DNA of 64,000 bases from Squalus acanthias. Lineage: Eukaryota. Below the pieces are notes generated by a model. The model worked only from the letters and a program-made list of their open reading frames with translations. It ran no database searches and was not told the DNA's origin. Every line of letters starts with the position of its first letter. Position 1 is the stretch's first letter. The position numbers were made by a program, and so were the translations under genes. Positions 1 through 64,000 of this stretch are shown here, one piece after another. Location of the stretch: positions 16,928,001 to 16,992,000 of the forward strand of contig CM059432.1 in NCBI GenBank assembly GCA_030390025.1, in the 5' to 3' direction.

Positions 1-2036
1 AGTCTAGTCAAGCAGCAGCCTGACAGTCATACTCACAGAATCATACCTTTCAGCCAATGTCCCAAACTCCATCATCACCATCCCTGGGTATGTCCTGACC
101 CACCGGCAGGAGACACCCACCAGGGGTGGTGGCACAGTAGTATACAGTCGGGAAGGAGTGGCTCTGGGAGTTTTCAACATTGACTCCGGACCCCATGAAG
201 TCTCATGGCTTCAGGTCAAGCATGGACAAGGAAACCTCCTGCTGATTACCACCTACCGCCCTCCCTCAGCTGATGAATCAGTACTCCTCCATGTTGAACA
301 CCACTTGGAAGAAGCACTGAGAGTAGCAAGGGCACAGAATGTACTCTGGGTGGGGGACTTCAATATCCATCACCAAGAGTGGCTCGGTAGCACCACTACT
401 GACTGAGCTGGCCCAGTCCTTAAGGACATAGCTGCCAGTCTGGGCCAACGACAGGTGGTGAGAGAACCAACACGAGGGAAATACCTACTTGACCTTGCCC
501 TCACCAATCTACCTGTCGCAGATGCATCTGTCCATGACAGTATTGGTAGCACTGACCGCCACACAGTCACTGTGCTAAATGGGATAGATTCAGAACAGAT
601 CTAGCAGCTCAAAATTGGGCATCCATGAGGCACTGTGGGCCATCAGCAGCAGCAGAATTGTATTCCACCACAATCTGTAACCTCATGGCCCGGCATATCC
701 TTCATTTTACCATTACCATCAAGCCAGGGGACCAACCCTGGTTCAATAAGGAGTGCAGAAGAGCATTCCAGGAGCAGCGCCAGGCATACCTAAATATGCG
801 GCGCCAACCTGGGGAAGCTGCAACACAGGACTACATGCATGCTAAAAAGCAGAAGCAGCATGCTATAGACAGGGCTAAGCGATCCCACAATCAACAGATC
901 GGATCAAAGCTCTGCAGTCCTGCCACATCCAGTCGTGAATGGTGGTGTACCATTAAACAACTAAAGGGAGGAGGAGGCTCCATGAATAACCCTATCCTCC
1001 ATGATGGTGGAGCCCAGCACTTGAGTGCAAAAGACAAGGCTGAAGAGTTTGCAATCATATTCAGCCAGAAGTGTCGAGTGGATGATCCATATTGGCCTCC
1101 TCCTGAGGTCCCCACCATCACAGAAGCCAGTCTTCAGCCAATTCGATTCACTCCACGTGCTATCAAGAAACGGCTGAGCGCACTGGATACAGCAAAAACT
1201 ATGGGCCCCGACAACATCCCAGCTATCGTGCTGAAGACTTGTGCTCCAGAACTAGCCGCGCCTCTAGCCAAGCTGTTCCAGTACAGCTACAACACTGGCA
1301 TCTATCCGACAATGTGGAAAACTGCCCAGGTATGTCCTGTCCACAAAAAGCAGGACAAATCCAATCCGGCCCCATCAGTCTACTCTCAATCATCAGCAAA
1401 GTGATGGAAGGGGTCATCAACAGTGCTATCAAGCGGCACTTACTCACCAATAACCTGCTCACGGATGCCCAGTTTGGGTTCTGCCAAGACCACTCAGCTC
1501 CCGACCTCATTAGAGGATTGGTCCAAACATGTCCAAAGTAGCTGAATTCCAGAGGTGAGGTGAGAGTGACTGCCCTTGGCATCAAGGCAGCATTTGACCA
1601 GGTGTGGCATCAAGGAGCCCTAGTAAAACTGAAGGAAATCAGGGGGGAAACTCCACTGGCTGGAGTCATACCTAGCACAAAGGAAGATGGTTGTAGTGGT
1701 TGAAGGTCAATCATCACAGTCCCAAGACATCAGGGCAGTGTCCTAGGCCAAACCATCTTCAGCTGCTTCATCAGTGACCTTCCCTCCAACATAAGGTCAG
1801 AAATGGGGTTGTTCGCTGATGACTGCAGTGTTGAGTGCCATTCACAATTCCTCAGATAATGAAGCAGTCCATGCCCCCATGCAACAAGACCTGGATGACG
1901 TTCAGGCTTGGGCTGATAAGTGGCAGGTAACATTCGCGCCACACAAGTGCCATGTAATGACTATCTCCAACAAGCGAGAGTCTAACCACCGCCCCTTGAC
2001 ATTCAACGGCATTACCATCGCCGAATCCCCCACCAT
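1..2036 (+). mobile_element. Decayed non-LTR retrotransposon ORF2 (APE + RT), a second LINE family distinct from the dominant CR1
   Basis: Endonuclease motifs TYRPP and VGDFN; RT-proximal GPDNIP..PELAAPLAKLF, QFGF and LFADD. Split by stops and frameshifts. Confidence 0.9.
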
Positions 2037-2280
2037 ACAGGCAGTAAGTACCTCATACCTGTTGGACAAGGTCAAGGGCTGAGGTTTCTCCATCACTATA
2101 TCCTGAGTCTCCATACCTTCCTGACTCGCAGTCACACCCTCCTGTCCCTGACCATTGGTTAACTCTAAAGTACTGCTTAACCTAAGGGGTGTGACTGCCT
2201 CCAGGAACAAAGTGTCCAGGTAACTCTCCCCTTCCCTGATGCATCGCAATGTCTGCAGCTCGGACTCCAGCTCAACAACT
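2037..2280 (-). mobile_element. CR1 ORF1 fragment, inverted relative to the adjacent CR1 body
   Basis: Minus-strand translation VELESELQTLRCIREGESYLD...PQPLTLSNRYEVL; LxNRY/F is typical of CR1 ORF1. Confidence 0.65.
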
Positions 2281-3760
2281 TTGGCAGGGGGGATGGGCAC
2301 CAGGATGTAGCATTAGAAAGGAGAAACAAGTGCACAAAGGATTAGGAGAGACAGATAGCACTAGAGTAAGAAATAGTAAGGTATTAGGTGGAGTCAGACT
2401 AAGAGAATACAAGAAGGTCTAGGATAGGTTTAAAGTGCATGTGTGTAAACGTACGAAGCGTGGTAAATAAGGTTGGTGAGCTGCAGGCACAAATGGCCAC
2501 ATGGAAATATGATGATGTGGTGATAACGGAGACCGAGCTCAAAAAAGGGTAGGATTGGGTTTTAAATATTCCTGGATACAAGGTATTCAGGAAAGATAGG
2601 GAAGGAAAGAAAGGAGGTGGGGTGGCAGTATTGGTTAAGGAGAATGTTACAGTGCTGGAGAGAGAGGATGTCTTTGAGGGGGTCAAGGGCAGAATCTATT
2701 TGGTTAGAGTTGAGAAATAATAGAGGTGCCATTACACTACGAGGTGTATTCTATAGGCCACCAACTAGTGGGAAAGATATACAGGAGCAAATTTGCAAGG
2801 AAATTACCGAGAGGTGCAAGAGCTATAGAGTAGTGATAATGGACTTCAATTATCCTAATATAGACTGGGATAGTAATAGTGTAAAGGGCAGAGAGGGGGA
2901 AGAATTTCTGAAGTGTGTTCAGGAGAACTTTCTTGATCAGTATGTTTCCGGCCCAAGGAAGGAGGCATTGCTGGATCTGGTTCTGAGAAATGAGGTAGGT
3001 CAAGTGGAGCAGTCGGGGAACATTTATGGAAGAGTGATCATAGTATCTTAAGGTTTCGATTAGCTATGGAAAAGGACAGGCAGCAATCTAGAGTAAAAAT
3101 ACTTGATTGGAGGAAGGCAAATTTCAGTGGGTTGAGAATGGATTGGGCCCGGGTAAACTGGAATCAAAGATTGGCAGGCAAAACTGTAATCTAATGGGCT
3201 GCCTTTAAAGAGGAGATGGCTTGGGTACAGCTTTGGTCTCCTTATTTAAGGAAGGGTATACTTGCATTGGAGGCAGTTCAGAGAAGGTTCACTAGGTTGA
3301 TTCCAGAGTTGAAGGGGTTGTCTTATGAGGAAAGGTTGAGCCTATACTCATTGGAGTATAGAAGAATGAGGGGTGATCTTATTGAAACATAAGATTCTGA
3401 GGAGGCTTGACAGGGTAGATGTAGGGAGGATGTTTCCCCTCGTGGGGGAATCTAGAATTAGGGGGCAGAGTTTCAGAATAAGGGGTCGCCCATTTAAAAC
3501 AGAGATGAGGAGGAATTTCTTCTCTGAGGGTCGTGAATCTTTGGAATTCTCTACCCCAGGGAGCTGTGGAGGCTGAGTCATTGAATATATTCAAGGTGGA
3601 GATAGACAGATTTTTGAAAAACAGGGGCATCAAGGGTTATGGGGAGCGGGCAGGAAAGTGGAGTTGAGGCCAAGATCAGATCAGCCATGATCTTATTGAA
3701 TGGCAGAGAAGGCTCAAGGGGCCAAATGCCCTACTCCTGCTCCTATTTCTTATGTTCTTC
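2281..3760 (+). mobile_element. CR1 LINE, internally deleted (APE region joined to the 3' end)
   Basis: GVFYRPP, DFNYP and LLDLVL endonuclease motifs, a jump near 3230 to the C-terminal SRxRG..MRRNFF, and the CR1 tail CCTACTCCTGCTCCTATTTCTTATGTTCT. Confidence 0.9.
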
Positions 3761-5725
3761 TATAGGTATGTAAAAAGGAAAAGATTAGCAAAAGTAAATG
3801 TGGGTCCCTTACAGGCTGAGACAGGAGAAATTATAATGGGGAATAAGGAAATGGCAGAGAAATTAAACACTTTGCATCTGTCTTCACGGAAGATGACGCA
3901 AAAATCTTCCTGGAAATAGGGAGGACCAAGGGTCTAGCGAGAATGAGGAACTGAAAGAAATTAGTATTAGTAAAAAAAAAATAGTACTGGAGAAATTAAT
4001 GGGACTGAAAGCCGATAATTTCCCTGGACCTGATGACCAACATCTTAGGGTTTTGAAAGTGGTGGCTATAGTGATAGTGGATGCATTGGTTGTCATCTTC
4101 CAAAATTCCATAGATTCTAGAACGGTTCGAGAAGGATCTCTGATTATAATCGCTCAACTTTTGGTGGCCATGCCTTCTGTTGCCTGGGCCCTAAGCTCTG
4201 GAATTCACTGCCTAAACCTCGCCGCCTCTCTTTCCTCCTTTAAGACGCTCCTTAAAACCTACCTCTTTGACCAAGCTTTTGGTCACCTGCCCTAATTTAT
4301 CCTTATGTGGATCGGTGTCAAATTTGTCATAAAATACTCCTGTGCAACGTTTTACTACGTTAAAGGCGCTATATAAATACAAGTTGTTGTTCCCACAGAT
4401 TGGAAGGTAGCAAATGTAACCCCACTATTTAAGAAAGGAGGGAGAGAGAAAACGGGGAACTACAGACCAGATAGCTTGACATCAGTAGTAGGGAAAATGC
4501 TAGAATCTATTATTAAGGGTGTGGTAACAGGGCACTTAGAAAATAATAATAGGATTGGGCAGTCAACACGGATTTATGAAAGGGAAATCATGTTTGACAA
4601 ATCTGTTAGAGTTTTTTGAGGTTGTAACTAGCAGAATAGATAAGGGGGAACCAGTGGATGTGGAGTATTTGGATTTTCAGAAGACATTCGATAAGGTTCC
4701 ACACAAGAGGTTATTAAACAAAATTAGGGCTCATGGGATTGGGGGTAACATACTAGCATGGATTGAGGATTGGTTAACGGACAGAAATAGGAATAAACGG
4801 GTCATTTTCGGATTGGTAGGCTGTAACTAGTGGGGCACCGCAAGGATCCGTGCTTGGGCCTCGGCTATTCACAATCGATATCAATGATTTGGGTGAGGGG
4901 ACCAAATGTAATATATACAACTTAGCTGATGATACAAAGCTGGGTGGGAATATAAGTTGCGAGGAGGATGCAAAGAGGCTTCAAGGGGATATAGACAGGC
5001 TAAGTGAGTGGGCAAGAACATGGCAAATGGAATATAATATGGAGAAATGTGAAGTTATCCACTTTGGTAGGAAAAATAGAAAAGCAGAGCATTTTTTAAA
5101 TGGAGAGAGATTGGGAAATGTTGGTGTTCAGAGGGACCTGGGTGTCCTTGTACACAAATCACGAAGTTAACATGCAGGTACAGCAAGCAATTAGGAAAGC
5201 AAATGGTATGTTGGCCTTTATTACAAGAGGATTTGAGTATAAGAGCAAAGATGTCTTACTGCAATTATATAGGGCCCTGGTGAGACCACAGCTGGAGTAT
5301 TGTGTACAGTTTTTGTCTCCTTACCTAAGGAAGGATATACTTGCCATAGTGGGAGTGCAACAAAGGTTCACCAGACTGGTTCCTGGGATGGGGGGATTGT
5401 CCTATGAGGAGAGATTGAGTAGACTAGGCCTATATTCTCTGGAGTTTAGAAGAATGAGGGGTGATCTCATTGAAACATAAAAAATTCTTACAGGGCTTGA
5501 CAGGGTCGATGCAGGGAGGATGTTTCCCCTGGCTGGGGAGTCTAGAACCAGGGGTCACAGTCTCAGAATAAGGGGTCGGCTATTTAGGACTGAGATGAGG
5601 AGAAATTTCTTCACGCAGAGGGTGGTGAATCTTTGGAATTCTCTACCCCAGAGGGCTGTGGAGGCTCAGTCGTTGAGTATATTCAAGACAGAGATCGATA
5701 CATTTTTGGATATTAAGGGAATCTG
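3761..5725 (+). mobile_element. CR1 LINE ORF2 RT region, decayed, interrupted by an L2-type 3' tail at about 4135-4390
   Basis: QHGFMKGKSCLTNLLEFF, LDFQKTFDKVPH, LADDTKLGG and RPQLEYCVQF across broken ORFs. Confidence 0.92.
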
Positions 5726-6265
5726 ATGCCCTCCCTCCTGCACCATCTCTCCAGCCACGCATTCATCTGATCTATCCTCCTATTTCTATACTCAACTGTG
5801 ATCTCCACAGCTTTGAGCTTAATTAGCAATCTCTCAAGTGCAACTTAATCAAATGCCTTTTGGAAGTCCAGTTACACAATCTTGTACAGTTTACCACAGT
5901 CAATCTAGGTTGTTACTTACTCTAAGAAATCAAGGAAGTTAGTCAGGCAGGATCTTCCCCATATAAAGCCATGTTGATAGCTGTTTGAGGTAGTTGTACC
6001 GATAATCCTTAGGTTTAATAATGATAATCAATTCCATTATGTTACAGATAATTCCAAGTAAGGCGAATGGGTCTGTAGATGCCAGTGTCAGTTTTGTCAT
6101 TCTTTATAGATATGGGCACCAAGCTTGTTTCCAACCTACTGGCACTTCACCATGATTCACTGACTTGTTCTTGGTGACTGCCGGTGCATTGAAAATCTCC
6201 ACACTAGCAACACTCTAGGTAAAAATATTATCAAATCCTGGGAATGTATTTGTTTTAAACACTTT

Positions 6266-6953
6266 GGGGGAAAAATTGGGTCGCGCCCCCTTTGGGGTGC
6301 TAACTTCGCCAGGGCGCTACTTTTAGCGCCCCCGCGCCTGAAATTCACCGGTCGCACCACAAGAGGGAGGCGGGGCGTTACTGGAAGCGCCCCGCCTCCC
6401 TCTTGGGGCGCTGCAAGTGAATGTCACGGCGCTACGTGCCACAGAGCCACGCTCTGCGGTACTTCGCACCACGGTACTGCAGGCCATCCTCCCCTTACAG
6501 CTGGGCCTCCAGGGATCGGGAGTACCGGCAAAAGAGCCCAGCACTCAAGAGAAGTGCCGGGCTCCCGGAGCGCAGCTAGCACTCCGCTGGGGGGCTGAAC
6601 AGAAGGCCGGGGACGGCAAAGCGGGCAAGTGCTGGCAGGCGGCCAGCAACAAAAATGGCCACCCGGCACCTTCCCTTTAATTTGCGCCGCCCCGGCCGCA
6701 GGTAGGCCCCCCTTAACCCTGTCAGACATAGCGTCCGGCGGTAAGTCAGGGGGCGCTACCAAAGATCATGGCCAAGGCGCTGCGCACGGCGATGATGTCA
6801 TCGCCGGCAGCGCAGTGTCGCGGGGCGCTAACCGTTACCGCAGCCGCAAACTTCCCGCTGAATTTCACGGGAGGCGTTAGCGGCGCCACGCCCTGGCGCT
6901 AGTTTCTTTGCGTCCCGTTAGTGGGAGGCGCAAATTAACCGAATTTTTCCCCC
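6266..6953. mobile_element. GC/CpG-rich non-autonomous element (PIF/Harbinger-type MITE)
   Basis: TIRs GGGGGAAAAATT and AATTTTTCCCCC, flanked by TTT on both sides (6263-6265, 6954-6956), with an abrupt GC shift against the flanks. Confidence 0.75.
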
Positions 6954-7879
6954 TTTGAGCTTACCGAGGACTTTCATGTCAGTTATATCAAAGTCTCAAA
7001 TTTTAAGCCTCATGCTTTTCCTTGTGAATACTTTGTACTCATTCAGAATATTCACTATTATGTTCACTCAGTTTCAAGCCCATTAACATCTTTTAATGTT
7101 CTCGCCTCTTCTCCGACAGTCCTCTTGCTTTTGTAGTAGAGTTATATTTTCCCTCTGGAGCTGCAGTTCTCCCCCACAAGGTCTCTTCATCGCTCTGATC
7201 AACCTTTTTTTTTTAAAATGTGTTTCTGCATGTTTGTGTTTTTCCCCAGTAATTCCCTTCCCCTTTCTGTTGGATTTCTGGAGGTCTTTACTTCAATTTT
7301 GTCTTTACTTCACTTTTACATTGTACGTAACAATGCTTATAGTTTCGTACTTGAAATTTTTTATGCAAGCCTTTATTTTAATATTTTCAATAATAATGGA
7401 ATCTTAAATGCCATGCCTAATCTACATGCCTAAGATTATAAAAATATCATGACCTTTAATTTAAAAAAAATGCAAATTGCCAGATTTACCAATTGGGCAG
7501 ATAAAATGAATCAATTTCAATGGCGTCCTTTAGAAATGTCTACAATTATGCTTTGAGATCAAAAGTTAGTTAAGGGCTTGCTTCAAGAAACTCCAGTACA
7601 AAACACATACGCATGTCAACAGCTGCCTTCCTTTATTAAGTTATAGCAGTTACCTCTGGATAGTATTAATCTGCACGCTACATATCAGTATGTTAGGAGT
7701 ATGATTCAAGAACTGCGTGTGGAAAAATAGAGCACAAATAAGGGTCATGTAAGCCAATCAAAAAAAATGTTCCCCTACATAAACAGCAGGAAATGATTTG
7801 CTCATCCATTGAGTCAGCCAGATTGGCGTCACTCCAGCCTGTAAGCATTACACACTGTCACCAAGGTTTACAACCATAC

Positions 7880-8078
7880 TTGCAAGTAAAATCTTTCCAA
7901 ACTCAATTTCTAAAACTTCCAAAATGGATGTCTTTTCAGAGGCAAATTTCAACAGTAAACTGCAGACTATGAACAGTACCATCAGCACCCATGGAGCCAT
8001 CATAATTACAGCTATATGAACTAACACCCAGCAGAAATACAATTACTCCCCTGAGCAACCTCAACAGGCTTCAACTGC
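7880..8078 (-). other. Weak candidate 199-bp exon
   Basis: Acceptor GCTTTTTAATCAAATTAG| and donor GCAA|GTATGG in unique sequence. Both splice signals are only moderate. Confidence 0.3.
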
Positions 8079-8719
8079 CTAATTTGATTAAAAAGCATAA
8101 TTACAGTAACGAGATTATTAAAAAAGTAGTCACAGCCTTAGTGTAAAATACATTTGCATTAACAAAATGAATAAAAGGTTATCACCACATACTTCACACT
8201 CCAAAAATGCAAATACAGGATTTTCAAGCAGGAGACTGAAAGTAGTTAAGGGGGAGGTGCCGGGAATGACCAAGAGCATGATAGAAGAGGAGAGGATGTC
8301 AAAACACTTTTGAAGAAGAGAAAGGTAGCATGGCATAGTGCTTTTAGGAAAGACTTCCAAGAATCAGGGTAATAATGGTTGGAAATTCAGGCTCAGTGGA
8401 ACAGAGGAAACTAGAGACCAACAATAATCTGGAGGCGATACAGAGGACGGCTAAAAAAAAAAATCTTGGAGAAATAAAGCAAAATCATGGGAATATTTTG
8501 GAAAAAATGATAACCTTAAAATTATTCACTCTGGGACAGGGACTAAGTGTTAAAGATTGGTGCAAAGGGTGAGCAGGATTTTGTGCTGGAGGGGAATAGG
8601 CTACAAAATTCATGATGAATTCGAGGTTCTGAAGGGATACCAGTAAGGAAAACATTCGAAAAATAAATCTTTCAGGTGATTAAGGCATAGGTTAGGGAAG
8701 AGAGGAGGATGCAAATGAT

Positions 8720-8835
8720 CATTGACCTGAAACGTTAACTGTTTCTTTCTCCACAGATGCTGCCTGACCTGCTGAGTATTTCCAGCATTTTCTGTTTTTA
8801 TTTCAGATTTCCAGCATCCACAGTATTTTGCTTTT
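8720..8835 (+). mobile_element. Penelope-like 3' end, family A (hammerhead 5'-truncated)
   Basis: GACCTGAAACGTTAAC...CCACAGATGCTGCCTGACCTGCTGAG...TTTCCAGCATC matches the copies at 10.0, 10.7, 11.5 and 43.95 kb but lacks CTGATGA. Confidence 0.7.
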
Positions 8836-9980
8836 GTATGCAAATGATCATGTTGCAACTAACCAGATTGGGGTAAGGAGGATAACTCAGAAGCTCAAGC
8901 AGATTGCCGAAGTTGCACACCACCTGGTTCAACTTGAAAGGGCAGTTGAAGATGTCTTTGGTTTTACTAACATTGAGCTGAAGAAATTTTGGCTCATGCC
9001 AAATTTTATGTTGGAAACTAGTTGTATAGCATGGCCTTCGGAGTTGATGGTGGTGTTACAGGGGCAGAAGCAACTATCACCAGTAAACATGTGCAAGCTA
9101 ACACTGTGTTTGTGGATAATGTTGCTGAATAGAATGTCAAGACACTGAAAAATTGTACTTCCAAACTGGTCAGTGCAGTAAGACATTTCAAAATGCTTTA
9201 CATTAAGGAGGAATAAACAGTAGATGGCAAGCAGGAGGAAGATTTATTAAGTAGACGACGAATAAAAGATGGCGCTTCAGAACACATTTCAAAAAACTAT
9301 GTAGCCACAAGAGATTAAGCTGGTTGAGTAGATATTATAGCTGTAACAGGATGGGTAGAAATAGAACAGACCATTCCACTATTAAGACAGACCACAGCAA
9401 AGGGGCACTGGAGGAGCATATAGCGGTTGATAATGCTGAAGGGAGTAGAGAAGTCAAGGAGGAGAAGAGGGACACCATCCCACAGTCATAATCACACAAG
9501 GTATTGCTGATTTCGACCAAGCCATTTGATGTTGTGGGTAGGATAGCAGCCAGGCTGGAGGGGCTAATTCATGTACTGAAATCTCTGGAGTGTGACGAAC
9601 TCACAACCTTCTGACAGGCATCATTATGAGAAAACCCTCAAGAAGTTTGAAAACAGCAGTATGGTCAAGGCTTCGTCAAATAAAACCTTTTTAAAAAATA
9701 TGTAAGAATATAGAAGTCTTAATATATCCTAGACTTCTGCCACGCTGTGTCTGATTAGAAACCTTAAGATTGCTGTAACTTTTCAAACCTTAGAATGAGT
9801 TTTGCTTCCAATGTGGGAATACAGATCTGGTTTTTATTTCTTGGCACATAGATAACCCTTGGTTTCTCCAACACCAACCACAGCTGAGAAGGCAGATGAC
9901 CTCACAGGGTTCTCTCAACCCCTGTCTGAAGCCAGCCCATGACAACACTCTTTGGTTCCAGTACAAGTGCAACATAGAAA

Positions 9981-10108
9981 CAGCAAAATACTGCAGATGC
10001 TGGAAATCTGAAATAAAAACAGAAAATGCTGATAGCACTCAGCAGCATCCGTGAGAGAGAGTAAGATAGGGTTAACGTTTCAGGTCTTATGACCTTTCAT
10101 CAAAACCC
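9981..10108 (-). mobile_element. Penelope-like 3' end, family A, with mutated hammerhead core
   Basis: Minus strand reads GGGTT-TTGATGA-AAGGTC-ATAA-GACCT-GAAA-CGTT-AACCC (C3 changed to U). Confidence 0.7.
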
Positions 10109-10667
10109 GAAGTACGGTGAAGAGCAATCAGCATGCAACTGCAAAGTGAAAGGTCATGTTGGGAGTTTTTCAAAAAATTTACTCTAGAATGAACAACGGT
10201 AATGCAGTCGATAATATTCAGGAGGCCTTTGCTAACAGTGGACAACAGAATAGCAAGTCATGTAACGGGGCTACAGTATGGCACTGTTTTATTAGCTTAG
10301 AAATAAATAGGGTAGTCAAAAATTTCACAGTGCAAATAGATGCACCCTCCTTTAAGTGTCAATGTAATGGTAACCAAAGTCTAATATTTTGTTTTTCTCA
10401 AAATTGCTTATCCTCTGAAATGAAACAGAACTCCGCATCATTCAGACAACACACGCATGACTAATACTCCAAGGGTTAATTATTTTAAGCGCACACTCCA
10501 CCTTTTTCTAGGTAATCCACTTCATCTCTAATCCCTCTCGCACAAACATGAAATTGCTTCCCCACCTTACAGTTCCCTAGTAAACTTGGCCACTAGCTAA
10601 TGAAATTCATGCAATGAGAACAGCCTTATCTTAGTAATCACCTAATCTACATCGAGTAATTTACAAT

Positions 10668-11656
10668 AGCAAAATACTGCGGATGCTGGAAATCTGAAAT
10701 AAAAACAGAAAATGCTGGAAATATTCAGTAGGTCAGGCAGCATCTGTGGAGAGAGAAACAGAGTTAACGTTTCAGGTCGATGACCTTTCATTAGAATTCG
10801 AAAAAGTTAGAGATGCAACAGGTTTTAAGCAAATACAGAGACATGGAAAGGGCAGAGGGAGGACATAATAAAAGGGAAGCTCTATGATAGGGTGGATGAT
10901 AAAAAGGATGATGGTAATGGGACAAATAAAGAAACAAAAGATAGGTCCAGAGGTGTAAATGGGAATAGCAGAATCATTACCAACAGTTGCTGTCTGAACA
11001 AATGGCAACAGTGTTTATAATCTGAAATTGTTGAACTCAATGGCGAGTCGGGAACGCTGTAAAGTACCTAATCGAAAGATGAGGTGCTGTTCCTTGAGTT
11101 TCAATGTAATGTGTTCTCTTTGATCATGGTATTCACTGAAAAGGGAAGATTTTGCTGTGGGCTGGTGCCTGGGATGGGTATCCCCTATCAGTACACAGCT
11201 GGTGAGATTGGTCTGCACCCCTAATGTCACCTGATTTTTTTCTTCCACCCAACTCTCAGGCCACTTGAGCCTTCTCCACTTGGCTAGATTTTCCACACTT
11301 CCCTCTCCCTCTGCTGTTCTGCTATAACCATTTACACATCATCTAGCTCTCGGATACATCTTATATTTCTCTCATTATCGTCTCCTTTTGTCAAACCATC
11401 ATCACTTCTGTCATTTAATCATCTCCTGTCCTCTACCTAATCATTGACCATTTGTTTTTTCCCTCCCTGCTCCTTTTCCCTGGCTCTGTCATCCTTTAAG
11501 CTATTCACCTGCAACATCTCCTGGTTCTGATGAAATGTCATCGATCTGAAACGTTAACCCGACCTTCCTCTCGCCACAGATACTGCCTGACCTGCTGAAT
11601 GTTTCCAGCATTTTCTGTTTTTATTTCAGATTTCCAGCATCCGCAGTATTTTGCTT
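10668..11656. mobile_element. Penelope-like element remnant with inverted ends
   Basis: Minus-strand end 10668-11110 encodes KLKEQHLIFRLGTLQ..IEFNNF (GIY-YIG C-terminus-like). The same terminal sequence recurs on the plus strand at about 11520-11656. Both ends carry hammerhead-like cores. Confidence 0.75.
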
Positions 11657-12585
11657 AAGAACATAAGAAATAGGAGCAGGAGTAGGCCATTCGGTCCTTC
11701 GAGCCTGCTCCGCCATTCAATGAGATCATGGCTGATCTTCTGCCTCAACTCCATTCACCGGCCCTATCACCATATCCCTTGATGCCCTTACTAGTCAGAA
11801 ATCTATCGACTTCTGTTTTGAATATACCCAATGACTGAGCCTCCACAGCCCTCTAGGGTAGAGAATTCCAAAGATTCACCACCCTCTGTGAAGAAATTTC
11901 TTCTCATCTCATTCCTGAATGGCCTACCCTTTATCCTGAGGCTGTGGCCCCTGGTTCTTGACTCCCCAACCAAGGGAAACATTCTCCCAGCATCCATCCT
12001 ATCAAGCCCTGTAATAATTTTGTATGCTTCAATGAGATCCCCTCTCATTCTTCTGAATTCAAGAGAATACAGGCCTAGTTTACTCAATCTCTTCTCATAC
12101 GACAGTCCCACCATCCCAGAAATCAATCTCGTGAACCTTCGTTGCACTCCCTCTATGGCAAGTATATCCTTCCTTAGGAAAGGAGACCAAAATTGTACAC
12201 AGTACTCCAGGTGTGGTGTCACCAAGGCCTTATATAATTGGAGTAAGACTTCTTTACTCCTGTACTCAAATCCTCTTGTAATGAAGGCCAGCATACCATT
12301 TGCCTTCCAAATGGCTTGCTGCACCTGCACATTTACTTTCAGTGACTCATGTACAAGGGCACCCAGGTCCCTTTGAGCACCTGCATTCCCCAATCTTTCA
12401 CCATTTAGGGAATACTCTGCCTTTCTGTTTTTTCTACCAAAGTGGATAACTTCACATTTATCCACATTATATTCCATCTGCCATGTTCTCGCCCACTCAC
12501 TGAGCCTGTCGAGATCCCCTTGAAGCCTCTTCACATCCTCTTGGCAACTGACACTGCCACCTAGCTTTGTATCATCAGCAAATTT
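11657..12585 (-). mobile_element. CR1 LINE 3' portion
   Basis: ORF 11803..12534 (LQGDLDRLSEWA...HLEYCVQFWSP...SRTRGH) followed by the CR1 tail. Confidence 0.93.
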
Positions 12586-12890
12586 GCTTTTTGTTTCATT
12601 ATTTACCTCTGCCTGTCATTTACATTAATAATTTCATTTTCAAAAAAAAGGAAATAAACAACCATTTTTCAGTCTACACAAGTAGCCACTTAAAGACAAT
12701 TGTGGGCTTTTTTTTTTTAATACAGGGCCGGCTATTTAGTAATGTAAAGTGGTGTTTAATAATTCAGCACCCCTCAGGTCATAATAGACAAGTTATATTG
12801 TATTGAAAGCACCAGACTTAAAAATGAAGAAATACAAGGCTATTGTTTAAACTGGTTAATTATGCAATTTAAGTTTGGTATCTCACATAC

Positions 12891-13043
12891 CTCCACCTGC
12901 ACAATTCAAAAATTCCCAAAATTGCATTGTTCACTGTAGAATATAAATCTTCTGTACAGGAAATCGGAGCCTGTCCACTGTGTTGTTATCAAATACAAAT
13001 CCTCTCTTGATTAGTATTCCACCATGTTTCAGGAACATCGCGA
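12891..13043 (-). other. Candidate 153-bp internal exon of the minus-strand host gene (5'UTR-like, contains a uORF)
   Basis: Acceptor TTTTGATCTGTCTTTCAG| and donor GGAG|GTATGT in non-repetitive sequence. All three frames contain stops. Confidence 0.55.
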
Positions 13044-13444
13044 CTGAAAGACAGATCAAAACATGTCCCAGTACGGAAGGAACATTTTTCCAAGTACAAT
13101 CGATTCCTTTGGCGTGAGTAATCCGCAGGAGTAATTATGTTTTGCAGTTGTGTAATTAATTTCTTTTTGATGAGATGGTAATTATTTGATCAGATATATC
13201 AAGGTCATACTGCTGTCCCTTGTAAAATATTTTTATAATGTAAAATAATCCAAGGACTAAAATAAATTTTTAGTTTCCAGTCAACACAAAACAGCCACTA
13301 GCACCGGGGAGGGAAGGAAAAAAAATTACATTAAAAACACAACAGTTCAACTACAGTGAAACCTGTAAATTATGGACACCTAAGGGACTAGCATCAGCTG
13401 TCCATTTTTTGCATGCGTCAAAATGGTCATTGTATGTACTGTAT

Positions 13445-13623
13445 GATACCAGCAGGAACAGCGGCTGTGGGGTGCTTCAAGCTCCGATACCAGCAGGAAC
13501 AGCGGCTGCAGAGGTGATTCAAACCCCAATATAGGCAAAGACAGCGGCTACAGGGGTGATTCAAACCCCGATACCAGCATCGACAGCTGCCGTGGGGGGA
13601 ATTCAAAGCTCGGATACTGGCAG
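13445..13623 (+). repeat. Minisatellite, about 42 bp x 4
   Basis: Units resemble GATACCAGCAGGAACAGCGGCTG..GGGGTGATTCAAACCCC. Confidence 0.85.
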
Positions 13624-13719
13624 GGTCAAACAAAAAAAATCCAGAAGCAATTAATCAGTCATCACAATCTTCAGGCTCAGATACAGTATTTACTACCGAA
13701 TCTAAATGTGGTCGAGGAG

Positions 13720-14360
13720 CAAAGGGTTCTGGGAGTACAAATACACAAATCACTAAAAGTAGCGACGCAGGTTAATGAGGCCATAAAAAAATAAACCAAG
13801 CACTAGGGTTTATTGCTAGAGGGACAGAATTGAAAAGTAGTGAAGTTATGCTAAACTTGTATCAAACCTCAGTTAGACCACACTTGGAGTACTGTGTACA
13901 GTTCTGGTTGCCATATTATAAAAAGGATACAAAAGGCACTGCAGAGGGTGCAAGAAAGATTTACAAGGATGATACCAGAAATGCGAGGTTATACCCATCA
14001 GGAAAGAATGAACAGGCTGGGGCTCTTTTCTCTATAAAAAGAGAAGGCTGAGGGGTGACCTAATACAGATCTTTAAAATTATGAAGGTTTAGATGGGGAA
14101 TTCAGAAGAAACTTCTTTACCCAGAGAATGGCAAGAATGTGGAACTCGCTACCACAGGGGAGTAGTTGAGGCAAATCGTATAGATGCATTTAAGGGGAAG
14201 CTAGATAAGCATATGGGGGGGGGGGGGGGGAGAGAAGGGAACAGAGAGTTATGCTGATAGAGTTAGATGAGGAAGGATGGAAGAGACTTGAGTGGAGCAT
14301 AAACGTCGGGATGGATTGGTTGGGCCGAAAGGCCCCTTTCTGTGCTGTATATTCTACGCA
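13720..14360 (+). mobile_element. CR1 LINE 3' fragment
   Basis: VRPHLEYCVQFW motif and CR1-like 3' UTR. Confidence 0.85.
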
Positions 14361-16306
14361 ACATTTTAAACTGCGACGTCAGGCTGTGTCCCGTGTTTTA
14401 AGGTGTAAACGGGCTTGGTACAGCGAAGGCTGTCCGCAGTTCATAATTTGTGAATCTTCCATGGTTTCCAGAGTGCCTCTTGCATCTTTTACAATGCAAG
14501 TTATTTGGCACCGTCAGTAAATGTCCGTTTCTTGCTGGTGTCCCGTGGCGTACAGTTTCATGAGAACCAGGTACCTGCTGGCAATTCATCCCAAGTGTAA
14601 GCCATGACACTGAGTGTTGGCAGCCTTTTTGTCTGTGGATAACATTATATTCAAGGGCAATTGACACATGTACGCCGAGTAGTATAGCTGTACAGTGAAT
14701 CCTGTCCAATTTTCCCTTCAGAAACACTGACAAAGTTGATCACTCTTGACACCTGACCCAGATGAAATATAAGATGCCCATAACTGTAACTATTGACACA
14801 CAATGCGATCAGAGGAAATGGTCCAAAATACGTGAAAACCAGGGGAAGAAAGAGAAAACCTTGCAAAAAGTGAAATAAATATACATTAGCAGTATGTGGT
14901 TTACAAAAATAAATAAATATATTTTTACGCCGTATACTGTGTTCACTTAGCTTTTTTTCTTTAAATAAAACCATCTTCTAGTTTCGGGCCTGAGCCTCAG
15001 TCTGGTAAGTGCATTTTTAACCTGCCTTTTTAAAATAGAATCAAAGGGCAACACATTTTACATTTCAGCAGCCGATGTACAGACTGAGAGTTCTCTCTTA
15101 CAATCCCTGGAGCTCACGATCAGTTAAATAGAAATTGGGCAGGTTAAGAGTAAGACACACTCCAAGTCTAGAGGACCTGATGTTCACTTATGGGAGTGGT
15201 CAGCGACAGTGAACCAAATATCCAACATAAAAATCCAAGAAAGGGACATCAGTTTCAACTTCCAACATTTCCCCTTATGCAAGTAAAAATCCAGCTTTCC
15301 AATGTACTAATTCGAAAGGAAAATTAGATTAGATTGTTACTTTTGATGTAGACATCTCTGGTAGTTGCGTGCTGGTTGACATGTCCTATACAGAAATTTG
15401 TTCTATTCTACAAAAATTGAGTTGAACGTGGCATTGCCTCGTGACATACTGCACTAGTCTACTATCATGCAGTACTTCCACAAAAAATTAGGCTGCAGTA
15501 CCGGTCAGCAAGACTATTACCTTGCAGGTCTACAATAAAAACTACTGATCTGAAAATATTATAGAAAAATTCAAATACTCAAGCTAAGTAAAATCTTTAT
15601 TTATTTCAGCAAAACTGGTTAACGTAGGATTTAAACTACAACATTTTGAAGAGCAGATGGCAGCTCACAAAACTTTAGAACATAAATTAAATAAAAATCA
15701 GTAAGAAGACAGCATCACACAGAGGAAGAAAATCTATGCACTTACAACAAAATTGTTAACCATATATCTCTGAGGAAATCCTCCCACAGTGCATTAAACT
15801 ACAGAATCCTAAAAATCTTCCAACAAGCTCGTCAATGCCCAGGTTAGAGGAACAATTGAACTGTATCCATTTAGAAATAATTTCATTCTCTGGATACCAC
15901 TCAAAAGCAAGTTTTCCTTTGATTGCATAAAGTTAAGCACATTACTGTAAAAACGATACTATACAAGCCTAAATATCAATTTGTGCAGATAAAAAACTTT
16001 ACTACTTATCTCAGAACCAAAAAGACTAACATTAAAAAATTCAAAAATAGCACATTTATGTCAAGATAATTACTGCATTTTTACCACTGCTGACTACCAC
16101 CAACCCGGTTCATGTATAGTACTTACCCGTTAACTCTACTATGCTCAGATATCAATCAGGATAAGAATGTAATACATTAGAATACCACATTACAGCATCA
16201 CTCTCGTGGCTCATTGGGTATTTCATGTTCCTTTTTAATTACAGGAAACTTTCGTTTATCCGGCACCCAAATATCCGGAATTCTCGCTTAACCGGCAAAA
16301 ATCATC

Positions 16307-16440
16307 CTCCGAAAACTCCTCTCAAATAACCGGCAATGTTGCCGAGTCGCAGTCGAGTCTCCGCGAACGGCGAGTGCTCCGAAAACTCCTCTCAAATAAC
16401 CGGCAATGTTGCCGATCCCGAGTCCGAGTCCGCGAACGCC
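16307..16440 (+). repeat. Two-copy ~70-bp tandem repeat in the 5' region of the Tigger element
   Basis: CTCCGAAAACTCCTCTCAAATAACCGGCAATGTTGCCGA starts at both 16307 and 16377. Confidence 0.9.
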
Positions 16441-16718
16441 GATTTAGTCAGTAGGGGTACTTTTCAAAAGTGCCACTACTCGGCCTCCTGGCGCTGTCGC
16501 AAGTCCGAAACATTGCAGCAGCATGAGTAGATTCTCCCGCGCTGCCTGGAGTCTCTTCTGATCGGCCATTTTGCTGGGTGTCTCCCACGATGCTGGTAGT
16601 CTCTTCTGATACACCATTTTGCTGTGTGTCTGCCACGCTGCTGGTAGTCTCTTCCTAGCCACCATTGTTCTGTGTGTCTTTCCATCTTCATCGGCAATTA
16701 TCTCCTCCATCTTGCATT

Positions 16719-18491
16719 ATGGAATTCCCAAAAGCTGGTCCAAGCAAAAGGAAGAGAGTGGTCTTAACTTTAAAACAGAAAATCGTGATATGCCAACGAC
16801 TAGAAAGGGGAGAGAAGCGTATCAACATTATGAATGAATTCAAAATCGGTTCGTCAACAATCTACGACATCAAATCGCAGAAGGATAAGCTGCTCAAGTT
16901 TTATTCAAGCTCGGAGACATGCAAGAGTGTAGAGAAACGGCGTACGCTTCGTAAGCCTAAGCTTGAAGAGCTGGATACCGTGCTTTATGAATGGTTTTCT
17001 CTTAAGCGTTCAGAGGGTGTTCCAATTTCCGGACCCATGCTCATCGAGAAAGCAAAGGATTTCTACGAAAGGATGGAGCTCACTGACAAGTGTGCTTTCT
17101 CCGATGGATGGCTAACGTGCTTCAAGTTACGGCACGGGATACGACGACTCGATATTTCCGGGGAGAAGAAATCAGCTGATCACGAAGCCGCAGAAGAATA
17201 CTGCGATTATTTCAATCGGATTGTGCAGCAACATGATTTGTCGCCAGCACAGATCTACAATGCCGATGAAACTGGCTTGTTTTGGAGGTTTTTGCCAGAA
17301 TCAACGCTTGCTGGGGCTAGTGAGGCTAATGCTTCAGGTTACAAGAAAAATAAAGATCGTGTAACCGTGCTAACATGTGCGAACGCCGCTGGATCACACC
17401 GGGTTAAACTTCTTGTTATCGGGAAGTATAAAAATCCCCGTGCATTTAAAAATGTGAGGCACTTACCTGTTGAGTACAAAGCTCAAAAAACTGCTTGGAT
17501 GGATAAGGAAATCTTCTCCGATTGGTTCCATCATATTTTTGTTCCATCTGTGAAGGAACATTTCCGCAGAATAGGGAAACCTGAAGATAGCAAATGCATT
17601 TTATTGCTTGATAATTGCAGAGCCCATCCGCATGAATCCCAGTTGGTTTCGGGAAATATTTTCACCATTTATTTGCCACCAAATGTAACTTCTCTCATCC
17701 AACCCATGGACCAGGGCGTTATCCAAAATCTGAAGTGTCATTACAAGAAAGACTTCCTACGTAAACTGCTAAGCCAAGATGAGAATATTCAAGATTTGCA
17801 GAAGGAATACAATATTAAAGATGCCATCTATAATGTTGCATGTTCCTGGAAATTGGTGAAAGGTCACACTCTGAGGCAAGCCTGGCGCAAATTGTGGCCT
17901 TCTGTAATGTTTGCTGAAGGTTCTTCTTCAGAGGAGGAATTTCATGGGTTCAGTGTTCGTCCCAAGAAGAGTACAATAATGGAAATGGCTGGAATGGTGA
18001 AACATGCAGGCCCAGCAAACCCTCTACGTTACCTCAGTGAAAGTGATATCGAGCAGTGGGTTGATGCAGATAGAGAAGTTGGTGTTGTGCATATGCTAAG
18101 TGATGATGAAATAATTCAGAATGTTTTGAATCCAAAGAAAGAAAAGGAAAGCGAGATGGAAAGTGAAGAGGATGAGATTTCTGAAGAAGAGAAGATTTCT
18201 TGGGCTAAAGCTGCAGAAGGATTTTCTACAATCCTCAAATTTGCTGAAAGGCAGAATTGCTACTCTGCACAAGAAGTTATGCAACTCCATATTCTGCATT
18301 CCACCTTTCTACAGAAAAGGCAAGAGTCCACTAAGCAAACCGACATCCGCAACATGTTTAAGAAAGCTTCCAAAAGAGTCGCAGCAGTGGAAGTGCCTGA
18401 AGAATCTGTGGCATCGGTGGAACTGCGTGATCCTGATGACCCAGCTGGCACGGATACGGATATTTCTGATGAACCAGATGACTCGGAATAA
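16719..18491 (+). CDS. pogo/Tigger (CENP-B/Jerky-like) transposase, about 590 aa, DD32D
   Basis: First ATG of ORF 16665..18491 is at 16719 ([21 protein letters not shown]). N-terminal basic and HTH segments (LYEWF, FSDGWL..FKLRHGI). Catalytic motifs [21 protein letters not shown] and IQPMDQGVI, with 32 residues between the 2nd and 3rd Asp. Acidic C-terminus. Confidence 0.93.
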
Positions 18492-19273
18492 GTGTACAGT
18501 CAACTACAGTACTGTAGACAGTCGTTTATAAGTTTTGTTTTACTGTTAAGTAATTAAAGAGTTATGGATTACCCTCAACTGGCAGTACTGTACTTAATCA
18601 AGCATCTTCCACTATCCATTTAACACAACATTCTGTAGGTGAGTACCCAAATACTGTATACTGCACATTTCTTGATTTTTTTATGTTAAAAATAGCCTCG
18701 GTAGATATAACTCTCCGTTATCCGGTACTTTCGATAAACCGGCACCACGCCGGTCCCGTCGATGCCGGATAAACGAAAGTTTCCTGTAGTACATTGGAAT
18801 GCTTTTATTTAAAATAAACTAATTTCAATGAGTTCATTGCTATTACCGAGCTGTACAATGGAACAAGAAAGTTCCACGTTTGACGCTTGCATTTGCTGAG
18901 TTAACTAATTTCAATCGAGCTGCTAGAACTGACCTCATTGATCCTAACTAGAGACATGGACATTCACTATGCAGAACAACAACTACTTGGAATCATAGAA
19001 TGATACAGCACAGAAGGAGGCCATTTGGACCATCGTGCCTGTGTTACCTCTTTGGTAAAGCTATCCAATTCGTCCCACTCCCCTGCTCTTTCCCCAGCTA
19101 TGTCTCAGTGGGTAGCACTCTCGCCTCAGAGTCAGAAGGTTGTGGTTCAAGTCCCCCTCCAGGGACGTGAGCACATAAATCTAGGCTTACACTCCAGTGC
19201 AGTGCTGAGGGAGTGTTTTATAAAGGTTTAGCATAACTTCCTTGCTTTTGTTCTCTATGCATCTATCAATAAA

Positions 19274-19440
19274 ATTGAGAGGTCGCACAACACCAGGTTA
19301 TAGTCCAACAGTTTTATTTGAAATCACAAGCTTTCGGAACTATCGCTCCTTCCTCAGGTGAAGTAGCGATAGTTCCGAAAGCTTGTGATTTCTCAATTTT
19401 GTCCACCCCAGTCCAACACCGGCATCTCCGCATCATGACC
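19274..19440. mobile_element. Short fold-back retro-insertion (family B, Penelope-end type) with 12-bp TSD
   Basis: TCTATCAATAAA at 19262-19273 and 19441-19452; internal inverted arms; closely similar to 37272-37481. Confidence 0.85.
19324..19361 (-). ncRNA. Minimal type-I hammerhead ribozyme motif (family B)
   Basis: UCAC-CUGAGGA-A-GGAGC-GAUA-GUUCC-GAAA-GCUU-GUGA. Intact CUGANGA/GAAA/UH core; stems I and II pair. Confidence 0.75.
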
Positions 19441-22400
19441 TCTATCAATAAAGCCAAGGATCCCATATGATTTTCTAAACAGTCTTCTCAACTTCTCCTG
19501 CCACCTTCAAAGAATTGTGTACATATACCCCCAGGCCTCTCTGTTCCTGCACCCCCTTTAAAATTGTACCATTTGGTTCATATTACCTCTCCTCATTCTT
19601 CCAACCAAAATGTATCACTTCACACTTCTCTGTGTTAAATTTAATCTGCCATCTGTCTGCCGATTTCACCAATCTGCTGTCTATGTCCTCCTGATGTCTG
19701 TTACTATCCTCTTCATTGTTTACTACATTTCCGAGTTGCACGTCATCTGCAAACTATGAAATTATGCCCTGTATACCTCAGTCAGGTCATTAATATATCA
19801 AAAAGAGCAGTGGTCCTAATACCGACCCCTGGAGACCACCACTGTATACCTCCCTCCAGTCTGACAAACAATCGTTTACGACTACTCTCTGTTTTCTGTC
19901 CCTTAGCCAATTTTGTATCCACGTTGCCATTGTCGCATTAATCCCATTGACTTCAATTTTGCTAACAAGCCTAATATGTTGTACTTTATCAAACGCCTTT
20001 TGAAAGTCCATATATTAAACCTGATATGATCCCCAAATGCTCTCCCACTGAATCATGCTCCACTTGACCTATTTCATTCCCCAGAACTTGATCCAGCACT
20101 GCTTCTTTCCTCGTTGGGCTGGAAACACACTGATCAAGAAAGTTCTCTTGTACACATTTCAGGAATTCCTACTCCTCTTTGCCCTTCACACTGTTACTAT
20201 CTCAGTCTATAGTCAGATAATCGAAGTCCCCCATTATCACTAATCTGTAGTTTTTGCATCTTTCTGTAATTTGCTGCAAATTTCCTCCTCTATCTCCTTC
20301 CCATTTGGTGCCTATTGTATGCACCCAGTAGCGTAATAGCTCTGTTGTTCCTTAATTCTAACCAAATAGACTCTGTCCTTGGCCCCTCAACTACATCATC
20401 CCTCTCCAGTGCTATAATAGTTTCTTTGAACAATCCTGCCACACACCCCCTTTTTTTCCTTCCCTATCTTTCCTGAATACCTTGTAGCCAGGAATATTAA
20501 GTTTCCAATCCTCCCGTTCTTTGAGCCAGGTCTCTGTTATTGCCACTATATCATAGTCCCATGTGGCGACTTGTGCCTGCAGCTCACCAACCTTATTTAC
20601 CACGCTACGTGCATTTACGCACATGCACTCCAAACCCAACTTAAGACTGTCTCACATTTGCCCCCGGTCTGATCCCTCCTATTCTGAACTGTTCTTTACT
20701 CTAGTGCCATTTGTCTTTCCCAGTCCAATATGCGCCTTGTTTCTCCTCTCTAATCCTGGTGCCCATCCATCTGCCAAATTAGTTTAAACCCTCTCCAGCA
20801 ACACTAGTTAACCTTCCCATGAGCACATTGGTCCCAGCTCTTTCAGGTGCAACCCATCCACCTTGTACAGGTCCCTCCTGCCCCAGAACTGGTCCCAATG
20901 GCCCAGGAATCTGAAGTCCTCCCTCCTGCACCAGTTCTCCAAGCATGCATCCCTCCTGCCTCTTCCTACCCTGCCGGATGATCACCCACTGACTATTCTC
21001 CTGAACGCTCTGTAGCTGTGGGGTGTCCACTTCCTTAACTGTCGAGCCATAACTTAGCAACAGTGGAGCATGCAAATTGTGGTAGCAGTAGAAAATAGAA
21101 GATTATCGGTCTTCAGCACTACAAACCTGCCCATTTTCAACCTGTAGGTAGGTCTGAGTGCAATACAAACATTTTAAATTTACTAAGCTTCATTCAACCA
21201 ATCTACAAGTTGAAGCCTATCTTCACAAGGCTACAGAATTTATTCTGCTCTTTTGATTTGGATTACCTTTATAGATATTTCTGTAGAACTTTCCTTTGAA
21301 AGATTAAATAGATGGCTAAGAAGCCATCATAGAGTAGACGGAATATGGTCTGTCGAAGGAGCAGACATGATTCCTTTCTCATGCTCTCGATGGTGCAAAT
21401 GATAAAGTTCTGTAGCAAAAGGCTAGACACTACATGCATTCATGGCCTGGGAATAGTATTTGGCGCTGGTCAGGAATCGAAGAACATTTATGCTACAAGT
21501 TTTGTGTCAGAGAAGAACAGTTTTGGCTTTGTGCCAATTCTAAATCTGTGCAAGGTAAATTGGGCTCTATGGCCCAAACTGACTCCAAAGCAGAGTGATA
21601 CTCCCTCCTCCAGAAAGTCTCATTCCATTTCTTTTTAAGGTGTCAGGTCAGGTCCTGACTGGGTTCAGACTCCATTTTTACTATAATGGCAACATCTGTG
21701 CCAAATACAATTGTGTCACACCAGCACTACAGTTGTAATCTAAGTGCAAGAGATTTTTTCTCAAATTTCCAGGTAACTATTTTCTGGCAATATATTGGTT
21801 CTTAAATTAACCAGAGTGCTTATGTTACACTTGTTTCAACATCTGTAATATTCAGCTTTCACCAGCGTATCCTGAACCGATTTTATGCTTAGTATTCACA
21901 CTAAGCAAAGCACTGAATACATTATCGAAGAGTTATATATAATTGGTTAAATGCATCCAGTGGAATGCTCAACCTTACACATGCTGTAAACAAAGATATG
22001 ACAAGCATTATTACTTTTAGAAACAATGCAACCTTCCTTAGTTTGTGAAAGGTTTTATATGATTTTGGCAAGGGACATCACAATTTGAACTTCTCACAAA
22101 ATGCCATTGCTGCTCTATATTTGCTCAAGCCTAAAATACTGATTAGAAATTGTTAATATTTATTTGTAATGAAATAATAGGAACAAATGAAAAGTACATC
22201 AATTGATCATTTTGCCCACCAAAGCTCATGTCTCCACCTCTCCAACTCGCCCATTCAAACTGCTTTTCTTATCACAAGTTAAGTCTACCTCATCGTTTGA
22301 GTCTTTGTTTTATCTTCCCAGTCAGTTGCTTCAGTTGGGATTGAAATTCAAAATTTCAGCTATGAGAAAAATAAACATGTTGCTGTAAAATGCCGAATTC

Positions 22401-23039
22401 AAACAATGTCACAACCATGCTTCAAAAACATCTAACATCTGGCTTAAGAATCCCATTTGAACCATTAACTTTCTCTTACTAACTGAGAGTTTCAGGTTTC
22501 CTTTCCTCCTGATAGTGAAAAGGAAAAACTAAGCTAGTACAATTATGAATTTATTCACACACATTAACTGTTTTCTATAACAATACTGGTTAAACATACC
22601 AAACAAGTTGTTCTGTTGTCTATAAATAAATGTAAATTGAACTAATTCAGACTCTCCCAACTATACTGGCTGATTTTTTTTCCTTTATGCTGAACTTCTA
22701 AAAAAGGACATTTAATTGAACCAAAAGAATAGGTGAACATTTCAAATTATGAACACAACTTTCTGGCTGCAGTTCCTCAGAAAGTAAACTCCGAGTCGCC
22801 AAAGATTCTGTGTTGGATTCATTATTAAAGAAACGTTTCCCTACAGGGAGGAAAAACAGTGACAACAAAGTTCTAAAACTTCCAAACAAAATGAAACATC
22901 AAGACAGAAACACAATAGCCTGCTCACTTTACCAGACCAGAAAATATAGTTCAAACAGTTCACAGGCACAAGCTGCATCTCGTAAGAATTTGCCCAAACT
23001 TGTACCCGTATCACGTAACAGATTTAAAATGTATTAACT

Positions 23040-23290
23040 AAGGGGTCGGCCATTTAGGACTGAGATAAGGAGAAATTTCTTCACTCAAAGGGTTGTGAAT
23101 CTTTGGAATCCTCTATCCCAGAGAGAAAGTGTATATTAAAGACAGAGATCGATAGATTTTTAGATAATAAGGGAACCAAAGGATATGAGGACAGGTGGAG
23201 TTGAGGTAGAAGATCAGCCATGATCTTACTGAATGGCAGAGCAGGCTCGAAGGGCCTACTCCTGCTCCTATTTCTTATGTTGTGTTCTTA
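23040..23290 (+). mobile_element. CR1 3' end
   Basis: Matches the CR1 3' ends near 3480-3760 and 34300-34580. Confidence 0.85.
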
Positions 23291-24029
23291 ACACTGCAAA
23301 TTTAGTGTCAGTTTGCACTGATTTGCACACATACTAAACTGACAGTGTAAATCCAGAGTCCATGCCTGACCCGACTCCAGAACACCACAGAAAACGACTA
23401 TCTGGACAGTGTTGTTTCACACCACATTGGTATGACGACACATGAAGTGTAAATCCAGTGCACTGTTAAAACTGGTTTACAAAGTGCTCTACTGGGACCC
23501 CTAGACACTTGATAAATGTACCTCATCTGAATTTAAATATTTAGTGAGCAGAGATTCTCACCTACTTCCTCTCAGAACTTAAATTTCTAACTTAACAACT
23601 CTGCACATGCAAGTATTGAGGCATGTAAAAGCTCTCTCCCGAACAAGGACAGTCCATGGTAAACAAGGGAGTTAAAGCTCAGCTACACAAAGCCAAGCCA
23701 GGTGAGCCAAGTAATGTAAAGAATATTGATTATGCCTGTGTGGAACATGAACTGCAGTTACTCATCTAGACTACCTGGATTCTCACTAATTTACTGATGG
23801 AAAGATATCAATACTGCAATGAAGCATCACCTACTCACTGATGCTCAGTTTAGGTTCTGCTAGAACCACTCGGCTCCAGACCTCATCACAGTTTTGACCT
23901 AGACAGACAGTGACACAAGAGCTAAATATCAGAGGAGAAGCAGGAGTAGCTACCCTTGACATAAATGCAGCACTCAAATGGGTAATGACACCAAGGAGCC
24001 AAGAAAAACTGTCCAAAGAGCAAGATATT

Positions 24030-26460
24030 AGGACAGGTGACTAAAAGCTTACAAAAAAAGGTAGGTTTTAAGGAGGGTCTTAAAAGGAGACAGTGAGGTG
24101 GAGATTTAGGGAGGGAATTCTAGCACTTAGGGCATATATAGCAAAAGGCACGGCCACCAGTGGTGTGGCAAAGGGAGTGAGGGATGCACTAGAAGCCAGA
24201 ATTGGAAGAATGCAGAACTCTTGAAAGTTTGTAGGGATGGAGGAGGTTACAGAGATAGAGAGGGGTGAGGCCATGGAGGAATTTGAGCAAGAGGGTGAGA
24301 ATTGTAATATCAAGGCGTTGGTGTACTTGGAGCCAATGTTTGTCAGAGAGCACAGGGGTGATGGTTGAGCAGGACTTAGTGCGGGTTAGGATACGGACAG
24401 CAGTTTTGGATGGGCTCAAGTTTATGGAGGTTGGAACATGGGAGGCTGACCTAGGAGAGCATTGGAATAGTCTGGAGGTTAACAAAAGCATGGATGAGGG
24501 ATAAGCAACAGATAAGCTGAGGCAGCAGCGGAGACGGGTGATGTTACGGAGGTAGAGGGGTAAAGAGGATATGGGGTCGGAAGCTTAGGTCAAGGTCAAA
24601 TAGGACGCCTAAGTTGTGAACAGTCTGGTTCATCCTGAGACAGTGGCCAGGGAGGAGAATGGGATCCGCGGTGAGAGAATGGTGCTGGCCTTCCCAATGT
24701 TTAATTGGAGGAAATTCCAGCTCATCCAGGACTGGATGTCTAACATGCAGTCTGACAGCACGGAAGCAGTGGAAGGATCGAGAGGTGGTGGTGAGGGAGA
24801 GCTGGGTGTCGTCAGTGCACGAGTAACCAGACTTTGGTTCTTCAGATGAGGGGCACCAGGTAGATGGGAAATAGAAGGGTAGATTCTTGAGGGTCTTCAG
24901 AGGTAATGGTGCGGGGGTGGGAAGAGAAGCCATTGCAGGAAATTCTCTGGCTACAACTGGATAGCTAATAGTGGAACCAGGTAATGACAGTCACACTCAT
25001 CTGGACAACAGAAGAGCAGTGTGGTCAACCATATTAAAGCCTGCTAACATGTAGAGAAGGATGAAGAGAGATAGTGCACCATGATCACAGTCACATAGGA
25101 TGTCACTTGTGACTTTCGATTAGGGCCGTTGGAGTGCTGTGGCAGGGACGGAAACCTGATCGGAAAGGTTCAAACATGGGGATGCACGAAAGATGGGCAT
25201 GGATTTCGGAAGCTACAACATGTTCAAGGACTTGAGAGGAAAGGGAAGTTGGAGATGAGGTGGTAGTTTACAAGGACAGGTGGGTCAAGGGTGGGACTTT
25301 TGAAGCAGGAGGGTGATGAATTTGAAAGGGAGGGGGACAGTGCCTGAGGCGAGGGAACCAATTGTAATATCAGGTAGCATGAGGGCCAGGAAGGGAAGTT
25401 GGGTGGTCAGCAATGTTCCCGCTAAGGTGCGCGCGTGCACATGGCCACGCAGTAATCTGAAAGGTCCCGCGCAGGCTGCTCACCACCTTTTACACTGTAA
25501 ATACCACACACGCGCAGAAGTTAAAAGGGACCGTGCATTAAAAGAAACAGGCCATGCAGAACAAAGCGCAGCTTATAGGGAACATTGGTGGTCAGTAGTT
25601 TAGTAGGAATGGGGTAAGACAGCAGAAAGTATGTTTCATGGATAGCTGAGCTTGGATGAGAGATAGGAAAGAAACTAGCGAAAGATGAGAGTTCAGGACT
25701 GAGGCGGGGAGAACATATAGGAAGCATAGCTTGGTGGGCAAGTTAGGGATGCAGCAGAACGGATTGTCTCAATTTTAGTGACAAAGAACTCCAAGAACAC
25801 CTCGCACTTTTGGGAGATGAGGGTGAAGAGGCAGTGCAGAGAAGTTTAAGGACATAGTTGATGGTGAAGAAAAGAAGCCAGGGGTTATCTTTGAATTCCA
25901 TGATGATCCTGGAGGAGTGAGCAGTTTTAACAGAGGACAGCAGGACATGATAGTGCTTGATGTGGCCCATCCAGATATGGCTTATCCAGAAATGACTAAA
26001 CCAGTTGTGCACCTTATACGTTCAAGTCTAAGCTCCTTGGGCTTAAAGGATCAAAGATAGGGATCGTACCAGAGGAAACGACCAGGGTGGAAGAGCGCAA
26101 GGGACCAAGGCATCAAAGGTGGAGTTGAGGGTGTGAATGAACAGATCAATAGCTGCAGAAGTATTGCAGCAAATGGAGAGCCAAGGGCTAAACAGTTGTG
26201 AGGATCAAAGTGCTGCTGTAAGTGACTTTGTGGGGGGGGGGGGGAATTTTTTCCAGGTGTTGGAAGGAGGATGTGGGTGGTGAGGGATATAGAGTGATTA
26301 GAGATGGCCTTGTCTGTAATTGAGACGATAAGATGGCATGAATATGGGTAAGAGAGTGTATATGGAGGGAGAAGTTGAGGAAGGACAGGACGGCAGTGAA
26401 CTAAGAGGAGCGAGGGCAAGGTGAAATCACATGGAGGTTGAAATCATCGAGGATGAGTAG
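24030..26460 (-). mobile_element. Decayed L2-type LINE
   Basis: Minus-strand ITPVLSDKHWLQVHQRL, VHNLGVLFD and DDTQL motifs. Related to 51.2-51.8 kb and 63.0-63.8 kb. Confidence 0.8.
25411..25587. mobile_element. 177-bp hAT-type MITE nested in the L2
   Basis: TIRs CAATGTTCCC..TAAG.TGCGC (19/22 match) and a perfect 8-bp TSD GTGGTCAG (25403-25410, 25588-25595). Confidence 0.9.
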
Positions 26461-26805
26461 TCTAGGTGGGAAGATCAGCAGGCGCGCTTAGGGTGAGACG
26501 GTCGGCGAGAGAGGAGGATGGGACAGCTGGGGTTGTTGTTCGTAAGGAGGCATCAATAAGTAACTTGGAAAGGGCGTCCGGAGAATGCAGAGCACAGAGG
26601 GAAGCTGTGGGCTTATCCAAGAGAAAATCAAGCCTGGGACGGCAGCAGAAGAGTGGGAAGATAGAAGATAAGTAACCATAACATCCTTTAACACGTCTTA
26701 AATTAAACACAACCAGCCAGTTGCACGATCATTTGTGAATTCAGGTGGTAAAATTACCAGTTAGGTGGAATAGAATTGATAACTGCAGTATAGTTTATTT
26801 TTGTT

Positions 26806-27210
26806 GTCAGCTTGGCTCATCTAGTTGTGCTCTTGCCTTCCAGTCAGAAGCTTGTGGCTTCAAGCCCCACTCCAGGACTTGAGCACAGAATCTAGTCTGA
26901 CAATTAAGCATAGTACTGAGAGTCTACTGCATTGTTGGAGGTGCCATCTGCCAGTTGAGATGTTAAACTGTGGTCCATGTCTGCCTGTTCAGGTGATCAT
27001 AAAAGATCCTGTGGCGTGATTCAAAGAACAGCAGAGAGTTCTCATAGTGTCCTGGCCAACATTTTTCCTTCAACCAGCACCACCGAAATATGTATTAACT
27101 TACCATTCAGCTAACCTGTTTGTACAACCTGGCTGTGATGACTGTGGTTAAAATGTAATTCATTGATTATGAGGCATTTTGGGATGTACCAAGAACCTGA
27201 ATGAATGCAA
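26806..27210 (+). mobile_element. tRNA-derived Deu-domain-type SINE (diverged)
   Basis: Similar to 54007-54440. Confidence 0.65.
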
Positions 27211-28399
27211 TTTTTTTTCTCTTTCTTTTCTATAACCAAAACATCAACCCATCTGAAAGAAATAGAAATTTCTAGGTTGCAGAAGTTCAAGGAAGGTAAG
27301 GGTCTTGATAGAGTAGTTAGGGAGAACCTGTTTCCACTGGTAGGAGGGTTGATAACCTGAGAGCACAGATTTAAGATGATTGGCAAAAGAACCAGGGGGA
27401 GCTGAGACAATATTTTAACGCAATGAGTTGTTATGATCAAGAATACACTATCTGAAAGGGTGGTGGAAGCAAATTCAATAGGGACTAATACAAATTCAAT
27501 AGGGACTAATTGGATAGTTCTTTCAAAGAGATGACACGGGCACAATGGGCCGATTAGCCTCCTTCAGTGCTGCAAGATAGTTTGATTCTGTAATAGTGAA
27601 AGGTTAGGGTAGGGATTTGGGAGAGCAAAGTACCCAAGGGGAGAAATGAAAGGAGGCATAACTAGGTAACAGAAAGGGGAGGAGAGAAGGGCCCAAGAGG
27701 GATAAAGAAAAAGAAAAAGATAGAAGTAATGGGCTCGGCTCCAAAGCTGCAGCTAAAACACGCACACAAACGGACAGAGGAAATTCAGGTGACAAAGTAA
27801 GATGGCCGAGGTTGCCCGAAGTCAGTCAAGCGCAGCTCCAGGACTTCGCTGCAAGGATTCCTCAGGGAAGAATCCTTGACTGCTCATCTTTAGCTGTTGC
27901 ATCAATTACCTTCCCTCCAATAAGGTCAGGAGTCGAGCTGTTTGCTAATTATTCCATGTTCAGCTCCATTCACAGCTATTCTAATAATGAAAAAACCCAT
28001 GCAAGCTTACAGCAGAACCTGGATAACATCCTCATATGGGCTCGACAAGTAACCTACATAACTGCTAGGTAATGACCATGTAGAATAAGAGAAAACCCAG
28101 ATATCTCCTCCAACATTCAGTGGCATCACCGAGTGCCTCACCATCAACACTTTGAGGTCACCTGCAAAAAATTAATTGGATTAGCCTCATCAACATCATG
28201 GCTACAAGAGCAGAGATTGGGTATTCTGCGAAAGTGGCTCACTTCCTGACCCCCTCAAAGCCTGTCCATCTTCAACAAGGCTCAAGCAAGGAGATTAAAT
28301 GTGCAAATTACTTAGTCGTCCCATAGAGCAATACAAAATAAAAGGGAAGCAGCAAAGTTCATTATAACATATAGTCTTACAAACAAAAATCTTTTAAAC

Positions 28400-28793
28400 A
28401 AAGAACTTGCATTCATATAGCACCTTTCACGACCTCAGAGCATCCCAAAGCACTTCACAGCCAATAAAGTATTTTTTTAAAATATAGTCACTGCTTTCGT
28501 GTATGGGAACGTGGCATCCAATTTGCATACAGCAAGATCCCACAAATGAGATAAATAACTAGATAATGTTTGATGTCGTTGGCTGAGGGATAAATGTTGG
28601 CCTGGACACAGGAAGAACTCCCTTGCTCTTTAACATCCACCTGAAGGGGCAAACTGGGCCCCGTTCCAACATCTCATTCGATAGATAGCACCTCCCTCAG
28701 CTTAGATTACATGCTGAGGTCTCTCGGGTGGGGCTTTAATCCATGACTTTCTGACTCAGGGGTGAGTGTGCTACTACTGAGCTAAGCCTGACA
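28400..28793 (-). mobile_element. tRNA-derived Deu-domain-type SINE
   Basis: Core CCAATTTGCATACAGCAAGATCCCACAAA; homologous to 50553-51016. Confidence 0.75.
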
Positions 28794-29496
28794 TCTCGAG
28801 GCTGTATTTCAAATCCATTAAATAATTTCCAATGCTGCTATAAAATTGCAATTGAAAAATACCCACTAAAGTCTTTATTTAAATACATTTAAATATTTAA
28901 CATCTACATTTTTTGGTCAATTTTTAAACAATAGTTTGGTTTTAACTGATTACTGAAGATAGAGAAAACTGGCTTGGAGGACGTTACTATGTCAAACCAC
29001 AATTTTACAAAATACATTATTTTCTTTCCTTTATAAAACACCCATGACGTGCACGGCCCCCTTCTGCAGATACAGGCAGGAAAACAACACACAGGTCTGA
29101 GAAAGGACAAGGCTTTCAAGCTTCTCTCCTGTGGGCCAAACAGCTGGCCTAAGTTTGCCCTTCTCCATAATAATATGACCTAGACTATGAAACATACTGC
29201 GCATTGCCAGATCAGATATTTTATTGGCACACTGGAATTATAATCCACTGCATTTTGCACAATGCCCAACATAGACAACTGTAATTGCAAGATTACGAAG
29301 GCAGCCTGAATTCAATGTAATTTTTAATTAATCCCATGATTAGGTAGAATAGCGTCTCCAAGCTACTGTACTTTCCCTGCTGACAACACAACCATTTACA
29401 CTGAATTCCTTAAAATAGTTAGTTTGAGATAGTGATAAGCATATTTCCCCTTCATCGGCATGAACGCTTCACTTATTATAACATGTCCATAATATT

Positions 29497-30264
29497 GGCC
29501 CATAATTTGCGGTCAGCGGCGAAGCCAAGGCGTTCGCCGCTGGCCCCCAAACTAAGTTTCCCACAAAGATCTCGATCTCTGTGGCAAGAAGTTCGGTTTT
29601 TCCAAAATGCAGTTGAAATCAATATAGTACAGTGGGAATCCCATAGTGCGAGCTGCTGTGATGTCAACAAGCTGTCCAATCACAATGCAGAATTCACACA
29701 GACAGGCAACCAGAAAATAGAAAGCACTAATAAACAATCACTTTTTCAAAAATATACCGAGAGCGAAATAAAGATTGGGACATACACATTGGGTTAAGGT
29801 AGAAGCTGAAATGACATTAACAAACTTTTAATTTTTTTAAAATTAATTTTAAAATCTAATCATTTTTAACTTAATGGAGAAATTTGACATTCCACCAATA
29901 TAAAATTCATTTTTCAGGGTCAGAACAGCTGTTTATCAGTAGTTATTACTCAGATCGCTGTTAAACCTCATTATGAATGGGTGTAACTTTTTATGGGGTT
30001 TCTAACAGCAAGATTTGTTCTGAAAGGGGAAAGTTTTTGTCAGATCAGTGATTTCACCGATTGCCAGCTCAAGGCCGGGTGGGGGGTGGAGGGAGGCCGG
30101 TTCACAGCGCAGCCTGTGGAGGAGCAGTGAATGACAGACCGCAACTTCAGGATTTCTGTGTTAGGCTGCGCATGCGCTAAATCCTGAAGTTGCGGTCAGT
30201 TTCAAAGGCGAAATGACGATGAACGTTGCCAGTTCGCCATCATCAGGACCACAAGTTCCAGGCC
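29497..30264. mobile_element. Putative Harbinger-type MITE
   Basis: Imperfect TIRs GGCCCATAATTTGCGGTC and GACCACAAGTTCCAGGCC, CpG-rich ends, internal perfect 19-bp inverted repeat at 30137-30197. TSD is not clean. Confidence 0.55.
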
Positions 30265-31949
30265 AATACATTTACTGTAGAGAGGTAAATTTCTTTATAA
30301 ATGGATTCATGTATGTTTCCCCCAGAGAAAATTTTCCCAGGGTGTTAAAATTAAGTCATTAACTATAGCAAGGAAACAGATTAACCATCTTTATTTTAGT
30401 TTTCCTTTTCAATTATGCAGGAGACATTTGTAGAATACCCAACAACCACCTCATCAAACAACCACAAAGTTCCTAATGTAATCCAACTTGCTTTCAAGGC
30501 CGACCACTTACAGAAGTATGTGGGGCGGCAACAGGAAAACATAATTTCAGACTTGTGTATCTTCATATCTGCGCAGAAATGTCTCTTTACACCTGCACAA
30601 TAACCTACAGTAACTAATACAAAGGGTTCAAAACTAAGGGAACCAAAACTAGCGCAATCACCTCTTAAAATTAATTTCAGGACATCCCAATATATGCTTA
30701 ATCCCTGTAAAATGTCAAAGGCTATCCCTTAAGGTTTCCTGAAAGCAAAAACTAATTATAGCCTAAAGTTTACTGAAATACAATTTGAACTCGAGACATA
30801 AACAGGAAATATCATTCTTTTGAAGCAATGCCCAACTGAACAGAAACACTAGTATTCTTCTCAGGGACCCATGCACACTATTATTGCATGGAATTCAGAT
30901 TTGATCTTGGAATATAGGCATTACAGCAAAAAAGCTATTTTGGGTGGAACCTGAAAACTACTGTACCTCTATCCAACCTTCTTTATAACTTAACTTTTTA
31001 GTTTCAAATTATTACATTTTTAAAAAATGGCTCCAAAACGTGAATCAAAATTAGGGTTGCCAGAACTTGATCATTTTAATACAAGGAAAACGCGAAAGAC
31101 AAAGCATTCTATATCATCACTTTTCACCAAATTTGAAGATAGAAAGCTGGAGAAGCCTATCCCCATTAATCCAAACATTTTCACTACAATCCCTAATGAG
31201 CATTGTAACTTTACTCCAGTGAAAGTCAAGTTTAAAACATGGACTTCTGCTCCAAAACACAACTAAATTCCTGAAAAACAAAGGATTGAGTGTAAATCTT
31301 AAGAGCTCTAAAACAGAGCTTAATTGCAAGAATTTCAGTATCTTCATAATGAATGTCAGTTGGAAGAACCTTGAGTCTAAAATCTACCAGGCCACCTGTG
31401 GGGTATTGCAGCCTTCAAAATCTGTAAACTGCTCCTGCAGTGGTGCAGAGTGCAGCAGCAACATTTTTTGATGAGCTGACCCAAGGTCTATAAATCATGT
31501 AAACCAAATCAATTTAAATTTATAGAACACCTTTAATGCTGTAAAACGTCACAAGACAATTCACTTGTGGATTAAACGGAGCAGGATTAAGAGGGAAATT
31601 AGGGTCAAAGCTGTGGCCAAAGGGGTAGGTTTTCAGGAGACTTTTGGGGGAGGAAAAATATCGTACCGCACAAGGAGTTTAGGGAAAGAGTTAAGATGAC
31701 TGAAGGTTATACCACTGCTCACAGAATGGAATGGGGGGCGAGGGAAGAAAACCATAGAAAGGGTGCAAGCAGGAATAAAGCACTGGAGAAGGCGGCAAAG
31801 GTTAAGTGAAGAAATCTGCAGATATTCCATTTGTTCATTTGAAAATTTCAAAACATAGATTGATACATTTTTGTTAAGCAAGGGTATTAAGGGTTAAAGA
31901 ACCAAGGTGGGTACATGGAGTTAAGATACAGATCAGCCATGATCTAACT

Positions 31950-34580
31950 GAATTGTGGAAGATCAGGAAGTAGAATCAGTATGGGTGGAGATGAGGAATA
32001 ACAAGGGGCAGAAAACACTGGTAGGAGTAGTATATAGGCCCCCTAACGGTAGCTGTACCGTTGGACAGAATATTAATCCAGAAATAGTAGGAGCTTGCAA
32101 CAAAGGTAATGAAATAATCTTGGGGGACTTTAATCCTTACATAGACTGGACAAATCAAATTGGCAAAGGTAGTCTGGAGGATGAGTTCATAGAATGCATT
32201 TGGGACAGTTTCCTAGAACAATGCGTCATGGAACCAGCCAGAGAACAGGCCAATTTAGATCTTGTATTGTGTAATGAGACAGGGTTAATTAGCAATCTCA
32301 CAGTAAAGGATCCTCTGGGGCAGAGTGATCATAATATGATAGAATTTCACCTTAATTTTGAGAGTGACTTGCCTAAGTCCGAAACTAGAGTCTTAAACTT
32401 AAATAAAGCCAATTACATAGGTATGAGGGGCGAGTTGGCTAAGGTAGATAGGAAAAATAGATTAAAAGGTCTGGTGGTAGATAAGCAGTGGAGCATTTAA
32501 AGAAATATTTCATAATTCTCAACAAAAATACATTCCATTGAGAAACAAAAACTCCACGGGAAAAGTGATCCAACCGTGGCTAACTAAAGAAGTTAAGGAT
32601 AGCATTAGATTGAAAGAAGAAGCTTATAATGTTGCAAAGAATAATAGTAAGCCTGAGGATTGAGAGAGTTTCAGAAACCAGCAAAGGCTGACCAAAAAAT
32701 TGATAAAGGGAAAAAATAGAATGAGAAAAAACTAGCAAGAAATATAAAAGCAGATTCTAAGAGTTTCTACAAGTATGTAAAAAGGAAAAGTAGCAAAAGT
32801 AAATGTTGGTCCCTTAGAGGCTGAGACAGGAGAAATTATTATGGGGAATAAGGAAATGGCAGAAATGTTAAACAAATATTTTGTATCTGTCTTTACAGTA
32901 GAAGACACAAAAAGCATACCAAAAATGGTGGGGAACCAAGGGTCGAATGAGGGTGAGGAACTTAACATAATTAATATAAGTAGAGAAAAAGTACTAGAGA
33001 AACTAATGGGACTAAAAGCCGACAAATCCCCTGGGCCTGACGGCCTACATCCTAGGGTTCTAAAAGAGGTGGCTGAAAAGATAGTGGATGCATTGGTTTT
33101 GATCTTCCAAAATTCCCTCGATTCTGGAATGGTCCCAGCGGATTGGACGGTCGCAAATGTAACACCACTATTCAAGAAAGGAGGGAGAGAAAAAACAGGG
33201 AACTACAGGCCAGTTAGCCTGACATCAGTTGTCAGGAAAATGCTGGAATCCATTGTTAAGGAAGTGGTACCAAGTCACTTAGAAAATCATAACATGATTA
33301 GGCAGAGTCTACATGGTTTTATGAAAGGGAAATCGTGTTTGACAAATTTATTAGAGTTTGTTGAGGATGTAACTAGGCAGGGTAGATAAAGGGGACCCAG
33401 TGGATGTAGTATATTTGGATTTCCAAAAGGCATTCGATAAGGTGCCACATAAAAGGTTATTACACAAGATTAGGGCTCAAGGGGTTGGGGGTAATATAGT
33501 AGCATGGATAGAGGATTGGTTAACGGACAGAAAACAGAGAGTAGGAATAAACAGATCTTTTTCAGGTTGGCAGGCTGTAACTAGTGGGGTGCCGCAAGGA
33601 TCAGTGTTGGGGCCTCAGCTATTTCCAATCTATATTAATAACCGAGATGAAGGGAACGAGTATAATGTATTCAAGTTTGCTGATGATACAAAGCTAGGTG
33701 GGACAGTAAGCTGTGAGGAGAACACAAAGAGTCTGCAAAGGGATATAGATAGATTAAGTGAGTGGGCAGTAAGGCGGCAGATGGAGTATAATGTAGGGAA
33801 ATGTGAGGTTATTCACTTTGGTAGGAAGAATAGAAAAACAGAATATTTTTTAAATGCTGAGAAACTTTCAAATGTTGGGTGTCCTCGTGCAAGAAACACA
33901 GAAAGCTAGCATGCAGGAACAGCAAGCAATAAGGAAGGCAAATGGCATGTTGACCTTTATTGCAAGGGGGTTGGAGTATAAGACTACGGAAGTCTTGCTG
34001 CAATTGTACAGGGCCTTGGTGAGACCACACCTGGAGTACTGTGCACAGTTTTGGTCTCCTTATCTAAGGAAGGATATACTTGCCTTGGAAGCGATGCAAC
34101 GAAGGTTCACTAGATTGATTCCTGGGATGAGAGGGCTGTCCTATGATGAGAGGTTATGCAGAATGGGCCTATACTCTCTGGAGTTCAGAAGAATGATCTC
34201 ATTGAAACATATAAGATTCTGAAGGGGATTGACAGGGTAGATGCTGAGTGGTTGTTTCCCCTGGCTGGAGTGTCCAGAACTAGGGGCATAGTCTCAGGAT
34301 AAGGGGTAGGCCATTTAAGACTGAGATGAGGAGGAATTTCTTCACTTACTCAGAGGTTGTGAATCTTTGGAATTCTCTGCCCTAGAGGGCTGTGAATGCC
34401 GAGTCTTTTATTATATTCAAGGCTGAGATAGATAGATTTTTGGACTCATGGGGAATCAAGGGATATGGAGATCAGGCGGGAAAGTGGAGTTGAGGTCGAT
34501 GATCAGCCATGATCTTATTGAATGGCGGAGCAGGCTCAAGGGGCCGTATGGCCTACTCCTGCTCTTATTTCTTATGTTCT
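31950..34580 (+). mobile_element. Near-complete CR1 ORF2 (APE-RT) with frameshifts, plus 3' tail
   Basis: ORFs 31955, 32841, 33400 and 33854 carry GVVYRPP, GDFN, SDHN, NYRPVSLTS, DFQKAFDKVPH, GVPQGSVLGP, FADDTKL and HLEYC. Confidence 0.95.
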
Positions 34581-35330
34581 TAATCACTGCCCCTTGACAT
34601 TCAATGGCATTACCATCACCGAATCCCCTACCATCAACATCCTGGGGGTCACCATTGACCAGAAACTTAACTGGACCAGCCACATAAATACTATGGCAGC
34701 AAGAGCAGGTCAGAGGCTAGGTATTCTGCAGCAAGTGTCTCACCTCTTGACTCCCCAAAGCCTTTCCACCATCTACAAGGCATAAGTAAGGAGTGTGATG
34801 GAATACTCTCCACTTTCCTGGATGAGTGCAGCTCCAACAACACTCAAGAAGCTCAACACCATCCAGGACAAAGCAGCCCGCTTGATTGGCACCCCATCCA
34901 CCACCTTAAACATTCACTCCCTCCACCACCGGCGTACCGTGGCTGCAGTGTGTACCATCTACAAGATGCACTGCAGCAACTCGCAAAGGCTTCTTCCTCA
35001 GAACCTCCAAAACCCGCGACCTCTACCACCTAGAAGGACAAGGGCAGCAGGCGCATGGGAACACCACCACCTCCAAGTCACACACTATCCTGACTCAGAA
35101 GTATATTGCCGATCCTTCATCGTCACTGGGTCAAAATCCTGTAACTCCCTACCTAACTGCACAGTGGGAATACCTTCACCACACGGACTGCAGCAGTTCA
35201 AGAAGGCGGCTCACCACCACCTCTCAAGATGGCGGCTCACCACCACCTTCTCAAGGGCAATTAGGGATGGGCAATTAATGCTGGCCTTGCCAGCGACGCC
35301 CACATCCCATAAAAACTAATTTAAAAAAAC
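34581..35330 (+). mobile_element. 3' end of the second LINE family
   Basis: ILGVTIDQKLNW and MEYSPL...HSLHHRRTVA; homologous to 56495-57265 and overlapping the end of 1-2036. Confidence 0.88.
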
Positions 35331-37271
35331 CTCAGTGGCATGGGTGCCAATCAACTGGACTGCTTTGTCCTGGATAGGGACAAAGAGTTTCTACTCAATG
35401 TGCTAAGGAACAAGAGGAATAAATAAGTGGTACCTGATGCAGGATAGGATACGGAAGGTAGAATTCATGTTGGGTGGCGCTCAGAAGGCCAAAGAACAGT
35501 GAAATCTGGAGGTAACAAAGGCATGAATAAATGTTTCAATGGAAGTGGGGGGTGAGGCAAGGAATAAACCACAATATTCTGGAGATGATAATAGGCAGGC
35601 TTAGTGATAGACTGGATGTAAGGATGTAAAACTCACTGTTGAGAAGAACGTGGAGGTTGTTTACCATTACAGTGTGAGTGGCGGAAGAGGTACAAAGATG
35701 GGTATTGTCAGCATACCTGTGCTTACAAATAATGTCACCAGGGGCAACATATTGATGAGGAACAGGAGGCACGTAAGCATGGAACCTGGGAGCACACCAA
35801 AGGTGACTTTGTGGGCATAGGCGGAGAAGCAACTAGAGGAGATGTGCTGGCTGCATTGGAAAAAGTAACAATGAAATAAATAGCAATTAAACAAAGGACG
35901 CCATGAAGAGGGATGGCGCAGTAACCTACATCAAAAGCCAGAGAAAAATCGAGAACTATTAGAAGGGATAACACCACCTTGGTCACAGTCACACAGAATG
36001 CTGTTGATGACTGACCAGAACAGTGCAAGGGCTTTGGGTGGGATCAAAGCCAGATCGAAAGGATGGGAACATGGAGTGATGAGTTTACAGTTGGGTATAT
36101 GCAACACATTCCATAATCCTAAAATGAAAAAGAGCGTAGCAAGAAACAGTAGTGACAAAGTTTAGCACATCCAGCTTGTTTGCTCTTTGTTAATGAGTAT
36201 TGAGACAGCTTGTGATTATAGGCAATTCGCTAGGATATATATTTTTAAACTGTATTCTTTAAAAGGTAATTTCCATTGCAAACTGCTGAACACAAGTTGC
36301 ATTACAGACTATAGAAGTACCATAGGGCGTGATCTACTTATGTCCGGATCCAGAGGCTGGGCTTGGCAAAACAATTCAAATATTTATTTTTGTTTAATAT
36401 TTCTCTCCCTCTCTAAACTTGACCCTCGAATTATCAGATAACTGGATATCAATGAATTAGGTCTCAGTTGGCATTTTTCCAAACAAACATATTAGTGACA
36501 ACCATCCTGGTGTGTATATCTGACATTGTTCCTTCATTGTCCCTGGGTCAATATTCTGGAATTTCCCACCTAAACACCAGCATAGAAGCACCAGCACCAC
36601 AAGGACAACAGTGGTTCAAGAAGGCTGCCCACCACCACCTTCTAAGGCAACTGGGAATGGGCAATAAGTGCAGCCTTGCCAGTGTCGCCCCCATGCCAAG
36701 AACAAATACAAGAAACAAAAAGAAAAGCAACTGCCAGGTCCAAGCTGAAATCATAACATTTTGGGTACAAAGCTAAGAGCAAGAAGCATCTTATAGTTTG
36801 AACTGCAGGTATTTGACAGAACCACCATAGTACAATTTTTCCCCAAAAGGACCCCAAGCTAACTGTACCCAAGCTAACTGTACCAGTACCAATTAAGGTA
36901 TAAACTTTGTTCACAAGTATTAAGCTCTATGGCCTTCTATTAGGACCATCTGTAATCCAATTACTGTATATAAAAAGAGTTGTGTACAATATTCAAGTTT
37001 GGTCTTAAAAAAATAAAAAAAGTCATGATGCTAAATGTTTATGTTTTAATTTCTTGGACTACTACCTCATGAACTTCATCCAGCCATGCTGCAAAGAATA
37101 CATGACTAGCAAAGTGAGCTACTAATTGACAGATCTATAATCTTCACCGATCTGAGAAGCTGCTGTTGCACATTTTGTTGAATTCATTTTGTTTTTTTTT
37201 TAATAACAGTATAAAAAAAGTTAAAGATGTATTTGGTACTTCAGTGAACCTGCCATTTCAACAATTGTATT

Positions 37272-37481
37272 AAAGTGAGAAGTCGCACAACACCAGGTTA
37301 TAGTCCAACAGTTTTATTTGAAATCACAAGCTTTCGGAGCGGCTGCTCCTTCGTCAGGTGACGAAGGAGCAGCCGCTCCGAAAGCTTGTGATTTCAATAA
37401 AACTGTTGGACTATAACCTGGTGCTTTGCGACTTCTCACTTTTGTCCACCCCAGTCCAACACTGGCATCTCCGCATCATGG
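37272..37481. mobile_element. Palindromic fold-back retro-insertion (family B) with 13-bp TSD
   Basis: About 85-bp inverted arms at 37272-37356 and 37359-37442 around a 2-nt centre. TSD CAACAATTGTATT at 37259-37271 and 37482-37494. Confidence 0.9.
37324..37361 (-). ncRNA. Minimal type-I hammerhead ribozyme motif (family B)
   Basis: UCAC-CUGACGA-A-GGAGC-AGCC-GCUCC-GAAA-GCUU-GUGA. Confidence 0.78.
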
Positions 37482-39393
37482 CAACAATTGTATTGTTTCA
37501 GGTCCCTGAATGTCTTCTCACAGAGTTCACAGTTTGATCTAATTTAGTCAAATTGAAGGAGTGGAATGGGTCAGTTGGTCACAGATTTTTTTAGTGAAAT
37601 GTGGAAGAAAAAATGTGAACAAGACTTCAATATAGGCATTCCCTCATAAGGTACAGTGTGTATCAAGCTGTTGGGAACACACTATCTATCCTTGGATTCA
37701 AAAGTTGTGGATCTGTCTCAGTCCCTGACAGTAATTAAATCAGACAGTTATCAAATAGAATTTTTTCCTGTTAGAATTAGTTGCTCATCAATATCTATCT
37801 CCTTCAGATACCACTGATCTTACACCATTTTAGTCAGTCTAATTCCTGAGACATAAGCCAAGTGCTTATTACTGACCTTTCACTACATATAAAATTTGTA
37901 TATATGTATGAAGGGACCAAATTTTTGGTAAGAAATATTATTTTTAAGCTGTGGTAGCCTTTTACTGGAATGAATTCAATTTCCAATATGTTGATATAGA
38001 TCTCAGAAATAAAACTTTCCACAGATTGTAGGTTTTCCTTTTCAAAGCAATAAATGCATTAAAAGCATTTCTCAAAGCACCACGCATCATTCTAATATTT
38101 AGATAAGACTTTTCTGGTAAAAATTGCAGCATGTCTTCAATACTAATGACAACAGAAACAGATCTGAAAACGAAAGCCTTGTTCATTAACTGTTTGTGCA
38201 CCAGGACCATTTGTGGGGCCATCCTGGTTAAAAGGAATCCTGGACAGAGTCAACACCTTTCATATAAAAAATCATAATGGCAACATAAACATTTGTTTAA
38301 CAAGTGAACAATTTCAGTTACATAAAACAATAAAAGCTATTCAATTTATATTGGGCAAATGTGATTTATCTCAATTCAGAATTAACAAATGCTTCAAATG
38401 AATGCTCTGTTATTGTTTATTACATATAACGCATTAATGAGACTATAATTTCACACTTCGGCTTTCTTAATCTATTCTATAACACACTATTTAGTGGTGT
38501 CACCATTCTGCAATATACCACTGCTTCGTGGAAAGCTAAGCTGCTGTACAAAGTGTAACAACAGACATTCATTCCGTGCCAAACAAAAAAAATATTGTTG
38601 AAAATCCAAATGAAAGCACTGAATCAGGTGTATGCCACTGCAACGGATGGATTGCGGGGGAGGGAGATGTGTTCACATATTTCTAAAAAAGGTACCGAAA
38701 ATGAAACTCCTCAATTCAGGAACAACGAAATAAACGAATCCCTCCCCTCTGGAGAAACAAAACCTTCGGAAAAAACAGGAGAGAAAGCAGGTAGTGCGGA
38801 TCAATAGCCGCAACTCTCCTCTGCATATACTGTTAACTGCAATATGTACACAACCAATTGAGGCACGCACCGTATACACACATACACTTCACTGATCGCA
38901 GCCTTTGCAAATGCAGTAAAAGTGCACGATGTTACTCACGCGCACACACACACACAAATACATACCCCAGGCCCAAATACAACAAAACCCCAACACTTCA
39001 AATAATCACCTCTGGTGATATTTTTTTTTTTGCCCACCGCTATCAGGACCAGAATGAACTTGGTGTCAGGGGAAAAAAAAAATACAAAACCGTCTGCTTA
39101 CATCTGTTGCACTTTATTTATGCAAGAATTAAAATTTAAAAGTCCACCCCCCCCCCCACCTCTCTCCTTCCTTTCTGAAGGGCCGGACAGAGGGAAGAAC
39201 AAGGATTGCGGGCGACACTCTCCCTCCCCATCCATCCTGGCGCTGCAAACTTCGCCACTCCAAACAGCATTCAGTTATTAAACACCCTTTTCCTACCAAC
39301 GGCTTTGTGTGTGTGTGAGGGAGGAGAGAGAAAAACATCAGACACCTCCCCTCCGTGGTTTAACATTTAAAACAAAAAATAACACTCACTTAC

Positions 39394-39760
39394 TTTCTGT
39401 TCAGTTAAAGGAGGAAAAAAAATCCGCTGCTCCGGAGAAGCCGTTGTGTTCTGCCAGGCAATACTTGCAGAAGACAACACCACAAAAAAAAAATCATGAG
39501 GAGGAGGGGAGGGAAAAAAAAAGGTTTTTCAGATTCCGGCCGCGTTTTCTTTGACACACACGCACGCTCCGCAAAAAAAAATAATACCTCAGCGGAGCTC
39601 CCTCCTCCCCTGCCCTGCCACCAGCCGCCGCCGCTCTTGCCACCTCCTCCTCCTCCTCGCTTCCCTCTGTCTCGCTCTCTCTCAGCCCAACGGCTGACAA
39701 GCCGCCGGCCGCACTGGACGCTGGGAGGCATTGTCAGCTCTCCAAAATGGCGGCTGTGAA
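39394..39760 (-). other. Candidate first (5'UTR) exon of an unidentified host gene
   Basis: GGA/GGC-repeat leader downstream of the YY1 motif, ending in ACAGAAA|GTAAGTGAG and followed by T/GT-rich intron-like sequence. TSS is approximate. Confidence 0.6.
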
Positions 39761-39835
39761 GAGAGGTGGAGAAGCAGTTCGACACGCGCAAAAAAACACC
39801 CAGCGAGTCCAACAACTCGCTGCTCCCGCCAATGT
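39530..39835 (-). promoter_or_regulatory. CpG-island promoter with YY1-like and E2F-like motifs
   Basis: Non-repeat CpG-rich segment. CAAAATGGCGGC at 39743-39754 reads GCCGCCATTTTG on the minus strand. CTCCCGCCAAT near 39824-39834. Confidence 0.7.
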
Positions 39836-41589
39836 TAGTCAATTCTTTCCAGCGGTCAATATCTTTTATCAATTTTATATTTCATGTTTTACCTATTGCC
39901 ACTGAAACGTCTTTTGTGAAAGAATGCACTTGTTTATTTTTTTTAAATATAAAAAAAAAATCCCCACACTTCATAAAAGATGGTTATTTTTTTTGTTGAA
40001 AACATTCTTATTTAAAAAAAATAGTTTCCTTGCAATTTTTTTTAAAACAAACATTCAAGCAATTTTCTCTCCCTCTTTCTGTGGAATGCACCGTCTGAGA
40101 GGGTGGTGGAGGCAGATTCAATCGTGGCTTTCCAAAAGGAAGGGGGACTTGGATAAGGACCTGAAAAAAAATTGCTGGGGGGGGAGTGGGACTAGCTGGA
40201 GTGCTCTTGCAGAGGCTCGACGGGCCGAATGAATGGCTTCCTTCTGTGCTGCATCCATTCTATGATTCTCCATTCAGCAACGAACGGTTTCTGCTGGTGG
40301 TTGCAACTGTCACGAAGTTACAGTTTTGTCATTGACTGTAAGGCGGTTCCCAAATGATGGCATGGATTTGGAGTCCCGTTGCAATGTCCCTTGTTGTTTC
40401 TTATGGAACATTACCGTGGATTGTGTGGGGAGGTCGGGCCCTGTTGATTATCAGGAGGGAGGGAGGGGTGTGGAGGCCACCGGACAAGAGGTCCCCCATT
40501 GTGGTGAGAAAATTGAACCCTGATTTACTGTATAAAATGGGAGGGTACAGTACTTTGAACAAAAAGTATTTCCTTTTAGTTATCGAGGAACTCACTAGAA
40601 ATATGTTACTCGTATTTTAATCTGACAACTGTGCACATTTTTCTTTGCATACCTAGCAATTGTGTATCTATAAATACTGCACATCCTTCCTGTCCGCAAG
40701 CCTTACTTCCTCTGTCATAATTTTGAGTTACGCTTTTGTGTTAACATTTAACATTGAAACCTCCTTTGTAAACATTTAGAATGCAACAACCCAAGAGGAA
40801 CATGTCAACAAATCGTCATCAAGAGGAGAGGCACAGGCAGAGGGGTTAGGGAGGGAATTTTGTAAAGTGAGACTTAGGCGGCACAGTGAGCCATAAAGAG
40901 ATGGATGCACAAGAGACCAGAGTCAGAGAAACAAAGATTTTGGGGAGGGATTGGATTGTAGGGCTAGAAAAGGTTACTTAAATAGGAAGAGGTGAGACAA
41001 TGAAAGGGTGACAAACAAGGATAAATTTGAAGCATTGGAAAACAAGGAGCTACTGTCGGTCAATGAGGATGGGGTGATGGGTAGCAGAACTTAGTGCTGG
41101 ATAGGATAGGATATGTACAGAAGAGTTTCAGATGAGCTCACATTTATGGAGAATGGGTTGCCAGCCAGGAGACCAATGGAGTGATTGAGTCGGGATTAAG
41201 AAAAGGCATCTAAGGGTTTCAGCAGCAGGTGGTGAAAATTAGCCTAATGTTTATTTCTCTTTTTTTTGCTTCTCCCAGGAGATTGTGTGACTGGTTGGTA
41301 TGGGAGGGGTCGGATGGGGGTTATGGTGTGCATAGGTTGTACCATGGAATATGGGACATGTTTGATGGACCAGTTGGTCTTTTCCCGTCCTTCAATTTTA
41401 GGATGACCATATGTCCCCGTTTTCTAGGGATAGTCCCAGATGAGGTACTATGTCCCCAGAAGAGTCCCCAGTTAACGAAACTTGTCCCCAAATACCCTAG
41501 CTGCCATTTTATTTGAATGAGCTCCATTCAGCTTAATTGCAGCTCGCGTAAATCCGTGCCCACAGTCGGACTCAGAGACGGACCCACTG

Positions 41590-41812
41590 TTGATTGACAG
41601 ATTCTCTGCCCATTGGCAGCAATGGACCAATGAAAGGACAGATCACGGTTTGTGATGACAGTTTGGCTTTGACTAAATTGGCCTTGGCTTGAACCAATGA
41701 AAGGACAAAGTGGGGGTGGGGGGGTGAGTGCTGGCCAATGGGGTGGTTGTGTTTGCACAGGAGGTGTGACGGTTGTGTTGTCTGTGTGAGCTGGAGCCCA
41801 GGGACAGTGAGG
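41590..41812 (+). promoter_or_regulatory. CCAAT-box cluster, candidate divergent promoter and first exon
   Basis: ATTGG/CCAAT at 41612, 41627, 41677, 41694 and 41735, a G-rich GT box at about 41711-41726, and a possible donor GAGG|GTGCGT at 41812/41813. Confidence 0.45.
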
Positions 41813-42093
41813 GTGCGTTAATGTGCAGAGTGGAAGTGTTTTAGTGTCTGCCTCTGTAATTCGGCAGACAGGGCTCGATACCTCAATGTCACTCAGTCCT
41901 AAGAGAACAGTGCCAGCCTGAGGCTAAACATGGCTCTGTGTGTATGTGTATGTAGAAGGGGCTGTCTTTATTCCTGAGGATAGCGGAACTGCTGCGCACC
42001 ATTTTCATTATAATAATGCCATAGGCAAGCAGCATGGTAATCCCCTGCCCTCAACCATCTCTGTGCCAAGGCAACCCCCTCGTCCCCAGTCTT

Positions 42094-42207
42094 TTTGTGA
42101 CAGGAGGGCCCTTTTCCCTCACTGTGCCAGGGTGATTCCCCCTCCCCAATAATCTGTTTGTGACAGGAGGGCCCTTTTCCCTCACTGTGCCAGGGTGATC
42201 CCCCTCC
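42094..42207 (+). repeat. Two-copy ~64-bp direct repeat
   Basis: TTTGTGACAGGAGGGCCCTTTTCCCTCACTGTGCCAGGGTGAT occurs twice. Confidence 0.9.
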
Positions 42208-42467
42208 TCATTAATCTTTTCTTGAAACGCAGAGATAGCACAATCATTAATAAATCTGTGAAAAAGAAATGTCTTGGGCAGTGATGTGAAGAGACTTTCT
42301 GAATAGGCTATATAGACAGTGGGTATTAAAACCCTAACAATTCTCTTCAGCACAAAATGAGACCATTTAGCCCATTGTTTCTATGCTGGCTCTTTGCTAA
42401 GGCGTTTTAAAAACCTCCCACTGCCCTGCTCTCCTCTACGACACTGTATCTTCCTCTGCTTCAAATA

Positions 42468-42736
42468 CAGGAATCCCGCCCCCACCGCGGTTTTGCCAGA
42501 CCCGGATTTCAAGTATACACGGTTTCCTCTCTGCGACAACGTTTGCCAACCGCGGCACTGAATTTTGCGTATACGCGGTTTTTAATTTAGGATTAAGGTA
42601 AATAACATGATTTTATTGCTTTTATATTCTTTTTTATTGTGTTATTTGAACATTTATACTGTATTTGCCAACCGCGGTTTTACTAACCACGGGGATTTTC
42701 AGGGACGTAGCCCCCGCAGTTGGGGAGGGATCCCTG
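42468..42736. mobile_element. 269-bp pogo/Tigger-type MITE
   Basis: TA|CAGGAATCCCGCC...GGAGGGATCCCTG|TA: imperfect ~23-bp TIRs and a TA TSD, inserted in a CR1 tail. Confidence 0.8.
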
Positions 42737-43946
42737 TATTTACCTTTAAAAGATACAATAGTCATTGCTTCAACTCTGTGGCAAAGCATTCCATGCGTCA
42801 ACTCTCTGAGTAAAGACATTTTTCTTAACCTTCCTCCTCATTCTCTTCGTGACAATTTTAAATTGATGACCTCTTGTCACTAACTCCCCATCTTCTGCCA
42901 TAATGTGGCTCGGTGTCAAATTTTGTATTATAACGCTCCTGTGAAGTGCCTTGGGATGTTTTACTATGTTAAAGGCACAATATAAATACAAATTGTTGTT
43001 ACTATTCTCTGCTCCAGTGGAAATAGTCCCAAGTATCTCAAGTCTTCTCCTCATAACTATAGTTTTTCATTGCTGGAATCATCCTAGTGAATCTTTTCTG
43101 TATACGCTCTATGGCTTTAATGTCCTTTCAACAAAATTGCACACAGTACTCTTAACTGTGACCCAGATATTGCCTTATACAAATTTATCATCACCTCTTT
43201 GCTCTTATACCATATGCCCCTATATATAAAACCCAAAATGCTACTGCCATTTTTATGCTGTTATCTACCTGCGTTCACACTTTTGGGGAATTATGTATTT
43301 AAATCTGTAGGTTTCTCTGTTCATCCATATGCTTCAGGATCGTTCCACTGAGTGAATAGTCTCCTTTGTTTTTCCTCCCAAAATGTATTATCTCACACTT
43401 ATCCACATTAAATTGCATCTGCCACCGATCTAGCCATTCCACTATCCTTATCTGCGTTACCCTGAAATCTTTAATAATCCTTCTTGCATTTTGCCAAACT
43501 CCCTACTTTTGTGTCATCAGCACATTTTCATATGGTGCACCTTATGCTCACATCCAAATCATCTATATATAACAACAAAACTGGACCATGCACTGACTGC
43601 TGGGGTAGACTACTTCCAACCTTTCTCCACCTATTTACCCGAACTGCTTGTTTCTTGTCTGTCAACTAACTTCCTGACAATTTGCTATATTTCCTCTTGG
43701 AGCACATGTCTGAACTTTTGTAACAATACTCCTGTGAGATACTTATCAAATCCGCCTGCACGCATTCCCTTTTTCTATGCAATTGTTCACTTCAAGAATC
43801 TCTATCAAATTTGTCAAGCACAAGTTACCTTTAACAAATCCATACTGACTGTCCTTGATTGACCCATGCGTTTCTAAATGCTCAATAATTTTATGAATTC
43901 TAAGAGATTGCTGATATTAGACTCTGTCCTGATGTTTTTTCCCATC

Positions 43947-43983
43947 AGTTCTGATGAAAGGTCGTCGACCTGAAACGTTAACT
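43947..43983 (+). ncRNA. Minimal type-I hammerhead ribozyme motif (family A)
   Basis: AGUU-CUGAUGA-A-AGGUC-GUC-GACCU-GAAA-CGUU-AACU. Intact core, palindromic AACGUU in place of stem III. Confidence 0.78.
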
Positions 43984-44443
43984 CTGTTTCTCTCTCCACT
44001 GCCTGACCCGCTGAGTGTTTCCAGCATTTTCCCTTTTTTTTTACTGGTGTGAGGCTAACTGGTCTATTGTTATCCAGTTTATCCTTCTCTCCCTTTTAGA
44101 TCAGAGGTATTACATTATCTCACCTCCAGTCTCATGGCTAAAGTTGCAGAGCCTCTGTTATCATCACTCCAACCTCCTTCAACAGCCCAGGGTGCATGCC
44201 ATCAAGGTGTGGGGACTTATCCACCTTGAGTTCTGCTAATTTTTTCAGAACCGATTTGGTTTCTACAGTTATCTGTAACAGTTGTTCCATATCCTCCTCA
44301 AGTACACCTACATTCTCATTTCCACCATCATCAGTAAAAAAAAAACACAAACTATTATTTAATATCTCTGCCATACCTTCAGCCTCCACAGCTAGATTTC
44401 CCCTTCATCCATAAGCAGTCCTAGCTTCTTTTTAGCTATTCTT

Positions 44444-45023
44444 TTACTTATCATATGCATACAAAAGCTCTTACTATTTCCTTTAATATTATCACATCCA
44501 ATTTGGACTCTCAGGACTCAAACTAAATATAATTCCTATCCCCCAATGTTTATACAGAAGGCAGTCCAAAATCAGTTCATGTGCCTGGAGGTGTTACATT
44601 ACCTGGAGGACGCATACACTGATTTTTGATTAACAGTGGAAATCCACAGGAGTCTTGTATCAGCTATTTATACTTATTGATGCAAAACTCCATCATAGTC
44701 AAGACAAAGGCAATATGTAACACACATCTTTTAGGCAGGTCAAAGCCACATTTATTTTCATAGGAGCATTTAAATTGATAGATTATTTTCCAAAATGTGG
44801 TTTGACGGTAAGGGCAGATCATAGATATGAGCATGAGTTCCTTCGGAATTTGTCAGTTTTATAATGCATCCTGTAACACCTCCAGGCACGTGAACTGATT
44901 TTGGACTGCTTTCTGTATAAACATTAGGGTATAAGAATTATATTTCGTTTGAGTCCTGTGAGCCCAAATTGGATGTGATAATATTGAAGGAAATAAGAGC
45001 TTTTGTAAGCATATGATAAGTAA
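44444..45023. repeat. Long imperfect inverted repeat (~155-bp arms, ~273-bp spacer)
   Basis: 44444-44598 is the near reverse complement of 44872-45023, e.g. GCAGTCCAAAATCAGTTCATGTGCCTGGAGGTGTTACA vs TGTAACACCTCCAGGCACGTGAACTGATTTTGGACTGC. Confidence 0.92.
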
Positions 45024-45369
45024 CAAAAACATTTTTTAAATGAATAAAGGAAAGGTTCAAGTCTCACACTGGTACTTTTTCCTGATTGAAAAGAATGGGA
45101 GCACAGGTATGTGTGACTGTCGCTACCTCTCTCTCCTCCTTTGAGTCGCTCCTTAAAACCTCCCTCTTTGACCAAGCTTTTGGTCACCTGCCCTAATATC
45201 TCTTTATGTGGCTCGGTGACAAATTCTGTTTGATAATGCTCCTATGAAGCATCTTGGGATGTTTTACTTAGAAATAATAGAGGCATGCAGGATACAGCTG
45301 CACCAAAGGATAGGGCCAACTAGAAGATACTCGTCCACTAGAGTCCACAGACCATTAAGAGAAAGATTG

Positions 45370-47845
45370 AGTGGTAAAGGGGAATGTTGGCCCATTAGAG
45401 ACAGATACAGGTAAGACAATAAAAAATGGCCAACTTAAATTAGAACTCTGTATCCATTTCACAGTGGTGGAAGAGGTCAAAATACCAGCAGTGCAAGGGA
45501 ACTTAAAACTAGGTCAAGGGGTATTTAATATAAGTAAAAAATTGGCAATGGGACTTGATGGTTTCCACCCCAGAGGATTTAAAGAAATAGGTAAAGAAAT
45601 TCCAGGTGCAGTAGTAATAATTTTCCAAAGCTCTCTAGCTTCAGGATTGTGCCTTTGGATTGAAAATTACAAATGTCACTCTATTATTGAGGAAATGAGG
45701 GAGGTAACAACAGACCCACCAGTTTAACATTAATCGTGGAGACATTATTGGAATTTATCATGTGACAGAGTGACTGAGCATTTGGACTCTATGGGCTGGA
45801 TTTTGTCAATGGGGACGTGATGGAGGCGGGACTCCCACTTTTTGGGTTGTAGTCCCGCCTCCATTGACTTGTGGCCAACCCACTGTATTTTCCCTTGATT
45901 GACCTTGTTAAGCCCGCCCAGCGGGCTTAGCAGGCCAATCAAGGGTCCCTTGGATACAGGTGACGTCAGCCATTGAAATTTCATCTGTCAAGAGCTTTTG
46001 ACAGATGAAATTTCAGCGTTTGACAGCTCTGTGAAGCTGTCAAACACTGACAATATGGTTTCTAACGTGAGTCCCTGTACTTCGACTCAGTTAGAAATCA
46101 ATCCAGCACAGAAAGCAGAACTGCAGCTTTTGACAGCTCAGCGGCCATTCTGCTTTCTGTGCCGGTGAGATTTCTGACTCCCGAGACCTGAAGGGCTGAC
46201 ACCTGCAGGAGGAAGTTAAGGTAAGTAAAACTTTTTTCCACACTTTACACTTACCTTACACACTTACCTCTGCACACATGCACCCATCACTCACCTGCCC
46301 ACCGGACATATCGACCCCTCCAACCCCTGCAGACCCACGGTCCGCCTCACTAAAACGGCGTGGTTTGGAGCCATCGGGTAGCCCACACTTCAGGGCTAAA
46401 AATAGGGATTAGGCAACAAACTGCCTGTTAACTACCTGTTAACAGGCAGTTAATTGTCACTAATCCCCTTCCCGCCTCGGGGAGGCGGCTCCCAGCGCAG
46501 GTCGGGTACCCGCCTCCTGTGAAACTGGCATGGAGGCAGGATGGGTTCGGGATCCCCGAATCTGCTATTTTCCCACCCCACACGCCTCCAAACCCGCCTC
46601 CACGGGCCGGTGAAAATTCTGCCCTATGAGATGACCAAAGAGAGTCAGTGTGGATATATGAAGGATAGGTCATGTCTAACTAATCGAGTTACATTTTTTC
46701 AGGAGGTCACTAACATGGTTTACAGAGGATGTATGGACCTCCAGATGCCATTTGATAAGGTTCCACGCATGTGATTATTTGCAAAATTTAAAGGGCACGG
46801 AGTTGGAGGTAACCTTGGGACATGGATTGGTAATTGGTTTGGAGGTAGGAGAGAGAGTAGGGATAAAAAGAATGCGTTCTCATTACTGGAATGTGACAAG
46901 TGGTGTTCTGCAGCGATATGTACAGTGCCCTAGGTTTTCACTATATATCTTAATAACTTGGATGAAGGAGTAGAGAGTTGTATTTCAAAGTTTGTAGATG
47001 ATATTAAGTTATGTGGCATAGTTGTGTAGGTGGGAGTAAGATGTTACCAAGGGCCATAGACAGACTAAGCAAAACTATGGCAGATGGAGTTCAATGCAGT
47101 GAAGTGTGTGTAAGACACATCAAAATATTTTCTTAATGGTGAGAGACTAGGAGAAAAAGGATTTAAAGTGTGCATGTATACAAATCACTAAAAGCTAGTG
47201 CGCAGGTACAAAAAGTAATCAAAAATGTTGGAATTTTGGCCTTTATCTCGAGGGGATTGAAATTCAAAAGTGAGGAAGTGCTGTTTCAGTTGCAGAGAGT
47301 CTTGATCAGACCCTATCTGCATTCATTTTGGGCACTGAACCTCAGAAAAGATATACTAGCCTTGGAGTGGGTACAGCGTAGCTTCATCAGAATGATACCA
47401 GGGCGTAAAGGGTTAAATTATGAGGAGAGCTTGTATAAGCTTGGTTGTATTCCCTTGAGTTTAAAAGGTTTAGGGGTAGTCTAATCGAGATATTGAAAAT
47501 GGTAAAGGGATTCAATAGGTTAGATGCAGAAAAACTATTTCCTCTGGTGGGGGAATCCAAAACAAGGGGCCATAATCTTTAAATTAGAGCTAGGCCACTT
47601 AGGAGTGAAATCAGGAAGCACTTTTTCACACAGAGGGTAGTGGAAATCTGGAATTTCCCAACAAGGCCGTGGATGCTGGGTCAATTGAAATAATTAAGAC
47701 TGAGATCGATAGATTTTTGTTAGCTAAGAATATCAATGGACATGAAGCAAAGGCGGGTAAATGGAGTTGACGTACAGATCAACCATGATCTAATTGATTG
47801 GCAGAACAGACTTGAGACTGAATTGCCGACTCCTGTTCCTATGAC
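45370..47845 (+). mobile_element. Decayed CR1 LINE interrupted by a MITE
   Basis: KGNVGPLETDTG, DRSCLTN..FFQEVT, FDKVP and the CR1 tail. Confidence 0.85.
45793..46624. mobile_element. Harbinger-type MITE
   Basis: TIRs GGGCTGGATTTT and AAAATTCTGCCC; 3-bp TSD TAT (45790-45792, 46625-46627). The CR1 sequence resumes across it. Confidence 0.8.
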
Positions 47846-50552
47846 CCCACCATTCCTCAATGATGTCTCAGAAGACATCTGCTTAAGGAGTCAACAGTTC
47901 AGTAAGGAGGCACAGAAGGACTGACTAAACATCCTCTCAAACACAAAAAACAAAGGACACACATACTTCAGAACACTAAGCTTCCTACTACAAAGTGGCT
48001 TTACCATGCATGTATATATTTACAGAAAGTGATTTTTTTACCACTGTGCCTATCCTTGGTGCCGCGCTGTTCTTAAATCTATCCGGGTACTGCACCAAGG
48101 TGATACCTGAGTGCCAAGAAGACCAGTGGTGCTTGGTTGCGATGCGGTATCATGAGCCTCTTGGGACTAAGGTGACCCTCATCTCAGAGCTTCAGTAGGC
48201 CTGGATAGCCTGGTCCTGTATCCTGACACCTACATGAGCAGAATTTTCTCAAATTCAGGAGGCTTTACGTTTTTACCAATTCACCACTACTGGAATTTGT
48301 CAATGGATGTAAGTGAAAATCGATTTTAATGATCCTTATTGACATAGTAGTTTTATTCTGAAAAACATTTTGGTAGCTATCAATACTATATTAATATTTT
48401 CTGGCATATTAAATATTTTATAGTACATTTTGGTATGTTACATAATGCATACAATTTCTGATGTAAATATAACATTAATTTATGTAAATATATGCTGAGC
48501 ATTGCTATGCCCTTTTAAGACATTTTTCATCACAAAAGCGGCTTTTGCTTTGTGTCTAATTGTGCCATGCTGATTTTTTTTACATCAGTATTGCAACAGT
48601 TCTCCCATTGTATTAACTGTTCTCGAGTAGGAGTTAAGGGAGTTTAGACCACAGATGTTGCCAGGAGAAGCATTAATGTCATGCTCTGGTGATTCTCTCC
48701 CCCTCTCCTTTCCAGCCAACTTCTTCATCTCCCATAGACAAGTAAAATTCACTTTCAAGGATAAATTTATGTCTGGTTGTCAGACGAGAATAAGATCTCA
48801 GTGGGTTTCTTTTTGACAATTCCAGCTGTTCAGCGATAAAGTAGCCAGATTGACCCATGAGAATTAAAACACACAGCCTGATAGATGTATTTTATTTAAT
48901 TTGTATATATCTTTACAAAGTTTTCCATCTGATTGTATTCCATACATTCATTTTAGACTAATTTCTGAAAAAAAGCAGCAAGTGTATTGCTGTGAACCCA
49001 GAGAACGCACTTGAAAGATAGTCTGAAGAAAACAAAACCAAGATGGCCCACATAGGGTTGTTTACAACATCCACTGACCATACCGTGGATTTGTTGGGTT
49101 TTACGACAGTCCAGCAGCATCATGATAACTTTTATTGATACCAGCTTTTTATGTTCAGATTTTTTTTAAACTGAATTCAAATTATCAAACTACCATGGTG
49201 GGATTTAAACTCCGGGTCTCTGGATTATTAGTCCAGGCCTCTGAATTACTAGTCCAGTAACATAACCACTACATAACTGTGCAGTAGCATGGGTTTTTTG
49301 AATTGGGAAAATTGATCAGATTCACTGACCTGTCAGAATCAAAATCGATTAATATGCTACACAGGCAACTCACTTCAACAATGTGATTCACTACACCAGC
49401 TGTAAGACATATTCTATTTCTAATTCCTACGAAGAATTGGGCCCATGCTACTTCAGTACAGAAGTACCCCTGTTATTCAAAGAATATATGTATGCCGGGT
49501 ATCCATCTGAAGGTCCCCCGAGTCTGTTATCAGAAGTTTGTAGGCAGGATGTACAGCACAGGAAACTGCCATTCAGAGAAGTGAATGCACCAGACTTGCT
49601 GCTCCAGATGCCAAACAATTTAAAAGTAATTAGAAAGACCTCCTGGACACAACACACAGCAGCCAACAGGCAGAACTGTCAACATTGAATCAATCCTCAA
49701 TGTGAGATTTTCAATCACGAGGATAAACCTGAGGCATTCACTCATGGCAAAAACTTAAACATGGCTAAAAGTGACAAGTTGCATTTGTCACAGTGGGCTG
49801 CAATGGATGATCAGGTGGTGTTAATACTTTAATGTTTCTCTGCTCTTTTTCCTACCGATATCTTTTTCTGTATTTTTCTTTATTCACACACGGTTGTGAG
49901 ATTTCTCCTTCCAAACAGAATAAAAAGCAAGAGGGCTTGAAATAGAGGGCAATCCTTGAATTCATACTGATATTTATAGCTCTTTCTTAAAATGACAAAG
50001 CCTCTCGTTTTAATGCAGAACTTTCCTTACTTCTGTCAATGCAGAGATAACCATACCTGCCTGGTTTTTTAATTTTGCTGTCCAGGATTTTCTTTATTCC
50101 CCCTCCTGTCCAAAACATTTATCCTCCCCAATTTTAGGTCCAGTTGTGTCTCACACAAGGGGTATTTTTCTCTAGTATCTCTCCCTACAAAAGAGGTTGG
50201 TTTAATAAGCTTTGTTAATATTCACGATCAGAAGTCCCCTGCTGGCTGTGAGTTTATCCAGGAAGTGATTTATTCTGACCAGGAAGTTCCTTTTTTAGTC
50301 TGTGCTGACTTAGCTGATCTCAGGTGACAGTAGTGGCTCGACAACTGGTTTCAGTGCCCTGGATCAGAGAGGGGAAGATTAGCCAGGCTGTCTACTGTTG
50401 GGGCTCGCACGTGAGTAATGGCCCGCATGGGATAGACACTGGGAGTGACTAGAAGCAGGGGATCATTACTCAAAAAGAAGTCAACTTCTTTAAGAGGGAA
50501 GGGAAAAATCAACATCAATAGCAAAATTTAGAACTGCAAACTGATAAGAAAG

Positions 50553-51016
50553 AAAGACTTGTATTTATATAGCGCCTTTCATGACCACCTGACTTCTCAA
50601 AGCGCTTTACAGCCAATGAAGTACTTTTTTTTAAAGTGTAGTCACTGTTGTAATGTGGGAAACGCGGCAGCCAATTTGCGCACAGCAAGCTCCCACAAAC
50701 AGCAATGTGATAATGACCAGATAATCTGTTTTTGTTATGTTGATTGAGGGATAAATATTGGCCAGGACACTGGGGATAACGCCCCTGCTCTTCTTCGAAA
50801 TAGTGCCATGGGTTCTTTTATGTCCATTTGAGAGAGCAGACGGGGCCTCGGTTTAACGTCTCATCCAAAAGACAGCACCTCCAACAGTGCAGCACTCCCT
50901 CAGCACTCCACTGGAGTGTCAGCCTAGATTTTTGTGCTCAAGTCCCTGGTGTGGGACCTGAACCCACAACCTTCTGACTCAGAGGTGAGAGTGCTACCAA
51001 CTGAGCCACAGCTGAC
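50553..51016 (-). mobile_element. tRNA-derived Deu-domain-type SINE (SacSINE1-like) with L2-type tail
   Basis: Core GCAGCCAATTTGCGCACAGCAAGCTCCCACAAACAGCAATG, A/B-box-like head on the minus strand, tail AGGCGCTATATAAATACAAG. Confidence 0.85.
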
Positions 51017-51149
51017 TCTCTATGTATCAGTTTGTAAGGTTTTGCACTAAAAGTAAATCATGTGTGCAAAACATTTTGATTTTACCAATTTTTATTTAAA
51101 TGTTTGAAATTTCTTTGAATGAGATTTACATTCATGTTTCATCAATAAC

Positions 51150-51800
51150 TACTTGCATTTATATAGTGCCTTTAATGTAGAAAGATTTCTCAAGGTGCTT
51201 CTGAGAGGCGTAATCAATAAAAATGGATGTTGAAATGAGGGTTGATCAAAAGCTTAGTCAAAGAGATGAGTTTAATGGGGGATCTTAAAGGAGGAGAGAG
51301 AAGTGGAGAATCGGAGAGGTTTACGGAGGGAGTCCAGAGTGCGGGGCCGAGGCAGCTGAAAACACGGTCACCAATGTGGGACAAAAGGATGGGAGGATAT
51401 GCTCAAGAGGCCAGAGTCAGAGGAATGGAGAGTCCTGGGAGGAAGTGGATTAATCCCCACAGAAGCAGGGAGGGCCATGAAGGGATTTAAACAGGATGAG
51501 AATTTTAAATTTGAGGTGTTGGGAGACTGTGAACCAATATAGATCAGCAAGGACAGGGACAGTGGGTGAGTGGAGCTTGGTACAGGATAGGTTAGGGAGA
51601 GCAAACCTTTGGTTGAGCTGAAGTTTATGGAAGGTAGAGGACGGAAGGCCGACCAGTAAAGCGTTAGAATAATCTAATAATAATTGACATGAATGGGTTT
51701 CAGCAACAGACAGACTGAGGTAAGAGCAGAGGCAGCCAATGTTACAGAGGTAGAAGTAGGTGGTCTTTGTGACGAAGGGGATATAGGGTCGGAAACTTAG
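51150..51800 (-). mobile_element. L2-type LINE 3' fragment
   Basis: LLDYSNALLVGLP...PVLADLYWFTVSQHLKFKIL. Confidence 0.8.
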
Positions 51801-51895
51801 TGTTCCCTTGACAAATACAGAAGGATGGTGTCTTCTGATGACACCTATTCCTTGCTTCCTTGTCCACTGGTGAACACATTTGGAAAGGTGCAAAA

Positions 51896-52320
51896 AAAGA
51901 CTTGCATTTATATAGCGCCTTTCACAACCTCAGAACATCCCAAAGCACCTTACAGCCAATGATGTACTTTTTAAAGTGTAGTCACTGTTATAATGTAGGA
52001 AACGTGGCAGCCAAATTGCGCACAGCAAGCTCCCACAAGCAGCACTGTCATAATGACCAGATAATCTGTTTTGTTTAGTTATGTTGGTTGAGGGATAAAT
52101 ATTGGCCAGAACACCAGGGATAACTTCCCTGCTCTTCTTTGATATAGTGTCATGGGATCTTTTACATCCGCCTGAGAGAGCAATTTAATGTCTCATCCGA
52201 AAGATGGCACATCCGACGGTGCAGCACTCCCTCAGCACTGCACTGGAGTGTCAGCCTAGATTTTTGTGCTCACGTCTCTGAACTAGGAGGTGAGAGTGCT
52301 ACCTACTGAACCACGGCTGC
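51896..52320 (-). mobile_element. Deu-domain-type SINE
   Basis: Highly similar to 50553-51016. Confidence 0.85.
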
Positions 52321-54006
52321 AGGATTTCATATACACGAGCATTAACTTAAAGAAGACAGTAACTTAAATACATGTACTGTAATTGTAACATGCGTAACAT
52401 CAAACATAGAAAATGGCAAGCTTTGAACCACAGCAAAATCTGTTCATGAAAGGAAACTAAAACACTGAAGGGAAACCGTGCTTGTTTGGCCATCTGCCAA
52501 TAATGTTTCAAAACAAAAATAAAGCGGCAACTGAATTTCACCCCCACTCTAGATTGATAGAATTCTGGCGCAAATTGTAGGAGTATTTGCAGCAAATTTT
52601 TTTCATTACAAGATTAATTTTGCTAAATTTTATTTATACCACAAGGATAATAGTTGCTGCGAGGATAAGCAAAAGGATTTAAACAAAAGAAGAAAGAAAG
52701 ACTTGCATTTAATAAGCAAGGTAAGTATTTATTGTTCACACTATCTGGTCAAACAACATTGGAACTTACAGTTTGTCAATAAGGGTTACGTTTTTAAATT
52801 TCAGTTATCTGCAGATATGAAGAATCTTGCAAAAAGTAAATCAGTCAGACTGCTAAAACTTATCATCTGTTCATTTAATTGGAATTCTGACTTTGATGAA
52901 CTGATTGATCAGATTTCATAAAGAAATAATTAAATTCTGATAACTTAAGCTATTGTTCTGCATTGGCAGGCCTGCCTTCTGCTCCAACTGTTTATGGTAC
53001 ACCTGGATAGCATTGCACCAATGGCACAAAGCATCTGAATTTCCAGGACAAGGCCCCAAAACACCCCAATGTGAATATTAGTGAGGCTTGTAGCACAGAA
53101 CAGCTCAAACATTTTTTGCCCCAATGGAAAACCGATGCAAGAATATTATCTCTGATTTCCTGTGCCTCTTGCGTGCCTGTGTTGCTGGTGCACAGGAGTA
53201 GAATTTCAGTCCTTTGATATTAGCCCTAAAAAAAAATGAAAAGTTGCAGTCATGATTGTTAAATAAATGCACGTGAAAGAAAAAAGACTTCCATTTACTG
53301 TATATAGCAGCTTTCATGACCTCAGGATATCGCCAATGAAGTACTTTTGAAGTGTAGTCACTGTTGAAATGCAGATTTGGGTTACTCTTAGTGTTTTTGA
53401 AATCAACCTTGCAATATAGATGGGGCAGTTTGCAGAAATATTAATACTAATAATTAAAATTTAGTGTCAGACAATTTATGCACAAGTAAAAATAAATCAT
53501 CAGATAAAATAGCAATACTTAACATTCTCTGGTGCATTAAAGAATTTTTTGAAACCAAAATAATAAAATTTTAAAATTCATATAGAGCCCTTTTAGTATC
53601 ATCATAACTAAATTTTAGAAAACTGTAACATGGATACTTCTAGCTCCATGGAGTTCCGTCTCACTACAGTGACTTGAGCATGTGATTCAAACAAGTGAAT
53701 TAAACATCGAGGCAAAGGGGCGTAATTGCACAGAACAATCAAGCCAATTTCAAAGACACAAAGGTTAAAAACTCATCCAAGCCTCACATTTCCAGGAACT
53801 GCTAAATCCTGCAGACAAGCATCACCTGCCCCTTCAATAATTAATTACCAGATTTGCTTTCTCGCAGATCGGCTGACCCTATGCTTGGCTGGTGGAAAGA
53901 CAATTTAATTTTAACCCTAGTTAGTTCAAAATCATTGGTATTTTCCTATGCCAATGATCTTGATATTTAAAGTTATAAAAACAAAAATACATATATTACA
54001 ATTAGT

Positions 54007-54440
54007 GTCAGTCATGGCTCAGTTGGTAGCACCCTCGCCTCTGCGTCAGCAGGTTGTGGGTTCAAGTCACACTCCAGAGACTTCAGCACAAAAATCTAGG
54101 CTAACACTCCAGTGTGATACTGAGGGAATGCTGCACTGTCGGAGGTGCCGCCTTTCGGATAAGATGTTAAACCAAGATGTCTGCTCTCCCAGGTGGACAT
54201 AAAAGATCCCATGGCACTATTTTGAAGAAGTGCAGGGGAGTTATCCCCAGTATCTTGGCCAATATTTATCCCTCAATCACATCACTGAAACAGATTATCT
54301 GGTCATTGTTTGTGGGAGCTTGCTGTGCACATTTCCTACATTACAACAGTGACTGCACTTCAAAAAGTACTTAATTCGCTGTAAAGCGCTTTGGGACGTC
54401 CGGTGGTCGTTAAAGACGCTATATAAATGCAAGTCTTTTT
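54007..54440 (+). mobile_element. Deu-domain-type SINE
   Basis: Head TGGCTCAGTTGG...GGTTCAAGTC; reverse-orientation homolog of 50553-51016. Confidence 0.85.
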
Positions 54441-55264
54441 CTTTATTTATAATTTGTGGCTTCCATCACATTGCCATAAGATGTATTCAAAGTAAATGAA
54501 GAAGGATGGTTTTTAGGAGGTCACAAAAGCCTGATACTTTTTCCACAATACTTTATCCACCGTCCAACTCTGAAAAACAGAAGATTATTAATATTACAGT
54601 AATTTGTAAACATTACTATTAGTATGAGTAACATTTGTTGTCAAGGCAATGTTGTCTTGATAATTATTATCTAGCCTCTGGAGAACATCACACCATAGTA
54701 ACACCAGCTGTCAGCTTGCTTAAATTTTTTCCCATAATGTACTGTACATCTAACTTTAGCTGTGCTGTTTTTAGGATGCACATTTTAATCTTCCTTGTAT
54801 CTATTTTCATACCATACTTTGAACATGTTTCATCAAGCTGCACTAACATTGTTGTTACAGTACAAGTCTGACACCCAATTTATATAATTATCAGTATAAA
54901 TGTGGCACCAAATTTGTAGTACACCATCAATTAATCCAAAAATGGTGCAGCTAGTCTTGAGCAAGATCATTGTAAGTAGCTCAAACCATGCAGTAGTATT
55001 TTGTCAATCCAAGTGAGTTGAAGCTGGCACAATGCTCCAGATACTGATGGGCAGCATGACGTGCATCAAAACCAGTCAATCAACTTATTGGCGTGTTCAA
55101 TCTCTAGTTTCGGTAGGCTTTTGTCGAGTAGTAAATTTTAGTGCAATGAAGTACACCACACATACTCAGTTTCAGAGAAAACTTGGATCAACCTTGTACA
55201 TGCACAGTGGCATTGTGGGCTTTGGTGGAAACTTAAGTAGTAGTACTACTGTAGCCAATTCTAA

Positions 55265-57330
55265 GGGGGGAATTTTAACTTTGAGGAGCACGTGGGTTTA
55301 GGTGCAGGTGGGGTTAAAGTCGGCGAAAATGTCAGTGTGGCCGGAAGCTGGCTCTCACACGCATCGACTACTGGATTCAACTCTGGCGCGTTCAGCTGCT
55401 TGCGCGTAACCCCCTCTGGAGAGGCGGGTTAATAAATTGCAGCGATATTTTAACCGGCATTTAAATTTAACGCCACATGCATGGGTTTACCGGGCTTCCT
55501 GAAATTCACCATTGAAACCATGGCGAGAACAGAATGGCAATTCATGGGGCTCATTAGAAGTCAGGTATACAACAGCAATAAATAGTCAGTGCTCACAGCT
55601 GCTTTCGTACCTACCACTGGGAAAGCGTTTGTTGAGAGTACTTGTGAGAGGCTAATTTCTGCATTTTGGAGGTATCAAGACTCAAGATCAGAATGGGTGA
55701 CGCTATGGCTGCCTTAGATTGGACCTTAGACGAGGAGCAAGATGACCAGCAGCAACAGCCTGCTGTGGAGTGACCTGCAGGTGGTCAGCAGAGAGGTCAA
55801 GCTCACAGGAGGCACCAACCACGTAATAGGGTGTACAGGCTTCCTTGCCGTCTCGGAAGGGCATTGCTTCCAGAGGCTGAGGTTGTCATGTCAGGTGGTG
55901 GGAGACATCTGCAGCCTCCCAGAAGAAGACTTGCTTCCTGCTGGACCTGGTGGCCACGAGTTACCAGTGCCTGTTGGTGACCACCAACTTTTTTGCCTCC
56001 AGATTCTTCCAGGGCGCTACTGGAGACATCCAGGATCTCCCAGTCAGCTGCACATAAATGCACCGGTAGCTCACTGATAGGTTGTTTGACAGGGCCAGCA
56101 ATCATGTCCATTTTGCCTGTGATGACACTAGACAGAATGTTTAAGTGGTGTGCAACCACCAGAAAAGGTTTATGCAGGTGTGCGCCAGATTCCCGGGCAG
56201 CTGCCATGATGCTTTCCTGCGGCAGTCCAAGATCTTTGACCTCTTTGGACCTGCAAGCAAACTTGAGGAGTAGCTGCTAGGAGACAAAGGATACTCCCTT
56301 CAAACTTGTCTGATGACGCCTGTGAGAAACCCAACCAATAAAGCCCAAGAGCAACAAAAGCCATATGACAACCAGATGTGTCACGGAGCAAGCAATTGGC
56401 ATGCTCAAGATGCGATTCAGGTGTCTGGGCAGATCTGGAGGCGCCCTTTACTAATCGCCAGCCAGGGTCTCCAGAATGATCATGGACTTTTTAAAAATTC
56501 GTTCCTGGGATGTGGGCATCACTGGCAAGGCCAGCATTTATTGCCCATCCCTAATTGCCCTTGAGAAGGTGGTGGTGAGCCACCGCCTTGAACCACTGCA
56601 GTCCGTGTGGTGAAGGTACTCCCATAGTGCTGTTAGGGAGGGAGTTCCAGGATTTTGACCCAGTGACGATGAAGGATCGGCGATATATTTCCAAGTCAGG
56701 ATGGTGTGTGACTTGGAGGGGAACCTGGAGGTGATGGTATTCCCATGCGTCTGCTGCCCTTGTCCTTCTAGGTGGAAGAGGTCGCGGGTTTGGGAGGTGC
56801 TGTCGAAGAAGCCTTGGCGAGTTGCTGCAGTGCATCTTGTAGATGGTACACACTGCAGCCACGGTGCGCCGGTGGTGGAGGGAGTGAATGTTTAAGGTGG
56901 TGGATGGGGTGCCAAACAAGTGGGCTGCTTTGTCCTGAATGGTGTCGAGCTTCTTGAGTGTTGTTGGAGCTGCACTGATCCAGACAAGTGGAGAGTATTC
57001 CATCACACTCCTGACTTGTGCCTTGTAGATGATGGAAAGGCTTTTGGGAGTCAGGAGGTGAGACACTCGCCGCAGAATACCCAGCCTCTGACCTGCTCTT
57101 GTAGCCACAGTATTTGTGTGGCTGGTTCAGTTAAGTTTCTGGTCAATGGTGACCCCCCCAGGTTGTTGATGGTGGGGGATTCGGTGATGGTAATGCCGTT
57201 GACTGTCATGGGGCGGTGGTTAGACTCTCGCTTGCTGGGGATAGTCATTGCCTGGCACTTGTGTGTGCACAACATTGTGCAGCAGCGAGGATTGGAGCTG
57301 CAGATCGCATCATGCAGGTCCGCACCATTC
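55265..57330 (+). mobile_element. Decayed PIF/Harbinger transposon (HARBI1-like transposase pseudogene), split by a LINE
   Basis: Left end TAA|GGGGGGAATTTT. Peptides CFQRLRLSCQVVGDIC, RISQSAAHKC, LLGDKGYSL..LMTPVRNP (56274), TRCVTEQAIGMLKMRFRCLGRSGGAL (56371) and CVHNIVQQRG after the LINE (about 57261). Right end not identified. Confidence 0.82.
56495..57265 (-). mobile_element. 3' end of the second LINE family, inserted in the Harbinger element
   Basis: ORF 56551..57108 (YKAQVRSVMEYSP...HSLHHRRTVA). Confidence 0.9.
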
Positions 57331-59179
57331 CCACTGCCGCGCATTTGACAGCAATCCCAGAATTAATATTACAATTAGGTGGCTGCGCTAATATGCCACA
57401 GACAGGCGCGCTGAAAGTTCTTCCGGGTTTCCCACTTAATATCACACTGCTCCCTCCCCGCTGCTCCGAACGCGCCTCCATGTTATTATCGGGGACTAAA
57501 TTTCTCACTTCTAGCTGCCGCTCCAAGGTTCTTGTAAATATAAGAATAGCATAAATGTGCACATTATTGCTTCTAGCATTTCTGAAAATTGCATTAAAAA
57601 AATCTGCATTTCAGCATCTCTCAAATTATTTTTTTTCTACTTTACTGGTATTCTATCCGTGAATGTGAACTTTCAACTTGGGCAGTCTTAGTTCAAATGC
57701 ATTGAATTTCCAAAGGTAGGGGACATTGGAAGATGCTCAAAGTGACCCTTTTTCAAATGGGTCCAAGGAATGCCTATAGGTTCATCCTACCAACAGGGTG
57801 CAAACCCAAGTTGCCTATTTAAATCACATATCTCTACTTTCTGGTAAATGCCAATGCTACAAGAATCACAACAAACATGTCCCAACTTCATTTGTAAGAT
57901 TACTTTTTTTTAAAGGTAAATGAATAAGTTCAGCGTGTTTAGCCATTGGGGTTTGGGGTGTGTTGGACTTTCTGGAAGAATTTCCTGAATTATTGCTTAT
58001 TCACAAATTCCAGTGTTTGCTGCTTTCTATTGCTGCTCCTTTAATGCCACAAAACCCTTTAGTGGTGTAAAACTGGGGCATTTGATATTAAAGTGGAGCA
58101 TTTCATGAGGAAATTACAATTTTATGAGTTTGACCGTGAGTGAAGCTGATTCCTTTGTTGGCTCAAAATATTCCAAATGACCAAAAAAAAACAATAAGCA
58201 TAATCTATCATTCTCCAACACAGTGGGAGAAACATCTCAACTTTCTGTTTAAATGGCTGAGTTGTAACTTCAGAAGTGACACACACTTCCTGTCAGAAAA
58301 TCTTAGTTTGATATTTATATGATATGAGCCAAAATGGTTCACTGGAGGGTTGGCAATAGGCACTGAGTTGACGTGCGCAGATGGCTGAAATATAATGGGA
58401 GGGAAGGCCCTGCTGAACAAAGCAAGCTCCAGAAAATGAGCAAAATTCAAGTCTCAGCCATGGGGGTAGAGTTTTGGGCAGATTTTCAACTGACAGTATT
58501 ACAGGCAAGTTTTAAAAGAATGAGAATTATTTCAGATTTTATGTTTTTTATTAGGTTATAAATTTTAATTTTAGCTACAGATAGTGAGCTGGTCGAGTAC
58601 CCAAAATGATCACTCAAAGAAATAAAAAAATGTTTGAGGGATTTGATTGGTTGCTGTTGCGCTAACTGTCTGTCATCGATGATAGCTTTTAAAAAAAATA
58701 TAACTTGCTTCATTGCTTCAGAGTGAATGTAAATGGTTGTAAAGAGACACAGTGATTTTTGTTACGTATGGTGCTCCTTGACTGATTGGTTTTTAGTCAA
58801 TGGGATATTTGGGTGAATTCACTTACAGACATTTCTGATCTTTTTTTAATGAATAGAAGAGCTGAGTTCATCATTTTTGAGGTATGATGGTCTTTTTCCA
58901 TACTCTTTTGCTATGTATCACCCTATGGATGCACACTTGGCCCAAGACTTATGATTCTCTAGATAGAGCTTTTAAATACAACTAGGCATGTGCTTGTTCT
59001 TTAGAGTTATTATGAAGGCATACTGGCTGTGATTCTATAACTGTATTTTTATATGAATTACAAGTGTTAAAATGTTTTTTAAAAATGTATGTTTTTATTG
59101 CAAAAGGTAGTTGCAACACACATAGTAAAGTAGTACAGTTACCTGATGTGTTGTACAGGTCACATTAGGTGGACGTATC

Positions 59180-59592
59180 ATAGAAACATAGAATCTAGGA
59201 GCAGGAGTAGGCCATTCGGCCCGTCGAGCCTGCTCCGCCATTCAATACGATCATGGCTGATCATCCAAATCCAGTACCCTGTCCCTGCTTTAATCCCCAC
59301 AGTACACATATCCCACCCTACCCCTGTAACCCCACGTATTTAATTCCCCCTAACATATCCCATCCTATCCCCATAACCCCACATATTTAATCCCCCCTAA
59401 CACTAAGGGTCAATTTATCATAGCCAAATCAACCTAACCCACACATTTTTGGACTGTGGGAGGAAACCGGAGCACCCGGAGGAAACCCACGCAGACACGG
59501 GGAGAATGTGCAAACTCCACACAGACAGTCACCCGAGGTCAGATTCGAACCCGGGTCTCTGGCGCTGTGAGGCACCAGTGCTAACCAGTGCT
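59180..59592 (-). mobile_element. V-domain SINE (HE1-like) with CR1-derived tail
   Basis: GGGAGGAAACCGGAGCACCCGGAGGAAACCCACGCAGACACGGGGAGAA..TGCAAACTCCACACAGA core, B-box GGTTCGAATC on the minus strand, and a tail matching the CR1 3' ends in this window. Confidence 0.85.
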
Positions 59593-60379
59593 AATGTATC
59601 AATATACTATCAGGTGTAAAGTTAAACAGTTACAGATTGTGGTCTTTGGACCCTGTACTGGGCCAGTACATTGACACCATGGTACCAATTTTGATATTCT
59701 AACAGTCCAATAGGAGAAAAAAAAAATCACCAGCATATCTCAATTTAAGGTCATTTTAATCTTAATCTATTTTGGACTCCTGTGATCCAAAAATCAAAAG
59801 GTGTATCTAAATAATTTAACCTATGGTACAGCATCTTCCTCCACAGTAAAATGTTACTATTACGAACAATGCTAATTTAAATTGATCAGATGTCTATGTG
59901 TGTATACCAATACTGCTATGAAAAGCAATGTACCACAAATCTGAACAATCATAACCCCAAACTAAAACTTTAAAACTAAACTGAGACATTAATTATAGTT
60001 TACTGTACTTTAGAAATGTTTCTATTCCAACTAGCTTAAGAGGATGCTCTGAACTTATCATCCTCTGATCCACAGAGCTCATCTACAATTTTCTGACTTC
60101 CTTTTCTCATATCCTTGAATGTTTATTTATAATTTTCTGAAAAAGCAAATTCCTTTGCAGTGGTTACATTCCAGCCCACTTACAAAGGAGGAATAAGTAA
60201 TAAAGATGGCTCAAAAAACTATTTTTTTTAAGTGTAGAGAATAAAAATATGTATGTCATTCATTACGCAAGGGTGGGGGAGATTTCCTCTCTTCAGTTGT
60301 GTGTAACAAAATTGGAAACCCATTTCCAAAGAAGGGTTTAAAATTTGCACACGCAGGGGGAAAAAATGCGGGGGGGGGG

Positions 60380-60990
60380 GAGGAGGGCTCGAATGTACAA
60401 AAGGGAAGGTCTGTGATGGGGTGGAAGGCAGGAGAGATTAAATGGCAAAAGGGATGATGGTGCCAGGCAAAAGGGAGGTGGTAATGGAACAATAAAGAAA
60501 CAAAAGATGGGTTCAGAGGAGGTGTAAATGGCAACAGCATATCCATTACCAGCACCTGCTGTCCAAGAAAATGGGAGTAGTGATTATGATATGAAGTTGT
60601 TGAACTCAATATTGAGGTCGGAAGATTGTACAAGTTACCCAATTGAAAGATGAGGTGTGGTTCCTCGAGCCTCATTGGAGTAGTGTGGGAGACAAGAGGT
60701 CAGAGTGGGATGGAGAATTAAAATGGTAAGCAACCGGTAAGCTCAAGGTCACACTTGCGGACTGAGGGAGGTTTTCAGCAAAACAATCTGCGTTTGGTAT
60801 CCCCAATGTAGAGGAGACCGCATTGTGAGCAGCGAAAACAGTAAATTCAGTTGAAAGTACAAGTAAATCGCTGTTTCACCTGGGAGTAGTGTTTAGGGCC
60901 CTGGATGGTGGGAAGGGAGGAGGTGACAGGGCAGGTGTTGCATCTCTTACATGGGAAGAGGAGCGGGTGTTGGGGGCGATGGAAGATTGG
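60380..60990 (-). mobile_element. Penelope-like element remnant (GIY-YIG endonuclease region)
   Basis: Minus strand gives QVKQRFTCT...YCFRCSQCGLLYIGDTKRRL (about 60790-60880) and RLEEPHLIFQLG; homologous to 10.85-11.1 kb. Confidence 0.8.
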
Positions 60991-62184
60991 TGCCTTGTCA
61001 TTCTGAACCGCACAGAAACAATTTCTGCCTAGTGCAATTCCTAAGCTGGTTAACAGCTTAATTCCTTTTCATCCCCACAATTGAAAATTAATAAGATAAC
61101 TGAAGGGTAGAATCTTCTTTGCAAATTTAAATGAGAAGGGAACGGTGTGTGTGTTTACGTGGGGGGAGGGAGAAAGGTGGAAAGAAGGGTACTTTCAAAA
61201 GAAAATAATTCCTCCTGCTAGATATTCTTGAAAAAAACCAAGATATTTACATTTAAAATTTCCTTTCCCTTCTCCATGGAGACCCATCATTAAGTATATT
61301 TACTGCGCTCAGCATCAGGGTGGAAGCTACTACACTAACACAAGTGATGATACCAATAAACAAATGGTTCCATTCGATGCAGATCGACATCTGGCCTGGC
61401 TCTGGATGCCACCTGGGAAAAAATTCAAACGGAGGGAAATTTAGTACCAGCTTACAACTGAAGTGTACAAGGCTAATACTGATCCCAACTGATACACACA
61501 ATATTGGGGGGAGTGTAACAGGATCCATACATTGTACTTAATCCACGCTGTATGTCAGTTGGGTATTTGATGCTGGCACTGGGGCCAAAAAAAGAAAACT
61601 GCTTTTATTGCTGTCAGACCCAAAGCAGGTTGCTGCTGGGAAAGCTCAGTTAAAAACAAGAGAACAGACTGGGGATTGAATTTGTGACTTTTCTGGTTTG
61701 TGGTGATAAATCTTTCTTGAATTTATGATAGTTATAAGATTGTGCTGGTAAGTAAGTTTGCATAGTTTACTTCAAAAATGAAGTATGTAAAATATAATAT
61801 GCTTACTAGCTGTTTATTCTTTAGTATTTGTCAGTCTGAAGTACTGGGATCTTGGTTTCATGTCACGCTACGTGACGTAGAGTCATCCAGACTCGAGTCG
61901 TCGTTGGCTTGTTCACAGATGTGATTTCCAGTTTTAAAAAAAAGTAAAAAGCTTAACCATACAGACTGCAGCATTTGACACGTTGGCACCCCCTGTGACC
62001 CCACCTCATTGTCTTAGCTGTATTTTGCTGTGTCTTTGATGTAATGCCTTCCTGACTGGCCTGATTGTATCTCTGCCGAGCTGTGATGGAGGGCAGTCAG
62101 AAGGATTTACTGTAGTCGTCTGACATTGTACGCTACACATTGTTCTCTGTCTATATATGCTGTGCCGATTTGTATTTCTTCACT

Positions 62185-62221
62185 TCACCTGACGAAGGAG
62201 CAGCGCTCCGAAAGCTCGTGA
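62185..62221 (+). ncRNA. Minimal type-I hammerhead ribozyme motif (family B)
   Basis: UCAC-CUGACGA-A-GGAGC-AGC-GCUCC-GAAA-GCUC-GUGA, followed by the family-B tail to about 62273. Confidence 0.8.
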
Positions 62222-62969
62222 TTTCAAATAAAACTGTTGGACTATAACCTGGTGTTGTGCGACTTCTCATTTTTGACAAATATGAAATTTCGGATCAAAA
62301 GTTCTTACATATAACAAGGCACGAGGAGCTAAAAAATATTGTTTAGTTCTCCACTTTTCAAGTACAATAGAATATTCTTACAATGTGTGCATGTAGATAA
62401 AAGAGTTACATATAATAGGATGTTCAACGGGCAACTAAACCAATGTTGTCCACCAGAAAATGCTGACGAGCCACAGGTGTGGTTACAGCAACACCGTTTT
62501 AGCCACATGTATTAATTTTAGCAGAAAATGCCTCACATAAACTCACACAATGCAGGTAAATGTACTTCACGTGTATATTTACTTATCAAACATCTACCAC
62601 CATTCACTCACCAAGGAAGCAAAGCACTCACAACGATCAAAAAACACTTGCAAACTCTGCTTTTAATCAAACCATTTTACCAACTAATGTACAAAAAGTT
62701 TAAAGTACACATGTATACACCATGTGAATATGAGTATTGATATCAATCACGTGCCCATGTATGGTATCTATTACTTAATGTTATTTACTAATCAGAAATG
62801 CAATTATCCACATCTGGATTCCCAATTAGCCATATGTGGGTAGTAGCTATTATAGTGGACTACACTATGTGAGGACTGAAACTGTTAATTAATAACTTTC
62901 ATACGTTACATCATTACCAAGTTTACTTACATTAGGATTTGTAGTTAGCTGAACCATTTAATGCCATTT

Positions 62970-63780
62970 AACAACAACAACTTGCATTTATATAGCGCCT
63001 TTAACAGAGTAAAACGTCCCAAGGCGCATCACAAGAGCGTTATCAAACAAAATTTGACACCGAGTCACATAAGGGGATATTAGGGCAAAAAGAGGAAAGT
63101 TTTAAGCAGTGTCTTAAAGGAGGAAAGAGAAGTAGAGGCAGAGGTTTAGGGAGGGAATTCCAGAGCTTGGCAACTGAAGGCATAGCTGCAAATGGTGAAG
63201 CGATTAAAATTGGTGATGCTCAAGAAGCCAGAATTGGAGCGCACATATCTCAAAGGGCTGGAGGGGATTACAGAGATAGGGGGGCAAGGCCATGGCGGGA
63301 TTTGAAAACAAGGGCAAGAATTTTAAAATCGAGGCGTTGCTTAACTGGAAGCCAGTGTAGGTCAGCGAACACAGGGGTGATAGGTGATTGTGTCTTGGTG
63401 CAAGTTAGGGACACAGGCAGCACAGTTTTGGATGAGCTTAAGTTTATGGAGGGTGGAAGATGGGAGGCTGGCCAGTAGTGCATTGTAATAGTCAAGTCTA
63501 GAGGTAACAAAAACACGTATGAGGGTTTCAGCAGCCAATGAGCTGAGGCAGGGGCGATGTTACTGAGGTGGAAATATGAGGTCTTAGTGATGGCATGGAT
63601 ATGTGGTTGGAAGCTCATCTCAGGGTCAAATACGACACCAAGGTTGCGAACAGTCTGGTTCAGCCTCAGGGAGAGAGATAGAGTCGGTGGCTAGGGAACG
63701 GAGTTTGTAACGAGGACCGAAGACAATGGCTTTGGTCTTCCCAATATTTAGTTGGAGGAAATTTCTACTCATCCAGTACT
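62970..63780 (-). mobile_element. L2-type LINE 3' portion
   Basis: WMSRNFLQLNIGKT, ITPVFADLHWLPVKQRLDFKIL and tail GCGCTATATAAATGCAAGTTGTTGTTG. Confidence 0.88.
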
Positions 63781-64000
63781 CCTTACCATCTTCAGCAAAG
63801 CTTAATCTTCTGACATCCGCAAACAATGCACTTTCCAGGAACGGTCACTGGTCAGTGATCAGAAGTGAGCATTGTGGCTGTTTCCCCCCTCCGCCACCAA
63901 CTCACTAGCCCAGGAATGCTGAGACCAATTGGAATAACCATATTCATGCCTCAGCTGAGTTGAGCTAATTCAGCACAGATAGTGTGGTCAAGTCTCATTT

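Follow-up and report, generated by a model that had tools for sequence, protein, structure and literature searches.

Tigger transposons are bounded by a TA target-site duplication (TSD) and terminal inverted repeats (TIRs) of 8–33 bp starting with CAG, and their single ORF of 300–685 aa encodes CENP-B_N, HTH_Tnp_Tc5, and DDE_1 domains with a DD29-36D triad, as given in the available text of PMC7386202 and PMC9219625. The name covers a polyphyletic assemblage according to the accessible part of Dupeyron 2020 (PMC7325037). JRK (jerky) was derived from Tigger and is now a host gene that purifying selection conserves, with a Ka/Ks of 0.21 (Gao et al. 2020, PMC7386202); it still binds the termini of Tigger15a, a fossil family presumed to be its source (Codebook, PMC13538051). 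Passer, a DD35D transposon of the pogo superfamily, is active in human cells, and 16 of its 16 copies in stickleback are intact with 99.97% transposase identity (available portion of Wang et al. 2023, PMC9976928).

In the literature covered, from which Repbase, Dfam, and most subscription papers fell out, neither a description of the family reported here nor a cell assay of any Tigger-family transposase was found. A survey of 2024 reportedly dealt with 130 DNA transposons in human cells.

Structure of the element

The features of the element are listed in Table 1, with positions relative to the window, i.e., the whole 64-kb stretch of DNA that was analysed. As stated in the preliminary description, the left and right TIRs were identical (24 of 24 bases), TA flanked both, and the ORF of about 590 aa was open throughout and retained three catalytic Asp residues. 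A 22-base TIR pattern allowing up to 3 mismatches gave 2 matches in the window, both of them the TIRs, and 0 of 100 shuffled sequences gave 2 matches. The DDE_1 domain matched Pfam at aa 212–389 (E = 9.4e-56). The sole match of the transposase in a PDB search was CENP-B (1hlv; E = 2.5e-8), and an AlphaFold model built from a 16-row alignment (pLDDT 52, pTM 0.29) was usable for the first helix-turn-helix (HTH) only.

Table 1. Positions of the features of the element in the window
Feature	Position	Strand	Basis or remark
Left TA TSD	16240..16241	.	Read from sequence
Left TIR, 24 bp	16242..16265	+	Repeat and pattern comparison
Inner TIR motif, subterminal copy (additional binding site predicted for the transposase)	16282..16298	+	Repeat family D2; motif scan
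70-bp tandem repeat, 2 copies, 5' non-coding part	16307..16442	+	
Inner TIR motif, weaker subterminal copies	16320-16336, 16390-16406		Motif scan
48-bp tandem repeat, 3.1 copies	16533..16679	+	Several internal-deletion breakpoints inside (16555-16576)
Transposase ORF, 590 aa, uninterrupted	16719..18491	+	ORF list, Pfam
CENP-B_N, first HTH, aa 10-61	16746..16901	+	Pfam E = 2.9e-17
HTH_Tnp_Tc5, second HTH, aa 83-143	16965..17147	+	Pfam E = 5.7e-15
Segment with all 17 subfamily-separating ORF differences among the matches listed	17105..17953	+	Contig comparison, two subfamilies
Catalytic triad D183 (17265), D298 (17610), D331 (17709), DD32D	17265..17711	+	Sequence, alignment
Inner TIR motif, two subterminal copies by the right end	18711..18745	+	Repeats; motif scan
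Right TIR, 24 bp, same as left TIR	18763..18786	-	Repeat and pattern comparison
Right TA TSD	18787..18788	.	Read from sequence

The TA TSD, the short TIRs, the single ORF with its three domains, and the triad spacing all agree with the Tigger family. To judge from these features, the element is a Tigger-type (DD32D) transposon with a complete structure and an autonomous layout, as had been proposed. Its inner TIR motif is repeated in a manner similar to that of a sponge Tig1-like element. The first 12 TIR bases had 0 matches in the supplements of PMC7386202 and PMC9219625, and the shark Tiggers of those papers (white shark, bamboo shark, catshark, and whale shark) differ from the present element in TIRs and in length and occur in 1–41 copies.

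The observed/expected CpG ratio was 0.84 in the element and 0.36 elsewhere in the window, and no segment outside the element exceeded 0.66 (225 overlapping windows of the same size), which bears out the earlier remark on retained CpGs. The other transposon coding regions had also been correctly described as broken: the longest other stop-free frame had 282 codons, and LINE endonuclease and reverse transcriptase matches were scattered over separate frames (8 of 146). This Pfam scan covered 146 of the 181 frames of at least 75 codons, the other 35 being the element's own and mostly overlapping or opposite-strand frames. No host coding domain was found in these 146 of 181 frames, and a host coding exon was likewise not found; based on splice-like signals recognised by eye, an antisense position in the first intron of a host gene is plausible.

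Copy number, internally deleted derivatives, and distribution

The family was surveyed in contigs of public sequencing runs (X1, X6, X12, and X21; organisms coded A, B, H, and K), the contig counts covering approximately 55% of X1 and 40 of 67 difference rows. Among the matches listed, 16 of 24 runs carried at least half of the element's words, under 8 organism labels from 8 studies (7 without the possible source). In X1, the unique left flank was represented by a single contig of depth 15.3 with 6 differences in 1410 bases (0.43%), and one contig of the element had a depth of 8400, about 550 times that of the flank. The summed depth of the ORF bins was 22,000–58,000; the resulting ORF/flank ratios of 1460–3800 are only upper bounds because overlapping contigs were counted together, and depth is not equal to copy number. 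The family is thus multi-copy, with hundreds of copies or more, and 1796 of 3713 X1 contigs (48%) were at least 99% alike. In X12, which is from another organism, other sequence followed the right TA, so that the right flank was not the same there.

Non-autonomous derivatives accompanied this dispersed family, as in other Tiggers. Twelve joints were listed, each of which dropped about 2.0–2.4 kb and kept both ends. Breakpoints near 16555>18540 and 16557>18684 were common to all three of the holder runs examined (organisms A, B, and H), 16300>18703 and 16316>18510 were found in B and H, and 16468>18642 was found in A and H; all three organisms also had a shorter variant of the TIR. The shared breakpoints point to a burst in a common ancestor of the holder organisms, whose relatedness is itself deduced from these breakpoints.

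Recent horizontal transfer, into the present species or among unrelated holders, would also place near-identical sequence under 8 different organism labels and would fit the CpG content, which differs from that of the host, as well as the reports of Tigger transfer in animals in the available text of PMC9219625. Moreover, the present copy is nearer to the contigs of organism B (0.5%) than to the commonest type of A and H. This nearness is explained by subfamily sorting, however, because both subfamilies occur together in organism A at high depth, and several derivatives with the same breakpoints in different organisms would be hard to produce by transfer. Two protein searches gave no relative above 73% identity (best 68–73%), that is, no donor-like sequence, and the nearest relatives were from sharks, followed by the coelacanth and reptiles, roughly like the host tree. 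The horizontal acquisition raised as a possibility in the preliminary description was therefore not borne out as a recent event, and we regard transfer of this kind as very unlikely; an older transfer into the common ancestor of the holders is compatible with these data. The coverage gaps of X6 and X12 (almost no coverage of the flanks) and of X21 from organism K (merely short 85–90% matches at 14464-14530 and 18237-18298) are uninformative on this point. The TIR pattern had 0 matches in metagenome contigs, none of the 58 matches in a protein pattern scan was confirmed, and no RNA run among the matches listed carried the element.

Age and activity of the present copy

Compared with the ORF contigs listed, the present copy showed 10 differences in 1909 bases from organism B (0.5%, nearest contigs) and 29 differences in 2032 bases from organism H. 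Against all three runs, 8 ORF differences among the matches listed comprised 5 non-synonymous and 3 synonymous changes, and neutrality was not rejected (p = 0.22). Five ORF changes of the present copy were found in no contig compared, and 4 of the 5 alter amino acids. One of the changes in this copy introduces Val at a position occupied by Asp or Glu in 14 of 15 homologs, and an unshared change at aa 23 lies in CENP-B_N. A damaging private change was also suspected at Cys134 of the second recognition helix and was rejected, as Cys occurs there in shark, coelacanth, reptile, and echidna relatives in the alignment. At 7e-10 per generation, the rate given for the epaulette shark in the available part of PMC10587355 and thus borrowed from one species, 5 to 10 changes would accumulate in about 4–7.5 million generations, and the most favourable bounds give 0.65 million generations.

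If the family were still transposing, with this copy or a sibling making active transposase after a recent insertion, the perfect TIRs and TSD, the uninterrupted ORF with its complete triad, and the high CpG content would be expected, as would the homogeneity of the X1 contigs and the hundreds of ORF-bearing copies. The 13 amino-acid differences between the two subfamilies were strongly conservative (p about 1e-4). This conservation shows that working enzymes were encoded by the source lineages fairly recently. In addition, current Tigger activity has been suggested in the coelacanth from low divergence (available text of Diaby 2022, PMC9219625). Nevertheless, at the present divergence identical TIRs (P about 0.79) and an open frame (P 0.61–0.67) are expected by chance. 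A currently active copy should also be identical with the family majority, whereas this copy carries the 5 unshared changes (4 non-synonymous) and lies 0.5% from its nearest contigs. Two CpGs in the ORF have already been lost, at a rate 4.6-fold above that of other sites (p = 0.10), and the deletion derivatives are common to different organism labels. A 173-base X1 contig that spans part of the right TIR and the present flank with 0 differences gives a slight hint against a recent insertion, although X1 differs by 0.43% in the left flank and the 22 letters on the element side are below the threshold of 31. None of the joints listed bridged the element as a whole, which is no proof of fixation, X1 having no cover of 15940-16093.

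Taken together, these results do not uphold the earlier view of a young element that is possibly still active, and activity of the family at present seems unlikely. The family homogeneity is consistent with some copies being much younger than this one, and the insertion itself could be younger than its divergence if the unshared changes stem from a low-copy parent or from assembly error.

Relationship to JRK

The best named protein matches were annotated "jerky protein homolog". In the tree, the present copy grouped with whale-shark and bamboo-shark proteins (99/97), within a 16-row group that contained coelacanth, crocodilian, turtle, and mammalian JRK sequences (89/91, not starred); protein P0017 also fell within this vertebrate group, the support for which was moderate. 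The trees were built without Passer, pogoR, Lemi, Mover, and Fot references. Mammalian JRK has the same domain layout and triad spacing as the present element, with 63–70% identity in the DNA-binding region and 57–70% in the catalytic region. In contrast, therian JRKs lack 8 residues directly past the third catalytic position, and their second recognition helix also differs in the alignment. Thus, the kinship with JRK noted earlier stands. With moderate support from the tree, the family probably lies within the Tigger lineage of vertebrates to which JRK belongs, as a cousin and not an orthologue: the present element is mobile in origin and lies outside the JRK clade, whereas JRK is a host gene.

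The annotation of the best matches, the likeness of the DNA-binding region to that of mammalian JRK (63–70% identity), and the DD32D/E triad also found in JRK (PMC7386202) would suit a domesticated single-copy host gene, i.e., a shark JRK orthologue that retained its ends by chance. Such an orthologue should be a single copy without transposon ends and should form one clade with mammalian JRK. Instead, there are hundreds of copies and deletion derivatives, the TIRs and TSD are perfect, and a clade of the present protein with 5 mammalian JRKs was rejected by the AU test (p = 3.8e-40). For the copy's own changes, with 8 sites, neutrality was not rejected. The copy number, the derivatives, and the AU test largely refute this alternative, which we consider extremely improbable.

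The top match itself argues against a host gene, belonging to a coelacanth cluster (P0001) of 15 records with different accessions from one species. These proteins, all in one 90% cluster, exemplify the jerky-like automatic annotation mentioned in the preliminary description; they share 68–70% identity, DD32D, and a similar length with the present protein and differ in host. The visible start of the entry for the putative pseudogene "JRK-latcha" (Gao 2020, PMC7386202) matches this cluster by eye. It is therefore suggested that many of the "jerky homologs" annotated outside mammals, and many "JRK pseudogenes", are copies of transposons.

Discussion

Our preferred reading, to which we assign a probability of about 0.7, is that the element is a full-length pogo/Tigger-type transposon with an open DD32D gene, a member of a multi-copy family that was likely amplified in a common ancestor of related species, likely sharks to judge from the tree, and that the copy has likely drifted neutrally at its site for millions of generations. 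The family is likely dormant now. Intact Tiggers are not common among vertebrates, yet they have already been reported from sharks, turtles, and the coelacanth in the available text of PMC9219625, so that one more is unsurprising.

By analogy with pogo/Tc1-mariner biology, the transposase would recognise the TIRs through its two HTH domains and cleave the two ends through its DDD core, after which the element would be inserted at a TA and the TA duplicated. The subterminal motif copies may be extra transposase binding sites. The element ends outnumber the ORF about 4- to 19-fold, presumably because the deleted derivatives, too, were mobilised in trans by the same transposase. The frame probably remains open because few mutations have occurred in a slowly evolving genome and not through host maintenance. 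Mammalian JRK may have been domesticated from the vertebrate Tigger lineage of the present family, for which the support is moderate.

It is conceivable, if rather doubtful, that the transposon lineage from which JRK arose survives as a mobilisable element, at least one natural ORF among the hundreds of near-identical copies being able to transpose. If this were true, a working counterpart of JRK would make it possible to test directly which functions were retained on domestication (end binding) and which were lost (catalysis). A gene-transfer system of the Tigger type, with ends of 24 bp, would then also be at hand. Passer, as described in the available text of PMC9976928, provides a precedent for a native pogo-type gene-transfer tool. 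It shares the superfamily, short TIRs, and TA target with the present element but differs in its DD35D triad, Brk-type DNA-binding domain, and family, and the stickleback copies are much younger than the present copy.

As a caution, perfect TIRs, an open frame, and retained CpGs are no proof of recent activity in a slowly mutating genome. The main value of the element is as a well-preserved mobile cousin of mammalian JRK: with a complete transposase and ends from the wider JRK lineage, binding, cross-recognition, and the loss of catalysis become testable.

Structure of the element

The element bears every structural feature of a Tigger transposon. The preliminary description had reported identical 24-bp terminal inverted repeats (TIRs) with TA duplications, an uninterrupted ORF of about 590 amino acids with all three catalytic aspartates, retained CpGs, and broken coding regions in the other transposable elements, and all of these were borne out. 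In the whole window, the TIR pattern was confined to the two element ends, and two matches occurred in 0 of 100 shuffles. CENP-B_N, HTH_Tnp_Tc5, and DDE_1 domains (Pfam) were found in the transposase, and the aspartates at residues 183, 298, and 331 form the DD32D triad. The CpG observed/expected value was 0.84 in the element compared with 0.36 in the remaining window, and exceeded that of all 225 overlapping comparison windows. The second-longest stop-free frame in the window had 282 codons, and the LINE domains were broken up over separate frames. Additional to the preliminary description were 70-bp and 48-bp tandem repeats within the element and, near each end, subterminal repeats of the inner TIR motif; these motif repeats are putative transposase binding sites.

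Features of the element and candidate exons (window coordinates)
Feature	Position	Strand	Remark
Terminal inverted repeats	16242-16265 and 18763-18786		arms identical over 24 bases
TA flanking each TIR	directly outside 16242-16265 and 18763-18786		target-site duplication
Transposase ORF	16719-18491	+	590 aa
Candidate exons	13043-12891 and 7712-7654	-	AG/GT bounds read by eye

Established pogo/Tc1-mariner biology, with the family features described in PMC7386202 and PMC9219625, predicts the mechanism: the bipartite helix-turn-helix (HTH) of the window transposase would bind the TIRs, the DDD core would cut the element out, and reinsertion at TA would duplicate the TA. The deleted derivatives, in which both ends are kept, would be moved in trans.

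Transposon or domesticated gene

Among the best 120 of 1122 matches, the highest-ranking proteins with a name were annotated as 'jerky homologs', with identities of 68% in coelacanth, 64-65% in turtles, 64% in alligator, 73% over two thirds of the length in whale shark, and 59% for marsupial JRK. The top homologue cluster (P0001) consisted of 15 records from a single coelacanth species, which is the pattern expected of a transposon family; the 13 members of the marsupial JRK cluster, by contrast, come roughly one to a species. Of the 24 listed public runs, 16 (8 organism labels, 8 studies) contained half or more of the sampled element words. Four public runs were aligned to window positions 14400-19000, with about 55% of run X1 read. 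In X1, which comes from organism A, the left flank was covered by a single contig at depth 15.3, and 6 of 1410 bases differed from the window; organism A is thus either the host itself or very closely related to it. The ORF was 1460-3800 times deeper than the flank in X1 when summed and 550 times for one contig; depth is not a measure of copy number, and these ratios were read only as hundreds or more copies. At least 12 joints bridged the element ends, skipping about 2.0-2.4 kb of interior; depth at the ends was 4-19 times that of the ORF; and run X12 contained another flanking sequence beyond the right TA. An AU test rejected a clade of the window transposase and five mammalian JRKs (p=3.8e-40). 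The reading as a domesticated JRK-type gene is largely refuted by the multi-copy depth, the internally deleted forms, the second flank, and the AU test. The element is a transposon, and its family was mobile in the past.

Subfamilies and inheritance

The window copy and the contigs of organism B were separated from the contigs of organism H and the commonest type in A by 17 listed ORF differences, all inside 17105-17953 (range test p ~1e-5, with bounds taken from the data). These sites caused 13 amino-acid changes, which were conservative (mean BLOSUM62 1.23 vs −0.48 for random changes, p ~1e-4). Only 2 synonymous changes were among those listed, a scarcity that may partly reflect differences beyond the listed ones. 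Both types were present at high depth in organism A. They were read as two source lineages, both apparently once functional, and one is probably a recombinant across the catalytic region.

The same internal deletions were seen across organisms, two breakpoints in A, B, and H and three in two of them, and a shorter TIR variant was also common to all three. The simplest reading is that these non-autonomous derivatives date from a burst in a putative common ancestor and were passed down from it. Protein database searches found no homologue above 73% identity. In a 30-row tree, the window transposase grouped with whale-shark and bamboo-shark proteins (support 99/97) nested in a wider group (89/91, unstarred) that also takes in coelacanth, crocodilian, and turtle sequences, mammalian JRKs, and one unnamed row on a long branch; a 76-row quick tree gave a similar 29-row group (support 86). 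This order broadly follows the host tree. The suggested horizontal acquisition is not upheld: a recent transfer has no positive support, and an ancient one is conceivable.

P0161 (whale shark) and P0006 (bamboo shark), the sister proteins of the window transposase, share a long branch, and their clusters have only 1-2 members (two isoforms in the whale shark) with the triad retained. Their separate domestication in carpet sharks is possible.

Age and activity

The copy had also been considered young and possibly still active. Compared with the three listed organism B ORF contigs, it showed 10 substitutions over 1909 bases, together with two indels; compared with the listed organism H ORF contigs, it differed at 29 of 2032 bases. 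Among the 40 listed of 67 differences, 8 ORF positions differed from all three element-holding runs, and at 5 of these the window letter was absent from every aligned contig. The 8 changes (5 non-synonymous and 3 synonymous, including two CpG losses) were indistinguishable from neutral (p=0.22); one of them puts a Val into the first helix of the first HTH, at residue 23, a site occupied by Asp or Glu in 14 of 15 homologs. The probability that the frame stays stop-free after 8-10 changes is 0.61-0.67, and that both TIRs are still identical at 0.5% divergence is 0.79. Intactness is thus probable by chance, and the 'perfect' structure requires neither selection nor recency. The copy has drifted from its family, and the proposed youth and present activity are not supported.

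PMC10587355 gives a mutation rate of 7e-10 per base per generation for the epaulette shark. If the host is a shark, as the nearest relatives in the tree suggest, and mutates likewise, 5-10 changes correspond to 4-7.5 million generations; with the most favourable limits, the figure drops to 0.65 million. Counting against old age, 48% of the X1 contigs were at least 99% alike; other copies may be younger than the window copy, and its unshared changes might have been inherited from a rare parent copy or be assembly errors. A 173-base X1 contig joined the right TIR to the window flank with 0 differences (short side, 22 letters), which hints at an insertion common to the window and a haplotype 0.43% away. 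The element is complete and was once highly active; since a burst in an ancestor, it has most likely been passed on by vertical descent in a dormant state. That some natural copy of the family still works has roughly one chance in four.

Genomic context

A CpG-rich, promoter-like stretch lies at ~39.4-39.8 kb (39390-39800), in which GT donor sites on the minus strand were read by eye at 39393 and 39587. Together with the candidate non-coding exons at 13043-12891 and 7712-7654, this would fit an antisense position of the element in a 5' intron of a putative host gene; no host coding exon was found in a Pfam scan of 146 of the window's 181 other frames. The 153-base candidate exon (13043-12891) contains short ATG-started frames. 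At 14400-14550, some 1.7 kb to the left of the element, raised depth in X1 and short matches in run X21 suggest part of another repeat. A small element whose arms form a long, nearly perfect hairpin is present twice, at 19320-19392 (33-base arms, 97% complementary) and about 37290-37430. Three stretches rich in CpG or GC, each 0.7-0.8 kb long (about 6270-6960, 29500-30270, and 45790-46620), resemble non-autonomous DNA elements.

Relationship to known Tiggers and JRK

Many of the entries that databases name 'jerky protein homolog' occur in several copies per species and probably represent transposon copies; the P0001 and P0094 (coelacanth) and P0019 (Bombina) clusters had 15, 9, and 4 members, each within one species. 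The 'jerky-like' cluster P0046 was common to three skates and a devil ray at ≥90% and grouped with invertebrate and unnamed sequences, possibly a batoid domestication from another Tigger lineage. P0010 (Pelodiscus) and P0067 (Geotrypetes) are host-transposase fusions, jerky-like transposases with an extra PF01352 (KRAB) domain.

Intact Tiggers with other TIRs are already known from sharks and coelacanth (Diaby 2022, PMC9219625), and the start of the window TIR was absent from the searched supplements of that paper and Gao 2020 (PMC7386202). The latter lists 'pseudogenes' of JRK for cartilaginous fish, coelacanth, and frogs, and the visible part of its coelacanth entry matches the P0001 cluster by eye. 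JRK binds Tigger15a ends and probably descends from Tigger15a (Codebook, PMC13538051), and 'Tigger' is polyphyletic (Dupeyron 2020, PMC7325037). Passer (PMC9976928) is the active pogo precedent, from much younger families. No description of the window family was found in the literature searched. The element is a further complete Tigger-type transposon, and its value lies in its kinship with JRK and in the possibility that one of the natural copies is still functional.

What the first reader, a model, noticed from the sequence alone, without database searches (positions are those of the whole stretch)
37259..37494. Tiny palindromic, TSD-flanked retro-insertion built around a hammerhead ribozyme
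Seen: a 210-bp non-coding insert forms an ~85-bp near-perfect hairpin whose symmetry centre lies at the start of a hammerhead core (TTCGTCA-GG-TGACGAA). The minus strand has a complete core and the plus strand lacks C3. A ~40-nt tail and a 13-bp TSD follow. Established: Penelope-like elements carry minimal hammerheads and often insert with inverted ends. Inference: a non-autonomous ribozyme-bearing mini-element (retrozyme-like or Penelope end-only insertion). Intronic transcription would give long dsRNA that should sequester the ribozyme.
Basis: partly seen in the sequence, partly recalled or inferred. Interest (0 to 1): 0.72.

Follow-up and report, generated by a model that had tools for sequence, protein, structure and literature searches.

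The report
Head-to-head Penelope stump marking RNA start
This 210-base mirror-image DNA is one of thousands of stumps left by a very common Penelope-type jumping gene, not a separate ribozyme element; its halves likely meet beside the ribozyme motif because each was likely copied from the front of the gene's capped RNA, which likely starts a few bases ahead of that motif.

Summary
It is a truncated head-to-head insertion of a 3.1-kb Neptune-type Penelope-like element (PLE). The genome holds at least 34,301 tail copies, 4,544 such tiny palindromes, and intact 892-aa RT + GIY-YIG ORFs in tandem arrays. Inverted copy + one-sided tail + TSD is a published PLE layout. Junctions do cluster at the ribozyme (51 of 140 arm ends within -10..+1, 7 in the next 12 nt upstream), but at a TATA/Inr-type start just ahead of the core, often with an extra G (cap-like), not at the cut site (+30), where any excess is small and confounded. 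Arm outer ends match two RT start sites and no palindrome has two tails. Likely mechanism: both nicked strands prime cDNA on sense RNA, the cDNAs run off the 5' end and are joined by microhomology. A retrozyme-like mini-element is not supported. Cleavage, start site and transcription are untested. The scan already reported this class in this and other genomes. New member of a known kind.

The parts
37259..37271 (.). Left copy of the target-site duplication (13 bp)
   Evidence: family mode 12-13 bp
37272..37361 (-). Tailless arm: pLTR positions -4 to about +86 (+1 = the T after C3), identical to the family sequence
   Evidence: outer end at +79..+89 in 65 of 70 sister palindromes
37324..37361 (-). 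Minimal type-I hammerhead motif with complete core: stem I UCAC/GUGA, CUGACGA, bulged A, stem II GGAGC/GCUCC, GAAA, palindromic AGCU in place of stem III; predicted cut after 37328
   Evidence: sequence; fold; family conservation and covariation; cleavage not tested
37359..37361 (.). Head-to-head junction: 3-nt microhomology TGA shared by both arms; removes C3 from the plus-strand motif
   Evidence: same junction in 7 of the first 50 tiny palindromes, both orientations
37359..37442 (+). Paired part of the tailed arm (pLTR +1 to about +85), hammerhead core lacking C3; one deletion and two substitutions against L002
37443..37481 (+). 39-nt Penelope 'tail', ending just past the parent's ATG start codon (37478-37480)
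   Evidence: tailed arms end at +119..+126 in 82 of 98 copies
37482..37494 (.). Right copy of the target-site duplication

Best explanation
The insert is a stump of an abundant autonomous Neptune-type Penelope-like retrotransposon: two short, oppositely oriented copies of the element's pLTR/5' leader inside one 12-13-bp duplication, likely made when the element's nuclease cut both target strands and each cut end primed reverse transcription of sense RNA, the two cDNAs likely running off the predicted capped 5' end just ahead of the hammerhead core and likely being joined head to head by microhomology. Shown here: identity with the parent's leader, copy numbers, fixed outer ends (about +80-88 and +121-125), one tail only, TSD length, pile-up of inner ends at -7 to +1, TATA and Inr-like motifs at that place, excess of G before -7. 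Inferred: that -7 is the transcription start and the G is the copied cap; that the outer ends are RT start sites (by position, as in Poseidon PAc in vitro); twin priming; end joining. Unresolved: whether the two cDNAs read one RNA molecule or two. The hammerhead is a passenger here: the stump has no promoter, and host transcription through it would bury the motif in a hairpin.
For: Parent: 3.1-kb unit with RT (Pfam RVT_1 E 1.4e-8), DKG, YIDD, CX5CxxC linker and a GIY-YIG-type VVY...YIG motif; 7 intact 892-aa ORFs in tandem arrays of 3,138-3,139-bp period in 4 of 5 fetched regions. Abundance: 34,301 exact tail matches; 4,544 head-to-head cores within 30 nt. Unselected first 100 tail copies, 2 duplicates dropped: 76 of 98 have an adjacent inverted arm, 70 of them starting at +55 or beyond, 65 of 70 at +79..+89, none at +100 or beyond. 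Of 50 centre-selected palindromes 47 have one tail, 0 have two; of the other 3, two show a damaged tail on one side. Inner ends: 51 of 140 at -10..+1 against 7 at -22..-11 (binomial p 2e-9); of 100 ends in tiny palindromes 19 stop at -7 and 15 go further. TATATA starts 30-31 nt before the -7 A in 8 of 9 long copies; the -9..-5 Inr-like letters are 97-99% conserved in 100 long arms. G precedes 17 of 19 ends at -7, where the template has C or T (p 7e-4 against a crude 50% null); about 14 cases have a G that no neighbouring template explains against about 3 with another letter (by eye). An extra G marks the cap in full-length L1 insertions (PMC11702581, passages). All 11 ORF-to-leader joints restart at -7/-8, on tailed and on tailless arms. 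The tailless arm reaches more than 5 nt further upstream than the tailed one in 30 of 70, the reverse in 19. 6 of 50 listed inner-centre palindromes have a loop-less AAGCTT centre. 4 of 92 arm pairs differ by a linked multi-site variant (by eye). PAc cuts and extends both strands and has two RT starts that bound the tail (PMC11167929).
Against: No RNA data show the start site or the cap: only contigs were available. Many G cases are also explained by the partner arm's own letters. Arm depths are strongly coupled (long/long 15, short/short 47, mixed 8 of 70, Fisher p 1e-8; rho 0.77 among 15 long pairs) and arms within an insert are more alike than between inserts (1.7 against 5.2 differences, 0 of 10,000 permutations); both are what fold-back copying predicts, and twin priming explains them only if both cDNAs read one RNA or are trimmed in register. 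The commonest junctions can be read as snap-back hairpins with 2-4-nt loops. In PAc no strand difference in RT start site was seen in vitro, whereas here tails are strictly one-sided. Inner ends also spread over +2..+37 (38 of 140). Samples come from the first megabases of contig C1 and from exact-match patterns, which favour young copies. No empty site was seen for this locus.
Confidence: 0.72

Rival explanations
1. Fold-back: one cDNA is made, its 3' end snaps back on itself and is copied to give the second arm, or self-priming occurs on an antisense template as proposed for Adineta Penelope; asymmetry comes from later deletions at the palindrome centre.
For: Coupled arm depths and high arm identity; common junctions read as 2-4-nt-loop hairpins and some carry repeated templated insertions; proposed in PMC3846280 (passages).
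Against: The tailless arm is the longer in 30 of 70 and cannot template the tail; loop-less AAGCTT centres and the blunt -7/-7 join of L243 suit two ends annealing; L278 and L283 have a jumped tailless arm and an inverted tailed arm reaching about -6/-8, which one snap-back cannot give; 4 of 92 pairs carry different linked variants; the cap-like G points to a sense template; no reason for a fixed stop at +80-88.
Confidence: 0.15
2. The ribozyme sets the junction: RT stalls at the folded hammerhead, or self-cleavage creates the template's 5' end.
For: The centre sits at the core; arms beginning exactly at the first base after the predicted cut number 432 against 168 and 103 at the neighbouring positions; 38 of 140 ends fall within +2..+37.
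Against: The main pile lies upstream of the whole motif, so RT passed through it; palindromes centred near the cut are about tenfold fewer (432, one variant only; against 4,544); 10 of 30 inspected +30 ends are explained by stem-I microhomology and 2 by internal indels; HHR mutants do not affect PAc insertion in vitro.
Confidence: 0.07
3. A non-autonomous, retrozyme-like mini-element: a short master RNA or palindromic master is copied as a unit.
For: Identical junctions recur at unrelated sites (window type 7 of 50; L183/184/189/192; L105/L109); 11 copies show an about 200-nt leader-plus-ORF-start duplication.
Against: Recurrent junctions occur with the tail on either side; outer ends and TSDs differ per copy; insert lengths run from 131 bp to over 1 kb with arms reaching into the endonuclease ORF; the 11 joints all differ and form no arrays; intact autonomous sources exist.
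Confidence: 0.06

Closest known systems
EN+ Penelope-like insertions with inverted pLTR, one-sided tail and TSD (Adineta vaga Pen2a_Av, PMC3846280, passages; general scheme in Craig et al. 2021, PMC8557442, passages)
   Same: Inverted 5'-truncated copy, 30-40-bp tail at one end, TSD, TATA plus a TCACT Inr-like motif in the pLTR, palindromic junction.
   Different: Here the whole insert is only the leader (210 bp), in thousands of copies; TSD 12-13 bp rather than 8-10; the data favour a capped sense template and two primings over the antisense self-priming proposed there.
Poseidon PAc of Anolis carolinensis in vitro (Frangieh et al. 2024, PMC11167929, parts 1-2 of 4 read)
   Same: Hammerhead at the pLTR/ORF junction; RT start 111-118 nt after stem II (here tailed ends lie about 113-118 nt after stem II); tail between two start sites; AT-rich targets (TSDs 71% A+T against 53% of loci); both strands cut and extended.
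   Different: Neptune-type linker here; the ORF starts at the tail's end rather than at stem II; that paper does not treat inverted arms or 5' run-off in the parts read.
Minimal hammerheads of metazoan PLEs (Cervera and de la Pena 2014, PMC4209133, parts 1-2 of 4 read)
   Same: Type I, 4-bp stem I, bulged base before stem II, G10.1-C11.1 pair, palindromic 15-16 segment; pairs of motifs on opposite strands 100-700 bp apart were already noted.
   Different: Stem II is 5 bp; the two cores here overlap and one has lost C3.
Non-LTR retrozymes (Li et al. 2026, 10.64898/2026.07.22.740005, part 1 of 5 and passages)
   Same: PLE-derived, non-coding, type-I hammerhead, similar size.
   Different: Retrozymes are direct tandem repeats with a motif in each unit; this is an inverted pair with one intact core and no array.
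L1 twin priming and cap-derived extra G (PMC11702581, passages)
   Same: Second priming from the other target end, discrete TSD, microhomology at the junction, extra G at the RNA 5' end.
   Different: In L1 the inverted parts are adjacent, nearly non-overlapping pieces of the RNA; here both arms copy the same stretch.

Membership tests
EN+ Penelope-like element (parent) | Single ORF with RT and C-terminal GIY-YIG endonuclease | tested here: met
   892-aa ORF, RVT_1 E 1.4e-8; DKG, YIDD, VVY-x12-YIG with two cysteines between. Pfam did not hit the nuclease; it is called by motif.
EN+ Penelope-like element (parent) | Tandem or partial-tandem layout forming pLTRs | tested here: met
   Arrays of 3,138-3,142-bp period; partial tandems L161-L164
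EN+ Penelope-like element (parent) | Inverted 5'-truncated copy, 30-40-bp tail at one end, TSD | tested here: met
Neptune clade | CX2-5CxxC linker between RT and EN (shared with Nematis, absent in Penelope/Poseidon) | tested here: met
   CHGKLCKTC at residue 753; definition in PMC8557442
Neptune clade | RT phylogeny groups with Neptune rather than Nematis | not tested
   No named reference proteins fetched; Neptune and Poseidon are the vertebrate groups reported in the 2026 preprint
Minimal type-I hammerhead ribozyme | Core C3 U4 G5 A6 N7 G8 A9 / G12 A13 A14 A15.1 / U16.1 H17 | tested here: met
   Minus strand complete. In 100 long arms anchored outside the core: C3 99, U4 92, G5 99, A6 98, G8 98, A9 99, G12 98, A13-A15.1 100, U16.1 99; N7 takes all four letters; position 17 is T 90, C 10, never G. 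Plus-strand copy fails (C3 lost).
Minimal type-I hammerhead ribozyme | Stems I and II kept by covariation | tested here: met
   19 hand-picked variants: 98.4% of cells paired, 2 pairs with two-sided change (C-G to U-A in stem I, 7 rows, possibly one event; C-G to U-A in stem II, 1 row), three G-U changes. Few independent events.
Minimal type-I hammerhead ribozyme | Self-cleavage as monomer or dimer | not testable with these tools
   Genomic footprint at +30 inconclusive
Minimal type-I hammerhead ribozyme | Match to an Rfam hammerhead model | tested here: not met
   a lack of stem III may put it outside those models (own knowledge)
Non-LTR retrozyme | Direct tandem units, each with a complete hammerhead | tested here: not met
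   Inverted pair, one intact core; 11 duplications, no arrays (only one joint position was searched)
Non-LTR retrozyme | Abundant monomer or circular RNA | not testable with these tools
   No raw RNA reads listed

The most novel reading that the evidence does not exclude
The thousands of stumps are a fossil map of the Penelope replication intermediate: a capped, sense-strand RNA is primed twice, at two sites about 38 nt apart, one from each cut target strand, and both copies run off the cap. This would settle the sense-versus-antisense template question and explain inverted pLTR, one-sided tail and fixed TSD in one step; the small excess of ends at +30 may also record hammerhead cleavage in the germ line. 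Intact source ORFs in the same genome make it directly testable.
Probability: 0.55. Interest if true: 0.62.

Novelty: new member of a known kind. Interest (0 to 1): 0.42.

Why it matters
The locus itself is ordinary debris. The family matters because how Penelope-like elements build inverted ends and a one-sided tail was left open in the papers read (PMC3846280, PMC8557442, PMC11167929). A family with tens of thousands of young copies and intact tandem sources gives statistics for that question and a protein to test. It also warns annotators: these hairpins score as miRNA precursors or look like MITEs or retrozymes, and at least 4,544 of them could form about 85-bp double-stranded RNA when host genes are transcribed through them.

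Tried and rejected
Rfam scans found no hammerhead; miRNA hits are generic hairpin matches far below gathering score, rejected. Pfam missed the nuclease fragment. No RNA holder on record was listed; contigs cannot show starts, so says nothing on the start site or expression. No contig spanned the empty site of this locus. A sharp junction pile at the hammerhead cut site was looked for and not established. A retrozyme-type 200-nt tandem family was looked for at one joint position and not found. A crude exon scan found no convincing coding exon near the insert, so the host gene is unnamed. A cofold of two 48-nt hammerhead regions paired through stem II rather than the AGCU segment, so it does not support the dimer model. 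One search dropped the wrong duplicates (L109 and L120 have unique flanks); the counts were redone dropping only L110 and L087; the TSD control, insert lengths and A+T figures still come (n = 69). The 92 arm pairs include about three mis-pairings (L051 long, L123 long, L043) and a few alignments that run into flank. Literature searches for a twin-priming or 5'-run-off account of PLE palindromes, or for this shark family, found none (open-access library only; supplements not read, and those of PMC11167929 may bear on the end positions). A sequence look-up among earlier findings was empty.

Full report
Observation. Every stated feature is present. The insert 37272-37481 (210 bp) lies between identical 13-mers; its arms match at 82 of 85 positions; a 39-nt tail follows; the centre is TTCGTCA-GG-TGACGAA. 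I number the arm with +1 at the T after C3 (window 37359). The left arm covers -4 to about +86 on the minus strand and holds a complete minimal type-I hammerhead (37361-37324); the right arm covers +1 to about +124 and lacks C3. The two overlap by TGA. Rfam has no hammerhead match here or on an intact pLTR.

What it belongs to. The genome is 3.7 Gb; that it is a shark is my recollection of similar repeats and the wording of earlier notes, not a tool result. The arm is a high-copy repeat: 34,301 exact matches to a 29-nt tail motif and 4,544 head-to-head cores within 30 nt, both lower bounds. Longer copies run upstream into a GIY-YIG-type nuclease and downstream of the tail into an ORF starting at about +120. 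The unit is about 3.1 kb. Four of five fetched array regions hold intact ORFs: 7 of 892 aa, at 3,138-3,139-bp spacing, with RVT_1 (E 1.4e-8), DKG, YIDD, a CX5CxxC linker and VVY...YIG. The linker marks Neptune or Nematis (PMC8557442); no tree was built. The intact arrays are of a sister subfamily (stem II loop differs), so the window's own source may be older.

Anatomy across copies. I took the first 100 tail matches in genome order, mapped them and dropped 2 flank duplicates (one search had dropped two wrong ones). 76 of 98 have an adjacent inverted arm; 70 of these start at +55 or beyond, 65 at +79..+89, none at +100 or beyond. Tailed arms end at +119..+126 in 82 of 98. TSDs of 12-13 bp occur in 43 of 70 (13 had none detected), against 0 of 69 controls. 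In 50 palindromes chosen by their centre, 47 have one tail and none has two. This is the published PLE layout (PMC3846280, passages; PMC8557442, passages), and opposite-strand hammerhead pairs were noted in 2014 (PMC4209133). In PAc the tail lies between two RT start sites, 111-118 nt after stem II, and both target strands are cut and extended (PMC11167929); the tailed ends here lie at the same distance.

Where the halves meet. In 50 tiny palindromes, ends pile at -7 (19), -6 (12), -4 (23) and +1 (9), and 15 of 100 go beyond -7. Position -7 is the A of an Inr-like YYACTT, 97-99% conserved, with TATATA 30-31 nt upstream in 8 of 9 long copies; the same TATA/TCACT pair is described for Adineta pLTRs. 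17 of 19 ends at -7 are preceded by G where the template has C or T. Half of that is expected from the partner arm's letters (p 7e-4 against that crude null), and about 14 cases have a G no neighbour explains against about 3 with another letter (by eye). Genome-wide, 4,648 arms have a non-C there; of the first 100, 56 are G, 29 T (mostly a templated variant) and 15 A. An extra G is the cap signature in L1 (PMC11702581). All 11 joints from the ORF start back to the leader restart at -7/-8. I infer that -7 is the capped 5' end of a sense transcript; no RNA data could test it.

The cut site. Arms starting at +30 number 432 against 168 and 103 at neighbouring positions (the three patterns differ in stringency). 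Of 30 inspected, 10 are stem-I microhomology joins and 2 internal indels, leaving at most a modest excess. Palindromes centred near the cut are about tenfold fewer than those at the start. Earlier notes from other genomes report piles at the cut; here that is inconclusive.

How the second arm arises. For twin priming: fixed outer ends at two sites; the tailless arm, which cannot template the tail, is the longer in 30 of 70; loop-less AAGCTT centres in 6 of 50 and a blunt -7/-7 join; L278 and L283 need both arms to be RT products; 4 of 92 pairs carry different linked variants. For fold-back, or for one shared RNA: depths are coupled (Fisher p 1e-8; rho 0.77) and arms of one insert are more alike than arms of different inserts (1.7 against 5.2 differences). 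The strictly one-sided tail suggests one RNA-protein complex with two priming sites. I favour twin priming, 5' run-off and microhomology joining (0.72) and leave one RNA or two open. The window's junction is such a join: 7 of 50 share it, at least 3 in each orientation, so it recurs independently and is no master copy.

The ribozyme. Core letters are 92-100% conserved while N7 takes all four bases and position 17 is never G. Stems I and II show two two-sided changes and three G-U changes among 19 chosen variants, few independent events. The lone arm folds stems I and II (probability 0.57-0.79); in the full insert they vanish (0.000). The plus-strand copy has C3G, which kills the PAc ribozyme. 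Activity is untested, and such motifs are weak, dimer- or protein-dependent.

Host context. A strong minus-strand donor lies at 39393, and one contig of a run guessed to be RNA matches 39394-39477 exactly and leaves the window at that base, while another contig crosses it. The insert is therefore likely in the first intron of an unnamed minus-strand gene, on the strand with the intact core; this is weak evidence.

Verdict. A real, well-described feature that is a new member of a known kind. The layout is in print; the twin-priming and capped-run-off reading was not found in my searches but has been reached by earlier unreviewed notes of this scan on this and other genomes; I had written it down before seeing them. 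Interest 0.42, carried by testability with intact sources.

Noticed in passing
window 19271-19437: Second palindromic stump of the same family (another stem II variant) with a 12-bp TSD and a deletion in the tailed arm.
   Followed up: partly
window about 61860-62280: Tailless arm of the family running from the end of the nuclease ORF to about +88, with no partner arm or TSD found.
   Followed up: partly
   Followed up: no
window 39394-about 39750, minus strand: Likely non-coding first exon with a strong donor at 39393, in a GC-rich stretch; gene not identified.
   Followed up: partly
L286, L287, L289, L290: Tandem arrays of the parent with 7 near-identical intact 892-aa ORFs, two with an inverted copy upstream; candidate active sources.
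   Followed up: partly
L275-L285: 11 inserts in which an arm starting at -7/-8 is joined to sequence ending about 60-75 nt into the ORF, as if RT jumped from the RNA 5' end to another template; close to the minimal RNA boundary reported for PAc, but the search pattern selected this position.
   Followed up: partly
L223, L227, L040: Element leader or ORF start continues into the same unrelated GC-rich repeat; in L223 both arms do, suggesting a chimeric template or a targeted insertion.
   Followed up: no
L183, L184, L189, L192; L105, L109: Identical complex junctions at unrelated sites; in the first set the tail is on either side, so they are recurrent; the second pair might be a re-mobilised palindrome or an unmodelled subfamily.
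   Followed up: partly
stem II loop, family-wide: The loop differs between the two arms in 29 of 92 pairs, often by a 1-nt AGC/AGCC/AGCA change that occurs on several backgrounds, while a nearby marker differs in only 5 of 92: an error hotspot or two templates.
   Followed up: no
window 1-1600, 2274-5700, 11650-12600, 31950-35300, 56490-57220: Many decayed LINE fragments with RT or endonuclease-like frames; family names not tested.
   Followed up: no
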